From NCBI GenBank assembly GCA_963708255.1, contig CAVPSE010000005.1:94062-158061 (forward strand): 64,000 bases of DNA, in the 5' to 3' direction. A program made the translations under genes and the position numbers. The DNA comes from an uncultured Thermoplasmata archaeon (lineage in GTDB: Archaea > Thermoplasmatota > Thermoplasmata > Lutacidiplasmatales > UBA184). The notes beneath the pieces were generated by a model. It was not told where the DNA came from. It saw nothing but the letters and a program-made list of their open reading frames with translations, and did no database searches. Shown here in pieces: positions 1 to 64,000 of the stretch (within the stretch, counting starts at the first letter, position 1; each line of letters begins with the position of its first letter).

Positions 1-355
1 CGGGATCGATCCCGAGGGCTCGGGCCTTCTCGCCGACCCGGAACGGATGGAACCGGTTCGATCCCTCCAGGAGCGAGATCCGTCCGCCGGCCCGGACGCA
101 CCCCGCGTAGAGGGTCTCCAGGAGCGGCTCCACGGAGCGGGACGGCCCCACCAATAGCGTCGCCTCGGACGGGGCGAACCGCCGGCCGAACCAGTCGAAC
201 AGCCCGGCACCTCCCTCGGGAAGGACCGGAACGGACGGGGCGGCCGGTGTCGGATGTCCTCGCGGCCGGGACCGTACCCGACGCGCCCGGAGGGGACGGG
301 GGAACCGGGGGACCGAGAGGCTCGATGGGATGGCGGTCGATGCAGTGGCGACCAT
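1..355 (-). CDS. Degenerate RecA/RadA-like protein, N-terminal part (runs off the window edge)
   Basis: Hand translation from the ATG at 355: ...EATLLVGPSRSVEPLLETLYAGCVRAGGRISLLEGSNRFHPFRVGEKARALGIDP. This resembles the Rad51/RadA 'DxxNxFxPxxIxxxAxxxGLDP' segment but has no GxxxxGKT Walker A. TTAA promoter-like element near 391. Confidence 0.55.
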   Translation of the reverse strand, partial: MVATASTAIPSSLSVPRFPRPLRARRVRSRPRGHPTPAAPSVPVLPEGGAGLFDWFGRRFAPSEATLLVGPSRSVEPLLETLYAGCVRAGGRISLLEGSNRFHPFRVGEKARALGIDP

Positions 356-553
356 CGGTAGACCCGACCCATCGAGGCGGAGGTCGGACCTTAAGGGAAC
401 GACCGGAGAGAACGAAACGGCTCGGGGACGGCCGTTTCCCTCGACGGGAGCTTGCTCGACCGGCGCGGCTGTCGACCTCGTCTCGGAACGAGGACCGGCC
501 CTCGCGCCCCCTTCCCGAAAAGCAGGATAAGGGACAGGGCGTTTCACCTGGGG

Positions 554-1012
554 ATGCTGTTCCATCGAAAACCGAAGACCGACCCGGTGAGCCCACCGCC
601 GGTCGACGCCCCTCCACCGGCCCCCGGGCTGCCCCCGCCCCCTCCCCCGCCGCCTCCACCGCCCCTCCCTTCGGAGGCCCCGGGAGCGAGCCCCCCGCCC
701 GGTTCGGTCCAGTTCCGGGTGGCCGCGGTGATGTACGTCCGGGTCGTGGGGATCGCGGCCGTCGGCACGGTCCAGTCGGGGATCCTTCGGGTCGGCATGC
801 GACTGCGCGTACAGCGCGGGGGGGCCGAGGTCCCGGGAATGCCGTTGGTCGAGGTCAAGAAGATCTCGATCTCCATGCCCACCCGGGTCGAGCTCTACCG
901 GGACCAGTACGGCAAGAACGTCGAGGAGGCGGGCCCGGGCTTCCAGATCGGGATCGTGGTCGAGGGGATCCCCAAGGACGCCCTGCGAGCGGGGGACCTG
1001 CTGTACGAGTAG
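554..1012 (+). CDS. Stand-alone EF-Tu/EF-1A domain II-like beta-barrel protein with a Pro-rich N-terminus
   Basis: FRVAAVMYVRVVGIAAVGTVQSGILRVG...VEEAGPGFQIGIVVEGIPKDALRAGDLL matches the translation-factor domain II pattern. No GTPase domain. Confidence 0.7.
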   Translation: MLFHRKPKTDPVSPPPVDAPPPAPGLPPPPPPPPPPPLPSEAPGASPPPGSVQFRVAAVMYVRVVGIAAVGTVQSGILRVGMRLRVQRGGAEVPGMPLVEVKKISISMPTRVELYRDQYGKNVEEAGPGFQIGIVVEGIPKDALRAGDLLYE

Positions 1013-1131
1013 TCGCCGGTCCGGGCCGATCCGGTCCCGGGAGGGCCGTCGACGTTCCGAACGACGGGAACGCCCCCGGGGGAACCTTTATCGCGCCCCG
1101 TCCGCCTCTCTCGTTCCGAGGGCGCGCGCGG

Positions 1132-1467
1132 ATGCCCACCTGTCCCAACTGTCAGAAGCCGATGTCGCCGGGGTTCCTCGGTTCCGAGAGCCTCGTGAGC
1201 GGTTCGAAATGGTTCCTGGAGCGGACCCGCCTCGCGTTCGGGGGAGAGGAGATCGCGAAGCCGAACAACTTCGGGATGGTCTACATCCCCGGCTTCCGGT
1301 GCCGGGACTGCCACACCCTGCTGCTCCAGGTACTCGGCCGATCCGAAGGCCCCACCTCCGTAACCGTCAGGCGAAGAGCCGGGCGCTCCACGGAGGCGGC
1401 GGAAGCTCGAGGAGCTCCGAGAGGGTACGGGCGTTGGCGGCGGCGTCGCCGCGGAAGTGGTTGTTGA
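1132..1467 (+). CDS. Small zinc-ribbon protein (DUF6487-like); 3' end uncertain
   Basis: MPTCPNCQKPMSPGFL...GFRCRDCHTLLL (two CxxC). TTTAT box about 40 nt upstream. The tail overlaps the convergent DUF72 gene, so the real stop is probably near 1335. Confidence 0.6.
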   Translation: MPTCPNCQKPMSPGFLGSESLVSGSKWFLERTRLAFGGEEIAKPNNFGMVYIPGFRCRDCHTLLLQVLGRSEGPTSVTVRRRAGRSTEAAEARGAPRGYGRWRRRRRGSGC

Positions 1468-2133
1468 AGAACCCGTACACCGGCTCCGGCCCGTCGGCGA
1501 GGTTGCGGATCCGCGGGGCCCACGCCTCGAGCTGATCGCGGGGGTACGGGTAGTCGTACCAGAGCGGCTCGCCGTGGCCGTGCCACCTCACGTAGACGAA
1601 CGGGCCGGTCCGCTCCAGACGGATCGGGAGGAGCGGCTCGTCGACGATCACGTACGAGAGCCGGAACTCCCGGAGGAGGTCGAACGACGCGTCGGAGAGC
1701 CACGACCCCTCCCGGAACTCCACGGCGACCGGGAGGTCGGGGGGAGGGACTCGTAGAAGGAACGGACCGCCCCGGGGTCGAACTTGAGCGAGGGCGGGAG
1801 CTGAAGGAGCGCGGCCGCGAACTTCCCGGCGGCCCGGAGCGGGGCCAGCACCTGGAGGAACGCCCGGAGCTCCTCGCCCGTGTCCACCAGGCGGCGCTCG
1901 TGGGTGATCGTCTGCGGGAACTTGGCCGTGAACCGGAACTTCGATGGCGTTCGGCGCACCCAGGACTCCACGACGCTGACCGGAGGCAGCCGGTAGAAGC
2001 TGGTGTTCACCTCCACGATCGGGAACATCTGGGCGTAGTGCCGGAGCCGGTCGATCCCCGCACGGCGTGGGTAGACCCGACCGACCCACTCCGGGTAGTC
2101 CCACCCGCTGGTACCCAGGATCACCTCGCCCAT
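1367..2133 (-). CDS. DUF72 (YecE-like) protein, frameshift near 1740
   Basis: ILGTSGWDYPEW, VEVNTSFY and LLQLPPS in one frame; AVEFR, YVRWHG and FFNNH in another. The break is at a G run. Confidence 0.88.
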
Positions 2134-2292
2134 GCGGCCCTCGGCGACCGATGACGGTTCGAGGGTAAGAAGCGCGTCCGGGGGGTCGAGAAACGGGGGC
2201 CGGACCCTCGGGCGGAGCCGACGCGTAGCGTGCCCGGAACAAACCTAAAATACGATGACCTAGTGGAAACGGTACTCGGGGGACATCTAGCG

Positions 2293-2571
2293 ATGGTCCA
2301 GGTCGACATTCAGATCGAGAAGTGCACGGGGTGCGCCCACTGCCGCGACGTTTGCCCGGTGAACGTCTTCGAGCTCAAACCTCGGGACCAGTTCCCCAAC
2401 CTCGTCGACGACCCCGGCGTCGCCGCCAAGTTCCAGTTCCGCGCCGAGCGGTCCGTGGCCGTCAATGGCCCGGAGTGCATCGTGTGCGAGGCGTGCCTGT
2501 TCGAGTGCGAAGGCGAATGCATCGTCATCACGGATGACGAGGGCCACGTCCACCACTCGACGTACAAGTAA
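2293..2571 (+). CDS. 2[4Fe-4S] ferredoxin
   Basis: CTGCAHCRDVCP and CIVCEACLFEC motifs. Confidence 0.88.
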   Translation: MVQVDIQIEKCTGCAHCRDVCPVNVFELKPRDQFPNLVDDPGVAAKFQFRAERSVAVNGPECIVCEACLFECEGECIVITDDEGHVHHSTYK

Positions 2572-2667
2572 CGACCTCCCCGCCCTCCGCCCGGTCCGAA
2601 CGACAGGCCCCAGGGCTGTCGGCGGTCCCGCGCCAGATTGAAGAGTCGCGGAACCGTTCCCCCGGCC

Positions 2668-3198
2668 ATGCTGGGGGCGCGGGACCGGCAGTACCTCAGC
2701 GTCCTGCTCCCGATCGGGATCGTTGCCGCCGTTCTGATCGACGGGGCCGTCTTCGCGGCCATCGGCTGGCCCGCGCCGCCCGTCCAGCCAGGGGGTCCCT
2801 GCGAAGGGTGTTCCGTGGCCCCCATCGGCACCTCTCTGGCACTCGGTCAACCCCTCGAACAGACCAGCGGTCCGAACCACTGGTACAACTTCACCGTCCA
2901 GTCGGCCGGGGGTGGCATCACTCTGGGCGACATCTCCTTTCAGCTGGTGACCGCGACGGGCGCGGTGGTCGCTCCCGGGGGAAGTTGGTCACTGGTCGTT
3001 CTCGATCTGGAAGGATCGCTCGCTGGAACCTATTCCCTCAGCACGGGCTCGTGGGTCTCGGGGGGCGGTGCGGCCATCACGAGCGGCCAGACCTTCGTCC
3101 TGGACGCGGTGTCGACGGACCTCAGCGGACAGGGCGAGGTCCTGAACGTCATCGGCACCGGCCCGTTCGGGGGCTCGATCAGCGTCGGCATCCCCTGA
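2668..3198 (+). CDS. Membrane-anchored secreted protein with a pilin-like beta domain (paralog 1)
   Basis: N-terminal TM helix and a Ser/Gly/Thr-rich ectodomain. Shares GTS(L/I)AL, HWYN-TV-SA, VTATG and G-W-SGG with the next gene. Confidence 0.65.
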   Translation: MLGARDRQYLSVLLPIGIVAAVLIDGAVFAAIGWPAPPVQPGGPCEGCSVAPIGTSLALGQPLEQTSGPNHWYNFTVQSAGGGITLGDISFQLVTATGAVVAPGGSWSLVVLDLEGSLAGTYSLSTGSWVSGGGAAITSGQTFVLDAVSTDLSGQGEVLNVIGTGPFGGSISVGIP

Positions 3199-3252
3199 CC
3201 CCGGTGCTGAACCTTCGGAACCATCATCTCCACTGAGCGTGCTCCCGCGTAC

Positions 3253-3798
3253 GTGGGCCTCTCTCCGCGGGGCCGGTGGCTGGTGATCATCGCCTCGCTG
3301 GCGGTCGTGCTCGCTGTTTCGCTCGTCGGAGTCCTGACGGCCGCGCAGGGGAACCTGTTCTGGCTGGGCGGCGCCTCGTCCCCCGCGTGCGGGGGGTCGC
3401 CGGACGGGTCGGGCACCCCGCTCGGGACCTCCATCGCCCTCAGCACGCCGTCGGAGCAGGTCTGGGGCCATCACCACTGGTACAACTCCACGGTCGAATC
3501 CGCCGTCCCTCAGCTCGCCTGGAGCGAGATGGGCATTCAGGTCGTCACGGCCACCGGATCCAACGTCACCCCGGCGAGCGACTGGGCTGGCGGGGTCCTC
3601 AGTAGCACCGGCTCTTGGGTGGCGTTCTTCGGGTTCTCCAACGGAACCTGGATCTCGGGGGGCGAGACCGCCGTCGAGAGCTCGCAATCCCTCGTCATCG
3701 ACTCGGGCACGACGGGGCTGGCGGGCGTGGGGGACCAACTGATGGTGACCTTCCACTCGGCATGCCTCCAGGGCTCCATCTCCGTCAACATTCCCTGA
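3253..3798 (+). CDS. Membrane-anchored secreted protein with a pilin-like beta domain (paralog 2)
   Basis: Tandem paralog of 2668-3198 with the same motifs and a GSISVxIP C-terminus. Confidence 0.65.
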   Translation: MGLSPRGRWLVIIASLAVVLAVSLVGVLTAAQGNLFWLGGASSPACGGSPDGSGTPLGTSIALSTPSEQVWGHHHWYNSTVESAVPQLAWSEMGIQVVTATGSNVTPASDWAGGVLSSTGSWVAFFGFSNGTWISGGETAVESSQSLVIDSGTTGLAGVGDQLMVTFHSACLQGSISVNIP

Positions 3799-3909
3799 GC
3801 CACCGACCAGGGCGGATCGTAGCGGCGCCCCCGGGACGGCGCGCCCGGGCTAACGGAAGAGATTCCGTGCCTCAGGCGTTAAATAGCCAAGTTCCCCGAC
3901 GGGGACGCC

Positions 3910-4248
3910 GTGCCTGAGGGGGGAGCCGACGCCGGGCGGACGATCGTGCTGGGCGAGCGCGAGCTTGCCATCGGTTTCCGTCTGATCGGCTTCAAGGACG
4001 TGGTCCAAGTGACCCCCCAGACGGCCGCCTCGGAGTTTCGCCGCGTCATGGAGTCCGGGGAGTTCAGCCTCGTCGTAGCCAGCCAGTCGGTGGCGAAGGC
4101 CCTCACGGAGACCCAGCGTCTCCACGCAGAGTCGTCGCTCAAGCCCCTGGTGGTGTTCGTCCCGTCCCCCGACGGGACGTACGAGATCGAGAGCATCAGC
4201 ACCCTCGCGAAGAGGGTGCTCGGCGTGTCCCTGGCGATGCCAGGGTAG
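3910..4248 (+). CDS. atpF: A/V-type ATP synthase subunit F
   Basis: IVLGERELAIGFRLIG...LAKRVLGV, directly upstream of subunit A. TTAAATA box at about 3879. Confidence 0.9.
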   Translation: MPEGGADAGRTIVLGERELAIGFRLIGFKDVVQVTPQTAASEFRRVMESGEFSLVVASQSVAKALTETQRLHAESSLKPLVVFVPSPDGTYEIESISTLAKRVLGVSLAMPG

Positions 4249-4259
4249 GGAGAAGTTCC

Positions 4260-7200
4260 ATGGGAGTCGTCGCACGGGTCAGCGGTCCGGTCGTCGTCGC
4301 CGAAGGCCTCGAGGGCGCCAAGATGTTCGACGTCGTCCGCGTCGGCACGCTGGGGCTCGTGGGGGAGATCATCCGGCTGGTCGGCGAGACGGCCACGGTG
4401 CAGGTCTACGAGGACACCACGGGGATCCGCCCGGGCGACCCGGTGGAGAACACCGGCCAGGCGCTCTCGGTGGAGCTGGGTCCGGGGCTGCTCAAGTCCA
4501 TCTACGACGGGGTCCAGCGCCCCTTGGACGTCCTCAAGAAGAACCTCGGGGACTTCATCACCCGCGGTTTCGTCGCCCCGCCTCTCGACGAGAAGACGGT
4601 CTGGGAGTTCACAGCCATCGCCAAACCGGGTGCCGATGTCACCGGCGGGGCGGTCCTCGGGACCGTCCAGGAGACGCCGCTCATCCTGCACAAGATCATG
4701 GTGCCCCCGGGCATGGCGGGGAAGCTCGAGGAGCTGAAGAGCGGCTCCTACACGATCCGCGACCCCATCGGCTCGATCCGCACCTCGACCGGGAAGGTCC
4801 CGGTGTTCCTCTCGCAGAGGTGGGTCGTCCGTATCCCCCGCCCGGTCCAACAGAAGCTCGCGCCGGGCATCCCGCTGCTCACCGGCCAGCGTGTCATCGA
4901 CACGTTCTTCCCCATCGCGAAGGGCGGGACAGCGTGTATCCCCGGGCCGTTCGGGAGCGGCAAGTGTGTCTCGGGTGACACCCCCATGGCTCTCCGCGAT
5001 GGCGGTATCGTCCCCATCGCCAACCTGTACGACTGGGCTCGCCAGCATGGCGAGGTCACTATCGATGGGTCCGACGAGTGGTACCAGCTCCGGGACCCGA
5101 TCCGGCTCTATTCGATGGTCGGCGACCGTGTGGTCCCGAGCGAGAGTTGGACCTTCTACAAGGGGCGCAGTGACTCTCTCGTCCGCGTACGCACCCGGAG
5201 CGGCCGAAGCGTTCGGCTCACCCCGATCCACCGCCTCTTCACGTTCGGTCCCGACGGGGGGATGCGGGAGACGATGGCGAAGGACCTCCGCCCGGGAGAC
5301 TACGTCGCATCCGTACGGCAGCTTCCCGACGGGGGCATCGATGCCAAGCTCGATATCCAGCTCCCCAAGCTCCAACGCCGCGGCAAGCCCATCCGGGTAC
5401 CGGAACGGATGACCCCCGATCTGGCCGAGTACCTCGGCCTGTACATCGCCGAAGGGTACCTCCGTGGCGGCCAGACGGTCGTCTTCACCAACTCAGACCC
5501 AGAGCTCCGCTCACGGTTCCTCGCCCTCACCCGGACCCTGTTCGGCATAGAAGGCGTCGAGGAGTTCCAACCCGGTAAGACCCCCAACGTCCTCGTCCAC
5601 AGCGTCTCTATCCTGAGGCTCATGGTGGCGCTGGGCTGCGGCGGCAACGGACATCAGAAGAGGGTTCCCCCGTCGGTCCTCGCGGCGCGATCCGAGGCCG
5701 TCGGTGCGTTCCTCCGTGGCTACTTCCTCGGGGACGGTACCATGTCGAAGCGGGAGGTGGAGTTCTGCACCGCCAGCTCCGAGCTCCAGACGGGGCTCGT
5801 CTACGCGCTCAGCCGGTTCCGCGTGGTCTCGACCATGGGCCGGCGGACCGTCGATGGCACACCGTACTACCGCGTCTTTGTCCGGGGGATCGAAAGCCTG
5901 GGTCGCCTCGCCTCGGCGATGGGATCGGATGCCCCGAAGGTCGAGCGGATCCGGGAGTACGTCCGTGCCCAGCGCTCGACCTACACGGCCACCGATGTCG
6001 TCCCGCTGTCGCCCGAGGCGATCGAACGTCTGTATCGGGACAACTTCCGATACCGCGACCTGCTCGCCGAACGGATCGAGATCCACAACTACATCGGCAA
6101 CCGGGAGCGGATGAGCGTCCCCACCTTCCAGAGGATGATGGACAGCCCCCGTTCGTTCGGGAACCCCGAGATGAGCGAGGCGGAGCCGGAGGCGTACCGG
6201 CTCTCGGGGCTCGTTGACTGGTTCTACTGCGACGAGATCGTCGAGGTCGAGCCCGAGACCCAGGGACCGTACGACGTGTACGATGTCTCGCTCCCCGACT
6301 TCGGGGCAAATTTCGTCGGCGGCCACGGCGGGATGCTCCTCCACAACACCGTCACGCAGCAACAGCTCGCGAAGTGGGCCGACTCGGACGTGGTCGTCTA
6401 CGTCGGCTGCGGGGAACGCGGGAACGAGATGACGGAGGTGCTGGCCACCTTCCCGAACCTCCAGGACCCCAAGTCCGGCCGCCCGCTCATGGAGCGGACG
6501 ATCCTCATCGCCAACACCTCCAACATGCCGGTGGCCGCCCGGGAGGCGAGCGTGTATACCGGGATCACGATCGCCGAGTACTACCGCGACATGGGCTACG
6601 ACGTCGCCTTGATGGCCGACTCCACGAGCCGGTGGGCCGAGGCGATGCGGGAGATCTCCGGCCGTCTCGAGGAGATGCCGGGCGAAGAAGGGTACCCCGC
6701 GTACCTGGGCCGTCGTATCGCCGAGTTCTACGAACGCGCGGGGCGGGTTATCACCGTCTCCCCCGAAGGGCGGCCGGGCTCCGTCACCGTCGTCGGGGCC
6801 GTTTCGCCGCCGGGCGGGGACTTCGCCGAGCCGGTGAGCCAGAACACCTTGCGGGTCGCCCGGGTATTCTGGGCCCTGGACGCCTCGCTCGCCTCGCGCC
6901 GCCACTTCCCCTCGATCAACTGGCTGCAGAGCTACTCGCTCTACGTCGGCGACATCGAGCCATGGTACCGGGCGAACATCGCGAAGGACTGGGTCGCCCT
7001 CCGCCAGAAGGCGCTGGAGGTCCTCCAGAAGGAGTCCGAGCTCCAGGAGATCGTGCAGCTCGTGGGCGCGGATGCACTCCCCGAGCGGGAGAAGGCGGTT
7101 CTGGACGTCGCGCGGATGCTGCGGGAGGACTACCTGCAGCAGTCGGCCTACGACGACGTGGACACGTACACCTCCATCGCGAAGCAATACCGCATGCTGA

Positions 7201-7397
7201 AGACGCTCCTTCTGTTCGGCGACAAGGAACAGGAGGCGATCGGTCGGGGCGCCCGGACGTCGGACCTCCAGAAGCTCCCTGTCCGCGCGAAGCTCTCGAG
7301 GATGAAGTGGATCCCTGAGAAGGAGCTGAACGCCCAGTTCGACTCTCTGGAGAACGAGATGAGCCAGGCGGTTTCGGCCCTGGCCGGGAGCACGTAG
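4260..7397 (+). CDS. atpA: A/V-type ATP synthase subunit A containing an intein
   Basis: GPFGSGK|intein|TVTQ, YVGCGERGNEM, EEMPGEEGYPAYL. The extein is 584 aa. Confidence 0.97.
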   Translation: MGVVARVSGPVVVAEGLEGAKMFDVVRVGTLGLVGEIIRLVGETATVQVYEDTTGIRPGDPVENTGQALSVELGPGLLKSIYDGVQRPLDVLKKNLGDFITRGFVAPPLDEKTVWEFTAIAKPGADVTGGAVLGTVQETPLILHKIMVPPGMAGKLEELKSGSYTIRDPIGSIRTSTGKVPVFLSQRWVVRIPRPVQQKLAPGIPLLTGQRVIDTFFPIAKGGTACIPGPFGSGKCVSGDTPMALRDGGIVPIANLYDWARQHGEVTIDGSDEWYQLRDPIRLYSMVGDRVVPSESWTFYKGRSDSLVRVRTRSGRSVRLTPIHRLFTFGPDGGMRETMAKDLRPGDYVASVRQLPDGGIDAKLDIQLPKLQRRGKPIRVPERMTPDLAEYLGLYIAEGYLRGGQTVVFTNSDPELRSRFLALTRTLFGIEGVEEFQPGKTPNVLVHSVSILRLMVALGCGGNGHQKRVPPSVLAARSEAVGAFLRGYFLGDGTMSKREVEFCTASSELQTGLVYALSRFRVVSTMGRRTVDGTPYYRVFVRGIESLGRLASAMGSDAPKVERIREYVRAQRSTYTATDVVPLSPEAIERLYRDNFRYRDLLAERIEIHNYIGNRERMSVPTFQRMMDSPRSFGNPEMSEAEPEAYRLSGLVDWFYCDEIVEVEPETQGPYDVYDVSLPDFGANFVGGHGGMLLHNTVTQQQLAKWADSDVVVYVGCGERGNEMTEVLATFPNLQDPKSGRPLMERTILIANTSNMPVAAREASVYTGITIAEYYRDMGYDVALMADSTSRWAEAMREISGRLEEMPGEEGYPAYLGRRIAEFYERAGRVITVSPEGRPGSVTVVGAVSPPGGDFAEPVSQNTLRVARVFWALDASLASRRHFPSINWLQSYSLYVGDIEPWYRANIAKDWVALRQKALEVLQKESELQEIVQLVGADALPEREKAVLDVARMLREDYLQQSAYDDVDTYTSIAKQYRMLKTLLLFGDKEQEAIGRGARTSDLQKLPVRAKLSRMKWIPEKELNAQFDSLENEMSQAVSALAGST
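4965..6347 (+). mobile_element. Intein with LAGLIDADG homing endonuclease (461 aa) in the P-loop of AtpA
   Basis: Begins CVSGDT, has block B LTPIHRLF, LAGLIDADG-like LGLYIAEG and LRGYFLGDG, block F VYDVSL, and ends LHN followed by Thr. Confidence 0.95.
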
Positions 7398-8822
7398 ATG
7401 GCGCAGTCAAAGCCCTCGGGCCGCGGCGTACCCAAGGAGGACGTCCCCATCGACTACCGGACCATCGACCGGATCACCGGCCCGTTGCTATTCGTCAAGG
7501 ATGTGGCGAACGCGGCCTACGGCGAGATGGTCGAGATCTCGCTCCCTGACGGCACCCGCCGTCAGGGCCAGGTGCTGGACTCCCGGAAGGGGCTCGCCAT
7601 CGTCCAGGTGTTCGGCCCGACGATGAGCATGAACCTGACTCAGACGTCTGTCAAGTTCCTGGGCGAGGTCGCGACCCTGCCGGTCTCCGACGAGATGCTC
7701 GGCCGCGTGTTCAACGGGCTCGGCGAACCCCGGGACGGCGGTCCGAAGATCATCAGCGAACAGCGGCTCGAGATCACGGGGAACGCGATGAACCCGTACT
7801 CGCGCGAGGAGCCTAGCGAGTTCATCCAGACGGGGCTCTCGAACATCGATGTGATGAACACCCTCGTCCGGGGGCAGAAGCTCCCGATCTTCTCCGGCGC
7901 GGGTCTGCCGCACAACCAGCTCGCGGCCCAGATCGTCCGGCAGGCGAAGCTGCGGGACTCCTCGGAAAGTTTCGCGGTCGTCTTCGCCGCCATGGGGATC
8001 ACCAGCGAGGAAGCGAACTACTTCCTCCGCGAGTTCGAACAGACCGGCGCCCTCGAGCGGACCGTCGTGTTCCTCAACCTGTCGTCGGACCCGTCAATGG
8101 AGCGGGTCATCACCCCGCGGATGGCGCTCACCACCGCCGAGTACCTCGCCTACGAGAAGGACATGCACATCCTCGTGGTGCTCACGGACATGACCAACTA
8201 CTGCGAGGCGCTCCGGGAGATCGCGAGCGCCCGGGAAGAGGTGCCGGGACGCCGCGGCTACCCGGGATACCTCTACACCGACCTGGCGACGCTCTATGAG
8301 CGGGCCGGAAAGATCCAGGGCCGGAAGGGGTCGATCACCCAGCTGCCGATCCTGACGATGCCGGCGGACGACATCACCCACCCGATCCCCGACCTGACCG
8401 GCTACATCACCGAGGGCCAGATCGTGGCGAGCCGGGACCTGCAGCGCCGGGGCGTCTACCCCCCCATCGACGTGCTGCTCTCCCTCTCGCGTCTGATGAA
8501 CCAGGGGATCGGCAAGGGCCGCACCCGGGAGGACCACCGGGGGGTCGCCGACCAGTTGTACGCGAGCTACGCGACGGGGAAGGACCAGCGGGCCTTGTCG
8601 GCGATCGTCGGGGAGGAGGCGCTCAGCGCCACCGACCGGATCTACCTCAAGATCGCCGAGCGGTTCGAGAACGAGTTCGTCAACCAGCGCCCGGACGAGG
8701 ATCGGACCATCGATCAGAGCCTCGCCATCGGCTGGGACATCCTGGCGGACCTTCCCGACTCGGAGCTGAAGCGGATCAAGCCCGAGATGATCGAGAAGTA
8801 CCGCCCGAAGCGGGCCGCCTAG
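7398..8822 (+). CDS. atpB: A/V-type ATP synthase subunit B
   Basis: [48 protein letters not shown]. Confidence 0.97.
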
Positions 8823-8841
8823 ACGAGCCGGGGGAACGGCC

Positions 8842-9482
8842 ATGGCGCAGGAGAACATCCGGCCCACGCGGCTCGAGCTCCTGCGAACGCGCCGGAGGAT
8901 CGTCCTGGCGAAGAAGGGGCTCAACCTTCTGAAGCTGAAGCGCTCCGCCCTCATCGTGGAGTTCTTCGCCCTCTCGAAAGAGGCGATGGCACTTCGGGGG
9001 GACCTCCAGAAGAAGATCGGCCGGGGTACGAGTCGATCCGGGTCGCCGAGATGATGGAGGGGCCGACCCGCCTCGAGAACATCTCCATGCTCCTCCCCGA
9101 CCTCGCGCCGGTCAAGGTCCAGACGAAGAACGTCATGGGCGTCCGAACCCCCCGGGTCGACGCGGGCTCCTATTCGCCGGTCTCGGTGCCGGCGCTCCTC
9201 GACCTGCCCACCTCGGTCCACGAGTCGATCATCCAGTTCCAGGGGATCTACCAGATCGTGCTCGACATCGCCGAGAAGGAGAACGCGCTACGGCGCCTCC
9301 TCCACGAGATCGAGCGGACCAAGCGGCGGGCGAGCGCCATCGAGAACGTCCTGATCCCGCGGCTCCAGGCCACGGTGCGGTACATCAAGTTCCAGTTCGA
9401 CGAGCTGGAGCGGGACGCCTTCAGCATGCTGAAGACCGTCAAGAAGAAAATGGAGGCGGAGGCGAATGCTGCGGTTCAATAG
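8842..9482 (+). CDS. atpD: A/V-type ATP synthase subunit D, frameshift near 9025
   Basis: RPTRLEL...LLKLKR in frame 1; KNVMGV and EIERTKRRASAIENVLIP in frame 2. Confidence 0.9.
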
Positions 9483-9588
9483 GGCCCAGAAGAACTTCCT
9501 CTGGGTGATGCGGATCTCCCTCGCCGCCAAGATCCTCGGGCTCGTCGCCCTCATCGCGATCCTTGCGTATCTCGGAGCAGTAAGATGA
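9466..9588 (+). CDS. 40-aa single-TM micropeptide inside the ATP synthase operon
   Basis: MLRFNRAQKNFLWVMRISLAAKILGLVALIAILAYLGAVR. GGAGG RBS upstream, overlaps the atpD stop, and its TGA overlaps the atpH ATG (ATGA). Confidence 0.7.
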   Translation: MLRFNRAQKNFLWVMRISLAAKILGLVALIAILAYLGAVR

Positions 9589-9956
9589 GCGAACCAATGG
9601 GAGCCGTGCCCGCCGCGAACGTCGAAGCGCTCCGCCGACTGAAGGAGGTCGAGAACGCCTGGGAGACGAAGCTCGCCCAGACCCGCTCGGAGGTCGCCGC
9701 GCGCGTCTCGATCGCCCGGGAGGCGGCCGAGAAGGCGATCCAGGCGGCCCGCGCGGAGATGGACCGTCTCCGGGAGGCGCGCCTCACGGAGGCCCGGGCC
9801 GCGGCCCAGATCGAGGCGGACAAGATCCTCGCCGACGGGCAGCGGGCGGCCCAGACGATCGCCTCCGCCGGTTCCAAGGGGGTCGCCGCCGCCCAGACGA
9901 AGATCCTCGCCGCCGTGCTCGGCGAGTTCCGGAGCAGCTCCTCGGACGGAAAGTAA
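9585..9956 (+). CDS. atpH: A-type ATP synthase peripheral stalk subunit H (G-like)
   Basis: Ala/Glu/Arg-rich coiled coil (EALRRLKEVE...) immediately before subunit I. Confidence 0.8.
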   Translation: MSEPMGAVPAANVEALRRLKEVENAWETKLAQTRSEVAARVSIAREAAEKAIQAARAEMDRLREARLTEARAAAQIEADKILADGQRAAQTIASAGSKGVAAAQTKILAAVLGEFRSSSSDGK

Positions 9957-9957
9957 C

Positions 9958-11952
9958 GTGTCGTTCCTCCGCCCCGTCTCCATGACCAAGGTCAGCCTCG
10001 TCGGGCTGAAGGAGGACCGGGAGCGGATCGTCGGCGCCATCCACGATCTGGGGGTCTTCCAGGTGGAGCCGGTCGCGAAGGAGACCCTCGAGTTCGTGGC
10101 CCCCGAGCACGGGAGCGACCAGGCCCGCGCCGTGGCGGACCAGATGATCCGGTTCCGGGGCCTCCGGTCGGCGCTTCCGACGAGCCCCCCCGGCCCCCCG
10201 CAGGCGTTCGCGGACCTCCCTGCCATCCTGGCGGCGACCGGCCGCGTCCCCATCGACGACGAGGTCGGCGCCCTCAAGCGCGAGGAGGACTCGCTCCTGA
10301 CCGAGCGCAAGTCCCTCACCGACCAGATCGATCTCCTCACCCGGTACTCGTTCTACCAGGACCGGCTCGAGCTCCTGTTCGGGAGGTCGATCGTCTCATT
10401 GTTCGGCGAGGCGAAGCCCGAGAAGTTCGAGGAGTTCCGTTCCCAGCTTCCGGCGCTCGCCCACATCCTGACCGGCCCGGTCGGCGCCGACACGGGGTTC
10501 GTCCTCAGCGTGCCGGTCCCCGATGCCGACACGGTCGGCCGCCTGGCCCAGCGTCTTGGCATTCCTCTCACCGCCGCCCCGCGCCTCACCGGCACCCCGT
10601 CGGAGGCCCGGCCGCCGCTCGAGGCGCGCCGCACCGCCGTGGACGCGCGTCTCGGGGAGATCCGTCACCGGCTCGGCGAGATCTCGGCCCAGTGGTTCGC
10701 GACGGTGCTCGCCCTCGAGGAGGCGCTCACCATCGAGAACCGCAAGTTCGAGGCGTACGGTCGGTTGGGCGCCGGCGAGCGGACCTTCACGATCGAGGGA
10801 TGGGTCCCGAAGCGCGACCTGCCCCGCCTCGAGGAGGCGGTCGGAGCGGCCTCCGGGGGCAGCGCCCAGATCTTCCCCCTCGCGACCACCGAGCGGGCCC
10901 CCACCCTCATGGACAACCCCTCCGGGGTCCGGAAGTACGAGTTCTTCATCCGGTTCTACGCGATCCCGCAGGCCGACGAGTGGGACCCGACCTGGGTCTT
11001 CGCGCTCGCGTTCCCGCTGTTCTTCGGCCTCATGCTCGGGGACGTGGGCTACGGGCTCGTGATCCTCCTGGTCTCCCTCTGGTTCATCGCCGGGTTCCCG
11101 GGGGCCGCCAAGCTCCCGAAGGCCCCGAAGAACATGATCAAAACGATCGTCTCGCCGTGGGCGATGCGGGAGATCGCCTACTGCCTCGTGCCGGGATGCC
11201 TCCTCGCGATCGGGGCCGGCGTGCTCTTCGACTCGTTCTTCGGGTTCCACTTCTACCCGAACCCGATCTTCGACCCGATCGCCAAGATCGCCCAGCTCCT
11301 CCTCCTCGCCGGCTACATCGGCGTGGCGATGGTGACCATGGGGTTCGCCCTCGGCGCCCTGAAGGAGTACTACCACCACCACCGCCGCGGCGTCGTTGGC
11401 AAGATCGGGGGCATCGTGCTCACCTGGGGGATCGCCCTGTTCGGCCTATCTGTCCTCCGCAGCCAGACCAGTTTCACCGCCGACCCCGGCTACACCATCG
11501 GGCTCGCATTGACCATCGTCGGGGTCCTGCTGCTCATCGGGGGGGAGGGCGTGATGATCGGGGGCCTCGGGATCATCGAGGTCGTGAGCCACATCCTCTC
11601 CTACACCCGGCTGATCGGGATCCTCCTCGCGTCGGTGATCCTCGCGCTCGTGATCAACGAGATCGCCCAGGGCGCGATCTACGGCGGGGCGATCTTCGGG
11701 ATCATCGGCGGCGTCGTGCTGCTGATCGTTGGCCAGGGGTTCAACATCATCATCGGCGTCTTCGAGCCGGGGATCCAAGGGGCGCGTCTTCTGTTCGTGG
11801 AGAATTTCTCGAAGTACTGCGAGGGGAACGGCCGTCCGTTCCGCCCCCTGCGTTCCAGCCGGAAGTACACCATCGCGTCGGCCCCGTCCACGACCGCCCG
11901 GTCGGTCGCCCCGCTCCCCTCGGGCGCCCCCGCGCGCCCGTCGGGGTCCTAG
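9958..11952 (+). CDS. atpI: A/V-type ATP synthase subunit I (a)
   Basis: FFGLMLGDVGYG, SHILSYTRL, GARLLFVENFSKY; multiple TM segments. Confidence 0.95.
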   Translation: MSFLRPVSMTKVSLVGLKEDRERIVGAIHDLGVFQVEPVAKETLEFVAPEHGSDQARAVADQMIRFRGLRSALPTSPPGPPQAFADLPAILAATGRVPIDDEVGALKREEDSLLTERKSLTDQIDLLTRYSFYQDRLELLFGRSIVSLFGEAKPEKFEEFRSQLPALAHILTGPVGADTGFVLSVPVPDADTVGRLAQRLGIPLTAAPRLTGTPSEARPPLEARRTAVDARLGEIRHRLGEISAQWFATVLALEEALTIENRKFEAYGRLGAGERTFTIEGWVPKRDLPRLEEAVGAASGGSAQIFPLATTERAPTLMDNPSGVRKYEFFIRFYAIPQADEWDPTWVFALAFPLFFGLMLGDVGYGLVILLVSLWFIAGFPGAAKLPKAPKNMIKTIVSPWAMREIAYCLVPGCLLAIGAGVLFDSFFGFHFYPNPIFDPIAKIAQLLLLAGYIGVAMVTMGFALGALKEYYHHHRRGVVGKIGGIVLTWGIALFGLSVLRSQTSFTADPGYTIGLALTIVGVLLLIGGEGVMIGGLGIIEVVSHILSYTRLIGILLASVILALVINEIAQGAIYGGAIFGIIGGVVLLIVGQGFNIIIGVFEPGIQGARLLFVENFSKYCEGNGRPFRPLRSSRKYTIASAPSTTARSVAPLPSGAPARPSGS

Positions 11953-13026
11953 AGCTTCGGGACCACCAGAAGCGCTTCGAGCGCGGCCGGCGTGAGGCCG
12001 TAGAGCTTGCCGTAGATGATGCGCCGCAGGTCCGAACGCTCCAGCTCGGCCAGGAACAGGTAGGAGAACGCCACGGCGATGCTGAGCGGGTAGGTCCTCA
12101 ATCGCTTGAGCTCGCGAACGGCCCGGTCGCGGGTGAGGGAGACCTCGTAGCCGGTCAGGGTCCGGTTCTGCTGGTAGAGGGCGTTCCCCTCCACGAGGGT
12201 GGGGAACCGGTTCGAGAGGGTGTTGACGAGGTCGACGACCGTCCGGCCGCTGTAGGCGTCCTCGAACGCGCTCCTCGGGAGGTCCCCGCCCTCGACGAAC
12301 CGCGTCACCGCGGCCTCCAGGGGGAGCTCGGAGTCCTTCGCCTTGAGGAACAAGAGGGCGTTGCGGATGTCGATCTCGCCCCGGAGGAACGGACCGGACC
12401 ACCCATTCGTCCCCCTGGAAGTACTGCAGGGAGGCGAGCGCGGTCTGGTAGTACTGGCGGTCCAAGGCCTGCAGGAGCGGAAAGATGTCCTTCGTCCGGT
12501 TGTAGTCGTCGAGCAGGCCGAGGAGGGCGGTCCCGTAGCCGAACCGGACCAGCGCCTGGGCGACCGCTTCCACCGTCGGCTGCTGGAGCAGGACCCGAAA
12601 GTCGTCGATGGTCATGGAGCCGGCGAACAGCCCCGCCGGGATGTCCCGGGACGACACGAGGAACGGCTCCGTATCGGCCAGCGGGCGACCCTGGGCCTTC
12701 GCCGACAGGATGAGCCCGATGTTCTGGACGTCCCAGCGGCGCAGGTACGCGCCGATGATCGGCTTGCCCGCGAACGGGGAGGACTCGAGCGCGATCTTGT
12801 TGCGACGGACCGTGGTGCGGTTGATGGCGATCTCCAGGAGCGGGGCGCCCTGGTAGGAGGCAGCGCTGGCGTTGATCTCGGGGCCGTACGGGCTCGCCTC
12901 GAGGGTCTTGATGATCTCGTTGACGTCCGCGGCGGCCACGAGGGCGGGGTACGACTCCTTCGGCAGGAACTCCGGGAAATGGACCAGGAGCCGGCCCAAG
13001 GCGCTCGCGTACGTCGAGCTCGACAA
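11949..13026 (-). CDS. atpC: A/V-type ATP synthase subunit C (d/AC39), frameshift near 12385
   Basis: YASALGRL, YLRRWDVQNI, LDRQYY, then EIDIRN...YLFLAELERSDLRRI in the shifted frame. Confidence 0.85.
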
Positions 13027-13033
13027 GGGCCTC

Positions 13034-13588
13034 CTAGGGGAGGAGCGAACGGACGTCGTCCTCGCGGAGCCGCAACAGCTCGTCGAACGACAGGTTGAGC
13101 CGCCGGGAACCGTCCGGGGTCTCGGCGATCAGCCCCCCGAGGATCGCGACCGGGTGGTCCGGGTCGAAGTTCTTGCCCGCCACCGTCCGAAGGGTGGCCG
13201 CGTCCTCGGCCCGGCCGGTGATGTGGAGCTGCTTGCCCAGCCGGTCGGTCGCGAACGCGACCATCCGCTTCAGGGCGGCCGGGTACTCCGGGTCCTCGGT
13301 GTACTTCGATAGGGACGACCGGACCATGGCGAGGGCCTGCGCGCTCTGCTTCTCCCGGGTCTCGTAGACGAGCTTCCTCGCCTGGAGCTTCGCGGAGGCG
13401 AGCTTCTGGGCGCGTTCGCGCGCCGCATCGGTCTCGGCGAGGCGCTGGCCCTCGTCGACCAGCTGCCGGACCTTATGCTCGCGCTCATCGAGGATCGCCT
13501 TCTCCTGGGCGTCGCCGAGCTTGCGCTCGTCGTCGAGCTCGCGCTCGGCGCGGAGTCGGATCTCCTCGATCAGCCGCTCCAGGGACAT
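13034..13588 (-). CDS. atpE: A/V-type ATP synthase subunit E
   Basis: MSLERLIEEI, a coiled coil, and ILGGLIAETPDG...NLSFD; lies between K and C. Confidence 0.88.
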   Translation of the reverse strand: MSLERLIEEIRLRAERELDDERKLGDAQEKAILDEREHKVRQLVDEGQRLAETDAARERAQKLASAKLQARKLVYETREKQSAQALAMVRSSLSKYTEDPEYPAALKRMVAFATDRLGKQLHITGRAEDAATLRTVAGKNFDPDHPVAILGGLIAETPDGSRRLNLSFDELLRLREDDVRSLLP

Positions 13589-13601
13589 GGGGCGGTGCGG
13601 C

Positions 13602-13832
13602 TCAGAGGATGTGGAGGAGCAGGATCGCGCCCAGCACGAATCCGAGGATCCAGAGCGTCTCGGGGATCACGAAGAAGATCAGCACCTGGCCGAACTTCTC
13701 CGGCTTCTCGGCGATGATCCCCATTCCCGCGGCGCCGATCCCGGACTGGGCCATGCCGGTTCCGATGAGACCGCCCGCGATCGCGATGCCGGCAGCGACG
13801 GCGAGGATCGCCTCTCCAATATCGTATACCAT
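13602..13832 (-). CDS. atpK: A-type ATP synthase proteolipid subunit K (c), single hairpin
   Basis: GTGMAQSGIGAAG, IAEKPEKFG, IPETLWILG. TTATATA box at about 13867-13873 on the minus strand. Confidence 0.95.
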   Translation of the reverse strand: MVYDIGEAILAVAAGIAIAGGLIGTGMAQSGIGAAGMGIIAEKPEKFGQVLIFFVIPETLWILGFVLGAILLLHIL

Positions 13833-13995
13833 GAGGGTGTCTCCGGGCCGCGCAGAATGGTCGGGTATATAACGCGAATCTGCCGCCGGGCGGGCCGGTC
13901 CGTCGGGTGACGGGGAGTTCGTCGCTGCCCCGGCGTCGGCCGGCTCTTGTAGCAGGGGCGTCTGGACCCGTCCGGTGGCCCAAGTGACTGAGGAG

Positions 13996-14691
13996 ATGGC
14001 CCAGATCGCGCGTCAGTTGGCCGAGGACCTGGAGCTCACGAGCCCGCCCGTGCAGATCACCTACCTGGACCAGGCCCCTCCCGGGGTCCCCGCTCACCCC
14101 GGCGGCGCGCCGTCGGTCTGCACGTTCTTCGCCGAGGGGCGGTCCTCGCCGTTCTACGCGGCCCTGCCGGAGCACGAAGCCTGCGAGGTCGGGGCGTTCG
14201 TCCTCGGCGTTGCCCCGGAAGGGGAGCTCGGGAAGCGCCTCATGGCGACCATCGGGATGATGCAGTCGGAGGGGTACCTGGCCCCCGGCGAAGAGGCGAA
14301 GATCCCCCGGAACGCCACCCCCCCCAAGTTCGTCGCCTACGGACCCCTCGGAACCCTTCCGATGCCCCCGACCGATGTGCTCCTGTTCGCGAGCCCCAGG
14401 TCCGCCATGCTCGCCATGGAGGCGTCCACCGCCCCCGTTCCCGTCAACGGTCGACCGATGTGCGCGGTCGTTCCAACCCTCCACGCCGGCGCCCCGGTGG
14501 CGGTCTCGGTGGGGTGCGTCGGGTCCCGGATCTTCACCAACATGGGCGACGACACCATGATGGTCGGTATCCGCGGCGACCGCCTGGGTGAGTTCGCCCA
14601 GCGTCTCCGAACGATCCGTTCGGCGAACGCGGCCGTCGGCGCCGAGGATCAGCGTCGCAAGGCGGGCTACACCCCCGCGCGTCGAGGGTAG
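13996..14691 (+). CDS. DUF169 family protein
   Basis: LELTSPPV, SVCTF, HEACEVG, VAYGPL, DVLLF, PMCA, SVGCVGSR; GAGGAG RBS. Confidence 0.8.
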   Translation: MAQIARQLAEDLELTSPPVQITYLDQAPPGVPAHPGGAPSVCTFFAEGRSSPFYAALPEHEACEVGAFVLGVAPEGELGKRLMATIGMMQSEGYLAPGEEAKIPRNATPPKFVAYGPLGTLPMPPTDVLLFASPRSAMLAMEASTAPVPVNGRPMCAVVPTLHAGAPVAVSVGCVGSRIFTNMGDDTMMVGIRGDRLGEFAQRLRTIRSANAAVGAEDQRRKAGYTPARRG

Positions 14692-14695
14692 GGGC

Positions 14696-15175
14696 CTAGG
14701 CGGCCTCGGCCGCCCCGGGGTGGACGGGCTCGTCCGGCTCGCCCGTGAGGCGGACGAGGTACACCAGGAGCAGGAAGGCGGCGAGGTTGCAAAGGTACGC
14801 CCCGAGGCAGATGATGCACAGCCCCTGGATCACGATCAGCTCGAGGTAGGCGAAGTAGACCGAGAGGGCGAGCCCAAGTCCGGAGACGACGGTGACCGCC
14901 TCCAGGTATCGGCGCTTGTAGGTCCGGAAGGCGAGGATGCCGAGGGCGAGCATCACGACATATCCGGCCACTCCGATCGCCCAGTCAGGGATGCCGAACG
15001 TCGTGGTGTGCCCGGAGTTGTCGATCTTGCCACAGGAGACGTACGAGCTGATCGAGCAGACCCCCTGGGCCGAGACGTTGACGGTCTCGTACCAGGCGTA
15101 CGCCGAGAACGCGAGGCCGGCCACCAGAAGCAGGATGGCGAGCGAGTACGCTGTGTCGGCGCGCATGCGAACCAT
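14696..15175 (-). CDS. Vitamin K epoxide reductase (VKOR) family protein
   Basis: CSISSYVSCGKI loop cysteines, FGIP, and a LCIIC CxxC in a TM helix. Confidence 0.88.
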   Translation of the reverse strand: MVRMRADTAYSLAILLLVAGLAFSAYAWYETVNVSAQGVCSISSYVSCGKIDNSGHTTTFGIPDWAIGVAGYVVMLALGILAFRTYKRRYLEAVTVVSGLGLALSVYFAYLELIVIQGLCIICLGAYLCNLAAFLLLVYLVRLTGEPDEPVHPGAAEAA

Positions 15176-15238
15176 GCCAGGTCCTGAGAGGAGCGAGCCG
15201 GGGCACCTACTTTTGGTTTGAGCCCCCGAGGCCCACCG

Positions 15239-16381
15239 TTAGAGGGTATTGTAGTCGGCCGCGACCGACTGGTACTGGGACAGGATGCTCGCCGGTTGTC
15301 CACCGTCCGCTTTCAGCAGGATCGCAGTGAGCATGTACGCATTGGGGCTGATCAGGTCCCACGCCTGGCCGGTCTGGTTGATGACTTGCCCCAGGACCTG
15401 GCTCGGCTGCAGGTTGAGCGGCTGGAGCTGGGAGGGGTCGACGACGCTCCCCGTGTGGACGTACTGGCCCCCGACCACCGCGAACGGGATCCCGTTGGTG
15501 CCTCCGTCGTAGGCACTGATGTACGCCTGGTCGATGCAGCTGGAGGGGGCCGGCGGAACGGTGTTGGTGTCGACGTCCGACTCCAGGATGTGAATCGCCA
15601 CGAAGTTGCTGGTCAACTGGGCGTTGACGAACGAGAGTTCCGGGGTGCTGGGGTACACGTCCCCGGGATTCGAATGGCCGAGCTCGAGACCCTGCACCGT
15701 ACCGAACCGTTCCAGAGCCCAGTAGAACGCCCAGCTCGATGCCGAGCAGTAGGGGCAGCCGATGGAGCCGTAGAAGAAGAACACCGGGTGGCCCCCCGAC
15801 GTCCAGGTCGGGTTACCGCCATACTCTGTCCAGGTCCCGATCGCCCCGTTGGTGGGGAGGGTGTTCCCGGCCGGGGTCAGCGTCGGGCAGCCCCCCGAGA
15901 TCGCCACCACGGCAAAGACGCCCGCGACCGCCAAGCCCACGACGCATCCCATGACCACGGCGTTCCGGTAGATCGTGTTCCACCGTTCCGCCGTCCTGAG
16001 CAGGGCGAAGGCGAGGACGAAGACGGCCACGAGCAGGAGGATGAGCAGGACCGGGTACGCCGGGAGGTACACGCCGACCGGAGATGGGTAGATGTAGGCC
16101 AGCAAGGCCCAAACTCCCACGGCGGGGACCGCGATCCACCCCGCCCGGGCCAGGGTCCACTTCGCACGGCTGTCGAGCTTGCCGGATTTGGCGGCCTTGC
16201 CGCCTTCGGCCCCGCCCCTTCGGGACGCCTTCGAGCGGCGCTGGTAGTAGAGGGCCCGGAGCTGGCGACCCGGCTCGCCGGAGTCCGCCTCGGCGTGGAA
16301 CTCCACGCTCTCGTCCGAGGCGATCCGGTCCCAATCCCAGCCCTTGGAGCGAAGTCGCTCCACGGACTCCCAGTCGACCAT
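15239..16381 (-). CDS. DUF929-like membrane-anchored thioredoxin-fold protein
   Basis: FFYGSIGCPYCSASSWAFYWALERFG, DVYPSTP, GIPF; about 3 TM helices after a soluble N-terminal domain. Confidence 0.8.
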   Translation of the reverse strand: MVDWESVERLRSKGWDWDRIASDESVEFHAEADSGEPGRQLRALYYQRRSKASRRGGAEGGKAAKSGKLDSRAKWTLARAGWIAVPAVGVWALLAYIYPSPVGVYLPAYPVLLILLLVAVFVLAFALLRTAERWNTIYRNAVVMGCVVGLAVAGVFAVVAISGGCPTLTPAGNTLPTNGAIGTWTEYGGNPTWTSGGHPVFFFYGSIGCPYCSASSWAFYWALERFGTVQGLELGHSNPGDVYPSTPELSFVNAQLTSNFVAIHILESDVDTNTVPPAPSSCIDQAYISAYDGGTNGIPFAVVGGQYVHTGSVVDPSQLQPLNLQPSQVLGQVINQTGQAWDLISPNAYMLTAILLKADGGQPASILSQYQSVAADYNTL

Positions 16382-16481
16382 CCGACGGGGCCAGTACGGG
16401 AGGGCTACTTCTCCTTGACCCTCACCGTTCGGCCTCCCGTCGGCTCGGAGCCCCTAAAAGGGGCGGCCGGCTCCGGCCGCC

Positions 16482-17385
16482 GTGCGCCTCACCTTTCTGG
16501 GGACGGCGGGCTCCTGGCCGACCAAGGAACGGTCCGCGAGCGCCATCGCGCTCGACACGGAACGCGAGCTCGTCCTCCTGGACTGCGGCGAGGGGACCCA
16601 GCGGCAGTTCTTCCAATCCTCGGCGTCGTTCATGCGGGTCCGCCGGATCTTCCTGACCCACTTCCACGGAGACCACTTCCTCGGGCTGCCCGGGCTCATC
16701 CAGAGCATGAACCTGAACAACCGGACCGAGCCCCTCGACATCTACGGTCCGCCGGACGCCAAGGGAATGATCGAGCAGGTGCTCAAGCTGGGCTACTTCA
16801 CCCTGCGGTACCCGATCGAGGTCCACCCCCTCCAGCCCGGGGAGTCCGTCGAGCTCCCGGGGTACACGGTCCGGACCGCGCACGCCGAGCACCCGGTCCC
16901 CGCGCTCGCCTACCGGCTCGATGAGGGGGAAAAACGTGGGACGGTTCGATGGGGAGAAGGCCCGTTCGATGGGGATCCGCGGCGCCGATTTCGGGCGGCT
17001 CGAAGCCGGGGAGAACGTCCGCGTCGGGGAGCAGGTGGTCCGTCCCGAGGACGTCATGGGCCCACCGAGACCCGGTCGGTCCGTCGTGTACTCGGGGGAT
17101 TCGGCCCCGAGCGAGGAGATCCGCAAGCTCGCCCGCCGGGCGACCCTCCTCATCCACGAGGCGACGACCGGCCAGGAGCTGGAGAAGGAGGCCAACGCGT
17201 GGGGGCACTCTTCGGCCCGCCAGGCGGCCCAGATCGCCAAGGACGCCGAGGTGGCGATGCTGTTCCTCACCCACTTCTCCTCCCGGTACAAGGAGCTCCT
17301 CCCCCTCGAGGACGAGGCGAAAGCGGTGTTCAACAGCAGCCTGGCGGCCCGGGACCTCCTCGACCACCTGATCCGGCAGCCATGA
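16482..17385 (+). CDS. rnz: Ribonuclease Z, frameshift near 16930
   Basis: TFLGTAG, DCGEGTQ, THFHGDH, YSGDS, HEAT, GHSS, THFSSRY. Confidence 0.93.
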
Positions 17386-18649
17386 TACGGGCCGGCCTGA
17401 TCGTCGAGGGGATCGGCGAGCTCGCCACCCTGGCCCGGGGCCGGTCCCTCGGGTCGGCCCCGCCCTTGGTGACCTCGGGATCCTCCGGGATGCCGCGATC
17501 GGGATCGATGGGGGCCGGTTCGTCTTCGTCGGGTCGTCGCGACAGGCCCGCGGGAGCCTCCAGCTTCGACGGGGAGGAGAACGGTGGGACGCGGACGGGG
17601 CGGCCGTGGTCCCCGGGTTCGTCGACCCCCACACGCATGTTCTCTTTGCCGGGGATCGGCACGGCGAGGTCGAGGCGAAGATCCGGGGCGCCTCCTACGC
17701 CGAGATCACCAAGAAAGGCGGTGGCCTCTACTCGACGGTCCGGGCGACCCGCCGGGCCCCTGACACCGACCTGTTGCAGGCCACGGCGGAGCGGCTCCGT
17801 CGGATGGGGGCCGCCGGTAGCACCACGATCGAGGTGAAGAGCGGCTACGCCCTCGATCACGTCGGCGAGCTTCGACTGCTTCGCCTCATCCCCCGGCTCG
17901 CCCGGACCACGGGGCTCCGCCTGGTCCCGACCTACCTCGGGGCCCATGCGGTCCCGCCCGAGTTCCGTGGACGCGCCGACGCCTACGTCGATCGCATGAT
18001 CTCCCGGACACTACCGGTGATCGCCCGCGAGAGGCTCGCCTCGGCGTGCGACGTCTTCTGCGAGCCCGGCTTCTTCACGCTCCGTCAGTCCGAGCGGCTC
18101 CTCCGGGCGGCCGCCGCCGTCGGTCTGAGGACGAAGATCCACGCCGACGAGTTCGTCCGGACAGGGGGAGCGCAGCTGGCGGCCCGACTATCGACCGCGT
18201 CCGCCGACCATCTGTTGGCGACCCGGCCGTCGGACCACTCCGCCCTGGCACGCTCGGGCGTGACGGCAGTGATCCTCCCCGTGACGGCGTTCGCCTCGCT
18301 GACGGGGACCCGCCCCCCGGGCCGGGAGCTCGTCGATGCCGGGGCCGTCGTCGCGGTCGGAAGCGACCTCTCCCCGAACTCCTGGGTCGAATCGATGCCG
18401 ACGGTCCTCGCCCACGCCGTCTACGGAGCCCGTCTCACCCCGTCGGAGGCGATCACGGCGGCGACGGTGAACTCGGCCCACGCGTTGGGGGTCTCCGACG
18501 AGGCCGGCACCATCCAGGTGGGCCGATCCGCCGATTTCTCGACGTTCCGGGTCGGCGCCGTCGACGAGATCCCGTACCGGGTGGGGGCGATCCCGGAGCG
18601 GGTTTATCGTCAGGGAATCCGGATTTCTTCGAGGGAAGTCGGACCCTAG
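17382..18649 (+). CDS. hutI: Imidazolonepropionase, frameshift near 17440
   Basis: PGFVDPHTH, EVKSGYAL, LGAHA, DVFCE, KIHADE, SADHL. Confidence 0.9.
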
Positions 18650-18692
18650 GTTCAAATAGGGGGCGTTTCCTCGTCCTCGATGAGGCGCCTAC

Positions 18693-18908
18693 ATGGCGGA
18701 GAAGGTCGGCAAAGAGCAGATCAAGCGAGAGAAGGGCTACCTGTACTATCTTGGCAAGGACGGGTACCTGTGGAAGACCCCCACGAAGCTCAACAAGAGC
18801 GGCAAGAAAGCTAAGGTCGGCACGGAGAAGATCACCCGCCAGGATGGCTACATGTACTTCCTGGACAAGAAGGGGTTCATCTCCCGCGCCAAGATGAAGA
18901 ACGCCTGA
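18693..18908 (+). CDS. Small, very basic 71-aa protein with two tandem repeats
   Basis: KVGKEQIKREKGYLYYLGKDG / KVGTEKITRQDGYMYFLDKKG; strongly GC3-biased codons; followed by a hairpin. Confidence 0.8.
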   Translation: MAEKVGKEQIKREKGYLYYLGKDGYLWKTPTKLNKSGKKAKVGTEKITRQDGYMYFLDKKGFISRAKMKNA

Positions 18909-18932
18909 AGGCGCTCCTCTCTTTCCCCCCTG

Positions 18933-18968
18933 GAAACCCCTTCCTTCGGGAAGGGGTTTCTTATTTTT
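18933..18968 (+). terminator. 12-bp hairpin with a UUCG loop followed by a T-tract
   Basis: GAAACCCCTTCC-TTCG-GGAAGGGGTTTC then TTATTTTT. Confidence 0.75.
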
Positions 18969-19057
18969 CCCCGGATCTGCGACGAGATCGCCCCATCGCC
19001 CGTCGGGGAGCGCTCGGACCTCGCTCCCAAATACCCGGCCCGCCCGTGACCCCATCG

Positions 19058-19222
19058 ATGGTCTGCCGGAACGATCCCGACGATCCTCGAAAGTGCGAAC
19101 GGTGCGGCCAGTTCCTCTGGGTCTCCGACGAGGGGCTGTACTGCGGGGACTGCGGCGTCACCATGCCGTGCACGATGCGGATCCTGCCGCCGCCCACCGA
19201 CCGGGCCGAGCCCGGCCGATAG
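19058..19222 (+). CDS. 54-aa zinc-ribbon microprotein
   Basis: MVCRNDPDDPRKCERCGQFLWVSDEGLYCGDCGVTMPCTMRILPPPTDRAEPGR (two CxxC). AAATA element about 25 nt upstream. Confidence 0.55.
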   Translation: MVCRNDPDDPRKCERCGQFLWVSDEGLYCGDCGVTMPCTMRILPPPTDRAEPGR

Positions 19223-19499
19223 TTGCGCGACTTTGGAACGCGTACGGCCGACGCGGGCTCTCGTACGACCCACGGGATTAAAGCCACGAAGAACTACGGA
19301 CCGTCCGGAGGGTTCGCGAAGGGTGTCCGAGGCCCGCACACCGACGTTCCTGAACGCTCCGGCCGACGAGAAACACTGTTCCGTCAGGTCCCGTTTCTTC
19401 CCGTCACGGCCGGTAGCTCAATAGGAATCGAGGCGTCCGCAGGCTCGTCGATACCGTCCCCACCGACACGGGGTCGCGCATCTTCTCCAGGAAGCAACC

Positions 19500-22287
19500 A
19501 TGGCCGTAGCCAAGAAACGCACCGGAGCCGTCGCCGAGGAGGCCCACCGGACCTCCCCCCGCGTCGGTCGGGAACCGATTCCCATCCCCCGCCTCGTCCC
19601 CCGCGACAAGACCGCCTTCGATACCGTGACGTGGAAGACCCACGATTCGGTGATCAAGAACGCCGACGGAAAGATCATCTTCGAGCTGAAGGGGATCCGG
19701 GCCCCGTCGGGGTGGTCCGACAATTCGATCAACATCGCCGCGTCGAAGTACTTCCGGGTCATCGACGGCCGGCGCGAGAGCTCCGTCGAGGGGATGATCC
19801 GGCGGGTCACCCACTGGATCGCCCAGAAGGGCCTCGAGCTCGGCTACTACGACACCCCCGGTGAGGCGACCCTCCTCGAGGAGAGCCTCTCCTACCTCAT
19901 GGTCCATCAGATGGCGGCGTTCAACAGCCCCGTCTGGTTCAACGTCGGGGTCCGCGAGACCCCCCAGTGCTCGGCGTGCTTCATCCAGTCGGTCGCCGAC
20001 GACATGGACTCGATCCTCGCGCTCGCCACCAGCGAGGGCCGCCTGTTCAAGGGCGGCAGCGGGACCGGCTCCAACCTCTCGGCCCTCCGGGGGAGCCACG
20101 AGAGGCTCTCGGGCGGGGGCATCGCGTCCGGCCCCGTCTCGTTCATGCGGGCGTTTGACGCCCTGGCCGGGGTCATCAAGTCCGGCGGTACCACCCGGCG
20201 CGCCGCCAAGATGGTGATCCTGAACATGGACCACCCCGACGTCATCGACTTCATCGAGTGCAAGGTCCGGGAGGAGGACAAGGCCTACGCCCTCATCCGG
20301 GAGGGGTACTCCCCGAACTTCGACGGGACCGACCCGGACAGCGCGTACGCGTCCATCGCCTACCAGAACGCGAACCACTCGGTCCGGATCCCGGACTCGT
20401 TCATGGACGCCGTCGTCAAGGACGGCGAGTGGAAGACGTACAACCGGACCGACCACTCCGTGGCCCAGTCGTACCGGGCCCGGGAGCTCTGGCGCAAGCT
20501 CGCCTACGCCGCGTGGCGGTGCGGGGACCCCGGGGTCCAGTACGACGACATCACCAACGACTGGCACACCAGCCCCATGTCGGGGCGGATCAACGCCTCC
20601 AACCCGTGCAGCGAGTACCTGTTCCTCGACGACACGGCGTGCAACCTCTCGTCGATCAACCTGATGCGGTTCCTGAAGGAGGACGGGTCGTTCGACCTCC
20701 CGTTGTTCAAGGACGCCGTCCGGACGATGATCCTCGCCATGGAGATCGTCGTCGACGCGTCGAGCTACCCGACGGCGACCATCGCCCAGAACTCCCACGA
20801 CTTCCGCCCCCTGGGCCTCGGGTACGCGAACCTGGGCTCGCTCCTGATGCACTACGGCCTCGCCTACGACTCGGACGCTGGCCGGACCCTCGCCGGCGCG
20901 GTCTCGGCGTTCCTCTCGGCGGAAGGGTACCGACATGTCCGCGGAGATCGCGGCCCGGGTCGGCCCGTTCGCCGGGTTCGACAAGAACCGTGCCCCGATG
21001 CTGCGGGTGATGACGAAGCACTCCCACGCCGCCGACACCATCCCCACCAACGATGCGCGCCTTACCGGCTACGTCGAGGCGGCCCGGGCCCGGTGGCATG
21101 ACACGGTGAAGGCCGGCGAGCTCTGGGGGTTCCGCAACGCCCAGATCTCGGTCATCGCCCCCACCGGGACCATCGGTCTCCTGATGGGCTGCGACACCCT
21201 CGGCCTCGAGCCCGAGCTGGCGCTCGTCAAGACGAAGAACCTCGTCGGCGGCGGCGTCATGCGGATGCTCAACCACACCGTCGATGACGGACTCCACTCG
21301 CTGGGCTACTCCGCGGAGGCCGCCGCGGCGATCCGCAAGCACGTGGAGACCACCGGGACCATCGAGGGTGCCCCGGGGCTCGATCCGTCCCACCTGAACG
21401 TCTTCGACTGCGCCCTCGCCCCCGCCGGCGGGAACCGGACCATCGCGCCCATGGGCCACCTCAAGATGCTCGGCGCGGTCCAGCCGTTCCTCTCGGGCGG
21501 CGCGTCCAAGACCATCAACCTCCCCCACGACGCCTCCGTGGAGGACATCGAGAAGATCTACCTCGAGGCGTGGCGCCTCGGCGTCAAGTCCGTGGCGCTC
21601 TATCGGGACGGCTGCAAGGCCTCCCAGCCGTTCGAGACCGGCAAGGGCCGAACCCCGGCGGCGGCGGTCCCGACGGTCCGCGCCCCGGCGAGGGAGCGGC
21701 TCCCCGATGAGCGCAAGGCCCTGACCCACCACTTCCAGGTGGGGGGCCACGACGGCTACGTGACGGTCGGTCTCTACCCCGACGGACGCCCCGGGGAGAT
21801 CTTCTTCCGGGTGACGAAGGAAGGGTCCACGGTCAACGGCCTCATGGACTCGCTCGGGATCTCCATGTCGATGGCGCTCCAGCACGGGGTGCCGTTGAAG
21901 GACCTGGTCCGCAAGCTGGCCCACCTACGGTTCGAGCCGGCCGGCGCCACCAACAACCCGAAGGTCCGGTTCGCGAAGTCGATCCCCGACTACGTGGCCC
22001 GGTGGCTCGCGTACGAGTTCCTGACGGAGGACGACCGGCGGGCCATCGGCCTGGAGGCCCCGGACAGCGGCAACGGTCACGGGAACACGGCCCCCTCCAA
22101 GGCGGCGACGCCCGCGACCGTCGTCAAGTTCGAGACCAAGCCGCTCGACTCCTTCGGCGAGGGCGGGAACCCGTCCGGCGGTGTGACCGATGACGCGCCG
22201 TCGTGCCACGTGTGCGGCGGGATCATGGTCCGCTCCGGGACGTGCTACGCCTGCACGGTCTGCGGGGCGACCAGCGGCTGCTCCTAG
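19500..22287 (+). CDS. nrdJ: Class II (adenosylcobalamin-dependent) ribonucleotide reductase, frameshift near 20930
   Basis: FNSPVWFN, CSACFI, RRAAKM, NASNPCSEY, IAPTGTI, a TSCPD-like domain and C-terminal CHVC...CTVCGATSGCS. Confidence 0.95.
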
Positions 22288-22309
22288 GCGAGCGGGGCGG
22301 GTCCGTCCC

Positions 22310-22696
22310 TCAAGCGAGGGCGTACCGGGCGAGGCTGACGAGGTCCGGGAGTGGGAGCCCCCCGGCCTCGGGGGCCGCTCCGGCGGCCCAGACCGCCTCC
22401 AGGGAGCCCATCGGGAACCCCGGGACCGCCCCGGCGTCGTGGGCGATGAGCCGGGTCGGCGCCCCCCGACGGTCGAGCTCCATCAGAAGGACGAGCGCGC
22501 CGACGGGCCCGGAGTCGGTGCGGAACGTCGTTTCACCGGGGCGCTCCCTCGACTCCACCCGGGCCTCCTCATCGTGGAGGTGGGCGATCCGGACCGACAC
22601 GCCTTTCGATCGCCCGGCGACCGGCCGCCAGGCGATCTTCTGTTCCGCCGCCCGGAACCGGACCATCAGGCCTGGGTCGGCGAGGGGGGGCGTCAC
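22310..22696 (-). CDS. Hypothetical protein
   Basis: Its GTG overlaps the stop of the upstream TIGR02757-like gene (GTGA); plausible composition. Confidence 0.5.
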   Translation of the reverse strand: MTPPLADPGLMVRFRAAEQKIAWRPVAGRSKGVSVRIAHLHDEEARVESRERPGETTFRTDSGPVGALVLLMELDRRGAPTRLIAHDAGAVPGFPMGSLEAVWAAGAAPEAGGLPLPDLVSLARYALA

Positions 22697-23580
22697 GCGG
22701 CCCCCCGGCCCCGCCAGAGCCGGCAGTCGGGCCGCAGCGAGCACGGCCCGCAGACGGCGATGTCCCGCTCCTTCGGGCAGTCCCCCGAGATCCCGGTGTG
22801 GCAGAGGACGAAATCGAACTTGATCGGGTCCATCGGGTCGATCCGGCGGAGGGTTTCCGTGATCTCCTCCACCGCGGCCCAGCTTCGGGACCTTCGGCGG
22901 GTCAGGCCGGTGTTGTAGGCGATCCAATGGACGTGGAGGTCCAGCGGCACGCGCAGCTCGCCCATCGGGACCCGGGCCCACACCCCCAGGTCGGGAAAAC
23001 GGTCCCGGACCATCCACCGTACGAAGAGGGTCATCCGTTTGCAGGCCGTCGACGGCTTCTCGATGGGGCTCGGGAAGAGCGGGACGTACCCCGCGGGCGG
23101 CTCGGGCATTCCCGTGGCGTCGCCTCGGAGCCCGAGCGCCAGCGCGTGGAGGCCGCCGGCGAAACCACCCGGGGTACCCGCCGATCCCTCCAGAAAGAGC
23201 GTTTCCAGGGTAGGGTATGACTGGTACAAACGTCGGAGGCGGAGAGCCAGGTATCCGATCTGGTCCCCCCGGATCCACCGGTGCCGGAACCGGCCGAGCT
23301 GGGTGGCATAGTTGGCGGCCGTAGTACCCTCCACGAACCCGGGGAAGTCGTTCCCCACGGACCCGGCCACACGACCGAACGCCCCCCGGATGGCGGTGGT
23401 GTTGCCTACGGCCAGGGTGGCAGCGATCAGGCCGGCGATCTCGGCCGCCCGGGGGTCCCCGGCGTACGGACGGACGCAGGAGAGCGGATCCTCGGCGAGC
23501 GACCGATCGAACGGGAACGCCGCGTAGAGGCGGTTGAGGTGCGCCGGGAACTCCGGGCCGGTGCCCCGGGTGCGCGCCAT
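22693..23580 (-). CDS. TIGR02757/DUF2400 family protein (HhH-GPD-like, putative DNA repair)
   Basis: DPL, STACKRMTLFVRWMVR, DLGVW, PLDLHV, DPIKFDFVLCH and C-terminal Cys cluster. Confidence 0.88.
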   Translation of the reverse strand: MARTRGTGPEFPAHLNRLYAAFPFDRSLAEDPLSCVRPYAGDPRAAEIAGLIAATLAVGNTTAIRGAFGRVAGSVGNDFPGFVEGTTAANYATQLGRFRHRWIRGDQIGYLALRLRRLYQSYPTLETLFLEGSAGTPGGFAGGLHALALGLRGDATGMPEPPAGYVPLFPSPIEKPSTACKRMTLFVRWMVRDRFPDLGVWARVPMGELRVPLDLHVHWIAYNTGLTRRRSRSWAAVEEITETLRRIDPMDPIKFDFVLCHTGISGDCPKERDIAVCGPCSLRPDCRLWRGRGAA

Positions 23581-23692
23581 GGTGTTCGAGGGGCCCCCGG
23601 CATTAACCGTTGTCCCTCGGCCCTCCCGGCCCCGTCGGGGAGCGGGCGCCCCTCGGCCGGACCTATGTAGGCGTGGGCCACTCGGGAGCCCC

Positions 23693-24493
23693 ATGTCGCC
23701 CGGGCGCATCGAGCGCGGACTCGACCCGGCGTGGCTGCACGAACTCGCCGAGCACGACCCGGTCTCGCACGTTTTCGCCCTCTGGGACCGCCAGCACGCC
23801 CCGGACAAGGTGGAGTTCCTGACGCTCGTCGAGGACGAGCGACCGTCGGTCTACCTGCTCATCTGGAAAGGCCGGCCAGGGATGCCGGTCGTCCACTGGA
23901 TTGGGACCGCCGCCGACCCGGCCCCCCTCCTGGCCGCGCTCCCTCCCCGCCCGTTGACCGCCGTGGTCCCCGAGCCGATCGGCGGCGAGGTGGCGCGCCT
24001 CCGCGGGCCGGCCACGGTCTCCAATGTGCTGTTGATGGCGTGCGATCGGCCGATCCCCCCGGACCAGCTCGCCCCGGGGCTCGGCCGCCGGCTGGACCGG
24101 CGGGATACCCCGATGCTCCGCGAGCTCGCCGACCGCCATCCCAGCGTCCTCACCATCCCCTACGCGGGCGCCGATCCCGAGATCGAACCGATCTACGGGG
24201 TGGTGGACCAGGGCCGGCTCGTGTCGGTGGCGCGCATCACGGCGGCCTCCCCCCGCGCCTGGATCATCGGCGGGGTCTTCACGGTCGCCGAGGCCCGGGG
24301 CCGCGGGTACGCCCGGGAGGCGACCCGGGCCGCCGTGGCGGCGACGGTCATGGCCGGGGCCCGGCCAGCGCTCTTCGTCAACGAGGAGAACGTCCCGGCC
24401 CGGCGCGTGTACGAGCGGCTCGGGTTCGTCGCCCGGGAGCGCCGGGCGTGGGTCGACGCGACGCGGCCGATGGAGCCGCCGAACGCTTCTTGA
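23693..24493 (+). CDS. GNAT family acetyltransferase
   Basis: IGGVFTVAEARGRGYA...NVPARRVYERLGF. Confidence 0.85.
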   Translation: MSPGRIERGLDPAWLHELAEHDPVSHVFALWDRQHAPDKVEFLTLVEDERPSVYLLIWKGRPGMPVVHWIGTAADPAPLLAALPPRPLTAVVPEPIGGEVARLRGPATVSNVLLMACDRPIPPDQLAPGLGRRLDRRDTPMLRELADRHPSVLTIPYAGADPEIEPIYGVVDQGRLVSVARITAASPRAWIIGGVFTVAEARGRGYAREATRAAVAATVMAGARPALFVNEENVPARRVYERLGFVARERRAWVDATRPMEPPNAS

Positions 24494-24518
24494 CGATAGG
24501 GCCTCTGGGGGAGCTGGG

Positions 24519-26147
24519 ATGTCGACCAACTCGGAGCTCGCCGAGCAGCTCCGGGGGATCGCCGACCTGCTCGACCTGATGGGCGAGCGGTTCAAGCCCG
24601 AGGCGTACCGACGGGCGGCCCGGTCGGTAGAGACGCTCACGGAGGACATCCGGGCCGTCGCCACCCGGGGACAGCTCAACGAGATCCCCGGCGTCGGGGC
24701 CGCGATCTCAGAGAAGATCCAGGAGTACCTGCGGGACGCGAAGATCGCCTACTACGAGCGGCTCCGGGCCGAGGTCCCGCCCGGGGTCGTCGACCTGATG
24801 CGGCTCTCCGGGTTCGGTCCGAAGACGGCCCGCCGGTTCTGGACCGACCTGGGGGTCGAAGGGCCGGCCGAGCTCCTGGCCGCCCTCGACGCCGGACGGC
24901 TCCAGGGCTTGTCAGGGTTCGGCCCCAAGAAGATCGAGAACCTTCGCGCGGCGCTGACGACCACCACCTCGATGGGTCACCGGATCCCGCTGGCGGAGGC
25001 GTACCGTCTCGCCGAGGGGCTGGTGCGTCAGCTTCGGGCGGCCCCGGTCGACCAGCTGGTCGTCGCGGGTTCGCTGCGGCGCCGTCGGGAGAGCGTGGGG
25101 GACCTGGACATCCTCGCCACCTCGAAGGAGCCGGCCAAGGTCCTGGACGCGTTCACCGCCCTGCCGGAACGGATCGAGGTGAAGCTGAAGGGGCCTACGA
25201 AGGCGACGATCCTGGTCACGGGAGGCGTCCAGGTCGACCTGCGCGTGGTGGAACCCGCTTCGTTCGGGGCGGCGTGGCAGTACTTTACCGGCTCCAAGGA
25301 CCACAACGTCGAGCTCCGCAGCCTCGCGAAGGACCGGGGGCTCAAGGTCAACGAGTACGGGGTCTTTCGGGGCGACGACCGGGTCGCGGGGGCGACCGAG
25401 GAGGACGTCTACCAGGCGTTCGGCCTCGCCTGGATCCCGCCGGAGATCCGGGAGGGGGCCGGAGAGATCACGGCCGCCGCGGCTGGCACCCTCCCGAAGC
25501 TCGTGGAGGAGTCGGAGATCCTCGGGGACCTCCATATCCACGTTGACGCGGTGGACCGGGTGACGATCGACGCCGCGATCCAGCATGCGCGGTCGAAAGG
25601 GTGGGCGTACGTCGGACTGGTCGCCCCGGACGGCCAGATCGCGGAGCTCCGCAAGGCCCTCGGCCCCCCGAAGGGCCCGGGACCGCGAGCGCTTCTCGGG
25701 GTGGAACTCGACGCCAACGCCCCGCGTGCCGGCGCGCCGTCGGGGGACTACACCATTTTTCGCGCGGTCGGGGAGTCGCCGCCCGCCGCCGTGCCGGCGG
25801 GGTGTCCTGGTCCGATGCTCCTGGCCCACCTTGTCACGGGCCCCCCGGGGGCGGTCTCCGACGCCGCGACGACGGCCCCCTGGCTGAAGTTCGCCCGAAG
25901 GGCGGGACTCGCCGTGGAGCTGACCGCCCAGGGCGCCGCGGAGGGGATCGACGCCGCCCAAGCGCGGGCCCACCATACAGCCGGGGGGTTCGTCCACCTC
26001 CGCGTGGGGGTCGGGGACACGTCAGAAGGGGTGCTCTCGGTCGGGCTCGCCCGGCGGGCAGGGATCCTGGCCGACCGCGTGCTCAACGCGATGCCGGCGG
26101 GGAGATGGGGTTCGTCGCCGCCCCTGTCGCCGGCGTCGTCATCGTAG
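24519..26147 (+). CDS. polX: Family X DNA polymerase with a degenerate PHP domain
   Basis: AYRRAA, IPGVG HhH, AGSLRR, GDLDIL, QVDLR, YFTGSKDHN, GDLHIH. Confidence 0.9.
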   Translation: MSTNSELAEQLRGIADLLDLMGERFKPEAYRRAARSVETLTEDIRAVATRGQLNEIPGVGAAISEKIQEYLRDAKIAYYERLRAEVPPGVVDLMRLSGFGPKTARRFWTDLGVEGPAELLAALDAGRLQGLSGFGPKKIENLRAALTTTTSMGHRIPLAEAYRLAEGLVRQLRAAPVDQLVVAGSLRRRRESVGDLDILATSKEPAKVLDAFTALPERIEVKLKGPTKATILVTGGVQVDLRVVEPASFGAAWQYFTGSKDHNVELRSLAKDRGLKVNEYGVFRGDDRVAGATEEDVYQAFGLAWIPPEIREGAGEITAAAAGTLPKLVEESEILGDLHIHVDAVDRVTIDAAIQHARSKGWAYVGLVAPDGQIAELRKALGPPKGPGPRALLGVELDANAPRAGAPSGDYTIFRAVGESPPAAVPAGCPGPMLLAHLVTGPPGAVSDAATTAPWLKFARRAGLAVELTAQGAAEGIDAAQARAHHTAGGFVHLRVGVGDTSEGVLSVGLARRAGILADRVLNAMPAGRWGSSPPLSPASSS

Positions 26148-27195
26148 CCCGAGCCGCCCGACCGCCGGAGATCCCCGTCGTGACACTGGGCGACCTCGAG
26201 AGGCACTCGGGACACCGGTGGAGCCCAGGGCCCGGCCCGAACCGCCAGTAGCAGTTCGGGCACAACGCCCGTCCGCATCCCCAACAGAGAGGGGGTGGCT
26301 GACTCGTGGCGAGAGCTTCGCCGCACCCGGCACAGCCCCGGGGTCCGACGACCGCCACCTGGGCCGGGGGGGCGGGCGGCTCTGGGGCCCTGGGAGCCGC
26401 TGCGGCGGCCGACGATGCACCACGCCGCGCCGACACCCCGGAGAGAACAGCGGGTCGGCGGACCTCCAGCTCCCGCACCCGTGCGCGCAGTCGTGCGAGC
26501 TCCATCTCGAGGACGGAGTCTCGAGGCGTCTCGGGCGCCCCGCCGGCCGCCCGGAGCCCCGGCGCATCCCGCTGGAACCCTGCGGCGAACGGAAGGGGAG
26601 CGGCCACGGGCGGAGCGATGGTGTCCCAATCGAGCGCCGGGTCATGTTGGGCGTCCGCGGCCTGGAGGTAGGCCCCTGGGATCGAGGTCAATCCGCGGGA
26701 CGCACGCTCGGAGGCGACCCTGGAGGTGGGGGGACCTGAGGAGGGCGGTGCGGGGCCCGACGAGGAGGCAGTGCTCCCGCTCGACGCGCTCAGGATCCCA
26801 ACCGCCGCCGCCCTCCGCACCGCATTGGAGGCGGACGCCTGGGCGGCGAGGCTCGGGAAGCGCGATGGAGCGGCTAGGACCGGGGGCGCTGGAACTTCGG
26901 ACGCCGGTGGCGACGCCACCCGGGCGGTCCCGGAGGGGCGGGACGAGCGGGGAGCCGCGACGGGGAGCGGGGCAGGGACGGTCGGGACCAGCAGGTAGGC
27001 GGTGAGCGCCAGCAGCGCGACGATCGCGCCGGCGAGCACCATCCCCCCTGCCAGGTTCGACGGGGCTCCGATCACCCCAGCGAGCCCCGCGCCCAGGATC
27101 ACCAGGATCCCGCCCACAGCCCAGCCCGCTACCGCCCATCGGGGAGGTCGCGGACCCGTGGAGGGGGTTCGCGAGGTGGACGGTGAGGGTGACAT
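26083..27195 (-). CDS. Two-TM membrane protein with a disordered linker and a C-terminal Cys8 zinc finger
   Basis: Two hydrophobic helices, a short coiled coil, and CAGC, CWGC, CPNC, CPEC. Confidence 0.6.
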   Translation of the reverse strand: MSPSPSTSRTPSTGPRPPRWAVAGWAVGGILVILGAGLAGVIGAPSNLAGGMVLAGAIVALLALTAYLLVPTVPAPLPVAAPRSSRPSGTARVASPPASEVPAPPVLAAPSRFPSLAAQASASNAVRRAAAVGILSASSGSTASSSGPAPPSSGPPTSRVASERASRGLTSIPGAYLQAADAQHDPALDWDTIAPPVAAPLPFAAGFQRDAPGLRAAGGAPETPRDSVLEMELARLRARVRELEVRRPAVLSGVSARRGASSAAAAAPRAPEPPAPPAQVAVVGPRGCAGCGEALATSQPPPLCWGCGRALCPNCYWRFGPGPGLHRCPECLSRSPSVTTGISGGRAARATMTTPATGAATNPISPPASR

Positions 27196-27356
27196 GCCCG
27201 GGACGATGGAAGGGGAGAGAGTGCTCTGGACTATCTACATTCGCGCGGACCGGCGGGCACCTCGGACGCCGACGTCGGGGGGGAAATGGGCGCGCGGCCG
27301 GACGGCCGTGCCAGTGGACGGGCGATTTCTTCTAGGGGAACGGACCACGACCCACC

Positions 27357-27704
27357 GTGGCGCGCCGACCGGCCCTTCGGAAACCGAAACGGGTTGCTGC
27401 GGAGGAGGAGCCGAAGCGCCGCTCGAACGCGGCGGCTCCCGTCGCCGTCGTCGTGTTGTTCGCGGGCCTGTTGCTGGGGACCGTCAGCGTGGTCCTTCCC
27501 GTCCTGTTGGGAGGATTCCTATTGCTGTCCACCCTGTCGTTCCTCTCGACCCGGCTCAACCCGTTCTCCATCGGGTTCTACCTACGGACCAAGCCGTCCT
27601 GGACCGCGATCGGGGTCATGTTCCTCTCCTCGGTCCTGCTGTTCCTCGCGGCGTGGAGCTACTACGCCCACGGGATCGGCCCCCTGATGCCGGGGCACGC
27701 CTAG
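27357..27704 (+). CDS. Small membrane protein
   Basis: Three hydrophobic segments. Confidence 0.6.
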   Translation: MARRPALRKPKRVAAEEEPKRRSNAAAPVAVVVLFAGLLLGTVSVVLPVLLGGFLLLSTLSFLSTRLNPFSIGFYLRTKPSWTAIGVMFLSSVLLFLAAWSYYAHGIGPLMPGHA

Positions 27705-27707
27705 GGG

Positions 27708-28613
27708 TTACGCCGCGATCATCCGATCGAGAGCGAGCCGGGCCTTCCGGGCGATCTCCACCGGCACGTCGATCTGGAACCGGTTCAGCTGGAGAGAGTC
27801 CCGGATGTCCGTGAGGTCGATCTGCTTCATGTACGGGCAGATCGCCCCCTCCGACAGCGGCGTGAAGGTGGTCGTCGGGTTGAGCTTGCGCATCCGGTGA
27901 AGGATCCCCACCTCGGTGGCGACCAGCACCTCCTTCGCCCGGGTCTCCTCGGCGAACCGCACCATGCCATCGGTGGAGAGGATCCGGTCCACGTGGGGAA
28001 GCGCGGCGGTGGAGCAGCCGCATTCCGGGTGGGCCACGACCTCCGCGCCGGGGTGCTCGATCCGGGCCCGTTCGAGGTCCTGGGGCCGGAGCTTCGCGTG
28101 GACAGGGCAGTCCCCGACCCACAGGTGCATCTTTCGTCCGGTCTTGTTGCGGACGTACTCGCCGAGGAAGATATCCGGGAGGAACAGGATCTCCTTGCCT
28201 TCGGGGACCTGGCTCACGACCTTGGCCGCGTTGGAGCTCGTGCAGCAGTAGTCCGACTCCGCCTTCACCTCGGCGGAGGTGTTGATGTACGAGACCACCA
28301 CGGCCCCCGGGTGCTGGGACTTCCACTCCCTCAGCTGCTCCGCCGTGATGGAGTCGGCGAGACCGCAGCCCGCGGCCATGTCCGGGAGGAGCACGGTCTT
28401 CGTCGGGTTCAGGATCTTCGCCGTCTCGGCCATGAACCGGACGCCGGCGAAGCAGATCACCGGCTGCTCCGCCTCGATCGCCTTGCGGGAGAGGTACAGG
28501 GAGTCGCCGACGAAGTCCGCCACGTCCTGGACCTCGGGGAGCTGGTAGTTGTGCGCCAGGAGGAGGGCGTGACGGTCCTCCTTCAGGCGCTGGACCTCCG
28601 TCTCGAGCGACAT
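27708..28613 (-). CDS. nadA: Quinolinate synthase
   Basis: LAHNYQ, VGDSL, FMAETAKIL, YINTSA, AHPEC, CPYMK. Confidence 0.95.
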   Translation of the reverse strand: MSLETEVQRLKEDRHALLLAHNYQLPEVQDVADFVGDSLYLSRKAIEAEQPVICFAGVRFMAETAKILNPTKTVLLPDMAAGCGLADSITAEQLREWKSQHPGAVVVSYINTSAEVKAESDYCCTSSNAAKVVSQVPEGKEILFLPDIFLGEYVRNKTGRKMHLWVGDCPVHAKLRPQDLERARIEHPGAEVVAHPECGCSTAALPHVDRILSTDGMVRFAEETRAKEVLVATEVGILHRMRKLNPTTTFTPLSEGAICPYMKQIDLTDIRDSLQLNRFQIDVPVEIARKARLALDRMIAA

Positions 28614-28648
28614 GGCGTTCTCCCGGGAGAACTAGGTCCCCTCGACAC

Positions 28649-29500
28649 TTAAGTCGGCGGTCGCCGCGGGGTTACCCTCGGGGCGCGGACCTCAAGGTGG
28701 AACGGGAGCGCCGGGGCCGAGTGCGTGAGGGAGCCCAGGCTGACGGCGTCGGCGCCGACGGTGCGGAACCGGGCCACGTTCTCCGGCGTGATCCCCCCCG
28801 ATACCTCCACCCAGACGCCCCGGCGAAGGCCGGCCGTCCGAAGGGCCGCGATGATCCGCCGAGTCCGGGCCGGGCCTTGGTTGTCGATCAGGAGCGCCGC
28901 AGCGCCGGCCTGGGCCGCGGCCACGGCGGCCGATGGATCGCTGACCTCCACCTGGACGGGGAGATGTCTCGATCCTACCCTCGCCCTCCGGACCGCCTCG
29001 GCGACCGACACGTACGCGAGGTGGGTGTTCTTCACGAGGATGCCGCTCGATAGATCGCGTCGGTGAGGGAACCCGCCCCCGTGGACCACCGCCGCCTTCT
29101 CGGCGTCCCGGAGCCCGGGAAGGGTCTTGCGGGTCGCGTAGACCTGGAGAGGCCGCGCGGCGCGCACCGCCCGCGCCGTGGCCGTCGCGACGCCGCTCAG
29201 GTGCATGAGGTAGTTGAGGATCGTTCGCTCCACGCCGAGGATCCGCCCAAGGTCCCCCGAGAGCTCGAGGACCTCCTGGCCCGACCGGACCGGCTCTCCG
29301 TCATGTCGTCGCGGACGCGCGACCAGCCCGCGGAGCCGCGCCAGTTCGACCGCGATGTCGATCCCGGAGACGATCCCCGACGCCTGGGCGACGACCCGGG
29401 CACTCGCTGACATGGGACGGGGGAAGATGGCGCGTGTCGTCCGATCGAGCGCCACCCGGTCCTCGGCGAGTGCGCGGAGAAGGGCGCGGCGGTCCGGCCG
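28649..29500 (-). CDS. nadC: Nicotinate-nucleotide pyrophosphorylase (start uncertain)
   Basis: ALAED, ERTILN, TRKTLPGLR, HRRDLS, LIDN, EVSGGI, SLGSLTH. Confidence 0.9.
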   Translation of the reverse strand, partial: RPDRRALLRALAEDRVALDRTTRAIFPRPMSASARVVAQASGIVSGIDIAVELARLRGLVARPRRHDGEPVRSGQEVLELSGDLGRILGVERTILNYLMHLSGVATATARAVRAARPLQVYATRKTLPGLRDAEKAAVVHGGGFPHRRDLSSGILVKNTHLAYVSVAEAVRRARVGSRHLPVQVEVSDPSAAVAAAQAGAAALLIDNQGPARTRRIIAALRTAGLRRGVWVEVSGGITPENVARFRTVGADAVSLGSLTHSAPALPFHLEVRAPRVTPRRPPT

Positions 29501-29534
29501 TGCCGGGCGTCCCGATGGCGGGGCCCGGCCCCGC

Positions 29535-31958
29535 CTAGGCAGGGGGGCCTCCGGCCGTCCAGAGACGGGCGAGGAGCCGTTCGTGGTCCTGTGCCAGGTC
29601 GGGCCGGACCCGGTCGATGTTCAGCCTAAGGAGCTCCGCGGCCCGGCTCCGGGCGCCGGCGATGTCCTGCCGGGCCAGGGCGGTCTCGGCGAGCCTCAGC
29701 ACGACCTCGGCCTCGTCGGCGGGTACGTTCAGTTCCCGGGCCAGGCGGTACGCCTCCAGGAGCTCCGCCTCGGCGCGATCGACCTCGCCGGCCCGGAGCC
29801 GGATCTTCCCCTCGATGATCAGGGTCTGGACCAGCCCGAACCGGTCCCCGACCGGCTCGAGGATCTCCCGGGCCTGGGCGTTGGCGGCGAACGCCTCCTC
29901 GATGCGGCCCAGGTCCTGCGACAGATCGGCGATGTTGAACAGGGCCCACCCGAGCCTCCGGGAGTCGTGGGCCTTCTCGGCGAGCGCCTTCGCCTCCTCG
30001 AGGGCCTTGAGCCCCTCGTCGACGCGATCGTGCTGGCTCAGGACGATGCCGAGGTAGATCAGCGAGTACGCCGCCTCGCCGTTGTCCCCCTGTTCGATGA
30101 GGGACCGGGTCGCCCGCCGGTAGTCCTCGACCGCCTCCTCGAACCGTTCGGGGATCATCCCGAGGACGTTCGCCCTGCGGACCGTCTCCAGGGCCACCTC
30201 CCTGGCGTCGTTCTGCCCCTGGGCGATCGAGAGGGCCGCATCGTGCTCGGCGAGGGATTCGGGGAACCGGCCATAGAAGTACAGGAACTCTCCCCGGAGC
30301 CGCCGGAGCGCGAGGAGGGTCCGCGGCGTCATCCCCGTCGTGCCGTGCTCGAGGAGCTCCCGGGTGATCCTGTCCACCTCCTCCCAGCGTCCCTGGTCGG
30401 AGTAGATACGGGCCAGGAACACCGTCGCCACGGACCAGAGGGCGGGGGGGATCTCCGGGGCGCGGCCGACCTCCGAGAGGGCATCCGAGAGGAACCGCTC
30501 CGCGGCCTGCAGCTCCCCGAGCCGGTCGAGCTGGACCGCGAGATCGAGCGCGACCTCCAGCTCGGTCGAGTGGTCGGGCAGGGGGAGGCGTCGATAGCAC
30601 TCGAGGGCGCGCTCGAAGTGCTGGCGCGCGACGAGGGGCGCGAACGACCGGGCGGCGAACTCACCGGCGAGCCGGTTGTAGCCGGCCGCCTTGTCGTCGA
30701 GCTTAGCCAGGTAGGTGTGCCGGGCGAGGGCGTAGATGGTGGCCACGTCGACCGCCCCATGGGCCTCCAGGGCGTCCACGGCCCGCTTGTGGAGAAGGCG
30801 CCGCCGGGCCTCGGAGAGGCCCTGGTAGATCTGGGCCCGGAGATCGTCGCGCCGGAACTCGAGGGACTCGTCCGACTGTTCGCGCCAGAGGCCCCGGCCC
30901 ACCAGCCCCTGGACGAGCTCGGCGAGATGCTCCTCCTCCTCCCCGCTGGCACGCAGGAGGAGCGAGAACGGGAACTCCCGCCCGAGGATCGATCCGACGG
31001 CGAGGACCCGCTCCTCCTCGGGGCCGAGCTCCCGGACCTGGCGGGCCTGGTACTCGGCAAACTCCGGGGTCTCGGACCCGGCGGGGCCGCCGGTCCCGCC
31101 CACCTCGGTCCGGCGCTGGAGGATCTGCTCGAGGAACGACGGATTCCCCCCGGACTGGGAGTGCCAGCGGGTGAGGTCGTCCGCCGCCACCTTCGTGCCC
31201 GGTCCCTTCAGGCGGACGAACTCCGCGACCTCGCCGGCGTTGAGGGGACGGACCACGACCGCCTCGGCACCCCCCGCCCGTTCGATCGACTCGAGGATCG
31301 CCCGGCGGGGACCGGAGAGGGAGGAGAGCGGAAGGCGGGTCGCCACGACCCAGACGGCGTGCTCCGTGAGCTCCGGGACCATGTGGCCCAGCGCCTCCAA
31401 GGAGGCATCGTCCGCCAGGTGGAGGTCCTCGAGGACCAGGAGGGTCGGCGCTCGCCCCCCGATCTCCAGGAACCGGCCCGTCAGCTGGGTATCGAGCCGC
31501 GTGCGGCTGTCCCCGGTCCCTTCAATCGCGCCGGCGAACGGCTCGAGCACATGGTCGTCCAGGGTCCACGGGTCCCCGCCCTCCGGCGAGACCGGGAATC
31601 GCCCGAGCCCCCCCGCGGTCCGGAACGCCGATGGGGCGAAGGCGATCGGCGAGCTTCCCCCGGGCGTTTCCTCCGGCTCCGCGGCCGCCTGCTGGACGCT
31701 CGCCAGCGCCTCCCGGAGGAGGAGGAGCGGAGGGGGGTTCTCCAGGGAGCGGGCCCGGGCCATCAGGACCTGGAGCCCCTTCGCCCGGACCTCCCGGACG
31801 ATCCCGTCGATCAGGGTGGACTTGCCGACCCCGGCCTCCCCCTCGATGACCGTGAGGCCGCCTCGTCCGAACCGGACGGCGTCGCTGCGGCGGCGGAGCG
31901 CGTCCACCGCCTCCGGGCGGCCCACGAACGGCCGCTCGGCCCCGGAGGTCCCGGCCAT
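29535..31958 (-). CDS. AAA (STAND-like) ATPase with TPR repeats
   Basis: FVGR, GEAGVGKS, LEDLHLAD, SGGNPSFLE and C-terminal helical repeats. Confidence 0.85.
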   Translation of the reverse strand: MAGTSGAERPFVGRPEAVDALRRRSDAVRFGRGGLTVIEGEAGVGKSTLIDGIVREVRAKGLQVLMARARSLENPPPLLLLREALASVQQAAAEPEETPGGSSPIAFAPSAFRTAGGLGRFPVSPEGGDPWTLDDHVLEPFAGAIEGTGDSRTRLDTQLTGRFLEIGGRAPTLLVLEDLHLADDASLEALGHMVPELTEHAVWVVATRLPLSSLSGPRRAILESIERAGGAEAVVVRPLNAGEVAEFVRLKGPGTKVAADDLTRWHSQSGGNPSFLEQILQRRTEVGGTGGPAGSETPEFAEYQARQVRELGPEEERVLAVGSILGREFPFSLLLRASGEEEEHLAELVQGLVGRGLWREQSDESLEFRRDDLRAQIYQGLSEARRRLLHKRAVDALEAHGAVDVATIYALARHTYLAKLDDKAAGYNRLAGEFAARSFAPLVARQHFERALECYRRLPLPDHSTELEVALDLAVQLDRLGELQAAERFLSDALSEVGRAPEIPPALWSVATVFLARIYSDQGRWEEVDRITRELLEHGTTGMTPRTLLALRRLRGEFLYFYGRFPESLAEHDAALSIAQGQNDAREVALETVRRANVLGMIPERFEEAVEDYRRATRSLIEQGDNGEAAYSLIYLGIVLSQHDRVDEGLKALEEAKALAEKAHDSRRLGWALFNIADLSQDLGRIEEAFAANAQAREILEPVGDRFGLVQTLIIEGKIRLRAGEVDRAEAELLEAYRLARELNVPADEAEVVLRLAETALARQDIAGARSRAAELLRLNIDRVRPDLAQDHERLLARLWTAGGPPA

Positions 31959-31989
31959 TCCTCCCGTCTTATGGGGAGGGCGACGTATA

Positions 31990-33184
31990 TCAGGTTCGCG
32001 CGGCCGGCACGGGGTAGAACGGCGTTGGGACCACCTCGGCCGGGACCTTGCGGCCCCGGATCTCGAGCTCGACGTGGGTCCCGACCGCGGACTGCGCGGT
32101 GGGGAGGTAGGCGAGGCCGATCCCATAGTTGAGCGAGGGCGAGAGGCCCCCGCTGGTGAGCTCGGTCCGGTGCTCACCGACCAGGACCGGGGTGCCGTGG
32201 CGTGGGATGGCGCCCGGGGTGTCGACGCGCAGGCCGGCCAGCCGCACCGCGGGCCCGTCCTTCACCTGCTGCTCGATCACCGGTCGCCCCACGAAGGCAT
32301 GGTCGAGCTCGACGAACTTGTCCTGGGCCGCCTCGATCGGCGACCGGTCCCGATGGAAGTCCTGCCCCGAGAGGAGGTACCCCTTCTCGAGACGCAGCGT
32401 GTCCCGGGCCCCGAGCCCGCAGGGCACGACACCGGCGGCGAGCAGCCGCTCGGCGAGGGGCGCGGCGTCCGCGGCCCGGACGAACAGCTCGTCAGCCGGT
32501 CTCGCCGGTGTACCCGGTCCGCCCGACCCAGTGGGAGTGCGCCAGATCCGGGAGCGCCGGGGCACCGAGGTCGCCCTTGGACCCCCTTGCCTCGGGGCCG
32601 TGAGAAGGGAACCGGCGCGCATGGTAGAACTTGAGTCCCGACAGGTCCCAGCCGAACATCGCCTCCAGGGTCGCCCGGGCCTTGGGCCCCTGGACCGCGA
32701 GGATCGAGACGTCGGGGTTGTGCCAAGCCAGCGCGGTGTCCGGGAGCCGGTGGGACCTCAGGAGGTCGAACACCGCGGAGGCGTTGGCGGCGTTGGGGAC
32801 CACGAGGAAACCCTGTTCAGGGACCGCTCCGTTGTCGAGGCGCGTGACCAGCAGGTCGTCGATGATCGCCCCCGTGGCGTCCAGCAGGAACGTGTACCGC
32901 ACCTGCCCGGGGACGAGCCGGGGGACGTTGCACGTGGTCCGACGGGCGAGCAGGGCGGCCGCCGTCGCCCCGAGCGCTGTGATGACCCCCATGTGCGAAA
33001 CGTCGAACAGCCCGACGCCGGTACGGACGGCGCGGTGCTCGGCGATGATGCCCTCGTAGTACAGGGGCATCTCCCAGCCGGCGAACGGGACCATGTGGCC
33101 CCCGTGGGCCACGTGGAAGGCGTGGAGGGCGGTGGTCCGCAGCGGGGGCGCCGGTCGCGAGGGGGCGGGGGTCGGCAGCGTCAT
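31990..33184 (-). CDS. gcvT: Glycine cleavage system aminomethyltransferase T, frameshift near 32497
   Basis: FAGWEMP, LFDVSHMG, RTGYTGE, GLGARDTLRLEKG. Confidence 0.93.
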
Positions 33185-34339
33185 GTGACGATCTCCGGGA
33201 GACGTCCGAGCTCTAACGCGTGGCGGACCTCCAGCGCGATCCGCCGGCCCGAGCTCATGGGGACCCTCCAGAGGGCGTTGCCGTACGGATGGCCCACCCC
33301 GAGGTGGATGTTGGTGCCTCCGCCGATCCGGGCCGCCACGTCGAACACCCACGGCTTCCCATCGGGGTCCACGCACGTCTGCAGGCAGAACGGTCCGAGG
33401 ATCCCGGGGGGAGCTGAACGACGGGAGGCCTCCACGAACCGCTCCCCCATCCGGAACACTTCCTCCAGGAGCGACTCACGGACCGTCAGGGTCCCGTGGC
33501 CCACGACGGTGTAGTCGGGGGTCCGGGCCGAGGCGGGCAGCGCCAGCTGCTGCTCGGCGGGGAGCCGGACGAGCCCGTCCAACGAGCTTTCCCGTCGCTC
33601 ATCGACACCGAGGAGCTCGAGCCCGTCCTCCCGGGGGACCAGAGGGGAGAAGAAGAAATTGAAGTTGAACACGGGGCCGAGGATGTATCGCTCGATCCGG
33701 GCGGTCGAAAGGTCCTCCCGGGTGATCGTCCCGCGCGCGATCATCTCCTCGGACTTGCGATGGTACTCCTCGGCGGTGGCGACCGTGAAGAAGCCCCGTT
33801 CGAGCCGGCGCTTCGCGTGGGGGAGCTTCACGATCGTGAGGCCGTCGATCGAGCGGGGGTCGGACACCTCGCGAGGGGCGGGGATGCCGGCCCTCTCGAG
33901 GAGCTGGTAGTAGTTCTCCCGCTCCGTCCGCTCCTCGATGCGCAGCAGGGCCCGGGACCCGACGATGGGGACCTTCAGATCGTCCTCGATCGCCGGGATC
34001 GGAACGTAGGAGCTCAGGGCCCGGTTCGGGACCAGGAGGACCGAGCGACGCCGCAGCCGGTCCTGCTCTTCGGGGCGCACGAGCGCGTCGAACCGGTCGT
34101 ACGTCCATACCTCGTCGACGCATCCCCGCACGACGTTCCCCTTCGCGTCCCGCCGGGTCCGATAGTACCTGCGAGTACGTCCGCTCCCGGCCGCGCTGGG
34201 CGAGGACCAGCGTCGGGAACCCCTCGGAGATGGCCCCATCGGCGATATCGAGCGCCGAGTGGGACCCGATGGAACCGATCGTCGGCCGAGGATCGTAGTC
34301 GCGTACGATCGCCTCGATCTCGGACCGGGCCAGGGCCAT
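33181..34339 (-). CDS. purP: PurP family formate-dependent AICAR formyltransferase (ATP-grasp), frameshift near 34168
   Basis: IGSHSALDIADGA, VPNRA, ERGFF, ILGPFCLQ, DVAARIGGGTN, MSSGRRIA. Confidence 0.88.
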
Positions 34340-34466
34340 GGCCCGCCCACGGTCGCGGGAGTTTAAGGGCTGGGGAGACGCCCCCGAGGGGCGGTTCGCC
34401 CCGGCCCCGGAGGCGCGACCGTCCGTGTGGTTCTTTTATCGGGGGTGCGTTGGGGCACTGTCCCCC

Positions 34467-35006
34467 ATGCCGTTCGAGCTCACGTTGCGGTACACGACGC
34501 CGCTGACGCCGATCTCGGACGTCGACGAGGTGCTCGAGGAGTTCCTCCGGATGGTGGGGTACCTCCCGGAGGGCGAGGACCACCGGGGCGGCGTCGGCCC
34601 GATCTCGACGACGCTGCCGTACCGGATGTTCCGGGAGTGCTTCCTTAGGGACCCGGCGAGGCCGTGGTACGCCGAGGAGCTGGTGGCGGTCCTGAAGACC
34701 TCCAAGCCCACCGTCTACCGACACCTCAACAAACTGAAGTCGCTCGACATGCTCGAGGAGGTGCCCGGGGCGGCCGACGGGAAGGGCCGAAAGGGCTATC
34801 GGCTCCGGTATGGCAACCTCGCCCGCGCCTGGGACTTCACGGAAGCGAACGCGACCAACGCGCTCCGACGGTACCGGGAGACGGTGGACCACTTGCAGAC
34901 CCTCCTCGAACGCACGCCTCTCACCCCCGGGCCCATGGCCCCGGTCCCGCCGGCCGCCGCCCCGGCGGCCAAGGCCGCTCCCAAGATCCGAGCTTCCAGT
35001 CGATGA
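34467..35006 (+). CDS. Winged-HTH transcriptional regulator
   Basis: EELVAVLKTSKPTVYRHLNKLKSLDMLEE. TTTTAT box at about 34434. Confidence 0.8.
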   Translation: MPFELTLRYTTPLTPISDVDEVLEEFLRMVGYLPEGEDHRGGVGPISTTLPYRMFRECFLRDPARPWYAEELVAVLKTSKPTVYRHLNKLKSLDMLEEVPGAADGKGRKGYRLRYGNLARAWDFTEANATNALRRYRETVDHLQTLLERTPLTPGPMAPVPPAAAPAAKAAPKIRASSR

Positions 35007-35308
35007 CGACCGAACTCCCCCCTCCGAAGAAGCCCGCCATCGCGCTGACCAACGGCTCGCGGATCCGGATCCGCTCGGCCGGGACCCGGGACGACGCCCT
35101 CGTCTCGACCGGCCTGTTCCGTGGCCTCGTGAGCGTCGGCGGCGACAACTCGATCGCCATCGAGCTCGGCGAAGGGACGAAGGAGGAGAAGGGCCTCGTC
35201 CGGCTGATCCCGCTCAACGCCGTGCTGGCGATCGATGTGCTCGAGGCGGCGAAGCCCGAGGAGGAGAAGCGGGCGGACCCCGCGGCCTCCCAGGCGTACT
35301 TCCGGTAG
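35003..35308 (+). CDS. Small beta-rich hypothetical protein (possible Sm/SH3-like fold)
   Basis: ATGA overlap with the regulator; G-F-G...IEL...RLIPLNAVLAIDVL. Confidence 0.65.
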   Translation: MTTELPPPKKPAIALTNGSRIRIRSAGTRDDALVSTGLFRGLVSVGGDNSIAIELGEGTKEEKGLVRLIPLNAVLAIDVLEAAKPEEEKRADPAASQAYFR

Positions 35309-35313
35309 TCGAA

Positions 35314-35415
35314 CGGGCTTGCTGGGAGTTCCGCCGACGGCCGGCGCCGTCGGATTCGAACCCAGGTCTCTGGCTTCGAAGGCCAGAAGGATAGTCCAAA
35401 CTACCCCACAAGCCC
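35314..35415 (-). tRNA. tRNA-Arg(TCG) with a 27-nt T-loop intron (35328-35354)
   Basis: Acceptor GGGCTTG/CAAGCCC, anticodon arm CTGGC-CTTCGAA-GCCAG. The T arm CTGGG-TTCGAA|T-CCCAG forms only after intron removal. TATA (AAATATAAG) about 25 nt upstream. Confidence 0.92.
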
Positions 35416-35544
35416 GCGGCGGTCGGACGGGTGCCCTTATATTTGGGAGTTCCCCACCGCGCCTCCCCTCACCTCCGGTGAGTTCGCCCGGTGCTCGGCC
35501 GGGGTGCGTCAGATACTACCTCCCCGGGGCCCACCCCTAGATTG

Positions 35545-35976
35545 ATGACGAACGCTCCCGATCTCACGGTGCGCGAGTACGACCCTGCCGACCGCTCCTT
35601 CCTCGGCTGGACCCTGAGGACCTCCGCCCGGCGGTTCCTCCAGTACGGCCCGATGCAGGAGGACACGACCCTGGACCAGCGGGTCCAGGAGGCCGCGGGG
35701 GTGATCGAGCGCCGGAGCCGGGAGGGCTGGGTCGTCCTCGTCGCCTCGTGGCGCGGCGAACGCTGCGGGCTCCTGATCGCCCCGCCGCTCGGCAGCCGCG
35801 GGATGGAGGAGCTCGGCGTGCCGGGAGTCTCGGTCAAGCGCTCCGGCGCCCAGGTCTACATGGACCGCTGGTACCTGGAGCTCGGCGTGGAGCCGGCCCT
35901 CGACGAGGCGGCCGACCTCGCCCGGCAGGCCTCCGGGCCCCGGCGCGGCGCCCCCCTCGGCGGCGCCAACGCCTAG
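35545..35976 (+). CDS. Hypothetical protein
   Basis: GC3-biased ORF MTNAPDLTVREYDPADRSF...; ends overlapping the polC stop. Confidence 0.6.
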   Translation: MTNAPDLTVREYDPADRSFLGWTLRTSARRFLQYGPMQEDTTLDQRVQEAAGVIERRSREGWVVLVASWRGERCGLLIAPPLGSRGMEELGVPGVSVKRSGAQVYMDRWYLELGVEPALDEAADLARQASGPRRGAPLGGANA

Positions 35977-38900
35977 CCAGGAGGGTCGGACCCCTCGCCT
36001 TCGTACGTCTCCAGCGTGGTCTGGGTGACCTCGGTGGGGAACATCGTGGCGAGGGACGTGTCGAGCAGCTGGATCCGCTGGCGAAGGTACGGCGTCACCC
36101 CGGCGGTGGACGCAAGACGCTGGGAGAGCCCCAGGTACTTGCGGACCGCCCCCTCGTAGACGGTCGGCAAAAGCTCGCCCCCGCAGGGGGTGGGCCGGCC
36201 CTTCGTGGAGGTGCAGTGGCCGGTGAGCGGTGGCCGGCGGTACGAGAGCCCGCAGGCCTTGCAGCGGAACTTCTGGGTCGCGTAGCTCTTGAGGTTCCCC
36301 ATGAGATCCGGGCAGGAAGTGGTGGTTGAGGACGAGGGAGACCGCGTCGGCCACGTCGACGGCCCGGATCTGGGAGGTCAACACGAGGGAGAGCTCGACC
36401 CCGCTCGACATGGAGCCCGCCTCCCGGTACGCGGAGCGGACGGGGCCGCCCGCGATGTCCGACGTGTCGTGGGTGAAGCCGATCCCCTCGAGCGGGCTTT
36501 CCCGGGTCAGCCGCTGCCCGAGGGTCGCGATCATCGGCTCGGCCTCCTTCGCGGGCCGTCCGGCCTCCGCGAGGTGGTAGAACTCCAGTGGGTAGTGGCT
36601 CGCCACGTCGAGGTTGTGGGCCTCCTTGTCCACCTCGGTGGGATCGAGCCGGGTGGTCAGCACCAGGGGCTTGTCCATCAGAGCCCCCCGGCTCTCCGGA
36701 AGGTACGCGCGGGAGAAGTTCAACAGGGTGTCCATCAGCAGGGTGACCGAGTCTTCGTCCCCGTCGCAGTTCCGCCGCTTCGCCGCGTGGAACACCGGGT
36801 GGGCGAAGCAGGCCTCGGCCTCGGTGTACCCGATGATCCGTCCGGCGACCCCGCCGGACGTGTGCGGGGCCAGGGCCACCACGATCGCGCCCAGCAGGTC
36901 CTCGGGTTGCGTCGCCCGGTAGAACGGCTCGAGGCCGTACAGCTTGACCAGCTCCTCATCGACGAACTGGGCGAGCTTCAGCAAGTAGTCCCCACAGGAG
37001 CGGGCGACGACCACGTCCTGGGGACGTAGCTCCACGAGCTGTTCCGGGTCCACCAACGGCGAGCCAGACCAGTCCGTCAGATACCCAAGGGCGTGGGCGG
37101 AGGATAGAGAGAGGCCGATCTCCCTCGGCCGGAAGTGGGTCAGCGGCAGATCCGTGAGGTCGAACCGGGCAGTGCCGTCCTGGTAGACCGAGATGCCGTG
37201 GGTCGCCCGTAGGATCCCCTTCTCGAGCATCTCGGGGACCTTGCCCGGGGAGGTGAGGCCCTTGACCCCCTTCACCTCGGGGATCTTCCGGTTCCCCAGC
37301 CGGCGGTTCGCGTCGGCCCACAGCTTCGCCACCGGGATCGGCTCCGTCACCACGTCGCCGGTCGGTTCGGTATGCCGGCCACATCCGCACCGGAGCCAGA
37401 CCGTCGAACGGCCGCAGCCGGGGCAGCGTCGGTGGCCGAGCGGGACGTCCACCCCTTCCTTGGCCGTCCTCCGGGCGGCCTCGGTGACGGACCGGTGGCT
37501 CCCGCCAGCCTCTCCCAGCGGGAAGAGGACGTGGACGTTGGGGGTCATAGAGCGGTGTCGGGCTTTCTCAGGGCGCCCCACTCGGGCCCCGATCCGGGCC
37601 GGCCCCTTCGCCCGGACCATGACCCCGGCGAGCCGGCTCGCGTACTCGAGGGGAAGCCCCTCGATCGGTTCCAGGGCGGCCCGCCGAACGATCCGCCCGT
37701 CCCGGGCCTCCAATCCCAAGGGACCGAGGAGGGCGCCGGTGAGGCTCACCTCGCCGGTGAGCTCCGAGGAGCCCCGAGGCTGGAACAGGAACCCGAGCCG
37801 GACCAGAAGCTCGCGAGGCCCCGTCGACCACGGAAGCAGGAGGGTCCCCGTCTCGAGCCGCCCCGCGGATTCGACGTAGCGCGAGAGCTCGGCGATCTCG
37901 ATCGCGGTCAGGTCGTGCCAGAACAACAGCTGCCGGGGATGGAGCGGGACCCCGTACCGGTGGCTCTCCTCGAGCGCCTCCTCGTAGGACGGGTGGACCG
38001 AGACGGGGGCCCCCGCCTTCTCGAGCTCGGCCCAATGCCAGTCCATCGAGTAGGCGGCGGGCAGGAGGGGCCGGTTGTTCTCCAGGAACTCCCCGAACGG
38101 CACCAGGATCTCGCCGAGGTCGATGATCCGCCGGATCCGTCCGACGATCGCGGTCGCCCGGTCCGCGTCGTGGACCGCGATCACCGAACCGTCCGTGAGC
38201 TCCACAATAGGCCCCTCGATCGAGTCGCAGAGGGCCATCGCCGTCGCCTTGCCGGGTACTCGAGCTTCACCTGGGTCCCGACAGCCACGAAGTTCCGCAG
38301 CACGATCATCGTCGCCGGGTTGAGCCCGCACGAGGCGAGCCCGCCGGTCCGGGCCCGCCCGTAGACGAGCCGGAACCCTCCCGGCCGATGTGGGTAGGCG
38401 AGGATGGGGCGACCCCCGACCGCCTCGGTGAGGTACTTGGGGGCGCTCCCGTCGTCGGAGCTCTTCTGGCGGCCGAGCCGGACGAGGAACTCCCAGCCGG
38501 GTAGCTCGAGCTTGTCGACGACCTTGCGGAGCTTCGCCGATTTCTGGCAGAGCCCCTCTGCAATGACGAGGCAGGCACCCCCGCGGATCCCGTTGGTCGG
38601 GACTCGTGGGAGGTTGCGGAACGCGCTCACCTCTGCGTCCCCCTCGGTGGACTCCCCGGAGACGCACACCGGCACGTGGCGGGCGACGAGGTCGATCTCC
38701 TCGGCGCTGGGGACGTACTGGAGGTGCTGGAGGTGCTTGTAGAGAGGTACTTCCTCCTGGTAACGGCCGACCTCGTTCTCCTCCGGGACATACGCCGCGA
38801 GTCCCAGGTCTCGGCGGAGCACGTCGGCGAGCAGTACCGACAGGGCCTGCGCGGTACCGCCGGCGGCGCGGATCGGCCCCGCGTAGTAGAGCTCGATGTA

Positions 38901-39290
38901 GGTGGTGCCGCCCCGGCCCTCCCGGAGGTGCACCTCGGCGAGGCCCTCCAACGGTGCCACGAGGATCCCTTCGGTGAGGACCGCGAGGCCGACCCGGAGG
39001 GCCGCGTCGATGCGGGCCTCCAGCGTGCCTCTCGACGCGTCCCGGGCCAACCGCCGGGCGATCGTGAACGCGACCTCCTCCCGGGGCATCTCGGCGCAGA
39101 GCGCGCGGATCTCCAGCGAGATGCCGTCGATCTTGAGGTGGGCGAGGAGCTTCTCCACCCGCATCGCCATGTCCTCGGCGGGTGGCACCTCAGGTACGGT
39201 CTCGGGGTCGATCCCGACGGCCCGCGCGGCCTTGGCTACCTCATAGGCCTGTTCGATGGAGGCCGAGAGCGACGCCCGGTACGACTCCAC
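35973..39290 (-). CDS. polC: DNA polymerase D large subunit (DP2), frameshifts near 38250 and 36310; start uncertain
   Basis: LTEGILVAPLEG, AGPIRAAGGTAQA, GGFRLVYGRAR, GRPEKA, HAAKRRNCDGDEDS, GNLKSYATQKFRC. Confidence 0.93.
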
Positions 39291-39336
39291 GGTCGGGGGA
39301 CGCGGCCCTCGGGTTTGAACCTTCGCGCGCCCGGGG

Positions 39337-40155
39337 TCACCCTCGACCCCTGGAAACGTCGCCGGGCCCGAAAAGTCGCTCAACGAGCGCGGGCAGCCCC
39401 CGGAACGACCGAATCTTCCGATCCGCCGCCTGGGAGGCCGGGATCGGGGGCGCGAACACCTTCGCGTACGAGGGACTATAGGAGGCGTGGCCGAGGAACT
39501 GCACACACGCCCGGAACCCCGCCCGATGGGCCCCCACCACGTCCGACCATCCGTCCCCCACATGGATAGCCCGGGACGGCGGGACCCGGAGGCGCCGCAG
39601 ACACCATCGGAACAGTTCCGGCGCGGGCTTGGTCCAAGGGTGCTGGTCGCTCCACGCCCACTCCTGGATCTGCCCCGCGAACCCGAACCTGTGCAGGACC
39701 TTCTGGAGGGCCCGGCCGGGCTCCCCGACGGTGTTCGAAACGACACCGACTCGGTACCCGGCGGCCCGGACGCGTCGGAGCGCGACACCGGCACCGGGAG
39801 CGGCGCGGAGCGGGAGGCGGTCCACCAGCTCCTCGATGCGACGAACGTACTCGTCCGGCCGAGCGCGTCGGTCCAATCGGTCCGCGACGGCCTGGATCTG
39901 CTGGGCCGGCGTGCACGTGACCCCGCGGCGGGACAGCCACGCCGCCTGCTCGAACTCGCGCCGGAACGCCCGGCGGGCCACGGCGAGGCTCGGTGCCGGG
40001 CGGCCGCGAGGTCCGGCCGGCCAGCTCCGCAGCAGATCGCCCGCGGCGTCTACGAGGGAGGTCACGTACCCCTCTTCCTCCTCCGGCGCCAGGTACACGA
40101 GGGTGTACCAGACGTCGAAGGTGACGGCGCGTGGCGCCGTCGGGGTCCGTCCCAT
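39337..40155 (-). CDS. HAD family hydrolase
   Basis: TFDVWYTL, VVSNT, KPAPELF, HVGDGWSDVVGA. Confidence 0.85.
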   Translation of the reverse strand: MGRTPTAPRAVTFDVWYTLVYLAPEEEEGYVTSLVDAAGDLLRSWPAGPRGRPAPSLAVARRAFRREFEQAAWLSRRGVTCTPAQQIQAVADRLDRRARPDEYVRRIEELVDRLPLRAAPGAGVALRRVRAAGYRVGVVSNTVGEPGRALQKVLHRFGFAGQIQEWAWSDQHPWTKPAPELFRWCLRRLRVPPSRAIHVGDGWSDVVGAHRAGFRACVQFLGHASYSPSYAKVFAPPIPASQAADRKIRSFRGLPALVERLFGPGDVSRGRG

Positions 40156-40275
40156 GCTCGGACCTAGCGGGGCCCGGGATTAACTGTAGCGCCCGGCGGC
40201 CGCGCGTGCGACGGCGGGGCGGCCCGACGACCCCGTGACTAAATAGCCCGGCACCGGTGCGCCGCCGAAGGGACC

Positions 40276-41691
40276 ATGTCGATGACACGGACGACCGCGA
40301 TCCTCGTTGCTGTCCTCGCCTTTGGACCGTTCCTATCGGGAGGAGCTGGCCTCGCCGTCGCGTCGGCGACCACCCTCGATGCCCTTCACACACCGCACTC
40401 GTACGCCTCGTTCGGCGCGCCGGCGGGTTCGCCGTTCGCGTTCGTCTCCAACTTCGAGAACCACCTGCTCGGGAACTGGACCGCGACCTCCGGCACGGCG
40501 ACCGTGGTCACCAGCCCGAACTACCTCGGGGAGCCGTCGCTCGGGTCGACGTCGACCGGCGGTACGCCCCAGATCGATCGGGCCTCTTCCGGGTTCGTCG
40601 GGGGGGCCTCGTCGGTCTCCTTCCAGGCGGAGCTGTACTACGCAAGCGGCGGAACCGGCTTCGTCGGTCTCGTCGGCCCCCACGGGTTCGTCGCGGTGGT
40701 CGGGATCGTGCACGGGAGCTCGGTCTACGCGGGCCCGACCATTGCCTCTGCGACGAATCTAGGCCCGATCCCCTCCCGCACCTCGCAACCGGCCGGGTGG
40801 GTCGACCTGATGGCGGTCGTCTCCCTCGTCCCGGGTCCCACGGGCTCGGTGTGGGAGATGCAGGCGTACGTTGATCGGACGGATGTGGTGGCTGGCGCCA
40901 ACCTCAGCGTCCCCTCGGCGGGGGGCTATACAGGGGCGGAGATCCGCACCAACGCGGGCACGGTCGACTTCACGAACCTCGCCTTCTCGACGTACCAGAT
41001 CCCGACGACCATCCCCGGCTACAACAACATGGATGGCTACGGCCAGGGCTCCGGGCTCCTGGTCGCGACCCTGCCGAGGTTCACCACCCTGACGGGCCAG
41101 ATGACCCTCACGAACTGGTCCATCCCTCAGGGTGGCATTCTGAGCTTCCAGATCAACGCCATGAACCGGATCGGTACCACCCAGAACACCTGCTCCGGCT
41201 TCTACCAGCTGGGGATGGACCTCGATCCGGGCGGGCACATCTCCCCCTGGTACGTCCCGAACAACAACTGCGTCGCCTACTACTTCCCGACCCATTCGCC
41301 CCGCGTGAGCTCGGGGTTCTCCACCCCGCCGGGGTCCCGGCTGACCCTTCGGATCGTTGACAACGTCGCCGCGGCCCAGATCGATTTCGAGATCCTCGAC
41401 CACTCGATCACGGGGAAGAACCAGACGAGCTCCGTCTCGATCCCGTACAATGGCTCGGCGTTCGAGGGCGCCTACACCCAGATCGAGTGGCAGCCGTGCT
41501 GCTCCAGCTACCCGATCTCGAGCTACTTCTTCAACGGGTCCCTCGCGGGGCTCACGATCTCGGGTGGGAACCTGACGGGCCCCATGGCCCTGCCGGCCTC
41601 CTACATGCTCCCGTACGCCCTGGACGTCCCGCCCTCGTGGAACTACGGATTCTACAACGTCCCCGCCGCCGGGTACGCCCAGGTCGGCTGA
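40276..41691 (+). CDS. Secreted beta-rich protein, possibly with a thermopsin/glutamic-peptidase-like C-terminal domain
   Basis: Signal peptide, Ser/Thr/Gly-rich, many NxS/T sequons; LSFQINAM...YQLG...TQIEW. Confidence 0.6.
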   Translation: MSMTRTTAILVAVLAFGPFLSGGAGLAVASATTLDALHTPHSYASFGAPAGSPFAFVSNFENHLLGNWTATSGTATVVTSPNYLGEPSLGSTSTGGTPQIDRASSGFVGGASSVSFQAELYYASGGTGFVGLVGPHGFVAVVGIVHGSSVYAGPTIASATNLGPIPSRTSQPAGWVDLMAVVSLVPGPTGSVWEMQAYVDRTDVVAGANLSVPSAGGYTGAEIRTNAGTVDFTNLAFSTYQIPTTIPGYNNMDGYGQGSGLLVATLPRFTTLTGQMTLTNWSIPQGGILSFQINAMNRIGTTQNTCSGFYQLGMDLDPGGHISPWYVPNNNCVAYYFPTHSPRVSSGFSTPPGSRLTLRIVDNVAAAQIDFEILDHSITGKNQTSSVSIPYNGSAFEGAYTQIEWQPCCSSYPISSYFFNGSLAGLTISGGNLTGPMALPASYMLPYALDVPPSWNYGFYNVPAAGYAQVG

Positions 41692-41781
41692 TCGGCCCGG
41701 TCGGCGTCCCTCCCCCCGTCCCTGGAGCGGGCCCCGGTCGACGGTTTCATGGTCCGGGATGCCTCCGGGCGATGATCCACC

Positions 41782-42537
41782 ATGGCCCGCCAGCGTGTCG
41801 TCATCGTCACGGGAGCCTCTTCCGGCATCGGAGAAGCCACGGCGCGGGCCTTGGTGGCCGACGGGACGCATGTGGTCGGGGTCGCCCGACGGAAGGAGCG
41901 GCTCGAGCAGGTCGCCCGGGAGCTGCGGGGGTCGCCCGGTTCGCTCTCCGTCGTCGTTTCCGACATCACGTCCCCCGGGGCCGCGCCGAAGGTGATCGAT
42001 CAGGTCGTGGCCGAGAGCGGGCACGTGGACGGACTCGTCAACAACGCTGGCATCATGCTCCTGGGACCCGTCGAGACCACGGATCCTGACGAATGGGACC
42101 AGATGCTCGAGATCAACGTGCGGGCGGTCCTCCGGATGACCTCCGCCGCGATCCCCCACCTTCTCCGAGCGGCCGGGGAGCCGAACGGCGTCGCTGACAT
42201 CGTGAACATCTCTTCCACCGCCGGGCGGATCGCCCGCCAGGGCGCTGGGGTGTACAATGCGTCCAAGTTCGCCCTCAACGCATTTTCCGAGTCGCTTCGC
42301 CAGGAGCTCGCCCCCCGGTTCGTCCGGGTCTCCCTGGTGGAGCCGGGGCTCGTGGTGACCGAGCTCACGTCCCATATCCGCAACGCCGCCTCCCGGCAAG
42401 CCGCCGACCAATCCCGGGCGGCCATCGCTTCCCTTCAGGCGAACGACGTCGCCCGGGTGGTGGCGTTCATCCTCGCCTCCCCCCGGCACGTCGCGATCAA
42501 CGAGGTGCTGATGCGCCCCACCCAGCAACAGCCCTAG
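41782..42537 (+). CDS. Short-chain dehydrogenase/reductase
   Basis: TGASSGIG, NNAG, YNASK. Confidence 0.92.
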   Translation: MARQRVVIVTGASSGIGEATARALVADGTHVVGVARRKERLEQVARELRGSPGSLSVVVSDITSPGAAPKVIDQVVAESGHVDGLVNNAGIMLLGPVETTDPDEWDQMLEINVRAVLRMTSAAIPHLLRAAGEPNGVADIVNISSTAGRIARQGAGVYNASKFALNAFSESLRQELAPRFVRVSLVEPGLVVTELTSHIRNAASRQAADQSRAAIASLQANDVARVVAFILASPRHVAINEVLMRPTQQQP

Positions 42538-42550
42538 GGGGCCAGCGCCA

Positions 42551-42928
42551 CTAAGCCGAGGGCCCGGGCCCGAGGGTGATGGCGTCCTCCGGGCACGCGA
42601 CGACGCACAGCCCACACGCCCGGCACTCGGCGGCCTTGGGGGTCCGCGCCGTCTTGTGGCCGTGGCGGATCGCCTTGAGCTTCCCCATGAGGAGCATGTC
42701 CTCGAACTCGGCGGTCGTGAGCGTTCCCAGCTCGAAGACGCCGTACGGGCAGACGTCGACGCACTCCTTCTTTCCCTCGCACTTGGTCCGATCGATGACG
42801 GGGACCCATTTGCCGGCAGGGGCGAGGCAGTTCTCGCCGGTGCGCGCCGGGTCAACTGCGGCGCGCCGAGCCTTGTCCGGGTTCAGCGAGCCGGGGGGGA
42901 TGTTGGCGAGCGGGTTCGAGGCGACCAT
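42551..42928 (-). CDS. 4Fe-4S ferredoxin family protein
   Basis: CEGKKECVDVCP and CRACGLCVVACP. TTAAG element about 28 nt upstream. Confidence 0.8.
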   Translation of the reverse strand: MVASNPLANIPPGSLNPDKARRAAVDPARTGENCLAPAGKWVPVIDRTKCEGKKECVDVCPYGVFELGTLTTAEFEDMLLMGKLKAIRHGHKTARTPKAAECRACGLCVVACPEDAITLGPGPSA

Positions 42929-43108
42929 CGGCGTGCCCTGCGAGGACCCCCCCGGCTTAACGATACCGCCTTCCCGTTCCGGCGGGGTGCTCGCCCCGCT
43001 GGGCGTGCCTTCGAGGGGCGATCGGTGGGTGGCGGTGGCCAAAACGTAGCGCTCCGTGCTGGAAAGGATTCATAACTCGGGAACGAACGTTCACAGTTCA
43101 GGTCGCAC

Positions 43109-43828
43109 GTGCCGGTGCTTCTCACCAGCGTCGCGGATCTTCCGGTCGGATCCCACTGCCTGGGCCTCCACGCCAGCATCGACGAGTCCGCGGACCACGC
43201 GGTCGAGTTCCTCGCGGGGGCCCCCGAGGGCCAGGCGGCCGCGTACTGGGTCGCCGACAGCGCCTTGCAGAGCTACTACCAAGACAAGCTCTCCCAGTGG
43301 GCCCCCGAGCAGGTAGGGTGCGTTATGGTCCTCGCGGGAGAACAGGTCCACCCGGTCGAGGGGCGACTCAGGCCCGTGGAGGAGGTCAAGGAGTTCGTCT
43401 CCCAACACCCCGAAGGGGTGACGGGGGGAGGAGAGACCCTCAGCCTCTACTGGACGCCCGATACCGTCCCCGACCACCTGGAGTACGAGTCCTGGTTCGA
43501 TCAGCAGCCCCGGGAGAACTCCCGGTTCCTCTGCCCGTACGATCTTCGTCTGGTCCCTGTCCCCGACGCACCGGAGATCCTTCGGGAGCTCGGTCGCCAC
43601 CACTCCCATGTGGTCCTCTCCCCCTCCGCGGAGCCCGCGGTCCGACTGCTGCAGCTGTTCGTCTTCGAGACCGCGACCGACGTTCCGGCCGCTCTGGCGG
43701 AGACCCTCGAGTGGGCGGTAAAGGAGGGGTTCGTCCGGACCGACGGGCCGAAGGGGGAGATGGTGCTCACGTCCGTCGGGAACGATATCGTCGACGCCTG
43801 GGCCGGCGTCACGTCGATCGACTGGTAG
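43109..43828 (+). CDS. MEDS-like sensory domain protein with a possible C-terminal wHTH
   Basis: GSHCLGL, LEYESWFD, FLCPYD, HSHV. Confidence 0.7.
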   Translation: MPVLLTSVADLPVGSHCLGLHASIDESADHAVEFLAGAPEGQAAAYWVADSALQSYYQDKLSQWAPEQVGCVMVLAGEQVHPVEGRLRPVEEVKEFVSQHPEGVTGGGETLSLYWTPDTVPDHLEYESWFDQQPRENSRFLCPYDLRLVPVPDAPEILRELGRHHSHVVLSPSAEPAVRLLQLFVFETATDVPAALAETLEWAVKEGFVRTDGPKGEMVLTSVGNDIVDAWAGVTSIDW

Positions 43829-44107
43829 ATCCCCGGCGCGGTTCCTCCAGGCAGGGGAGAGCGCCGGATCGCAATGACCCGGTCGAGCGGGCGGGACCCG
43901 TGGACCGGGGGGCCGCCCCGGCTCCGCGATCTGACCCAGGTGAACCGGGAGCCGATCCAAGGCGGTGGCGCTCCGGATCATGCCTATCGAGGGAGGCGCA
44001 GGGGAGCCACCGGAACCACTCGGGGGAGGGCGGATCAACTTCACGCGGTGCCGGCCCCGAGAGAGACCTCTGCCGAGGTCAGTGGGTCGGGAAGGGGGCC
44101 CACTGCC

Positions 44108-44224
44108 TCACCTGGAAGGGGGAGGCGGGCAGGTCGGGCAGCACGGATCTCCCACCGAGCAGCACGCGCAGCACTTGCAGCACGCCGAGCAGTCACAGCA
44201 GGCGCAACTCACCGGGAGCGGCAT
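44108..44224 (-). CDS. 38-aa Cys-rich metallothionein-like peptide
   Basis: MPLPVSCACCDCSACCKCCACCSVGDPCCPTCPPPPSR (13 Cys). TTTATT box about 25 nt upstream of the ATG. Confidence 0.7.
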   Translation of the reverse strand: MPLPVSCACCDCSACCKCCACCSVGDPCCPTCPPPPSR

Positions 44225-44264
44225 CGCGGAGAGCATCGGAGCGGGGCCAATAAACCCGATGGCG

Positions 44265-44795
44265 TTACGACGCGGGCGAAAGGGTTCGTCTCCCGACGTT
44301 GACCCTCAGCGACCGTTGGCTACCAGGTCGATACTCGGAACCGACCTGCTCCGCGAGGAGAGATCCGAGCTTCCGGCAGATGGCGTTCGACGGGTGGTTG
44401 TCCACCGCGGGAAATGCGAGAGCGATCCGGCGGGCCGGAAGCTTCGATAGCATGTCCGGGACGAGCCGCATCGCCGCTGTCGCGACCCCGCGCCCCTGCT
44501 GTTCCGGGAGGACGAACCAGCCTACCTCCCACCCCGGTTCCCCCTGCCACTCGCATTCCCAATATCCAACATTGCTGGCGGGGGTCCGGGGATCGCCCAC
44601 CAAAATGGTGAGCTCACATCCAGCACGTGGATCGGCCGACATGGCCAGGAACATCGCGGGGCGTTTCTGGATCCGGTCCTCACTTTCCGGCCCGTTGAGG
44701 TAGATCATCTGGGCGGGGTCGCCGAGGGTCCTATGGACCAGCCAGAGGTCCCCATCCGCGCACGGCCGGACCGAGGCCTCGGCATCCGAGTCCAT
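44265..44795 (-). CDS. RimJ/RimL-like GNAT acetyltransferase
   Basis: WEVGWFVLPEQQGRGVA, AFPAVDNHPSNAICRKLG. Confidence 0.75.
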   Translation of the reverse strand: MDSDAEASVRPCADGDLWLVHRTLGDPAQMIYLNGPESEDRIQKRPAMFLAMSADPRAGCELTILVGDPRTPASNVGYWECEWQGEPGWEVGWFVLPEQQGRGVATAAMRLVPDMLSKLPARRIALAFPAVDNHPSNAICRKLGSLLAEQVGSEYRPGSQRSLRVNVGRRTLSPAS

Positions 44796-45024
44796 GGGTC
44801 CCTTGGACCGACAGGGGCGGATCGTCAAGGCGCACCGCATGCCGAGCAGCCCTCTGGATCTCGAGGGACGATCGCCCACGCGACGACCGCGTCGTAGGCT
44901 CGACGGGATCGACCCCGCGGTAACGTCCCTGTTCCTCTCGACGTCAACGTTTAAGTAGCAATTCCCGAGATGGTCCGCCAGAGCGTATGACGCTCGTCTG
45001 ACAAACGGGAGCGGAGAACGACCA

Positions 45025-46155
45025 ATGAAATCCATCATTCAGGAAGCGATCGCGAAGCACCAAGAGAACCAGTCTTTGACTGAGGAGAAGAAGGCCGCTC
45101 CCGGCTACACAAGCGCCGACGACGCGGAGCTGGCGAAGCTGGCGGAGACGCTGAAGGTCAACATCCGGATCGTCGGATGTGGCGGCGGCGGCTCCAACAC
45201 CATCAACCGGTGCGTGGAGGAAGGGATCCAGGGCGCCGAGATGTGCGCCATCAACACCGACGCGAAGCACCTGCTCACCATCCACGCTCCCCGCAAGATC
45301 CTCATCGGCCGCCGGGCCACGAAGGGCCTCGGCGCCGGCGCCCGCCCCGAGATCGGCGAAGAGGCGGCCCGGGAGAACGAGGAGGAGCTGCGGGCGTTCC
45401 TCAATGGCGCCCACATCGTCTTCATCACCGCGGGGATGGGCGGCGGTACCGGCACCGGCTCCGCGCACCTCGTCGCTCGCCTGGCCAAGGAATGCGGCGC
45501 CCTCACGATGGGCGTCGTCACGCTCCCGTTCGCCGGCGAGGGCGCCGCGCGGATGGAGCAGGCCCGGGACGGCCTGGAGCGCCTCCGCCGGGTCTGTGAC
45601 ACCACCATCGTCATCCAGAACGACAAGCTCCTCGAGCTCGTCCCGAGGATGCCCCTCGACTCCGCCTTCAAGCTCGCGGACGCGTGTTTGATGACGGCGA
45701 TCAAGGGCATCACCGAGATCGTCACGCGCCCGGGCCTCGTGAACCTCGACTACGCCGACATCCTGACCGTCATGAAGGACGGCGGGGTCGCCCTGATCGG
45801 GCTCGGCGAGAGCGAGAGTGCCACCGATCGGGTCACGGAAGCGGTCACCGAAGCCCTCACCTCCCCCCTGCTGGGCAGCGTCGAGCTGACCGGCGCGACC
45901 GGGGCCCTCGTCCGGGTCATCGGCGGACCGACCATGACGGTCTCCGAGGCGGAGAAGGCCGCAGCCCTCGTCGGTGCCAAGATCTCCAAGCGGGCCCGGA
46001 TCATCTGGGGCTGCTCGGTCGAGAACTCGCCGGACATGGAGAACACCATCAAGGTGCTCCTCATCATCACCGGCGTACGGGCCACGAGCCTGCTCGGCCA
46101 GAAGGGAGGCTACGCCGCTGGCGAGTCCGAGGAAGTCATCGACCTCGTCCGCTGA
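45025..46155 (+). CDS. ftsZ: Cell division protein FtsZ
   Basis: GCGGGGSN, AINTD, GMGGGTGTG, VNLDYAD. TTTAAGTA promoter near 44950. Confidence 0.97.
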   Translation: MKSIIQEAIAKHQENQSLTEEKKAAPGYTSADDAELAKLAETLKVNIRIVGCGGGGSNTINRCVEEGIQGAEMCAINTDAKHLLTIHAPRKILIGRRATKGLGAGARPEIGEEAARENEEELRAFLNGAHIVFITAGMGGGTGTGSAHLVARLAKECGALTMGVVTLPFAGEGAARMEQARDGLERLRRVCDTTIVIQNDKLLELVPRMPLDSAFKLADACLMTAIKGITEIVTRPGLVNLDYADILTVMKDGGVALIGLGESESATDRVTEAVTEALTSPLLGSVELTGATGALVRVIGGPTMTVSEAEKAAALVGAKISKRARIIWGCSVENSPDMENTIKVLLIITGVRATSLLGQKGGYAAGESEEVIDLVR

Positions 46156-46159
46156 AGCT

Positions 46160-46498
46160 GCTCCCGCTCGCCCCCGCTACCTCGCGGTCGAGGTCGCGGG
46201 GGACCAACCTATTCCATCGCCCCGTTTCGAGATCGAACTGCGCCGTCGACTGACGGAAACCTGCGGCCCGGACCCCCTGTTCAAGGTCGTGCGGTTCGAC
46301 GGCTCGCGTGGGCTCGTACGGATCGGGCATCGGACCGTACCCTCGGCCCGTCAGGCCTGGAACGCACCCCCTGGGGTTGGTCTGCCGATCCGAACGCTCC
46401 GGAGCTACGGCACCCTTCGGAAAGGCAAGCTCTGGATGCGTTCGACGGACCGTCGCAGCGAAGGGGGGCCCATCGCTCCCGACCGGGGCTATAAATAA
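46160..46498 (+). CDS. RNase P subunit Pop5/Rpp14-like protein (start not resolved)
   Basis: RPRYLAVEV...GLVRI...IRTLRSYGTLRKGK matches the Pop5 'RxRY...SGTIKK' pattern. Confidence 0.6.
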   Translation, partial: APARPRYLAVEVAGDQPIPSPRFEIELRRRLTETCGPDPLFKVVRFDGSRGLVRIGHRTVPSARQAWNAPPGVGLPIRTLRSYGTLRKGKLWMRSTDRRSEGGPIAPDRGYK

Positions 46499-46530
46499 CG
46501 GGTCCGGGCGTATTTCATCTGGTCCTCTCG

Positions 46531-48067
46531 ATGGTACGATTCCGCACGATCCGTCAGAGGCGCCACCGGGCCCGCAAGGGCCAGGTCGCCGCCGTGGCCA
46601 CGATCCTCGGCCTGCTCCTCGTCGTGACGTTCCTCGCGAACTTCCTCACCGATGTCCTTCCGGGGCAGGTGGAAGGCGCCGAGCTCTCCCACGTCCTCGC
46701 GGTCGAGAACCAGGTGGAGCGACTGCAGGCGATCCTGATCGCGGAAGCGAAGCACGCCGCCGTGGGGGCGGAGCTCTCCACGCCCATCACTCTCGGCTCC
46801 GCCGCGGTGCCCCCGTTCGGCCCTGCCTCCTCGGGGTCGGTCGGACTGGAGGCGAACCCCATCGGGACCCAGACCTCCTACGCCGTGTCGAACGTCTTCT
46901 CGGCCCCCCCGAACTGGAACGCCGGGTCGTCGTGCATCACCGGGGGCTCCGGTCATTGCGCCGGGAACGGCAATATCGACACGTGGAACATAACGAACCT
47001 GAACCATTCGACGTTCACCGTGACGGTCAACGGGAACAGCAACAGCTTGGGCTACAACATCTCCGGCAACAACGACACCGTCAACGTCGACTGGACGGGC
47101 GGGGATACGGGGTTCGTCGACCTCATCATCAACGGCTCCAACGATGTGGTCAACTACAACAAGGGCGGGTCGGACACCACCACCCCGACCGCCCAGTTCG
47201 AGTTCTTCGGCGAGCACGATACGTTCAACTTCAATCCGTCGGGATCCCACTCGGCGAAGGGTGGGATGTTCGTCAACGTGGACTTCATCGGGAACATCAA
47301 CCAGCTCTGCCCGAGCGGGAACGACTCCCAGACCGACAAGGCTGGGACGCTCTCGAGCGGGGGCAGCAACCTCCTCATGACGTTCACCTGGTGGAACGCG
47401 CTCGACTACTTCTCCGGCCCCACGGCCCAGACGTACCCGGGCGGCGGCGGCTCCAACGAGACGATCGAGTGGAGCAACCAGAGCGCCCCCCACGGGTGCG
47501 CGTTCACCCGAAGCTACACCTCCCACTACACGACATCGGTACTCCTCCGGCCTCGAGGCCCAGCTCTACAATCGTGTGCTTCCCCAGACCACCGTCGCAT
47601 TCGACCAGGGGGCCGTGATCGAGCAGCAGCTCGGAGGGTCTCCGATCATGGCCGACCCCCCGCCGTTCTCGTTCTCCCAGTCGTTCGGGAAACCGACCGC
47701 CGACATCACCCTGGTCGGCTTCGTCGGGAACGCCGGCCAGGAGGTAGGGATCGAGACCGCGGACATCGTGGCGACCGTCCTATCGGTCCGGACGGCGACC
47801 CTGGTCGCCAACACGGGGATCGGGAGCCTCACCTCCCTCCTGTACCTCAACATCACCACCCAGTTCCCCGCTGCGTGGATGAACTACTTCATCGCCCAGA
47901 GCGCGGGGTTCCCACCCTGGGGCGGTGTGTGCACGCCACTCGCCCCGATCGCGGCCCCCTACTCATGCCTCAACCCGCCCCCGGGGGTCGCCGTCACCGT
48001 CTCGGCACCGTTGTTCGCGCAGGTGGTCACGATCACCACCGTGATCGTGTCGCTCTCGATCGCGTGA
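46531..48067 (+). CDS. Large pilin/archaellin-like surface protein with a class III signal peptide, frameshift near 47540
   Basis: Basic leader RRHRARKG|QVAAVATILGLLLVV; Asn/Gly-rich beta repeats (NGNSN, SGNND, NGSND). Confidence 0.7.
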
Positions 48068-48197
48068 TCTCCGGGCCCTGAGATCCGGCGCCGGTGAAGC
48101 GAGACTCGGAACGCCGTCCCACCGATGCGCCGGGGCTTCGGAACACCGCTCCGCACGGCTTATCTTCCGGTCTACCTCCCATTGGGGGGTACGGAGC

Positions 48198-49763
48198 GTG
48201 GCCTCGGGCGACGACCGGCCGGTTCCGATACGACGCGCCCTCCTTTCGGTCGATGACAAGACCGGCCTCGACGAGCTGGCCCGCCGATTGACCCGTCACT
48301 CCGTCCAGATCTGGGCTACCGAGGGGACCCGTCTGGCGCTCGCCTCCTCGGGCGTGCCCACGCAGCCGGCCGAACAGCTGACCGGGATCGGCGCCTGGTT
48401 CGGGGGTCGGATCAAGACCCTTCACCCCGGCATCCTCGGAGGGATCCTGGCCCCCGGGACCCCGGAGGGTGAGCGGGAGCTCGCGGTCCGTGGCCTTCAT
48501 CGGATCGACCTCGTCGTGGTCAACTTCTACCCCTTCGAGCGACGCCTGGCGGCGGGGGCGGACCGGACCAGCCTCATCGAAGCGATCGACATCGGCGGGG
48601 TCACCCTAGCGAGGGCGGCGGCGAAGAACCATGCCGTGGTGACCGTCGTGACCGACCCCACGGAGTACAAGGACCTCGGCCAGGCCCTGGAGGACCACCA
48701 GGGTTCGGTCCCTGCTGAGTTGCGCGCCCGACTGGCGGCCGCGGCGTTCCAGAGGACGTCTGAATACGACCGACGGATCACGAGCGCCCTGGGGGGTGCC
48801 GCGGACGCCGGACCGTTCCCCCCTCAGGTCGGTTTTGACCGGGAATCGATCTCACTACGGTACGGGGAAAACCCCCACCAGAAGGCGGCCGTCTACCGGT
48901 ACCGGGCCGCGGGATACTCATCGATGGAGCCCGCCCCGTTCCAGCTCCTCAAGGGGGAGTCCCTCTCCTTCACCAACCTCCTCGATCTCGAGACCGCCCT
49001 GGGGATCGTCTCCGAGTTCCCAGACCCGACCGCCGCCGTCGTGAAACACGCCACGCCCTGCGGCGTCGCCTCCGGCCCGACCGCCCGCGAGGCCCTCCAA
49101 GGGGCCGTGGCCACGGATCCCGTCGCCCGGTACGGCTGCGCCATCGCGCTCAACCGTCCCCTGGAGGCCGCGGACCTGGGGGCGCTGCATGGTATCTTCG
49201 TCGATCTCATCGCGGCCCCCTCGGTGGACCCGACCGCCCTCGAGCTGTTGGCGAAGCGCACGAAGATCAAGGTGGTCCAGGTCGCGCCTCCCGACCCGGA
49301 ACGTCCCCGTTGGGAGGCGCACAGTGCCCTGGGCCGGCTCCTGTTGCAGGAGGCGGATCGACGCCAGCTGGCCCCCGGGGACTTCCGGGCCGTCACGACC
49401 CGGACCGCCACGCCGGTGCAGGCGTGCGCCCTCGACTTCGCCTGGCGCGTGGTCCGCCACGCGAAATCCAACGCGGTGGTGCTTGCCCAGGGCTCCAAGG
49501 CCGTCGGGATCGGCGGTGGCCAGCCGACACGGGTCAAGGCGGTCGAGCTCGCGGTCCAGGTGGCAGGGGATCGGGCCCGGGGGGCGGTCCTCGCCTCGGA
49601 CGCGTTCTTCCCGTTCGCGGACGGGGTCGACGCCGCCGGGAACGCGGGGATCAGCGCGATCATCCAGCCCGGCGGGAGCGTCCGGGACCCGGAGGTCATC
49701 GCCGCGGCGGAGCGGCATCAGATCGCGATGTACATGACGGGCTGGCGCGTCTTCCGCCACTAG
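48198..49763 (+). CDS. purH: Bifunctional AICAR transformylase/IMP cyclohydrolase
   Basis: RALLSVDDKTG, GRIKTLHP, IDIGG, LRYGENPHQ, KHATPCG, ASDAFFPF, RVFRH. Confidence 0.95.
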   Translation: MASGDDRPVPIRRALLSVDDKTGLDELARRLTRHSVQIWATEGTRLALASSGVPTQPAEQLTGIGAWFGGRIKTLHPGILGGILAPGTPEGERELAVRGLHRIDLVVVNFYPFERRLAAGADRTSLIEAIDIGGVTLARAAAKNHAVVTVVTDPTEYKDLGQALEDHQGSVPAELRARLAAAAFQRTSEYDRRITSALGGAADAGPFPPQVGFDRESISLRYGENPHQKAAVYRYRAAGYSSMEPAPFQLLKGESLSFTNLLDLETALGIVSEFPDPTAAVVKHATPCGVASGPTAREALQGAVATDPVARYGCAIALNRPLEAADLGALHGIFVDLIAAPSVDPTALELLAKRTKIKVVQVAPPDPERPRWEAHSALGRLLLQEADRRQLAPGDFRAVTTRTATPVQACALDFAWRVVRHAKSNAVVLAQGSKAVGIGGGQPTRVKAVELAVQVAGDRARGAVLASDAFFPFADGVDAAGNAGISAIIQPGGSVRDPEVIAAAERHQIAMYMTGWRVFRH

Positions 49764-50122
49764 GCGGCGTCGGGCCGGTTCAGGCGAACGAGAAGTACCC
49801 GCTGGAGGATCGTGCGGAACTCGCTCGACCCGACGGCCCCGATCTCGCGGCCCTTCTCCCGGCCACGCTCCACGAACAGGTAGGTGGGGACGGAGTGGAT
49901 GCCGAAGGAGCGGGTGACCCCGTCGGACTCGTCGACGTTCACCTTCGCGAACTTCACTCGGCCGGCGAGCCGGCTCGACAGCTCCTCGAGGACCGGGTCC
50001 GCGCTTCGGCACGGCGCGCACCAGTCCGCGTAGAAGTCGACGACGACCGGCAAGGTGGACCGGATGACCTCCTGCTCGAACGTTTCGTCGGTGACAAGGA
50101 CGAGGTGGGATAGCTCAGTCAT
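49760..50122 (-). CDS. trxA: Thioredoxin
   Basis: VDFYADWCAPC, KVNVDE, SVPT. Confidence 0.9.
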   Translation of the reverse strand: MTELSHLVLVTDETFEQEVIRSTLPVVVDFYADWCAPCRSADPVLEELSSRLAGRVKFAKVNVDESDGVTRSFGIHSVPTYLFVERGREKGREIGAVGSSEFRTILQRVLLVRLNRPDAA

Positions 50123-50177
50123 CCGGGAGCTTCGACCTCGACGGGCCTTTTAACGATATGGCTCGTGCGGACGCCAC

Positions 50178-51407
50178 GTGACGCGTTCCGTGGCGCGCCG
50201 GCGGGCTGACCCGGACCGGGCGCTTCCATCGGCCCTGCTGAGGTGGTTCTCGCACCATCGGAGGCCGTTGCCGTGGCGCATTGCTCCGGTACCGTATCGA
50301 ATCTGGGTCGCGGAGGTGATCCTTCAGCAGACCCGGGTCGCCCAGGCGATCCCCGTCTTCGAACGGTTCGTGACCCGGTTCCCCGACCTTCCCAGCCTCG
50401 CGGCCGCGGATCTCTCGGAGGTGCTCAAGGTGTGGGAGGGGGCGGGATACTATGCGCGGGCCCGCCACCTCCACGCGGCGGCCGTCGAGCTCGTCCGACA
50501 CCGTTCCGGACAACTCCCGGAGGATGTGCCGAGCCTCGAGGCCCTCCCGGGGGTGGGGCCGTACATCGCGCGCGCGGTCGCCGCGCTCGCCTTCGGCCGC
50601 CCGGTCGTGGCGCTCGAAGCGAACGGTATCCGTGTGGCGGCCCGCTGGACCCTGGAGAGGGGCGACAGCCGATCCCAGGCGGTACGACAGCGCCTCGAGG
50701 AACGGCTGTCGGCCTGGATGCCCGCCGGGTCCGCCGGGCCGTTCAATGAAGCGATCATGGAGCTGGGCGAGACGGTCTGTCTCCCGGCCGCCCCCCGATG
50801 TGGCGAGTGTCCTGTGGCAGCGTTCTGCCGTGCTCGCCAGGAGCTCAAGGATCCGTCCGAGCTGCCTCGACATCCCCTCGCCCGTCCGCGTCCCCACCAC
50901 CACGCCGCTATCGTCGCCCTCGCGTGGCGCGGCCGCTGGCTCGTCCAACCTAGGCCGCTCGAAGGCCTGCTCGGAGGGCTGTGGGAGTTCCCCGGTGGGA
51001 AGATCGAACCGGGCGAGAGGCCGGCCGAATCCGCGCGCCGCGAGCTCCGGGAGGAGACCGGGCTCGACATCCTCACCCTGAGCGCCCGGGGGATCGTCCA
51101 CCATGAGTACAGCCATTTCACGGTGGACCTCCACCTGTTCGAAGCGTCCCTCCCCGGGTCAGCCCGGCCCCGGATCGTTCCGCCCGCCGAGTGGCTCACC
51201 CCGGAGGAGTTCCGGGAACGCCCCCGGCCGATGGCGACGATCCGTGCGGTCGAGAAGCTTCGAGGGCCGGAAGTACCTTTCCCGGGTTCAGGATCCCGTC
51301 GGGGTCGCACGCCGACTTCACGGCCCTCAGGACCTCGAGACCCGGGGCGCCGACCGCCCGGCTCCACGCCTCGGCCTTTACCAGCCCGATCCCGTGTTCG
51401 GCGCTGA
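50178..51407 (+). CDS. mutY: A/G-specific adenine glycosylase with a NUDIX-like C-terminus (3' end uncertain)
   Basis: PYRIWVAEVILQQT, WEGAGYYARA, LPGVGPY, CLPAAPRCGECP, WEFPGG. Confidence 0.9.
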   Translation: MTRSVARRRADPDRALPSALLRWFSHHRRPLPWRIAPVPYRIWVAEVILQQTRVAQAIPVFERFVTRFPDLPSLAAADLSEVLKVWEGAGYYARARHLHAAAVELVRHRSGQLPEDVPSLEALPGVGPYIARAVAALAFGRPVVALEANGIRVAARWTLERGDSRSQAVRQRLEERLSAWMPAGSAGPFNEAIMELGETVCLPAAPRCGECPVAAFCRARQELKDPSELPRHPLARPRPHHHAAIVALAWRGRWLVQPRPLEGLLGGLWEFPGGKIEPGERPAESARRELREETGLDILTLSARGIVHHEYSHFTVDLHLFEASLPGSARPRIVPPAEWLTPEEFRERPRPMATIRAVEKLRGPEVPFPGSGSRRGRTPTSRPSGPRDPGRRPPGSTPRPLPARSRVRR

Positions 51408-52634
51408 GGGTCCCCCCGAGGGCGAGGGCTGCGTCCCATAGGCGGCGCCTCGCCTCCTCCCCCCGCGGTGTCCCGGGAGGGATCGCGAGGTTGGGGTGCA
51501 GGCTCCCTTCCCCGAGGTGTCCGTACACGCAGCTCACCACCCCTGCGTCGGACGCGATCCGTTCCACGACCCGAAGGAACTCGTCGATCCGCCCCAGCGG
51601 GATACCGACGTCCTCCCGGATCCGTGGTCCAAACGTCCGGTCCAGCGCCTCGCCGCTCGATCCACGCAACGTCCAGACCTGGTCCGCGTCCGGCAGTACC
51701 GAAGGGGTCCTCCGAGACCCCCGCGTCGCGGAGCATCTTCGAGAGGGCCCCGAGGCGGTGGAGCTCCTCCTCCGGGTCCCCACTCTCCACCTCGAGCAGG
51801 AGCAGGGGTCGATCGCCGGGGAGCCGGGCGCCTGGGGTGGCGGCCAGGGCGGAGGCACAGGTAGCGTCCAGGGTACTCGATGGCGCTCAATCCGTAGGTA
51901 AGGCCGCGGCCCAGCGCGGCGGCCACGCTACCGATGGAGAGAGAGGCGGGTAGCGCCGCCGCGATCACGGATCGTCGGGCCGGGGAGGGAGCGAGGCCGA
52001 CGGTGATCTCGGTGAAGATCCCCAGCGTTCCTTCGCTCCCGATCAGCATCTGCAGGAGGTCCGGGCCGGTCGATCGCTTGGCCGATCGGCCCCCGACCGT
52101 GATCGTCTCGCCGGTTCCGAGGACAACGTCGGCAGCCCGGATCCATGAGCGGGTCGGCCCGTACCGGAACGACCTCGGGCCGGACGCGTTGGTGGAGGCG
52201 TTCCCGCCGATCGAGGAGGTCCTCCACGAGCCGGGGTTGGGTGGGAAGAACAGACCGTGGGGCGCGGCCGCCTCCTGCAGCGACCGGTTCAGGACCCCGG
52301 GCCCGATCCGGCCGATGCGATCCGTGGGATCGATCTCGTGGACCGTAGTCCACCCGGACAGGTCGATGACCACCGCCCCCGGGACCGGGACCGACTCTCC
52401 GTCGAGGGAGGTGCCGCCCCCCCGGACGACGAGAGGCACCCGGTGGCGGCGCGCCCATCGGACCAGCTGCTGCACCTCGGCCGGGTCACGGGGGATCGCG
52501 CAGGCCGATGGCTGGCAGCTCAGGTGGGATCCGTCCGCGGCCACCCGCGTGAGTTGCTCCGGCCGCTCGATCAACCGGTCGCCCAGGATCGACCGAACCT
52601 CGGAGAGCGCGGCGCCATCCACACGGCACGCCAC
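51196..52634 (-). CDS. FAD-binding oxidoreductase (GlcD/D-lactate dehydrogenase-like), frameshifted twice
   Basis: RGGGTSL, SSIGGNAST, GSEGTLG, GHLGEGSLH, AEHGIG, NPGK, spread across frames. Confidence 0.85.
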
Positions 52635-52673
52635 AGGTTCGAGAGCCTTACGATTTCGGGACGAGCCTCGGGG

Positions 52674-53036
52674 TCACGGCGTCGCCGAGGGCTCGATCGC
52701 GTCGACCAGGTCGTGGACCGCGAACGGTCGCCGAAGCAGTCGGTCGATGCCGAGGCTTCGCATCTTCGCCTCAAAGGCGGGGGTCCCATCCGAGGTCAGG
52801 AGGACCACGCGCCGCTGGGGATGGCGCTTCGCGAGCCCGGCGATCTCCTCGAGCCACTTCGGGTTCTCGAGGTCCGCGTCGATGAGGAACACCGGAGCTA
52901 CGAGCTCCGCCGGGAGCTGGGCGAGGGTCTCCGGGCCGTACCCCTCCGCCACGACACGGTGGTGGTGGAGTCGTACGAGACCCCGCAGTAGCAGTCTAGT
53001 CTCGTCGCTCCCGCCCGCGATGACGACGTTCGCCAT
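52674..53036 (-). CDS. Atypical stand-alone receiver (REC-like) domain protein
   Basis: VVIAGG, FLIDAD, VVLLTS, LLRRPF: REC topology with degenerate active-site residues. Confidence 0.65.
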   Translation of the reverse strand: MANVVIAGGSDETRLLLRGLVRLHHHRVVAEGYGPETLAQLPAELVAPVFLIDADLENPKWLEEIAGLAKRHPQRRVVLLTSDGTPAFEAKMRSLGIDRLLRRPFAVHDLVDAIEPSATP

Positions 53037-53462
53037 GCCGTTCGGCCCGGCGGCCCCGGCCCCGTTCTGAGCGTCCTTGCCCCCACCCGGCGGGAGCCGA
53101 TCCGAGTCTTCCCCGGATCGTTGACGTCCACTTGGACCAAGCCCGTTCGGCCGTTCTCCTTGGCGACGAGTGGACGGGGCCCCCATTAGAACTCTGCGTT
53201 CGTCTCGATTGACCGTCTCGTTCCCGCGACGGGCGCGCGACGGCGCGATCGGTCCCCCGGCCTGGACATTTTTCACCCCCCTACCCGCCCCCAAACTATA
53301 TAGACCATCCACGGATTCTGTCTTTCGGCCTCGGGCACCGGTAGAGCGGCGCGGGTGGCAATGTCCACCAGACCCGACCCGCTCTGCCGGGGCCTTCCCG
53401 CGGTCGAATCTCTTCCGCTCGGACGATAGGTTCTTTTGAGGGGCCGGCCGGAACGAACGTCG

Positions 53463-54185
53463 ATGTCCCTCTTCGGCGGCCGCTCTCGCGCTCAGCGCGA
53501 GCATGTCTGCGCCACGCTCCGATCGCTCGGGCCTACGACGGTGGAAGGCCTCTCTGCCGCCCTTTCATGGTCCCCCCGCCGGACCGACCGGGTCCTCCGG
53601 GACGTGCAGGCGAACCCGGAGGGAGCCGCGATCCGATACGACCGGGTCGCGGGCACCGTTGCCTGGGCCCTGCCCTCCGCCCCGTCTGCTCCGGCCGGCA
53701 CTCCAGGCTCCCCGCGGCCGTCGGGACCCACCCCTGCCACCCCGGCGCTTCCCAAATCTTGGGGGGCGTCCCCGAAGTGTGCGTCGTGCCAGATCGCGCT
53801 CGAGCCCACGGGGACCGGCGGGATGTTCTGCCCCCACTGCGGCCGGCTCGCTCCGGCCGTGGCGAGCTCGCGGACCTCGACCCCCTCGTCGTCCGCCGTT
53901 ACCGCTCCCACCCCGCCGCCACGCTCGGTCCCGGCCCCCGCGGTCTCTCCGACCGCCGCCTCCGACCGTCGCGCGCAGGAGATGTTCGCGGCCTGGGTGA
54001 CGGCGAGCCCGATCCCGTGCCCGAAATGCCGCACGCCCCTGCGGCACCGGGGCGTCGCGTCGTATGGGTGCCCGGCGTGCGGGGCCCAGATCGCGTTCGA
54101 GCGGTCGAAGGGGGTCCCCACGGCGACGAACTCCGTGACGTCCGCTACCTCGGGTCCGTCCGGCCCCTCCGGGCCGACCCTCTGA
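53463..54185 (+). CDS. HTH plus double zinc-ribbon protein
   Basis: N-terminal wHTH-like segment; CASC/CPHC and CPKC/CPAC separated by Pro/Ser/Thr linkers. Confidence 0.6.
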   Translation: MSLFGGRSRAQREHVCATLRSLGPTTVEGLSAALSWSPRRTDRVLRDVQANPEGAAIRYDRVAGTVAWALPSAPSAPAGTPGSPRPSGPTPATPALPKSWGASPKCASCQIALEPTGTGGMFCPHCGRLAPAVASSRTSTPSSSAVTAPTPPPRSVPAPAVSPTAASDRRAQEMFAAWVTASPIPCPKCRTPLRHRGVASYGCPACGAQIAFERSKGVPTATNSVTSATSGPSGPSGPTL

Positions 54186-55719
54186 ACCGGCGCGAGAACG
54201 GGACGTCCGACCGGACCCGGCGGACGAGCCGCCCATCGGCGAGCGCGGCCGTGACCCACTCGATGTCCGGGGCCGGGGACCGGTCCTTCCCCCACGGCTT
54301 CACGCCCTCCCGCAGGGCCCGAAGCGCGGCCTCGCTGCCCCGGCCGCCGTGCAACGGGTGCCGGAGCTCGAGCGCCTGGCCTGCGACGAGCCACTCGATG
54401 GCGATGACCGTGCGGGCGTTCGTGATCATGTGGCGGAGCTTGGCGCCGGCCCACGGGCCCATGCTGACGTAATCCTCCTGGTCGGCGGAGGTAGGAAGGC
54501 TGGCCGCGCTGGCCGGGTGGACGAGGGTCTGGTTCTCGTTCACCAGCGCGGCGGCGACGTACTGGGGGATCATGAACCCCGAGCTCACGCCGGCCTCGGG
54601 GGCCAGGAACGGGGGCAACCCCCGGTTGAGGGCCGGATGGACGAGGCGCGCGATCCGGCGCTCGGAGAACCCGGCGAGGTACTGGACGGCGATGGCGAGG
54701 GTGTCGAGCGCGAGGGCGAGGCTTTGGCCGTGGAAGTTCCCGCCGCTGACGAACTCGTCCCCCTCGAAGATCACCGGGTTGTCGGAGACGGCGTTCAGCT
54801 CGGCGGTCGCGATCTTCGTGGCGAAGCCGAGAGCAAGCCGAACGGAGGCGAGCACCTGGGGCAGGCAGCGGAGAGTGTACGGGTCCTGGCCGGCCGTTTC
54901 CCCTCGGTCCACCGTGAGCTGGCTCTCCGCCAGGAGGGCGCGGAAGACGGCCGCCTCCTCCCGCTGTTCCGGGAGGTTCTTGAGGGCGGCGAGGCGATCG
55001 TCGAGGGCCCCGGGATGGCCCTTCAGGGCGTCGAAGGAGAGAGCAGCCGCGACCTCGGCGGCGGAGAGGAGTCCCCGGACATCCTCGATGGCGAGCGCGA
55101 GGTAGCTCGCCATGAGCGAGGTCCCGTTGACCAGGGCGACCCCCTCTTTCTCCTGCAGGACGAGGGGAGAGATGCCGGCCGCGGCGAGACCGTCGGCCGC
55201 AGGCTGACGGGACCCATCGGGGCGCACGAACGCCCCCTCACCGAGCAGCGCGAGGCTGAGGTGGGCGAGCGGCGCCAGGTCGCCCGAGGCACCGACCGAG
55301 CCCTGCTCGGGGACCCAGGGCACCAGCCGGTGGTTCAGGACATCGACGAGGGTCTCGAGGAGCTCGATCCGGACCCCCGAGTGGCCCTTGGTGAGCGAAT
55401 TGAGGCGGAGAAGGAGCATCCCCCGGACCACGTCGGCCGGGAGCGGGGCCCCGACGCCGCTCGAATGGCTCCGCACGAGCGAGACCTGGAGCTCCCGCGC
55501 AGCCTCCGGCGGGACCACCTTCTCCGAGAGGCTCCCGAACCCGGTCGTGACGCCATAGACGATCCGGTGCTTCTCGACGGCCCGCTCGACCGCCCGCCGG
55601 CTCGCCGATACCTTCGGCCGGGCCTCCGAGGCGATCCCGACCGCGCACCCGCCCCGGGCGACGGCGAGGAACTGGTCCAGCGTGAGGGACTCGCCGTCCA
55701 CGGGGAGCGACTCGGTCAT
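54145..55719 (-). CDS. hutH: Histidine ammonia-lyase
   Basis: YGVTTGFG, GSVGASGDLAPL (MIO), QDPYTLRC, GGNFHG, QEDYVSMG. Confidence 0.95.
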   Translation of the reverse strand: MTESLPVDGESLTLDQFLAVARGGCAVGIASEARPKVSASRRAVERAVEKHRIVYGVTTGFGSLSEKVVPPEAARELQVSLVRSHSSGVGAPLPADVVRGMLLLRLNSLTKGHSGVRIELLETLVDVLNHRLVPWVPEQGSVGASGDLAPLAHLSLALLGEGAFVRPDGSRQPAADGLAAAGISPLVLQEKEGVALVNGTSLMASYLALAIEDVRGLLSAAEVAAALSFDALKGHPGALDDRLAALKNLPEQREEAAVFRALLAESQLTVDRGETAGQDPYTLRCLPQVLASVRLALGFATKIATAELNAVSDNPVIFEGDEFVSGGNFHGQSLALALDTLAIAVQYLAGFSERRIARLVHPALNRGLPPFLAPEAGVSSGFMIPQYVAAALVNENQTLVHPASAASLPTSADQEDYVSMGPWAGAKLRHMITNARTVIAIEWLVAGQALELRHPLHGGRGSEAALRALREGVKPWGKDRSPAPDIEWVTAALADGRLVRRVRSDVPFSRRFRGSARRGRTDPR

Positions 55720-55781
55720 TTTAGCCCCGAGGGAACGGCAAGCGTCGGAGGAGTTCCGGCCCGGATGGCCGCGTCGAACGC

Positions 55782-56315
55782 CTACGCGGGCACCGGGTAG
55801 ACGATCTCGCCACCGGATTTCTGCATCGACGGCTGGCGCCGGGTGGTGGCGCCCTTCGACTTCCAGAACATCTCCGCGATCGCCTGGACCTGGGCGAGGA
55901 GGTCCTGGGCATCGGCGAGGTTGGTCCCCTGCCGCGCCTTCGAGGCGGCCTTCATCGCCTTCCAGAACGCCTCGTGCAGCGTGGGGAACTGCTTCGCGTG
56001 GTCGGGGGTGAAGTAGTCACCCCAGAGGACCCGGAGCTCGGCCTTCACGCGCTCGGAGTGCGACTCCTTGACCACGATGTACCGGTCGAGCTTCGCCTGG
56101 TAGGCGGTCCACTCCTCGGGCTTCGAGGTTGGGCCCGGCATGGGGAGCTCCGCGATCAGTTGGTCCATCCGAACGACCGTCAGGGCCGAGATCTGGGCCT
56201 CATGGGGGTCATAAATGCCGCAAGGTATGTCGCAGTGAGCGTACACGGGCGTCGGGGGAAGGAGGGCGTCCACGACGGATTGGGTCGCTGCTCGGAGGCG
56301 GGTGCTCGCCGACAT
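55782..56315 (-). CDS. sodN: Nickel superoxide dismutase precursor
   Basis: Propeptide ending VYA followed by the Ni-hook HCDIPCGIYDP; VLWGDYF; FWKSK. Confidence 0.93.
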   Translation of the reverse strand: MSASTRLRAATQSVVDALLPPTPVYAHCDIPCGIYDPHEAQISALTVVRMDQLIAELPMPGPTSKPEEWTAYQAKLDRYIVVKESHSERVKAELRVLWGDYFTPDHAKQFPTLHEAFWKAMKAASKARQGTNLADAQDLLAQVQAIAEMFWKSKGATTRRQPSMQKSGGEIVYPVPA

Positions 56316-56345
56316 GGGCCTTGCACCTCCGCGCGGAGCATAAAG

Positions 56346-56832
56346 ATGCCGGGGTTCGACGCGGGTTCGACGCCGCCGGCGCTCGGCGCCTTCGGCCGGT
56401 TGGCCCGGCGGCTCCGGAGCCGTCGGTTGGTGGTGCAGGACCGGAGCATGGAACCCGAGTTCCGGCCCGGAGACCGCCTGCTCCTGGACCCGGCCGCCTA
56501 CCGGTCCAACGATCCTGCCTACGGGGACGTGGTCGTCGTCGAAGACCCGTTCGATATGGAACGGTTCCTCCTGAAGCGGGTCGCGGGGCTCCCGGGGGAC
56601 TACATTCGTGTGACCGCCAACGGCGCCGAGCGCCGGACCGGACCGCCCTCAGAGGGGGCCCCGCCCGGAGCCCTCGAGGAGTTCCACATCCCTCCATCGC
56701 AGGTACTTTGTCCTCTCCGACCGGACCTACCGGACCCGCGACAGCCGCCAGTTCGGCCCCGTGGCCCGCCAGAGGGTCGTCGGGCGGGTCTGGAAGCGGA
56801 CCTTCCCCCCGGACCGGGTCCGGGAGCTCTAG
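56346..56832 (+). CDS. sodX: S26-family peptidase, Ni-SOD maturation protease, frameshift near 56705
   Basis: SMEP, GDRLL, GDVVV, LKRVAGLPGD, DSRQFGPV; divergent from sodN. Confidence 0.8.
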
Positions 56833-56893
56833 GGCCCTACCGACCCAGGAGCCGCGGAGAGACGTTAAATCGATGTGGTATTCCCACACATCG

Positions 56894-57987
56894 ATGGCCT
56901 CCCCCGCCGTGATCGCCGTGGTCGTGATCCTCGTCGCCGCCGGCGCCGGCGGTCTCGGGTTCGTCGCCGGCTACGAGGTACAAGACCTCCCCCGCCAACT
57001 CCCCGGCCACCGTCGAGAACTCCACCCTGAGCGTCCTCGCCGCCGGCACGCTCAACACCCTGTTCCCCCAGATAGCGAACGAACTGGTCAACGAGACGCC
57101 CGGGCATCTCGGCCCCCACGTCCACCCAGACGTACGAGGGATCGCTCGACGTCACCACGGCCATCACCTCGCTGAACACCCTCGCCGATGTGGCGGCGGT
57201 GGCCGACTTCCGGCTGCTCCCCCACACCGTGGAGCCCCAGTACGCGGGCTACGAGGTCGTGTTCGGGGCGACCCCTGAAGTTCTCGTCTACAACCAGTCC
57301 CTGAGCGCGTTCGACGGGGTCAACACGACCAACTGGGCGGAGAAGCTCGTCAACGACGTGACCACCCCCGGCAACAAGCCCATGGCGGTCTGGAACGCCT
57401 CCACAGACCCGAACGGCTACAACGAGATATTCAGCCTCGAGCTCCAGGGAATGCTGTACAACCACAGCTCGACCCTGTTCTACGGCTCCCTCTACGGTGG
57501 TGACTCCGGGGTCCCGGCGGTCCCCGACCCGGCGACCACGATCCTCGAGAAGGAGTCCCAGGCCTCGACCCTGCTCAAGACCGGGGTCGTCTCCGCGTTC
57601 ATCACATACCGTTCGTATGCCGTCGTGAACCATCTGCCGTTCGTCGCGTTCGACCCGATCGTCGGCCTCGCGGCGAACAACTCGACGGCGCTCGCGGACT
57701 ACGCGACCCTCTCGACGACGATCCTCGCCTCCACAGGGACCGACACGATGGTCGTCCCGGCGCCGATCCTGTTCGCGGTCACCGTGCCGTCGAACGCGCC
57801 GAACCCCGCCCTCGGAGCCGCGTTCATCCATCTTCTGCTCTCTCCCCAGGGGGCCGCGATCCTGTCGGCGGGTGGCGCGTTCACCCCGATATTCCCCGGC
57901 TGGGTGGACGTGCCAAGCGCCGTCCCCCCGATCCTGGCACCGGATACGACCGGGCTACCATCATGGGCGAGCCCGTTCGTCGCCTGA
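56894..57987 (+). CDS. Tungstate/molybdate ABC transporter substrate-binding protein (WtpA-like), two frameshifts
   Basis: TM anchor, VLAAGTL, YEGSL, DVAAVAD, DPNGY, YRSYA, PILFAVTVP. Confidence 0.8.
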
Positions 57988-58871
57988 CCGGGGGTCCCGG
58001 AGGACCCGACCCCGGGACACCGATCCATCGGTGGCGGACCGGCCCCCTCTGGTTGGGCCTCCAGCTCGCGCTGTCGGGCTCCCTGCTCCTCCTGTTCCTT
58101 CTCCCCCTCGCCGCGCTGTTCACCTACGCCCCGATCGGCCGGATCTTCTCGTCGGCTGGCAACGGCGCCGTCCGCGCCGCCCTCTGGCTCACGTTCTTCT
58201 CATCGGGACTGGCCGTCCTCGCGGCGGTCGTCTTCGGGATCCCGATGGGGTACCTGCTCGCCCGCCGCAGGTTCCGGGGTCGCTCGGTCGTGGAGTCGGT
58301 CGTGACGCTCCCCGTGGTCGTCCCCCACCTCCTGGTCGGGCTCGGCCTCTTTCTGCTGTTGATCCCGGGTACCCCACTCTACCGGTTCACCCAGGCGATC
58401 GGATTCCCGGTCTACGACACGATCTGGGGCGTCGTGCTCGTGATGGTGTTCGTCAGCGCCCCCTATACCGTCCTCGCGAGCGAGCTGTCGTTTCGAGCCG
58501 TGGACGAACGGGTCCTCGAGGCGGCCCGCTCCCTCGGCGCCGGCCCTGCGACGGCGTTCCTGACCGTCACCTTCCCGCTCGCGCTCCGGGGGATCGTCGC
58601 GGGCCTCCTGCTCTCCTGGGCCCGGGCGGTGAGCGAGATCGGGGGGCTGTTGATCCTCGCCTACGCGGTCTACCCCGCAGGCCCCTACAACGGTCCGGTC
58701 ACGTCGACGGTCTCGGTGTACATCTACGACCTCTTCCAGTTCGGGGACCTCTCCGACGCGGCCGCCGTGAGCTCGCTGTTCCTCATCCTTGCGTTCGCGC
58801 TGTTCCTGCTGGTACGGATCGGCGAACGCTCCGGCTGGGTCCCATGGCGCCGGGGGGAGCTCGCCCCATGA
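57963..58871 (+). CDS. Tungstate/molybdate ABC permease (WtpB/ModB-like)
   Basis: GIPMGYLLAR, LPVVVPH, EAARSLGA, SWARAVSE. Confidence 0.88.
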   Translation: MGEPVRRLTGGPGGPDPGTPIHRWRTGPLWLGLQLALSGSLLLLFLLPLAALFTYAPIGRIFSSAGNGAVRAALWLTFFSSGLAVLAAVVFGIPMGYLLARRRFRGRSVVESVVTLPVVVPHLLVGLGLFLLLIPGTPLYRFTQAIGFPVYDTIWGVVLVMVFVSAPYTVLASELSFRAVDERVLEAARSLGAGPATAFLTVTFPLALRGIVAGLLLSWARAVSEIGGLLILAYAVYPAGPYNGPVTSTVSVYIYDLFQFGDLSDAAAVSSLFLILAFALFLLVRIGERSGWVPWRRGELAP

Positions 58872-59910
58872 GCCCGGAGTGGCGGGTCGAGGGCCTCGAG
58901 AGCGGGCTCACGGGGTTCCACCTGGGACCGATCGACCTCGCCCTCGCTCCCGGCCACGCGGTGGCCGTCCTGGGAACCTCCGGGGCCGGGAAGACCACAT
59001 TGCTTCGGACCCTGGCGGGGTTCCTCCCCGCCCGCCACGGGCGGATCTATCGGGACGGCACCGACATCACCGACTGGCCGCCCGAGGAACGGGGGCTCGG
59101 GTACGTCCCCCAGGGGCTCGGCCTGCTTCCCCACCGAACCGTCGAGGGGAACCTCCGGTACCCGATGGAGGTCCGGGGTCGGCCGGACGCGGCCCTCCGC
59201 GCGAGCGAGCTCCTCGACCGGTTCCGCCTGCGACCGCTTGCCCGACGATACCCCGCCCGGCTGAGCGGGGGGAGCAGCAGCGGGTCGCGATCGCCCGGGC
59301 CCTCGCCGCGGACCCGGGTCTCATCGTCTTCGACGAGCCTTGGCAGGGGCTCGATGTCATCGCCCGGTACCAGCTCACCCAGGTCCTCCACGAGCTCCGG
59401 GCCACCGAACGGGTGCCGATGGTCTTAGTGACCCACGACGCGGCGCTGGCGTTCTCCATCGCCGACTCGTTCCTCGTGCTCCGCCAGGGCCGGGTCGGCG
59501 CCCACTGCGATGCGTCGGAGCTGCTCCGGGCCCCGACCGATCCGTTCTCGGCACGTTTTGTGGGGTTCGAGAACGTGTACGATCTCTCCTCGCTCTCGGA
59601 AAGCCCTGCGGGATCCCTCCGCGCCTGGCTGCGGGGGCACGCTGCCTCGGAAGGGGTGGCGTTCACCAGCCCGTCCATGGGGTCAGGGTCGGGGGTGGGC
59701 CCACAATGGGAGGGGGTCGTGCGGAGCGCCCGGCCGAGCCCGCAGGGGCTCACGGTGGAGGTCGTGACCGACGACCTCTTGGTCACGCTCCGGGTGCCAC
59801 CGCCGGTGACGCCGCCCCTCCCGGCCCTCGGCGAGCGGATCAGGTTCACGATCGACCCGGCGACGCTCCAACCACTGGGGGCGGGCCGACCGGGGTCCCC
59901 CGGAGCGTGA
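58868..59910 (+). CDS. ABC transporter ATP-binding protein (WtpC/ModC-like), frameshift near 59270
   Basis: GTSGAGKTT, LSGGE(QQR), FDEP, VTHD. Confidence 0.85.
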
Positions 59911-60599
59911 CGATGCGGCAACGGGTCGTCACGGACACCGACATTGCCCTCCTGCGATCGCTCGCCCTCGAGCGGTCGGTGGTGGCCGCCAGCCGGCGCG
60001 TGGGGATCTCGAGGGACCGGGCCACGTACCGGATCGCCCGGCTCGAGGATGCCGTGGGCGGTCCCGTCGTGCGCAGCGTTCGGGGCGGCCGGGGGCACGG
60101 CAGCACCCGCCTCACCCCCCTCGGGGATCGGATCGTGCGCGACGGGTTCGACTCGGTCGAGCTTCTCGACCCGCGCCCGGCCGGCCCCGCGACCCGGTCC
60201 AACGTTCTCTCCGGCGTGTACCACCGACGTCCCTTCCCGGAGGTCGACCTCGGACGGGGACTGAAGATCCGGGTGGCCTTCGACGCGGAGGAGAAAGAGC
60301 CCGTCACGGTGCTCCTCGGCCCCGAATCGATCCTCGTGGCGCCGCGCAGGTTCGCCTCCAGCGCCCGGAACGTGTTCCGGGCGACGGTCGACGAGGTGGT
60401 GCGAAGCTCGGGGTCGCTCGGTGCCACCCTGGTGGCCCGCGTCGGGCTCCGGCGCCTCCGGATCGGGGTCACGGAGGAGTCGGTCCGCCAGCTCCGCCTG
60501 GTCCGGGGCGCCCGGGTCTGGCTCTACGTGAAGGCGACCGCGGTACGGCGCCGGGGGCGCTCTCCCGGGTCTCCTACTCGCGGATCCCCTCGGTCGTGA
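59907..60599 (+). CDS. ModE-like regulator (HTH plus TOBE domain)
   Basis: [39 protein letters not shown]. Confidence 0.8.
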
Positions 60600-61572
60600 G
60601 CGAGTACACCGCCTCCCCCTCGGGAAGGTTCGGGGAATCTATCAGCCGGGCGATCCGCTTGGGGGGCTTCGATTTCCGCAGATAGAGGCGGTACGTGGCC
60701 GCATGGGCCACGATGTTCCCCCCGATCGGACGGGTCGGATCGCCGAACAGGATGTCGGGGCGGGCCGACACCTGGTTCGTCACCACGACGGCGGCGTTGT
60801 ACGTGTCGGCGAACTTCAGGAGCTCGTGGAGATGCTTGTTGAGGAGCTGCTGCCGGGGGGCGAGCTCCGCCCGTCCGGCGTACTCCGACCGGAAGTGAGA
60901 GGTCAGGGAGTCGACCACGATGAGCCGGATCGGCCGTTCCCGGGCGAGCTCCTGCGCCTTCTGGACCAGGAGCATCTGGTGGTTGGAGTTGAACGCCCGG
61001 GCGATGTGGACGTGCTCGAGGGCCTTTGTCGGATCGAGCCCGACGGCCTTCGCCATGTCGACGATCCGCTCGGGCCGGAACGTGCTCTCCGTGTCGATGT
61101 AGACCGCCTCGGCACTGAGTCCCCCCTGGTCGACGGGGAGCTGGATGTCGACGGCGACCTGGTGGGCGATCTGGGTCTTGCCGGTGCCGAACTCTCCGGC
61201 CAGCTCAGTGATCGCCTGGGTCTCGATGCCGCCCCCCAACAGCTCGTCCAATGACTTCGCGTTGGTGGTGATCCGGCCCAGCTTCTTGCGGCGCTCGAGG
61301 AGGGTCGTGCCGAGCTCGAAGCTCCCGACATCGGCGGCCTTCCGGGCCTCGGCAATGATGCGGGTGGCGATCGACGTACCGATCTCCGCGGCCTCGGCGA
61401 TGTCGCCGGGGGAGGCGGTGGCGATCTCCATGAGGTCGGTGTAGCCGGCCTCCCGGAGCTTGTCGGCGGTGGTCGGGCCGACGCCGCCCAGTTCTTCGAG
61501 GGCCATCTCACGCTTGGGGGGCTCGGATTCGGTAGGGGGCGCGTTGGGGCGTCCGGCGGGCTTCTGGGGCAC
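60574..61572 (-). CDS. radA: DNA repair and recombination protein RadA
   Basis: Hh[42 protein letters not shown]. Confidence 0.97.
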
Positions 61573-61663
61573 GTCGACTAGACCGTCGGGGCGGGGATAA
61601 GCGTGGGGGGGAGGTGGTGAAACGCGGGAGATGCGGGGCCGCGCGCCCCGCGCTACCGGGGTC

Positions 61664-62620
61664 TCACTGGGGCGCGGCCGACGCCGGGGCGAACGGCTGA
61701 CCCGTCAGCCGCTGGTACACGGTCGTGTAGAGTCGGCTCACCTCGTCCACGAGGAGGGGGGGGAGAGCGGGGATCGGGGGCTCGGGGGTGCCGGCGGCCC
61801 GGGCCTTCTGGAGGGTGTCGAAGTACCCGATCGATCGGTAGTGCTGCCGGACGAACTCCTTGGAGAACTCCGTGTGGCGGCCGCGCTGGAGCGCGTCGCG
61901 GTCCCAGAACCGGTCCTCGTCGGCGGTGCCGAACGTGTCGATCACCATGAGCGCGCCATCGGAGTCCACGGCGAACTCCTTCTTCCCGTCCACATGGATG
62001 AGGCCCCGGGGCTCGATCTCCGACTCCATGGCGGCGTCGATGCGAAGGATCATCTCCTGGATCTCGGCCATCTGGCGGGGGTCTAAGGCCGAGAGCTCGA
62101 GGCCCTCCGCCCGGGTGAGCAGCCGGTCGACCGGCTCGAGCTTGGTGGTGACCTCGAAGAGGGGGGCCGGGAGCTTCTCGCCGTAGGTGACCGTACGGCC
62201 GGCCGGGAGGCCCAGCTCCTCCGGGCCGGTCGTGCCGGCCTTCACCCGGTCCCAGAGGGACCCGGCGACATAGTAGCGGACGATGAACTCGAGCGGGATC
62301 AGGTAGTTGCGCGGGTTCGGGCCGAGGGTCCGGGGCTTCTGGACCACCTGGACGCGTTTGACCCGCATCGCCATCGGCCCGGAGAGGCCCAGGAAGTGGT
62401 GGGGGATCTTCAGCCGAGAGCACTGGTCGAACCAGTGGGCGGCGGTCAACGCGAGGGTCTCTCCCTTGTGGGGGATCTCCGAGGGGATGTGCTTGTCGAA
62501 CACCGAGATGTCGTTGGTGAACCGGAACTCGAGCTCGGTGGGCGAGATCTCGTAGACCTCCTTCACCTTGCCGCGTCGGATGTACTTCGGGGCGGCCGGG
62601 GCGGGTGGACGAGCGGGCAT
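61664..62620 (-). CDS. purC: SAICAR synthase
   Basis: [40 protein letters not shown]. Confidence 0.93.
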
Positions 62621-62754
62621 CGGCCTCCGAGGTCCCCCGGGTTAGATAGGTTTGCCGGGAGCCTGGGCGGATCGGCCCCGTCCCACCGGGAGGCCAGGGA
62701 CCTGTTTCACGCCCTCCCAGGGCCTTTTGGGAGAGCGCGGTCGTCCGCTCCGCG

Positions 62755-63797
62755 ATGGCGAAACGTTCTCCTACGACGGCCGGGAATCGGCCGCGGCCCG
62801 CACCCCCGAACGCGGGACGGCCGATCCTGGACTGGCTCCTCGAGGAGTCCCAGCCCGCCGTCCGGGTACCCGGACGCTGACCGAGCTCCTGCACCGGGAC
62901 GAGTCGGACAACGAGGTTCGGGCGGCCCGGGAGCAGATCTATCGCGTTGGCTGGGTGGCGGATATCCTGGCGACCCAGGGCCCGACGGGGGCGTGGCCGC
63001 CGGAGAAGAACTTCTACTCGCCCAAGTACCTCGCGACCAACTGGCAGCTCCTGGTCCTCGCAGACCTCGGCGCGACCCGTTCGGACCCCCGGATCGCGGG
63101 GATCGCCGAGCAGTGGATGGAACGGTTCTCCCGCCCTGACGGCGGGTTCGGGACCGGGGGTGCCCGTGGTCATCTATGTATCACCGGCAACTGCGTCCGC
63201 GCCCTGATTCAATTCGGGTATGGCGAGGATCCGCGGGTGCAGGCCGGGATCGAGTGGATGCTCCGGAACCAGGCCAAGCTCGGCGGCTGGTCCTGCTTCG
63301 GCTCCGGACGGAACCTCGATTCCTGGGAGCCCCTCAGCGCCTTCGCCGTCTACCCCCGAGCGAAATGGACGCCGCCGATCGAGCAGGCCGTCCAGCGGGG
63401 CGCCGAGTTCTTCCTGAGCCGGGAGCTCCACGTCCAGGGCGCGCCCTACTCACCCTGGGAGCGGTTCCACTACCCGGTCCACTACTACTACGACCTGCTC
63501 GTGGGGCTCGACCTGCTTACCGCGTTGGGGTTCGGCGCCGACCCGAGGCTCGGCTACGCCCTTTCGGTCCTGCGCACCCGTCGGCGCCGGGACGGGCGGT
63601 GGAACCTCGACGCCGTCCCGCCGGACGTCGAGGGAGGGATCGCCGAGTACTTCGCGACCCATCCGAAGGAGCGACCTACCCCGCTTGCCCTCGAGACGGT
63701 CGGCGCGCCCAGCAAGATGATCACGCTCACCGCGCTCAGGGTGCTCGACGCGGTCGAAGGAGTCACCGTCCCGCGGCCCCCCGCCCGCCCGGCGTGA
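62755..63797 (+). CDS. Prenyltransferase/squalene-cyclase-repeat (alpha/alpha toroid) protein, frameshift near 62868
   Basis: ILDWLLEESQPAVRY, then YSPKYLATNW, Q---GGW, YPVHYYYDLL, PSKMIT. Confidence 0.7.
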
Positions 63798-63824
63798 TCG
63801 AGGCGCTCAGCCGGTCCGGGCCGA

Positions 63825-64000
63825 TCAGCGGCGGGCCACGAGGAAGAGCCGGCGGAACGGGAACAGGACGTGCCCGTCCGGCTGGCGGGGGTACGCCGCC
63901 TCGATCCTCCGGCCGATCTCCTTCAAGAATTTCGCGGAGTCCGCCTCCGACCCCAGGGCCGTAAGGTAGGGGCGAAGCGTCGTCCCCTTGACCCATTCGG
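63825..64000 (-). CDS. tam: Trans-aconitate 2-methyltransferase, C-terminal part
   Basis: Hand translation: EWVKGTTLRPYL...AYPRQPDGHVLFPFRRLFLVARR*. Confidence 0.8.
   Translation of the reverse strand, partial: EWVKGTTLRPYLTALGSEADSAKFLKEIGRRIEAAYPRQPDGHVLFPFRRLFLVARR

Follow-up and report, generated by a model that had tools for sequence, protein, structure and literature searches.

A conserved micropeptide gene between atpD and atpH in Thermoplasmata, a candidate accessory component of the archaeal ATP synthase

Introduction

The A-type ATP synthases of archaea are commonly credited with nine subunits, and AhaG, an oddity of Methanosarcina, has gone unexplained since the 1990s. In a 64,000-nt stretch of DNA from an uncultured Thermoplasmata archaeon (GCA_963708255.1; hereafter, the window), the genes for subunits D and H of this enzyme do not adjoin, and an earlier note on the sequence had placed a 40-aa membrane peptide in the gap between them. 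Here we ask whether this gap holds a real gene, how widely such a gene is found behind atpD, and whether its product could belong to the ATP synthase.

A small open reading frame fills the atpD-atpH junction

On the plus strand, the ATPase genes of the window run atpF-A-B-D-x-H-I, and they converge on atpK-E-C on the minus strand (3910-13832; Table 1), with a 4-nt overlap of the ends of atpI (11952) and atpC (11949). At position x, an open reading frame (ORF) with its ATG at 9466-9468 and its TGA at 9586-9588 covers all of the 102 nt (9483-9584) that separate atpD from atpH. It overlaps atpD by 17 nt, the atpD stop TAG being at 9480-9482, and its TGA shares the letters ATGA with the atpH start codon (9585-9587). 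The arrangement described in the earlier note, i.e., an ORF that is preceded by GGAGG, starts within the last atpD codons, ends in an ATGA overlap with atpH and fills the gap completely, was borne out throughout, and GGAGG proved to be present in two copies. Six-frame searches found one copy of the micropeptide in the window's own genome.

Table 1 Features at and around the atpD-atpH junction of the window.
Feature	Position	Strand	Basis or remark
atpF	3910-4248	+	ATPase locus gene
atpA, 1045 aa with intein	4260-7397	+	ATPase locus gene
atpB	7398-8822	+	ATPase locus gene
atpD (subunit D), frameshift near 9021-9054 giving two frames	8842..9482	+	PF01813 on both pieces
Two GGAGG, Shine-Dalgarno-like	9452-9456 and 9458-9462	+	Within the acidic tail codons of atpD
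Micropeptide gene, 40 aa	9466..9588 (stop included)	+	ORF; member of the type-2 family behind atpD
Basic N-terminal segment, residues 1-16 (R3, R6, K9, R16)	9466..9513	+	Translation; predicted cytoplasmic
Hydrophobic transmembrane helix, about residues 17-38, K22 near the cytoplasmic end	9514..9579	+	Hydropathy, AlphaFold2
ATGA overlap of micropeptide stop and atpH start	9585..9588	+	Sequence
Probable atpH (peripheral-stalk subunit H), 123 aa	9585..9956	+	TIGR02926 AhaH, E 7.6e-5, sub-cut-off
atpI (membrane stator subunit I/a), 664 aa	9958..11952	+	PF01496, E 6.5e-17
atpK, atpE, atpC	13832-11949	-	Converge on the plus-strand ATPase genes

The probable atpH had no Pfam match and is kept downstream of the micropeptide gene in relatives, and the product of atpI is 50-54% identical to 11 same-genus proteins. 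The frameshift in atpD leaves the junction with atpH untouched; the two pieces match model positions 1-48 and 61-196 of PF01813, and in relatives atpD is intact (213-215 aa). A second gene of the locus, atpC (11949-13026, minus strand), is likewise split by a frameshift, near 12340-12400, with both pieces matching one Pfam model. The window's genome comprises 2.25 Mb in 6 contigs and is rated 63.7% complete, and the two splits look like assembly indel errors rather than two broken essential genes.

Predicted architecture of the micropeptide

The micropeptide carries a net charge of +4 across its first 20 residues, and its best 19-residue Kyte-Doolittle mean is 2.31. AlphaFold2, given a 43-row alignment, modelled one helix across residues 6-36 with a mean pLDDT of 91.7, in agreement with the basic N-terminus and single transmembrane (TM) helix that had been claimed from the sequence. 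Among 29 members from the genus, A, V, L, I, F, M, W or C fill 77% of the TM columns, and a Lys or Arg is conserved near the cytoplasmic end of the helix (K22 in the window). The genus motif A-V-R-R-F-R-x-V aligns to the N-terminal basic segment; the window's copy is degenerate there, with R-F-N-R-A-Q-K-N-F replacing A-V-R-R-F-R. By the positive-inside rule, the N-terminus would be cytoplasmic and the last 2-4 residues would lie outside.

Conservation within the genus

Junctions were fetched via atpD from 30 same-genus loci, the window's own genome among them. At all 30 (28/28 without L022 and L024, the loci from the unpublished genomes G110 and G019) the ORF begins 10-22 nt inside atpD and terminates where atpH starts, with no stop in the micropeptide frame, and at 29 of them it spans 39-46 aa from an ATG, GTG or TTG. 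For L033 and L037 this length is reached only if an internal start is used, as the TTG listed upstream gives 64-65 aa; L011 keeps the conserved residues in frame but has no canonical start ahead of them. A Shine-Dalgarno-like motif lies 4-20 nt from the start at 28 of the 30 loci, and the two without one (L011 and L037) are both loci at which the listed start is doubtful. Stop and start codons overlap or abut at most junctions, in the forms ATGA, TGATG, TAATG and TAGTG. The best 19-residue hydropathy ranges from 1.96 to 2.75, and the consensus reads A-V-R-R-F-R-x-V-x-x-x-S-L-A-V-K, followed by the hydrophobic stretch and then by G-G.

A single-sequence six-frame search with the window's peptide gave weak matches (E 0.015-0.11) in G019, G021 and G007, each of them a 41-aa ORF in the atpD-atpH slot. 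Elsewhere in the genus, G181 has a divergent 59-aa single-helix ORF, and in G103 (locus L204) the micropeptide gene is absent and atpH overlaps atpD.

Conservation beyond the genus

Within the same family, the ORF is present in three further genera (g16, g17 and g18) and absent from both loci of a fourth (g15), in which atpH begins 1 or 13 nt after atpD. The loci from which the gene has been cleanly lost (L040 and L041 of g15, and L204 of G103) are natural knock-outs for comparison. Three other families of the class (f20, f21 and f10; 33-53% GC) have an ORF of 36-60 aa in the same slot, followed by atpH, and its product shows (L/I)(R/K)(R/K)F-x-(R/K)(I/V)(R/K) and then a TM helix. A test for an ORF plus hydrophobic window was positive at the atpD stop in 48 of 50 loci (L008-L057). 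Applied at random positions, the same test was positive at 1.3% in the window and 2.1% in the same-genus loci; rates of 6-13% were obtained in the other locus sets, which contain real membrane genes. The expectation, raised by the earlier note, that a small ORF would be conserved at the atpD-atpH interval of Thermoplasmata relatives was thus confirmed, both in 29 of the 30 same-genus loci and in other families.

To see where in the genome such sequences occur, a profile of 43 members (A1), the window's peptide included, was searched in six frames against 201 whole genomes of the class. There were 49 matches at E up to 0.01, in 48 genomes, more than 20 of which had contributed nothing to the profile. 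All except two matches (47/49) are found immediately behind atpD and on its strand, or 45 of 47 when the unpublished genomes G110 and G088 are set aside. The two elsewhere are the weakest, one (E 0.007) containing four stops and the other (E 0.008) lying inside a 257-aa frame. By family, the matches fall in f1 (20/25), f10 (8/8), f20 (16/22) and f21 (2/2), with one doubtful match in f23 (1/2) and none in any other family of the class among the 201 genomes. The window's peptide, itself a row of the profile, scored E 7.4e-7.

We refer to these sequences as the type-2 family. Its ORFs lie between atpD and atpH, overlapping or abutting both, and encode 36-63 aa with a basic juxtamembrane motif and one TM helix, and the window's ORF has every one of these features. 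The carriers are the window's genus and family, Thermoplasma-like families and two others. Judged by these searches, the family is confined to the position directly behind atpD, in archaea with atpD-then-atpH operons.

An HMM search of 1.84 billion representative proteins returned 102 clusters at E up to 0.001, all of 33-59 aa and none in a fused form; one of these relatives, a 56-aa member from a Thermoplasma species, bears the name 'hypothetical protein [Thermoplasma sp.]' at NCBI. For the window's peptide, the ESM Atlas gave no clusters other than those called 'hypothetical protein', none scoring above 0.81, and Pfam (E up to 0.1) and NCBIfam held no relevant family. Sequence searches of the PDB with the profiles of this family and of the AhaG-type family described below gave nothing credible (best E 0.022, to ribosomal protein S12). 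Annotation pipelines often miss the micropeptide gene or leave it without a name.

Coding signal

Could a chance open frame in a GC-rich, non-coding spacer account for the ORF? A 40-codon open frame is common in DNA of about 65% GC, and one alternative frame is also open across the trimmed ORF interior in 22 of 29 loci, so that openness of the frame is by itself weak evidence in this GC-rich genus. A count of alternative-frame stops over the full span is partly trivial, since that span includes the atpD stop and the ATGA. The other observations point away from chance: length, motif and hydrophobicity are conserved, the ORF is found in genomes of only 33-40% GC, the genome-wide profile matches fall at atpD, and the random-position rate is as low as 1.3-2.1%. 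In the genus alignment, GC at the three codon positions is 0.72/0.42/0.92 for the micropeptide ORF and 0.63/0.35/0.94 for atpD, and a GC3 of 0.92 likewise argues for coding. The comparative data refute a chance ORF so far as sequence analysis can, and we give that explanation next to no credence.

The micropeptide evolves as fast as the accepted subunit H: mean pairwise amino-acid identity is 0.44 for the former and 0.41 for the latter, and pN/pS in the genus is 0.88 and 0.85, respectively, with 0.25 for atpD. Few individual residues of the micropeptide are tightly constrained at a pN/pS of about 0.88, a value that comes from a saturated comparison and is matched by atpH. Because pN/pS is saturated at the divergence of the genus, it is uninformative here and provides no evidence against function. 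Taken together, the gene is real and conserved and is strictly linked to atpD, the linkage being observed directly, and its product is modelled with one helix.

AhaG-type genes behind atpD in other archaea

To survey the position behind atpD more widely, 39 further genomes of the phylum (37 families) were sampled at one locus apiece. A small single-helix ORF was present at the atpD stop in 20 of these, two of the window's type and 18 of a second type (hereafter, AhaG-type) marked by F-D-T-P-E-K-K-A-K, in variant forms at some loci, and by a Gly in the helix that hardly varies. At the phylum loci with the AhaG-type ORF, no ATPase gene follows atpD. When named genomes were scanned with an atpD alignment, 80 loci were obtained, 35 of which have a small single-helix ORF after atpD, and 33 of these look AhaG-type. 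Carriers include Methanosarcina and relatives, ANME-2, Methanothrix, Methanomassiliicoccales, other Thermoplasmata and one member of the Archaeoglobi; no AhaG-type ORF was found at the 16 haloarchaeal or the 4 Poseidoniales loci, and none that was convincing at the Methanomicrobiales loci. Among relatives of the window's family, in the same order and elsewhere in the class, AhaG-like ORFs occur in f4 and f23, f3 has an ORF of the same architecture, and f2 has none. A small single-helix gene behind subunit D is therefore widespread, the AhaG-type alone accounting for 33/80 named archaeal and 18/39 phylum loci.

The start of the AhaG-type ORF lies between -49 and +88 nt from the atpD stop, and the family signature is P-E...A-R-L...W-I-S-L-L-M..L-G, with the nearly invariant Gly. 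No Pfam or NCBIfam model matched this family, and databases mostly name its proteins 'hypothetical protein'. The Methanosarcina ORFs of this type are AhaG, as indicated by their place directly after ahaD, by the fit of their size and tryptic peptide to a published description, and by the name of a database cluster. They encode 55 aa (6.24-6.26 kDa) with one very hydrophobic tryptic peptide, which fits what passages of PMC4350412 say of AhaG of M. mazei, the tenth gene of ahaHIKECFABDG and directly after ahaD. The cluster 'ATP synthase subunit G [Methanosarcina sp. 795]' shares 80% identity with the query, an ORF from M. hadiensis. According to a table in PMC3087415, ahaG adjoins ahaD in Methanothermobacter as well. 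The list of canonical operon genes on which the earlier note had relied (A, B, C, D, E, F, H, I and K) was thus incomplete, as it omits AhaG, the tenth gene directly after ahaD.

These data bear on a reading in which the ORF would serve only as a translational bridge, with ribosomes passing across it from atpD to atpH and the peptide a functionless by-product. The conserved overlaps at both ends and the pN/pS of about 0.88 speak in favour of such a bridge. A bridge has no need, however, for a conserved basic motif and a 20-residue hydrophobic helix maintained from 33 to 73% GC, and the small AhaG-type gene is the last in its operon, with no coupling target behind it. Moreover, coupling needs no bridge, since in genomes that lack the ORF atpH begins 1-13 nt after atpD or overlaps it. 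We consider this reading quite improbable and favour a peptide that is itself functional.

Several loci from this survey stood apart. Three bins labelled Bifidobacteriaceae, Lachnospiraceae and Faecalibacterium (L112, L121 and L173) contain an archaeal atpD with, behind it, an AhaG-like ORF that is nearly the same as in loci labelled Thermoplasmata and Methanoplasma; the contigs are probably from gut Methanomassiliicoccales that were wrongly binned. L083 (G356, f61) represents a third arrangement, atpD then atpH with the membrane peptide absent: atpD is followed by an 89-aa soluble-looking ORF and then by a 114-aa H-like coiled-coil ORF. In L199 (G206), a 128-aa 'ORF' of repeated M-P-R-R-R-A-G-T-T at regular spacing, about 180 nt downstream of atpD, looks like a translated direct-repeat array behind the ATPase operon, possibly a CRISPR.

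Relationship to AhaG and history of the operon

The micropeptide and AhaG are alike in position and architecture. Both genes lie directly downstream of that for subunit D on the same strand (in the window, with the 17-nt overlap), both products measure 40-60 aa and consist of a polar N-terminal part followed by one TM helix at the C-terminus, and neither is matched by a family model. They differ in sequence and in setting: the window's family lacks the AhaG signature and has its own motif (A-V-R-R-F-R...S-L-A-V-K), nothing follows AhaG in its operon whereas the micropeptide precedes atpH and atpI, and the N-terminal part of AhaG is net acidic whereas that of the micropeptide is +4. Alignment of the two families with hhalign gave probabilities of 20.7% (17 rows) and 5.4% (44 rows), and HMM cross-scores between them were 10 bits or less, with medians (2.2 and 1.1 bits) that do not reach the 95th percentile for shuffled sequences (2.5 bits). 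Homology on the ground of cross-scores above those of shuffled sequences was considered and rejected, as such scores reflect the common polar-then-hydrophobic order.

In the window's group, atpD is itself diverged, with R-R-A/S-x-A-I-E-N in place of the common R-R-V-N-A-L-E, and it is nearer to the atpD of Thermoplasma-like archaea (E 1e-36) than to that of same-order relatives (E 1e-15). Passages of PMC6863869 describe a 'V-type-like' operon lineage shared horizontally among acidophiles, with Thermoplasmatales as the proposed donor, and count nine subunits; the small gene goes unmentioned in those passages, and the article's figures and supplements might show one. Acid-mine 'plasmas' and T. 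acidophilum are stated, in a passage of PMC3750248, to be without an AhaG orthologue. This statement is true by sequence; by position and architecture, a counterpart exists. The Thermoplasma-type operon, reportedly devoid of AhaG, thus holds a diverged counterpart in the same spot. The simplest history would be that the micropeptide arose from an AhaG-like gene and diverged along with its operon, a scenario for which we see about even chances.

Proposed role of the micropeptide

We think it reasonably probable that this is a coding gene for a single-pass membrane micropeptide, translationally coupled to its neighbours, that acts as an accessory subunit or as an assembly or stabilising factor of the ATP synthase membrane sector and descends from an AhaG-like ancestor. 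Ribosomes finishing atpD would start the micropeptide via its start codon and the Shine-Dalgarno-like motifs in the last atpD codons, and the overlap of its stop with the atpH start would keep its production in step with that of atpD and atpH. The peptide may act in the membrane sector; analogy with other small membrane proteins suggests packing against subunit I, which is present in single copy, as the most plausible arrangement. Prediction of a complex between the micropeptide (A1) and subunit I (A5; residues 325-640) scored 0.00 and counts neither way. The losses in g15 and G103 point to an accessory rather than a core role.

Among small stabilising peptides, KdpF and V-ATPase subunit e are known analogues. 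KdpF, which is operon-encoded, about 30-40 aa long and has one helix, packs against the large membrane subunit of a P-type ATPase; the analogy is one of mechanism only, KdpF belonging to a bacterial P-type system and having no sequence relation to the micropeptide. Subunit e of the eukaryotic V-ATPase Vo (Vma9 / ATP6V0E) has about 70-80 aa and two TM helices, and the micropeptide, which is likewise small and hydrophobic, would resemble it as an accessory to the membrane sector in a rotary V/A-type ATPase. AtpI/UncI and AtpZ, larger multi-pass proteins encoded at the start of bacterial F-type operons, share with it that they are small operon-encoded membrane proteins outside the canonical subunit set, and AtpI is held to aid c-ring assembly. 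In Pfam, the window's micropeptide showed no similarity to the families of subunit e, AtpI/UncI or AtpZ, and it is modelled with one helix, compared with two or more in those proteins.

Our searches of the literature on archaeal ATP synthases and Thermoplasma operons found no published description of an atpD-atpH micropeptide. The proposal in the earlier note of an undescribed accessory subunit stands as regards a conserved, operon-bound single-pass peptide; given AhaG of Methanosarcina, a small atpD-linked membrane protein is not wholly undescribed. What is already known is the uncharacterised AhaG kind, and what appears new, by sequence comparison, is the diverged atpD-atpH family. The note's other suggestion, a c-ring assembly factor, drew no support, as nothing found points to the c-ring in particular.

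Alternatively, the micropeptide may be a real membrane peptide whose function is unrelated to the ATP synthase, such as a membrane-stress or regulatory peptide that rides on a highly expressed operon. The losses in g15 and G103, in which the operon is retained, would suit a passenger of this sort. The genome-wide search speaks against it, with its matches directly behind atpD and two exceptions that look spurious, as does the fact that the micropeptide remains next to atpD where the operon has been rearranged and in genomes whose GC contents differ widely. The same place is, in addition, held by the separate AhaG family in other archaea. We therefore regard a function unrelated to the enzyme as improbable, albeit the most serious of the alternatives.

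A further alternative assigns the helix to subunit H, as a membrane anchor joined to it by programmed frameshifting at the ATGA. The model is subunit b of F-type enzymes, in which a TM helix is followed by a long Ala-rich coiled coil; the micropeptide helix and the Ala-rich coiled coil behind it resemble that order, and the ATGA overlap is present. The junction, however, varies among loci (4-nt overlap, 1-nt overlap, gaps of 3-8 nt) and places the two genes in different relative frames, no fused form occurs among the 102 public clusters of 33-59 aa, and AhaG-type relatives have no atpH behind them. With a variable junction and no fused public clusters, we rejected fusion with subunit H and judge such an anchor very improbable.

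A bolder version of the accessory-component reading is that AhaG, as carried by methanogens and many Thermoplasmatota, and the diverged atpD-atpH form are one ancient family, a stoichiometric tenth subunit of the membrane sector that every preparation and structure has overlooked. On this view, the diverged form would be an adaptation of the operon variant that passages of PMC6863869 link with habitats that are acidic or under high pressure; it might, for instance, seal or stabilise the interface of subunit I and the c-ring. We offer this tentatively and think it somewhat unlikely as a whole. The old question of the place of AhaG in the enzyme becomes testable in several cultivable organisms.

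Other features of the window

The intein of atpA (4260-7397) contains a LAGLIDADG homing-endonuclease domain (PF14890, PF14528). Upstream of the ATPase genes, two adjacent paralogous ORFs (2638-3198 and 3253-3798; 186 and 181 aa) each have an N-terminal hydrophobic segment, end in …GSISVGIP and …GSISVNIP, respectively, and belong to no Pfam family. Beyond the minus-strand genes, a DUF169 protein is encoded at 13975-14691, and a VKOR-family membrane protein (PF07884) lies beside a DUF929 protein (PF06053) at 14696-16381 (minus strand), possibly as a disulfide-forming pair.

Follow-up and report, generated by a model that had tools for sequence, protein, structure and literature searches.

A tRNA-Arg(UCG) gene on the minus strand of the window (the whole 64,000-nucleotide stretch of Lutacidiplasmatales DNA that was analysed) is confirmed, on the evidence of its sequence, as a genuine gene whose T-loop is interrupted by a 27-nt insert between nucleotides 59 and 60. 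The reading preferred here, to which a probability of roughly 0.9 is assigned, is that the tRNA gene is functional and that its insert is an archaeal intron of the protein-spliced kind, located at position 59/60, for which we infer cleavage within a ‘bulge-helix-bulge’ (BHB) motif.

According to the mechanism proposed for this gene, transcription would proceed from a conserved box located 22-38 nt upstream. In the resulting precursor the T-stem would serve as the outer helix, U54-U55-C56-G57 would pair with CGGA near the 3' end of the intron to form a 4-bp central helix, and the 8-bp hairpin of the intron would provide the inner helix, leaving the bulges AAU and ACU. A single alpha'2-like splicing endonuclease (EndA, encoded on another contig) would then cut after the second base of each bulge, the RtcB ligase would join the exons to yield the T-loop UUCGAAU, and CCA would be added after ligation. 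The exon half of such a motif would consist of the T-stem and the near-universal TTCR, so that nearly any tRNA could accommodate at 59/60 an intron with its own hairpin and with YGRR followed by two bases at its end.

Structure and detection of the gene

The gene and its parts are as follows (all on the minus strand).

35437..35453, minus strand: promoter-like box, consisting of GGAAC, three bases and CAAATATAA, 22-38 nt upstream of the tRNA 5' end
35314..35415, minus strand: pre-tRNA-Arg(UCG) gene, 102 nt (75 nt of exons plus a 27-nt intron)
35355..35415, minus strand: 5' exon, 61 nt, standard positions 1-59, with a 3' terminus formed by CTGGG (T-stem strand) and TTCGAA (T-loop)
35377..35379, minus strand: anticodon TCG, as called by ARAGORN on the in-silico spliced form
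35328..35354, minus strand: predicted intron, 27 nt, position 59/60
35314..35327, minus strand: 3' exon, 14 nt, comprising T60, the T-stem strand CCCAG, the acceptor strand CAAGCCC and the discriminator G

The acceptor stem forms all seven of its seven pairs, and CCA is not encoded at the 3' end of the gene. The first-pass annotation had drawn the feature as 35314..35447, but the gene ends at 35415 and the stretch to 35447 takes in part of the promoter-like box.

When applied to the whole 64-kb window, ARAGORN called no tRNA, and a search with Rfam at its gathering score returned no match at this gene. The unspliced gene reached 28.1 bits with the Rfam tRNA model in permissive mode (against a cut-off of 29), in an alignment with a wrong 3' half built from intron bases. 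Thus, the gene is easily mis-called: ARAGORN and Rfam both miss it, and permissive Rfam misreads its 3' half, which bears out the warning in the first-pass annotation that it could be taken for a truncated tRNA. Deletion of 35328-35354 in silico caused ARAGORN to call a 75-nt tRNA-Arg(tcg) whose acceptor stem is 7 bp and whose T-loop reads TTCGAAT, and with the insert kept the same program called nothing. The minus-strand letters that had been read for the T-arm and insert match the sequence, and the proposed identity (Arg, anticodon TCG), the 27-nt size and the 59/60 site all hold under in-silico splicing, checks of the BHB motif and folding; the 75-nt cloverleaf expected after removal of the insert is the one that ARAGORN recognises in the spliced form.

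The bulge-helix-bulge motif

The elements from which the motif would be built lie in the T-arm and the insert.

35357..35365, minus strand: exon side of the motif, with the outer helix strand CTGGG (35361-35365, T-stem) and the central helix strand TTCG (35357-35360, T-loop nucleotides 54-57)
35354..35356, minus strand: 5' bulge AAT, with the predicted cut after its second base, so that A58 and A59 remain exonic
35334..35353, minus strand: inner helix of 8 bp (35346-35353 with 35334-35341), closed by a 4-nt loop (35342-35345)
35330..35333, minus strand: central helix intron strand CGGA, which pairs with TTCG and includes one G-U pair
35327..35329, minus strand: 3' bulge ACT, with the predicted cut after AC, so that T60 opens the 3' exon

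Archaeal BHB motifs are cleaved after the second base of each bulge. The arrangement found here is that of the strict archaeal motif (hBHBh'), in that two 3-nt bulges lie on opposite strands with a 4-bp helix between them, the 5-bp T-stem forms the outer helix and the 8-bp hairpin the inner one, and removal of the sequence from bulge to bulge leaves a standard cloverleaf, as recognised by ARAGORN and as found in the orthologues of a sister genus (g15, described below). An inner helix of 7 bp with a 6-nt loop had initially been described; the strict geometry of the motif stands, and the helix can be extended to 8 bp with a 4-nt loop.

The minimum free energy fold of the T-arm and insert (35365-35322) contains the same elements (a 5-bp outer helix, a 4-bp central helix, an 8-bp inner helix with a 4-nt loop, and 3-nt bulges) at -25.3 kcal/mol, corresponding to a z-score of -3.7, and none of 200 shuffled sequences was as stable. 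When the entire 103-nt precursor is folded by minimum free energy, the acceptor stem and the hairpin of the intron are retained but the cloverleaf with the central helix is not formed; the TTCGAA of the anticodon loop pairs instead with the TTCGAA of the T-loop. Because folds of single sequences commonly miss tRNA cloverleaves, this result is weak counter-evidence.

A TCC repeat is present at both junctions in this genome, and cuts at any position from 59/60 to 62/63 would yield an identical mature RNA. Position 59/60 is chosen over 60/61 through 62/63 on the basis of the BHB cut rule and of the orthologues, among which those with a differing first intron base (A, T or C) are consistent with a 59/60 junction. 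The cut rule, the orthologues and the uninterrupted genes of genus g15 all place the junction between T-loop nucleotides 59 and 60.

Conservation among relatives

A DNA search of 40 relatives yielded full-length matches, insert included, in genomes of the same genus. The resulting same-genus set comprises 24 extracted sequences, all of them distinct (here and in the order-wide counts below, G019, which is the source of L008, G050 and G061 are flagged as unpublished genomes, and the figures that include them depend in part on these). The strict motif is present at this site in 21 of these 24 loci, and the remaining three (L008, L015 and L023) each depart from it by one mismatch. Across the set the insert varies from 23 to 34 nt; the 5' bulge is always AAA, AAT or AAC, with its first two bases being the exonic A58 and A59, the 3' bulge is ACT in all 24, and the intron strand of the central helix is CGGA, CGAA or CGAG in 23 (L008 has CGAC).

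What is kept among these 24 distinct sequences is structure rather than sequence. With the bulges used as anchors, 120 of 120 cells are paired in the outer helix and 95 of 96 in the central helix, and the first six pairs of the inner helix are paired in 134 of 144 cells, with two to three pair types per position and exchanges between CG and GC. When the 3' partner was slid by one or two bases as a control, pairing fell to 22-62%. By this comparison of sequences, the inner helix covaries.

The survey was extended to an order-wide sample of 151 genomes, the present one included. A match at E <= 1e-8 was found in 142 of them, and in 134 the alignment runs over both exons and the insert, from the 5' to the 3' end; since the subject lengths in those 134 exceed 100 nt, an insert is required. 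Inserts in genera g16-g20 that were read directly measure 27-35 nt. The eight partial matches of the sample were also read directly. All four genomes of genus g15 carry an uninterrupted 75-nt Arg(TCG) gene with the T-arm CCGGG-TTCGAA-T-CCCGG, the loop being exactly as predicted from a cut after the second base of each bulge, and these genes serve as a naturally spliced control for the junction. In one g19 genome the insert is diverged and 35 nt long, two genomes of family f3 have, besides an intron at the canonical site, an insert of 11 or 13 nt at 59/60, and one genome of family f2 has an intact T-loop and approximately 215 nt inserted after the anticodon. No Arg(UCG) match at E <= 1e-8 was obtained in the other nine of the 151 genomes (six of genus g1, which are 68-93% complete, and three of family f2). 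Outside the order, four genomes from other orders of the class carry plain, intron-less Arg(TCG) genes (L025, L026, L027 and L029). The suggestion of intron gain, which had originally been made from the single sequence, is supported by this pattern of presence and absence among genera and families.

These comparisons bear on two further explanations for the insert. That it is an artefact of assembly or binning, as might be feared of a metagenome-type assembly in 6 contigs, has a negligible chance of being correct, given that an insert occurs at the same place in independent assemblies of 133 other genomes, of which 31 were read base by base. It is also very improbable that the 27 nt are retained in the mature tRNA as an extra T-loop hairpin: although the insert hairpin is stable (as judged from the fold of the T-arm and insert at -25.3 kcal/mol), its retention would lock T-loop bases 54-57 in a helix and block formation of a normal T-loop, and would make the exact 3-4-3 ends of the motif pointless, since they would never be cut. 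Moreover, the sister genus g15 functions with a plain 75-nt gene, and both EndA and RtcB are present.

An apparently sole gene copy with a conserved upstream box

A second call of tRNA-Arg(TCG), at C5:293712-293811 (minus strand), was rejected, as its acceptor stem and D-arm are those of the genome’s Glu(CUC); ARAGORN gives tRNA-Glu(ttc) for it once a 25-nt intron, with a strict BHB at the canonical site, has been removed. With that call re-typed as Glu(UUC), the gene in the window is the only Arg(UCG) found in the genome. (The spliced tRNA-Glu(UUC) has the anticodon loop CCTTCGA, and hence a C at position 33 where U is near-universal.) Under standard archaeal decoding rules, CGA codons require tRNA-Arg(UCG).

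The genome is scored as 63.7% complete, and a further Arg(UCG) copy could therefore exist in it. Among relatives, 141 of the 142 matching genomes in the order-wide sample have a single match and the remaining one has two copies, both bearing inserts, so that no uninterrupted paralogue is hidden there. As a separate matter, the score of 63.7% belongs to an assembly of 2.25 Mb in 6 contigs, compared with 90-100% for relatives of 1.6-2.3 Mb.

Upstream of the gene, at a distance of approximately 25-37 nt, the sequence (G)GAAC, followed by three or four bases and CCAAATA, is found in all 23 of the same-genus orthologues that have an intact 5' end. This box is conspicuous against these GC-rich genomes (the G+C content of the present one is 69%), and the combined GGAAC/CCAAATA element is probably the BRE/TATA promoter signature of the lineage. 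On the other side of the gene, most orthologues share a short motif, CGGAAGTA when read on the tRNA strand, at 10-30 nt downstream of the gene (35290-35313 of the window; L002-L023). It probably encodes the last codons of a convergent plus-strand ORF, 34664-35308, which stops 6 nt from the tRNA gene, and its recurrence points to conserved synteny at the locus.

Against the reading of a working gene could be set that of a pseudogene, in which an insertion has inactivated the tRNA. The failure of standard finders on the gene, together with the incompleteness of a genome in which another copy could exist, would fit such a view, and yet there is very little chance that it is right: 134 of 151 genomes carry the insert at precisely the same site, the pairing of the insert is kept despite differences in the sequence and length of its interior, the exons and the upstream box are conserved, and relatives in the order-wide sample have no uninterrupted second copy.

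The splicing endonuclease and ligase

For the spliced-gene reading to hold, the organism must possess suitable enzymes, and it encodes both a splicing endonuclease and an RNA ligase. One EndA gene was found in the genome (G000, contig C2, at approximately 1016.6-1017.5 kb), as an ORF of 292 amino acids with two PF01974 domains and one N-terminal PF02778 domain. Residues 15-276 align to the homodimeric enzyme of A. fulgidus (1R0V, 2GJW) with E = 1e-26. The protein has the composition of an alpha'2 enzyme, namely two tandem endonuclease units in one polypeptide, of which the C-terminal is the catalytic one, and the alignment indicates that this C-terminal unit retains the Tyr, His and Lys motifs. 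An RtcB ligase is encoded at C2:387909-389213 (568 bits).

Enzymes of broad specificity carry a specific loop (termed CSL or ASL). At the site into which the Crenarchaea-specific loop was engineered in the A. fulgidus enzyme 3P1Y, the present EndA has the wild-type A. fulgidus length, and its catalytic unit (residues 125-290) can be aligned to residues 4-169 of 1A79, from M. jannaschii, the only gaps being one or two residues long; judged by alignment alone, the protein shows no specific loop at the position that corresponds in 3P1Y and 1A79. Each of five reference genomes, including one of the same genus that is 100% complete, also has a single two-domain EndA gene and no other member of the family. 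The typing of EndA architecture that had been proposed as a check has therefore given a two-domain, alpha'2-like result in which the aligned site is free of a specific loop, and the enzyme of this genome is, in terms of its sequence, an alpha'2-like EndA.

Because no specific loop is seen in the alignment and the published rule limits alpha4 and alpha'2 enzymes to canonical BHB introns (PMC3239211, PMC4033280, PMC5829648), the activity of this EndA at the T-loop site has to be assumed. Since the intron has a strict BHB, its removal is not forbidden by the known recognition rule of the enzyme.

Other interrupted tRNAs in the genome and lineage

The survey of the genome’s other tRNAs that the first-pass annotation had recommended turned up 13 genes with an insert at 59/60, identified by two scans and explicit checks. 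The first scan relied upon strict BHB motifs, and reduced 126,435 motifs to 19 junctions positive in ARAGORN. Six of these are taken as real: Asn, Met-CAT (in the D-arm), Gly-TCC, Gln-CTG, Glu-TTC and Arg-TCG. A hit at His corresponds to a real gene in the wrong register. Ten junctions were set aside for their overlap with uninterrupted tRNAs (nine with the junction at nucleotides 5-8, plus Lys-CTT), as were Pro-CGG (C2:991451) and Leu-GAG (C2:1518149), for which the calls were an implausible 91 nt.

The second scan was independent of the BHB motif and consisted of deletions of 10-130 nt after T-loop position 59; it gave 65 deletions positive in ARAGORN, from which 13 genes were kept after checks of the acceptor stem, T-arm and BHB. 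A failed central helix or acceptor stem ruled out Trp-CCA (C5:7910), Gly-ACC (C2:626019) and Thr-GGT (C2:549503). Four calls made by ARAGORN only, with no Rfam match, were not counted: Pro-GGG (C2:1572451), Ser-CGA (C2:1649905), Pro-TGG (96 nt, C5:321637) and Arg-CCT (95 nt, C6:20817). A run of ARAGORN over the whole genome with unlimited intron length produced 81 calls with introns of up to 2352 nt, many of them absurd, and was dropped; ARAGORN runs with no introns and with short introns, and Rfam, were used in its place.

The 13 genes and the sizes of their inserts at 59/60 are as follows.

Arg-TCG: 27 nt
Arg-TCT: 31 nt
Asn-GTT: 33 nt
His-GTG: 32 nt
Asp-GTC: 31 nt
Gln-CTG: 34 nt
Glu-CTC: 29 nt
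Ser-GCT: approximately 31 nt (register corrected by eye from 33)
Ser-GGA: 33 nt
Ser-CGA: 30 nt
Ala-GGC: 33 nt
Gly-TCC: 30 nt
Lys-TTT: 35 nt, plus a second intron

The genes for His and Lys-TTT have no Rfam match and rest on the T-loop scan and ARAGORN. Six of the interrupted tRNAs have G57 and a fully paired central helix, and the other seven have A57, which leaves three central pairs and an A-G mismatch. A rough tally, which is approximate and combines ARAGORN, Rfam and the T-loop scans, gives 43 credible tRNA genes: 23 are uninterrupted and called by both ARAGORN and Rfam, five are interrupted by an intron at the canonical site or close to it (both tools call four of them, and only ARAGORN calls Trp), two have inserts in the D-arm or D-loop (Arg-GCG and a CAT tRNA) and 13 have inserts in the T-loop.

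Interruption at 59/60 extends to relatives. Eleven of 13 weak Rfam matches fetched from G041, a complete genome of the same genus, are tRNAs interrupted at this site, with isoacceptors as in the present genome, and the same is true of six of seven tRNAs fetched from G042, of genus g15, including an Arg-CCG that is uninterrupted in the present genome. At least four tRNAs of G026 (family f3) and at least three of G025 (family f2) have a 59/60 insert, one in each case having been recognised by eye. A genome from another order of the class (G039, locus L166) provides one case, a strict-BHB intron of 21 nt at 59/60 in Lys-TTT. The Lys(TTT) intron at 59/60 is also present in the genome studied here and in family f2, and could predate all other T-loop introns of the class.

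Introns at 59/60 are, as far as these gene sequences indicate, unusually common in this lineage. The supply of the exon half of the motif by the T-stem and TTCR would account for the interruption of many of its tRNAs exactly at 59/60.

Apparent intron turnover

The first-pass annotation had also invoked transposition as a possible origin of the intron, and this suggestion was not upheld. In local alignments scored against 300 shuffles, the interiors of the 13 introns proved no more alike than the shuffles: the best pair involving the present intron scores 18, a value reached by 105 of 300 shuffles, and the best pair overall (His-Glu) scores 25, which 12 of 300 reach. The similarity between introns of different tRNAs that marks transposition of the Thermoproteales type was not found among these 13 interiors, and what the introns have in common is where they sit and the ends that the T-loop imposes on them. 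Their sequences thus give no support to recent copying; older copying followed by drift is possible.

In a different account of its persistence, the intron is real and spliced, and is kept by selection because it splits the attachment site, running from the T-arm to the 3' end, of integrating elements. We regard this as unlikely, in that genus g15 lost or never had the intron with no visible consequence, and the presence and absence of introns among tRNAs resembles turnover.

Comparison with described systems

Introns at 59/60 are already in print, and the gene in the window adds another case; the lineage as a whole, as judged by its gene content, departs from published generalisations about endonuclease types. 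In the excerpts consulted, alpha4 and alpha2 enzymes are described as needing a strict 3-4-3 motif (PMC3239211, PMC4090602, PMC4033280, PMC5829648), and Euryarchaeota that have them as carrying few introns, at the canonical site only (PMC4090602, PMC4033280, PMC5829648). Non-canonical introns are said in the same material to accompany only (alpha-beta)2 enzymes, epsilon2 enzymes or the loop-sharing alpha2 enzyme of Korarchaeum (PMC3239211, PMC4033280, PMC5829648). The Euryarchaeota introns at 37/38, which are processed by an EndA of the A. fulgidus type (1R0V, 2GJW), resemble the present intron in their 3-4-3 motif and in the architecture of the enzyme, and differ from it in position: the anticodon stem and loop provide the exon half there, and the T-stem and T-loop do so here.

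The closest precedent for the position of the intron comes from ARMAN-2 (Ca. Micrarchaeum), for which the part of PMC3239211 used here reports 59/60 introns, missed by ARAGORN, in pre-tRNA-Pro(GGG) and pre-tRNA-Cys(GCA); the Pro intron has a strict hBHBh' motif, and the Cys intron a relaxed hBH motif that was cut in vitro. As far as that text goes, both systems have BHB introns at the same T-loop site, and the Pro intron is strict like the present one. The endonuclease of ARMAN-2 is described there as a three-unit epsilon2 enzyme with a specific loop and broad specificity, whereas the enzyme considered here belongs to the Thermoplasmata and is two-domain and alpha'2-like, with no insert where the loop would align.

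The closest precedent for the combination of enzyme and intron is found in Korarchaeum cryptofilum, described in the relevant portion of PMC4033280 as the sole archaeon with both an alpha2 endonuclease and non-canonical tRNA introns. By that description, it resembles the present case in joining an enzyme of the homodimer type to introns at non-canonical positions, but its alpha2 enzyme shares the specific loop, and the EndA studied here has the wild-type length at that site.

The reports of Sugahara in 2008 and Fujishima in 2010 are said to be the sources for the non-canonical introns of Thermoproteales and their transposition. Those archaea are summarised, in the passages drawn upon here, as having multiple non-canonical introns and as having undergone large-scale intron transposition (PMC4033280, PMC8450103). 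On the strength of those summaries, the likeness lies in the non-canonical interruption of many tRNA genes of one lineage, with gain and loss between relatives, and the difference in that the introns of Thermoproteales occupy many positions, are similar across tRNAs and are associated with an (alpha-beta)2 enzyme; nearly all non-canonical introns of the present lineage are at 59/60, with interiors that are alike only to chance level.

Among titles and abstracts, none was found on T-loop introns in Thermoplasmata, although the supplements of PMC8450103 and PMC5829648, or the EndA-type figure of the latter, may list cases; the paper on Lutacidiplasmatales (PMC9287336) never mentions introns. The intron had been described at the outset as ‘unusual for Thermoplasmata’, a view that stands when it is set against PMC4090602, PMC4033280 and PMC5829648 and that fails within this lineage, where such introns (in 13 genes of one genome) are the norm.

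Consequences for splicing and annotation

It is about an even proposition that the Lutacidiplasmatales, an order of soil Thermoplasmata, multiplied 59/60 introns under a single alpha'2-type EndA that shows no specific loop where one would align (with one case in another order, at least three to four in the other two families, six in the sister genus and 11-13 in this genus), the apparent rise of these counts toward this genus being a lead and not a result, since it rests on single genomes per group. If this EndA alone removes the 59/60 introns, the published rule would be incomplete, and a strict BHB would be sufficient at any position. The T-loop would then be a favoured landing site, at which the universal TTCR and the T-stem give the exon half for any tRNA, and the seven tRNAs with A57 and an A-G mismatch would show that EndA tolerates an imperfect central helix. 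The lineage offers a natural test of whether endonuclease type limits intron position, in the form of an enzyme of the narrow type together with many introns at one non-canonical site, and it displays gain and loss of introns between closely related genera, which would be usable for the study of how such introns arise.

For annotation, the consequence is that ordinary tRNA finders miss or truncate approximately one-third of the tRNA genes of this lineage. Because the interrupted genes are missed, these genomes seem to be without essential tRNAs, including, in the present case, the sole reader of CGA codons.

Inserts at other positions

Several inserts outside the T-loop were observed along the way. 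The tRNA-Arg(GCG) gene at C2:1220836-1220948 (plus strand) has a D-loop insert, and a similar one occurs in the same tRNA of family f3 (L153, G026); L133 of G041 is apparently the same Arg(GCG) gene, with a muddled ARAGORN call. In the CAT tRNA at C2:292710-292813, the D-arm is interrupted by a BHB insert of 38 nt. Loci L033, L034, L160, L162 and L165 of family f2 (from G025 and G029) have very long inserts after the anticodon, amounting to approximately 215 nt in Arg(TCG), and these inserts consist of repeated GC-rich hairpin units with a TACCGTAAGG-like core.

Follow-up and report, generated by a model that had tools for sequence, protein, structure and literature searches.

The window examined here, a 64,000-nucleotide stretch of DNA from an uncultured Thermoplasmata archaeon, carries on its minus strand a gene for a very small and unusually cysteine-rich peptide. 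Judging from its homologs, this is a genuine stand-alone gene, in which purifying selection acts on every cysteine and on the spacing between them. As far as sequence comparison reaches, the gene family is real and new, unrelated to known families, and restricted to one family of Thermoplasmata of the Ca. Lutacidiplasmatales type. Eukaryotes and a few groups of bacteria are known to possess metallothioneins; to our knowledge, none has been characterized in Archaea. We think it probable, though far from assured, that the product is a lineage-restricted, metallothionein-like thiolate peptide that buffers or detoxifies soft metal ions in acid-soil Thermoplasmata.

Results

A cysteine-dense open frame and its setting

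The reading frame starts at ATG 44224, ends with a TGA at 44110..44108 and yields the product MPLPVSCACCDCSACCKCCACCSVGDPCCPTCPPPPSR, in which 13 of the 38 residues (34%) are cysteines, five CC doublets occur and phenylalanine, tryptophan, tyrosine and histidine are all missing; 12 of the cysteine codons are TGC and one is TGT. An earlier note on this DNA, made from the sequence alone, had singled out this minus-strand frame for just these features, and the sequence and its translation bear it out, including the count of TGC codons. A second in-frame ATG at 44236 (-) would give an alternative product of 42 residues. The features of the locus are collected in Table 1.

Table 1. Features of the peptide locus, with positions counted along the window.
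Feature	Position	Strand	Basis
Small ORF, 38 codons plus TGA (44108..44110)	44108..44224	-	Sequence and translation; intact homologous ORFs in 12/12 and 31/31 loci
Cys core, 26 codons, CACCDCSACCKCCACCSVGDPCCPTC; 13 Cys and one Ala invariant	44129..44206	-	Alignments A1 and A3; column table
N-terminal segment MPLPVS, short and variable	44207..44224	-	Homologs: 1-33 codons, sequence not conserved
C-terminal tail PPPPSR, Pro-rich and variable	44111..44128	-	Homolog tails of 1-27 residues
TTTATT, candidate archaeal TATA box; predicted promoter	44249..44254	-	Sequence; family-wide AT peak
Upstream GNAT gene, stop TAA 44267..44265	44265..45038	-	Pfam Acetyltransf_3, E 1e-11
Downstream gene, 239 aa, convergent with the peptide gene	43109..43828	+	Weak MEDS sensory-domain match only, E 0.04, below cut-off; NCBIfam none
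Gap between the convergent genes, about 280 nt	43829..44107		

In a six-frame scan of the whole genome (2,245,486 bp; 36,461 open segments, minimum length 26 codons), 13 cysteines within 26 residues were found in this segment only, the runners-up reaching 10, 9 and 8. The peptide ORF is the most cysteine-dense open frame of the 2.2-Mb genome, and its cysteine density is beyond chance. G+C content is 65-73% in the region of the peptide gene and 68.9% genome-wide. The stretch is contained in five sequencing runs, all of them DNA soil metagenomes, from two studies.

The upstream GNAT ORF is 257 residues long as called, with an acetyltransferase domain that begins only at residue 91 and no match among NCBIfam models; its true start may lie farther downstream. 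Rfam (E ≤ 1) and tRNA searches of the peptide locus and the gap gave no match. A potential hairpin just 3' of the peptide stop, picked out by eye, was rejected, being no better than shuffled sequences (44040..44115; z 0.22, not significant).

Conservation and selection

Of 24 further genomes from the genus, 11 gave clear matches in a six-frame search with the peptide as query (E 2e-11 to 9e-5, 60-79% identity); nine weak matches (E 0.03-0.56; L013-L020 and one more) were dropped, as the motif is absent from them. The earlier note had proposed to search among relatives for conserved cysteine spacing accompanied by synonymous change, and such a pattern was found. Two sets of loci were gathered independently of a cysteine motif. 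All 13 cysteines are in register in 12 of the 12 loci found by similarity, where TGC and TGT alternate and TGT accounts for 39 of 156 cysteine codons, and all 13 are retained in 31 of the 31 loci from profile (HMM) searches, two of which differ from the majority only by a Val to Thr exchange after CCACCS. In the 12-locus alignment, codon positions 1, 2 and 3 vary in 11, 10 and 26 of 27 columns, respectively.

A larger set, comprising 56 distinct cores, was gathered by a regular expression for the cysteine motif, and since its loci were selected in this way, the presence of Cys at every Cys column in 56 of 56 sequences is partly a matter of construction. The codons at these columns are free to differ and do so, with 569 TGC and 159 TGT (159 of 728), and the invariant alanine is encoded by GCC 28 times, GCG 17 times, GCT seven times and GCA four times. 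Synonymous sites are saturated across the set (pS 0.725), with a pN of 0.185.

As exchanges between TGC and TGT are silent in one antisense frame too, all six frames of the core were compared. The peptide frame has the lowest pN/pS of the six (0.256), no internal stop in any of the 56 cores and 14 invariant columns out of 26. Next best is the antisense frame that shares its wobble positions, with a pN/pS of 0.414 and in-core stops in six of 56 sequences, and the remaining four frames range from 1.2 to 1.8. Coding on the plus strand, which the earlier note had named as an outcome that would speak against its proposal, is ruled against by this comparison. In all 53 loci with enough flanking sequence, the core is preceded at 1-33 codons by an in-frame ATG, GTG or TTG and followed at 1-27 codons by a stop; conservation is limited to the 78-81-nt core itself.

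Anatomy of the family

The conserved module reads C-[AS]-C-C-x-C-x(2-3)-C-C-x-C-C-A-C-C-[SA]-[VIT]-x3-C-C-x-x-C. Its 13 cysteines, arranged as five vicinal CC pairs and three single residues at fixed spacing, make up half of the core. Within the CCACCSV block the alanine is invariant and the serine and valine nearly so; an arginine or lysine stands between the second and third CC pair in 41 of 56 sequences, and a proline usually follows the last cysteine. Aromatic residues are absent from the core and histidine is confined to a single column (six of 56 sequences), while some of the variable N-termini of homologs contain F, H or W. Among the 55 homologs with delimited ORFs, peptide length ranges from 30 to 68 residues. 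Inspection by eye of the family sequences revealed no hydrophobic stretch fit for a signal peptide or membrane anchor, in agreement with the earlier note, which had seen no signal peptide in the window's product. An AlphaFold2 (AF2) model built from the 56 sequences has a pLDDT of 60 and a pTM of 0.26, with no confident fold or helices; a model of such low confidence is compatible with a metal-dependent fold, and is not evidence for one.

Upstream of the window's gene, the TTTATT element sits 11 nt past the GNAT stop, inside the 28-nt gap that follows this stop codon, and its 3' end lies 25 nt before the A of ATG 44224 (centre at about 27 nt), as the earlier note had pointed out when it compared the spacing to that of leaderless archaeal transcripts. 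Across the family, the upstream AT fraction is highest 41-50 nt before the core (0.45, against a background of 0.33), and in 13 of 53 loci, the window's TTTATT among them, the centre of the best AT-rich 8-mer falls 41-51 nt ahead of it. In those loci the spacing fits a putative TATA box about 27 nt ahead of a leaderless start, an arrangement that is not general in the family. No 8-mer was found in eight or more of 55 loci that could represent a shared operator-like upstream word.

Distribution

Profile (HMM) searches detected the family in 67 of 150 genomes of the genus and in 27 of the 53 high-quality ones; the gene is present in about half of species, as a single copy except in three of the 67 carrier genomes, which have two. 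At the level of the taxonomic family, 34 of 59 genomes are positive, representing 5 of 7 sampled genera. The same profile search matched none of 341 genomes from other families of the class, and none of 391 genomes in a phylum-wide draw outside this family. Three unpublished genomes (G019, G148 and G149) are included in the genus and family counts, and one of them, G019, forms one row of alignments A1 and A2; the conclusions are independent of them.

An IUPAC pattern scan across one genome per prokaryotic species matched at least 119 stretches. Among the matches listed, the full motif occurs in at least 51, of which 50 are assigned to Thermoplasmata archaeon and one to Methanobacteriota archaeon. 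A further 68 of the matches listed, from bacteria and two Haloquadratum, were rejected as off-frame readings of TGC/GCA repeats, runs of CCACCACC. Such trinucleotide repeats (L052-L170 scan) show how easily cysteine-rich pseudo-ORFs arise in GC-rich DNA. In another pattern scan of genome contigs, none of 573 matches was confirmed by tblastn.

Carriers of the gene include AcS1-3, AcS1-45, AcS5-34, AcS5-116, AcS11-62, SubAcS13-64, SubAcS15-25 and SubAcS15-67, all of which are given as Ca. Lutacidiplasmatales in Table 1 of PMC9287336. According to the same source, these archaea come from acidic forest and grassland soils and have genomes of about 2.1 Mb with about 69% G+C; the strings 'cysteine' and 'mercur' do not occur in its main text.

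Comparison with databases

No Pfam family matched the window's peptide at E ≤ 1 or any of 12 family members at E ≤ 10, and at E ≤ 10 the family likewise found no match among the NCBIfam models, RiPP precursor models included, or among all PDB chain sequences. The ESM atlas gave no usable match. No MymT-like similarity appeared in Pfam or NCBIfam, libraries that may lack a MymT model.

Among 1.84 billion representative proteins, a profile search picked out two members, P0002 (52 aa) and P0003 (130 aa, an over-long call), and a word-indexed search of 5.8 billion predicted proteins returned P0002 in the near-length class and P0003 together with P0004 in the longer class; the window's own product is not among these three. 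Because only three predicted proteins among billions hold the module, the family is essentially unannotated. P0004, a 202-aa entry of a public metagenome collection, runs in frame from a VOC/glyoxalase domain into the cysteine module, with the usual Met still present six residues before the core; either it is a genuine fusion or the stop codon separating two adjacent genes has been lost.

Gene neighbourhood

By tblastn, the window's five neighbouring proteins matched none of 11 other peptide loci, and the upstream GNAT gene, missing from all 11, was rejected as a modifying partner. When the 576 ORFs flanking the gene in 56 loci (+/-3 kb) were clustered, no neighbour family recurred in more than four loci. 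A Pfam-supported gene on the same strand follows shortly downstream in about 22 of the 56 loci, and the kinds of gene are heterogeneous. The most frequent immediate neighbour is a glyoxalase-I-like VOC gene, located directly downstream in L038, L132 and L167, with VOC genes also nearby in L081 and L136; an assignment of these proteins to the ArsI/CadI type was rejected, as they have only weak glyoxalase-I-like NCBIfam matches, all below cut-off. In two diverged carriers a MerB-like ORF lies directly downstream (L136:2460-2894(+) and L141:7085-7783(-); Pfam MerB, E about 1e-12). These ORFs score 30-40 bits with NCBIfam against cut-offs of about 200 (40 bits against 193), and no MerA or other mer gene was found within about 3 kb of them. 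A Pyr_redox neighbour in L112 was rejected as MerA, its best match being dihydrolipoyl dehydrogenase (fragment). Other downstream genes encode a SAM methyltransferase (L004/L135 and L118), DnaK, gamma-glutamyltranspeptidase (once), TENA/haem-oxygenase-like proteins (two), DUF1015 proteins (two), an AMP-binding enzyme, an ADP-forming acyl-CoA synthetase and others. We regard the MerB-like, VOC and gamma-glutamyltranspeptidase neighbours, like the VOC domain of P0004, as weak hints that thiols or metals are involved. Across the 56 loci, neither metal-sensing regulators nor efflux pumps nor chaperones are consistently adjacent.

The earlier note had also remarked that no RiPP-modifying enzyme adjoins the peptide gene, which extends to the family: no radical-SAM, YcaO or MNIO enzyme, protease or exporter is linked to it in 56 loci. 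Five peptide-bearing genomes, one of them (G000) 64% complete and the other four at least 96%, were searched for such maturases, with named control genomes responding as they should. A SPASM radical-SAM protein (PF13186) is encoded in one of the five, on another contig, and YcaO (PF02624) and MNIO (PF05114) in none.

A second, unrelated CC mini-ORF was noticed outside the window, at G000:C2:99181-99261(-), equivalent to L171:4182-4262(-). It encodes 27 residues from its ATG, among them 10 cysteines arranged as five CC pairs, and is the second most cysteine-dense frame of the genome. Its TGA overlaps the ATG of a gene resembling LMW-PTP/thioredoxin-type arsenate reductases (E 3e-14, below cut-off), which is followed by a gene for a MIP-family channel, with an HxlR/MarR-type regulator encoded divergently; by its gene content, the locus resembles an arsenic cluster with a CC peptide at its head. 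A search of 60 relatives turned up a single homolog of this mini-ORF (in G156; 64% identity, E 0.025), with no evident ArsC gene downstream. The cluster makes it plausible that CC-rich mini-peptides are tied to metalloid handling in this lineage.

Discussion

A probable metallothionein-like function

The peptide displays those hallmarks of metallothioneins that can be read from a sequence: a mass below 10 kDa, a high cysteine content in CC and CxC arrangements, and few or no aromatic residues or histidines. We picture it as a cytosolic peptide, presumably translated from a leaderless mRNA, which in its reduced state would be little structured and would fold around a polynuclear cluster of soft metal ions. 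Candidate ions are Cu(I), Zn(II)/Cd(II) and perhaps Hg(II)/As(III), ions with a preference for vicinal thiols. The 13 fixed thiolates would carry the function, with ions being buffered or detoxified where low soil pH mobilizes metals. In metallothionein domains, 9-11 cysteines hold three to four divalent ions; by analogy, 13 cysteines could hold some four to five Zn or Cd ions, or a larger number of Cu(I). The occurrence of one copy in about half of species, in changing genomic locations, is what one would expect of an accessory stress gene.

There are also points against a metallothionein, namely the lack of a consistent metal regulator or pump among the neighbours, of a shared operator and of similarity to any metallothionein family; bacterial smtA, for comparison, adjoins smtB. 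The suggestive neighbours, too, are few in number, with scores under the curated cut-offs. The earlier note had suggested a new archaeal metallothionein family. Of this proposal, the conserved gene, the metallothionein-type composition and the lack of a match to known families hold up, and the metal-related role itself is plausible; we consider metallothionein-like function a well-motivated inference from the sequence comparisons.

A more far-reaching version, which we offer as speculation and consider distinctly unlikely in its entirety, would see in the family the first metallothioneins of the Archaea: single-domain thioneins of a (CC)5 type that arose in soil Thermoplasmata of the Ca. Lutacidiplasmatales type, with dithiols specialized for Hg(II)/organomercurials, As(III) and Cu(I), which would be handed over to MerB-like or VOC partners. 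If true, this family and the second CC peptide at the ArsC/MIP cluster would point to unannotated 'CC mini-peptides' as a hidden component of metal and metalloid resistance in archaea.

Alternative explanations

Among other functions, the one that survives best, although we hold it to be unlikely, is that of a thiol-rich redox or cofactor peptide, which would bind a cofactor (Fe-S or another), provide a polythiol buffer, sacrificial or regenerable, or work as a thiol partner or chaperone of glyoxalase-like or MerB-like enzymes. The strict Ala, Ser and Val of the CCACCSV block suggest a defined structure, and such partners are indeed found next to the gene, with VOC genes as the most frequent immediate neighbours (L038, L132, L167) and joined in frame to the cysteine module in P0004, a MerB-like gene following in two loci and a gamma-glutamyltranspeptidase gene in one. 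However, neighbours of these three kinds account for only about seven of the 56 loci. As to an Fe-S cofactor, the CxxCxxC...CP motif of ferredoxins is absent, Pfam Fe-S families do not match, and vicinal CC pairs are generally poor ligands for a single cubane cluster.

Small size, high cysteine density, a variable N-terminal stretch preceding a distinct C-terminal module, and a gene overlooked by gene callers, as many precursors are, would all be expected of a RiPP precursor whose cysteines become thioethers, thiazoles or related groups (ranthipeptide/SCIFF-like, sactipeptide, LAP or MNIO-modified). We nevertheless judge this improbable, given that maturase, protease and exporter genes are linked in none of 56 loci and that of the relevant maturases only SPASM was detected in the five carrier genomes, in one of them and on another contig, with YcaO and MNIO in none. 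Moreover, the would-be leader is unconserved and may be as short as one or two residues, whereas the would-be core is invariant, the reverse of typical RiPPs, and the NCBIfam precursor models do not match.

Runs of cysteine codons in a probably leaderless gene are also what one would look for in a cysteine-sensing translated leader (uORF), in which ribosomes stall at Cys codons to regulate the gene downstream and the peptide itself is irrelevant. There is mycobacterial precedent for this (bioRxiv 10.1101/834739), and about 22 of 56 loci have a Pfam-supported gene on the same strand shortly downstream. In the window, however, the next gene (43109..43828, +) is convergent and separated by a 280-nt gap, and the RNA at 44040..44115 is unremarkable (z 0.22). 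Downstream genes vary from locus to locus and include none for cysteine or sulfur assimilation, and genomes typically carry a single copy, not the several members of a regulon. A stalling tract, furthermore, requires neither exact cysteine spacing nor the invariant Ala and near-invariant Ser and Val, all of which are kept despite saturated synonymous sites. For these reasons we give this explanation very little weight, slightly less than a RiPP precursor.

That the frame is not functional at all, having arisen by chance in GC-rich DNA or merely mirroring a coding or structural RNA element on the plus strand, seems scarcely credible and is largely refuted by sequence comparison. It is true that spurious ORFs are common in high-GC genomes, that the site is overlapped by three ORFs on the plus strand (142-318 codons) and that TGC/TGT swaps are synonymous in one antisense frame as well. 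But this antisense frame has stops in six of 56 cores and a pN/pS of 0.414 against 0.256 (1.2-1.8 in the four others), and the cysteine density is unique within the genome. Conservation, moreover, does not extend beyond the 78-81-nt core, in-frame starts and stops flank this core in all 53 loci, and Rfam and tRNA matches are absent.

Significance

Among the matches listed in a search of the full-text literature, an archaeal metallothionein did not occur, 'archaeal MT' standing for methyltransferase or other proteins. The peptide described here offers a candidate of 38 residues that is easily synthesized, and its strict ligand pattern, together with some 50 natural variants, makes the question of archaeal metallothioneins directly testable. 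The gene is also under strong selection and occurs in about one species in two of an abundant acid-soil lineage of uncultured archaea, yet it is nearly absent from protein databases, an absence that bears on how the small-protein content and the metal ecology of soil archaea are assessed.

Comparison with known systems

The polycysteine sORF attenuators of mycobacteria resemble the peptide gene in being probably leaderless, unannotated and marked by consecutive cysteine codons; those attenuators precede cysteine-metabolism operons, and two to three consecutive Cys codons suffice (bioRxiv 10.1101/834739). The gene described here differs from them in its 13 cysteines at fixed spacing, its conserved non-Cys residues, its unrelated or convergent downstream genes and its single copy. 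The precursors of SCIFF/ranthipeptides and other cysteine-rich RiPPs are likewise short, cysteine-rich ORFs that often go unannotated. SCIFF/ranthipeptide precursors, however, adjoin a radical-SAM/SPASM maturase, whereas here such a maturase is not linked, SPASM is absent from four of the five genomes checked and NCBIfam gives no match.

With the Csp copper-storage proteins the peptide would share the principle of a prokaryotic cytosolic store made of many cysteine thiolates. Csp proteins are four-helix bundles of more than 100 residues, in contrast to the 38 residues of the window's peptide and its lack of confidently predicted helices.

In a passage of a 2025 review (PMC12193353), metallothioneins are given only for a few bacterial groups. 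BmtA/SmtA (Pfam Metallothio_Pro) and MymT are, like our peptide, prokaryotic, small and cysteine-rich, with metal buffering as the presumed common role. The SmtA type combines His and Cys ligands in a zinc-finger-like fold and is encoded next to the gene of its cognate repressor, SmtB; the window's peptide, in contrast to BmtA/SmtA, has no histidine, no regulator nearby and no match to the profile. Similar in overall design are the small, Cys-only Cu/Cd-thioneins of fungi, ciliates and animals, with which the peptide shares its very small size, an overall cysteine content of about one third, CC and CxC arrangements, the absence of aromatic residues and of a predicted autonomous fold, and a stand-alone gene for a presumably cytosolic product. 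Unlike the members of the metallothionein Pfam families, to which its sequence similarity is nil, the window's family is archaeal and, as far as our searches extend, confined to one family of Thermoplasmata, and its CC-x-CC-A-CC segment, in which three doublets are separated by single residues, is unusually dense.
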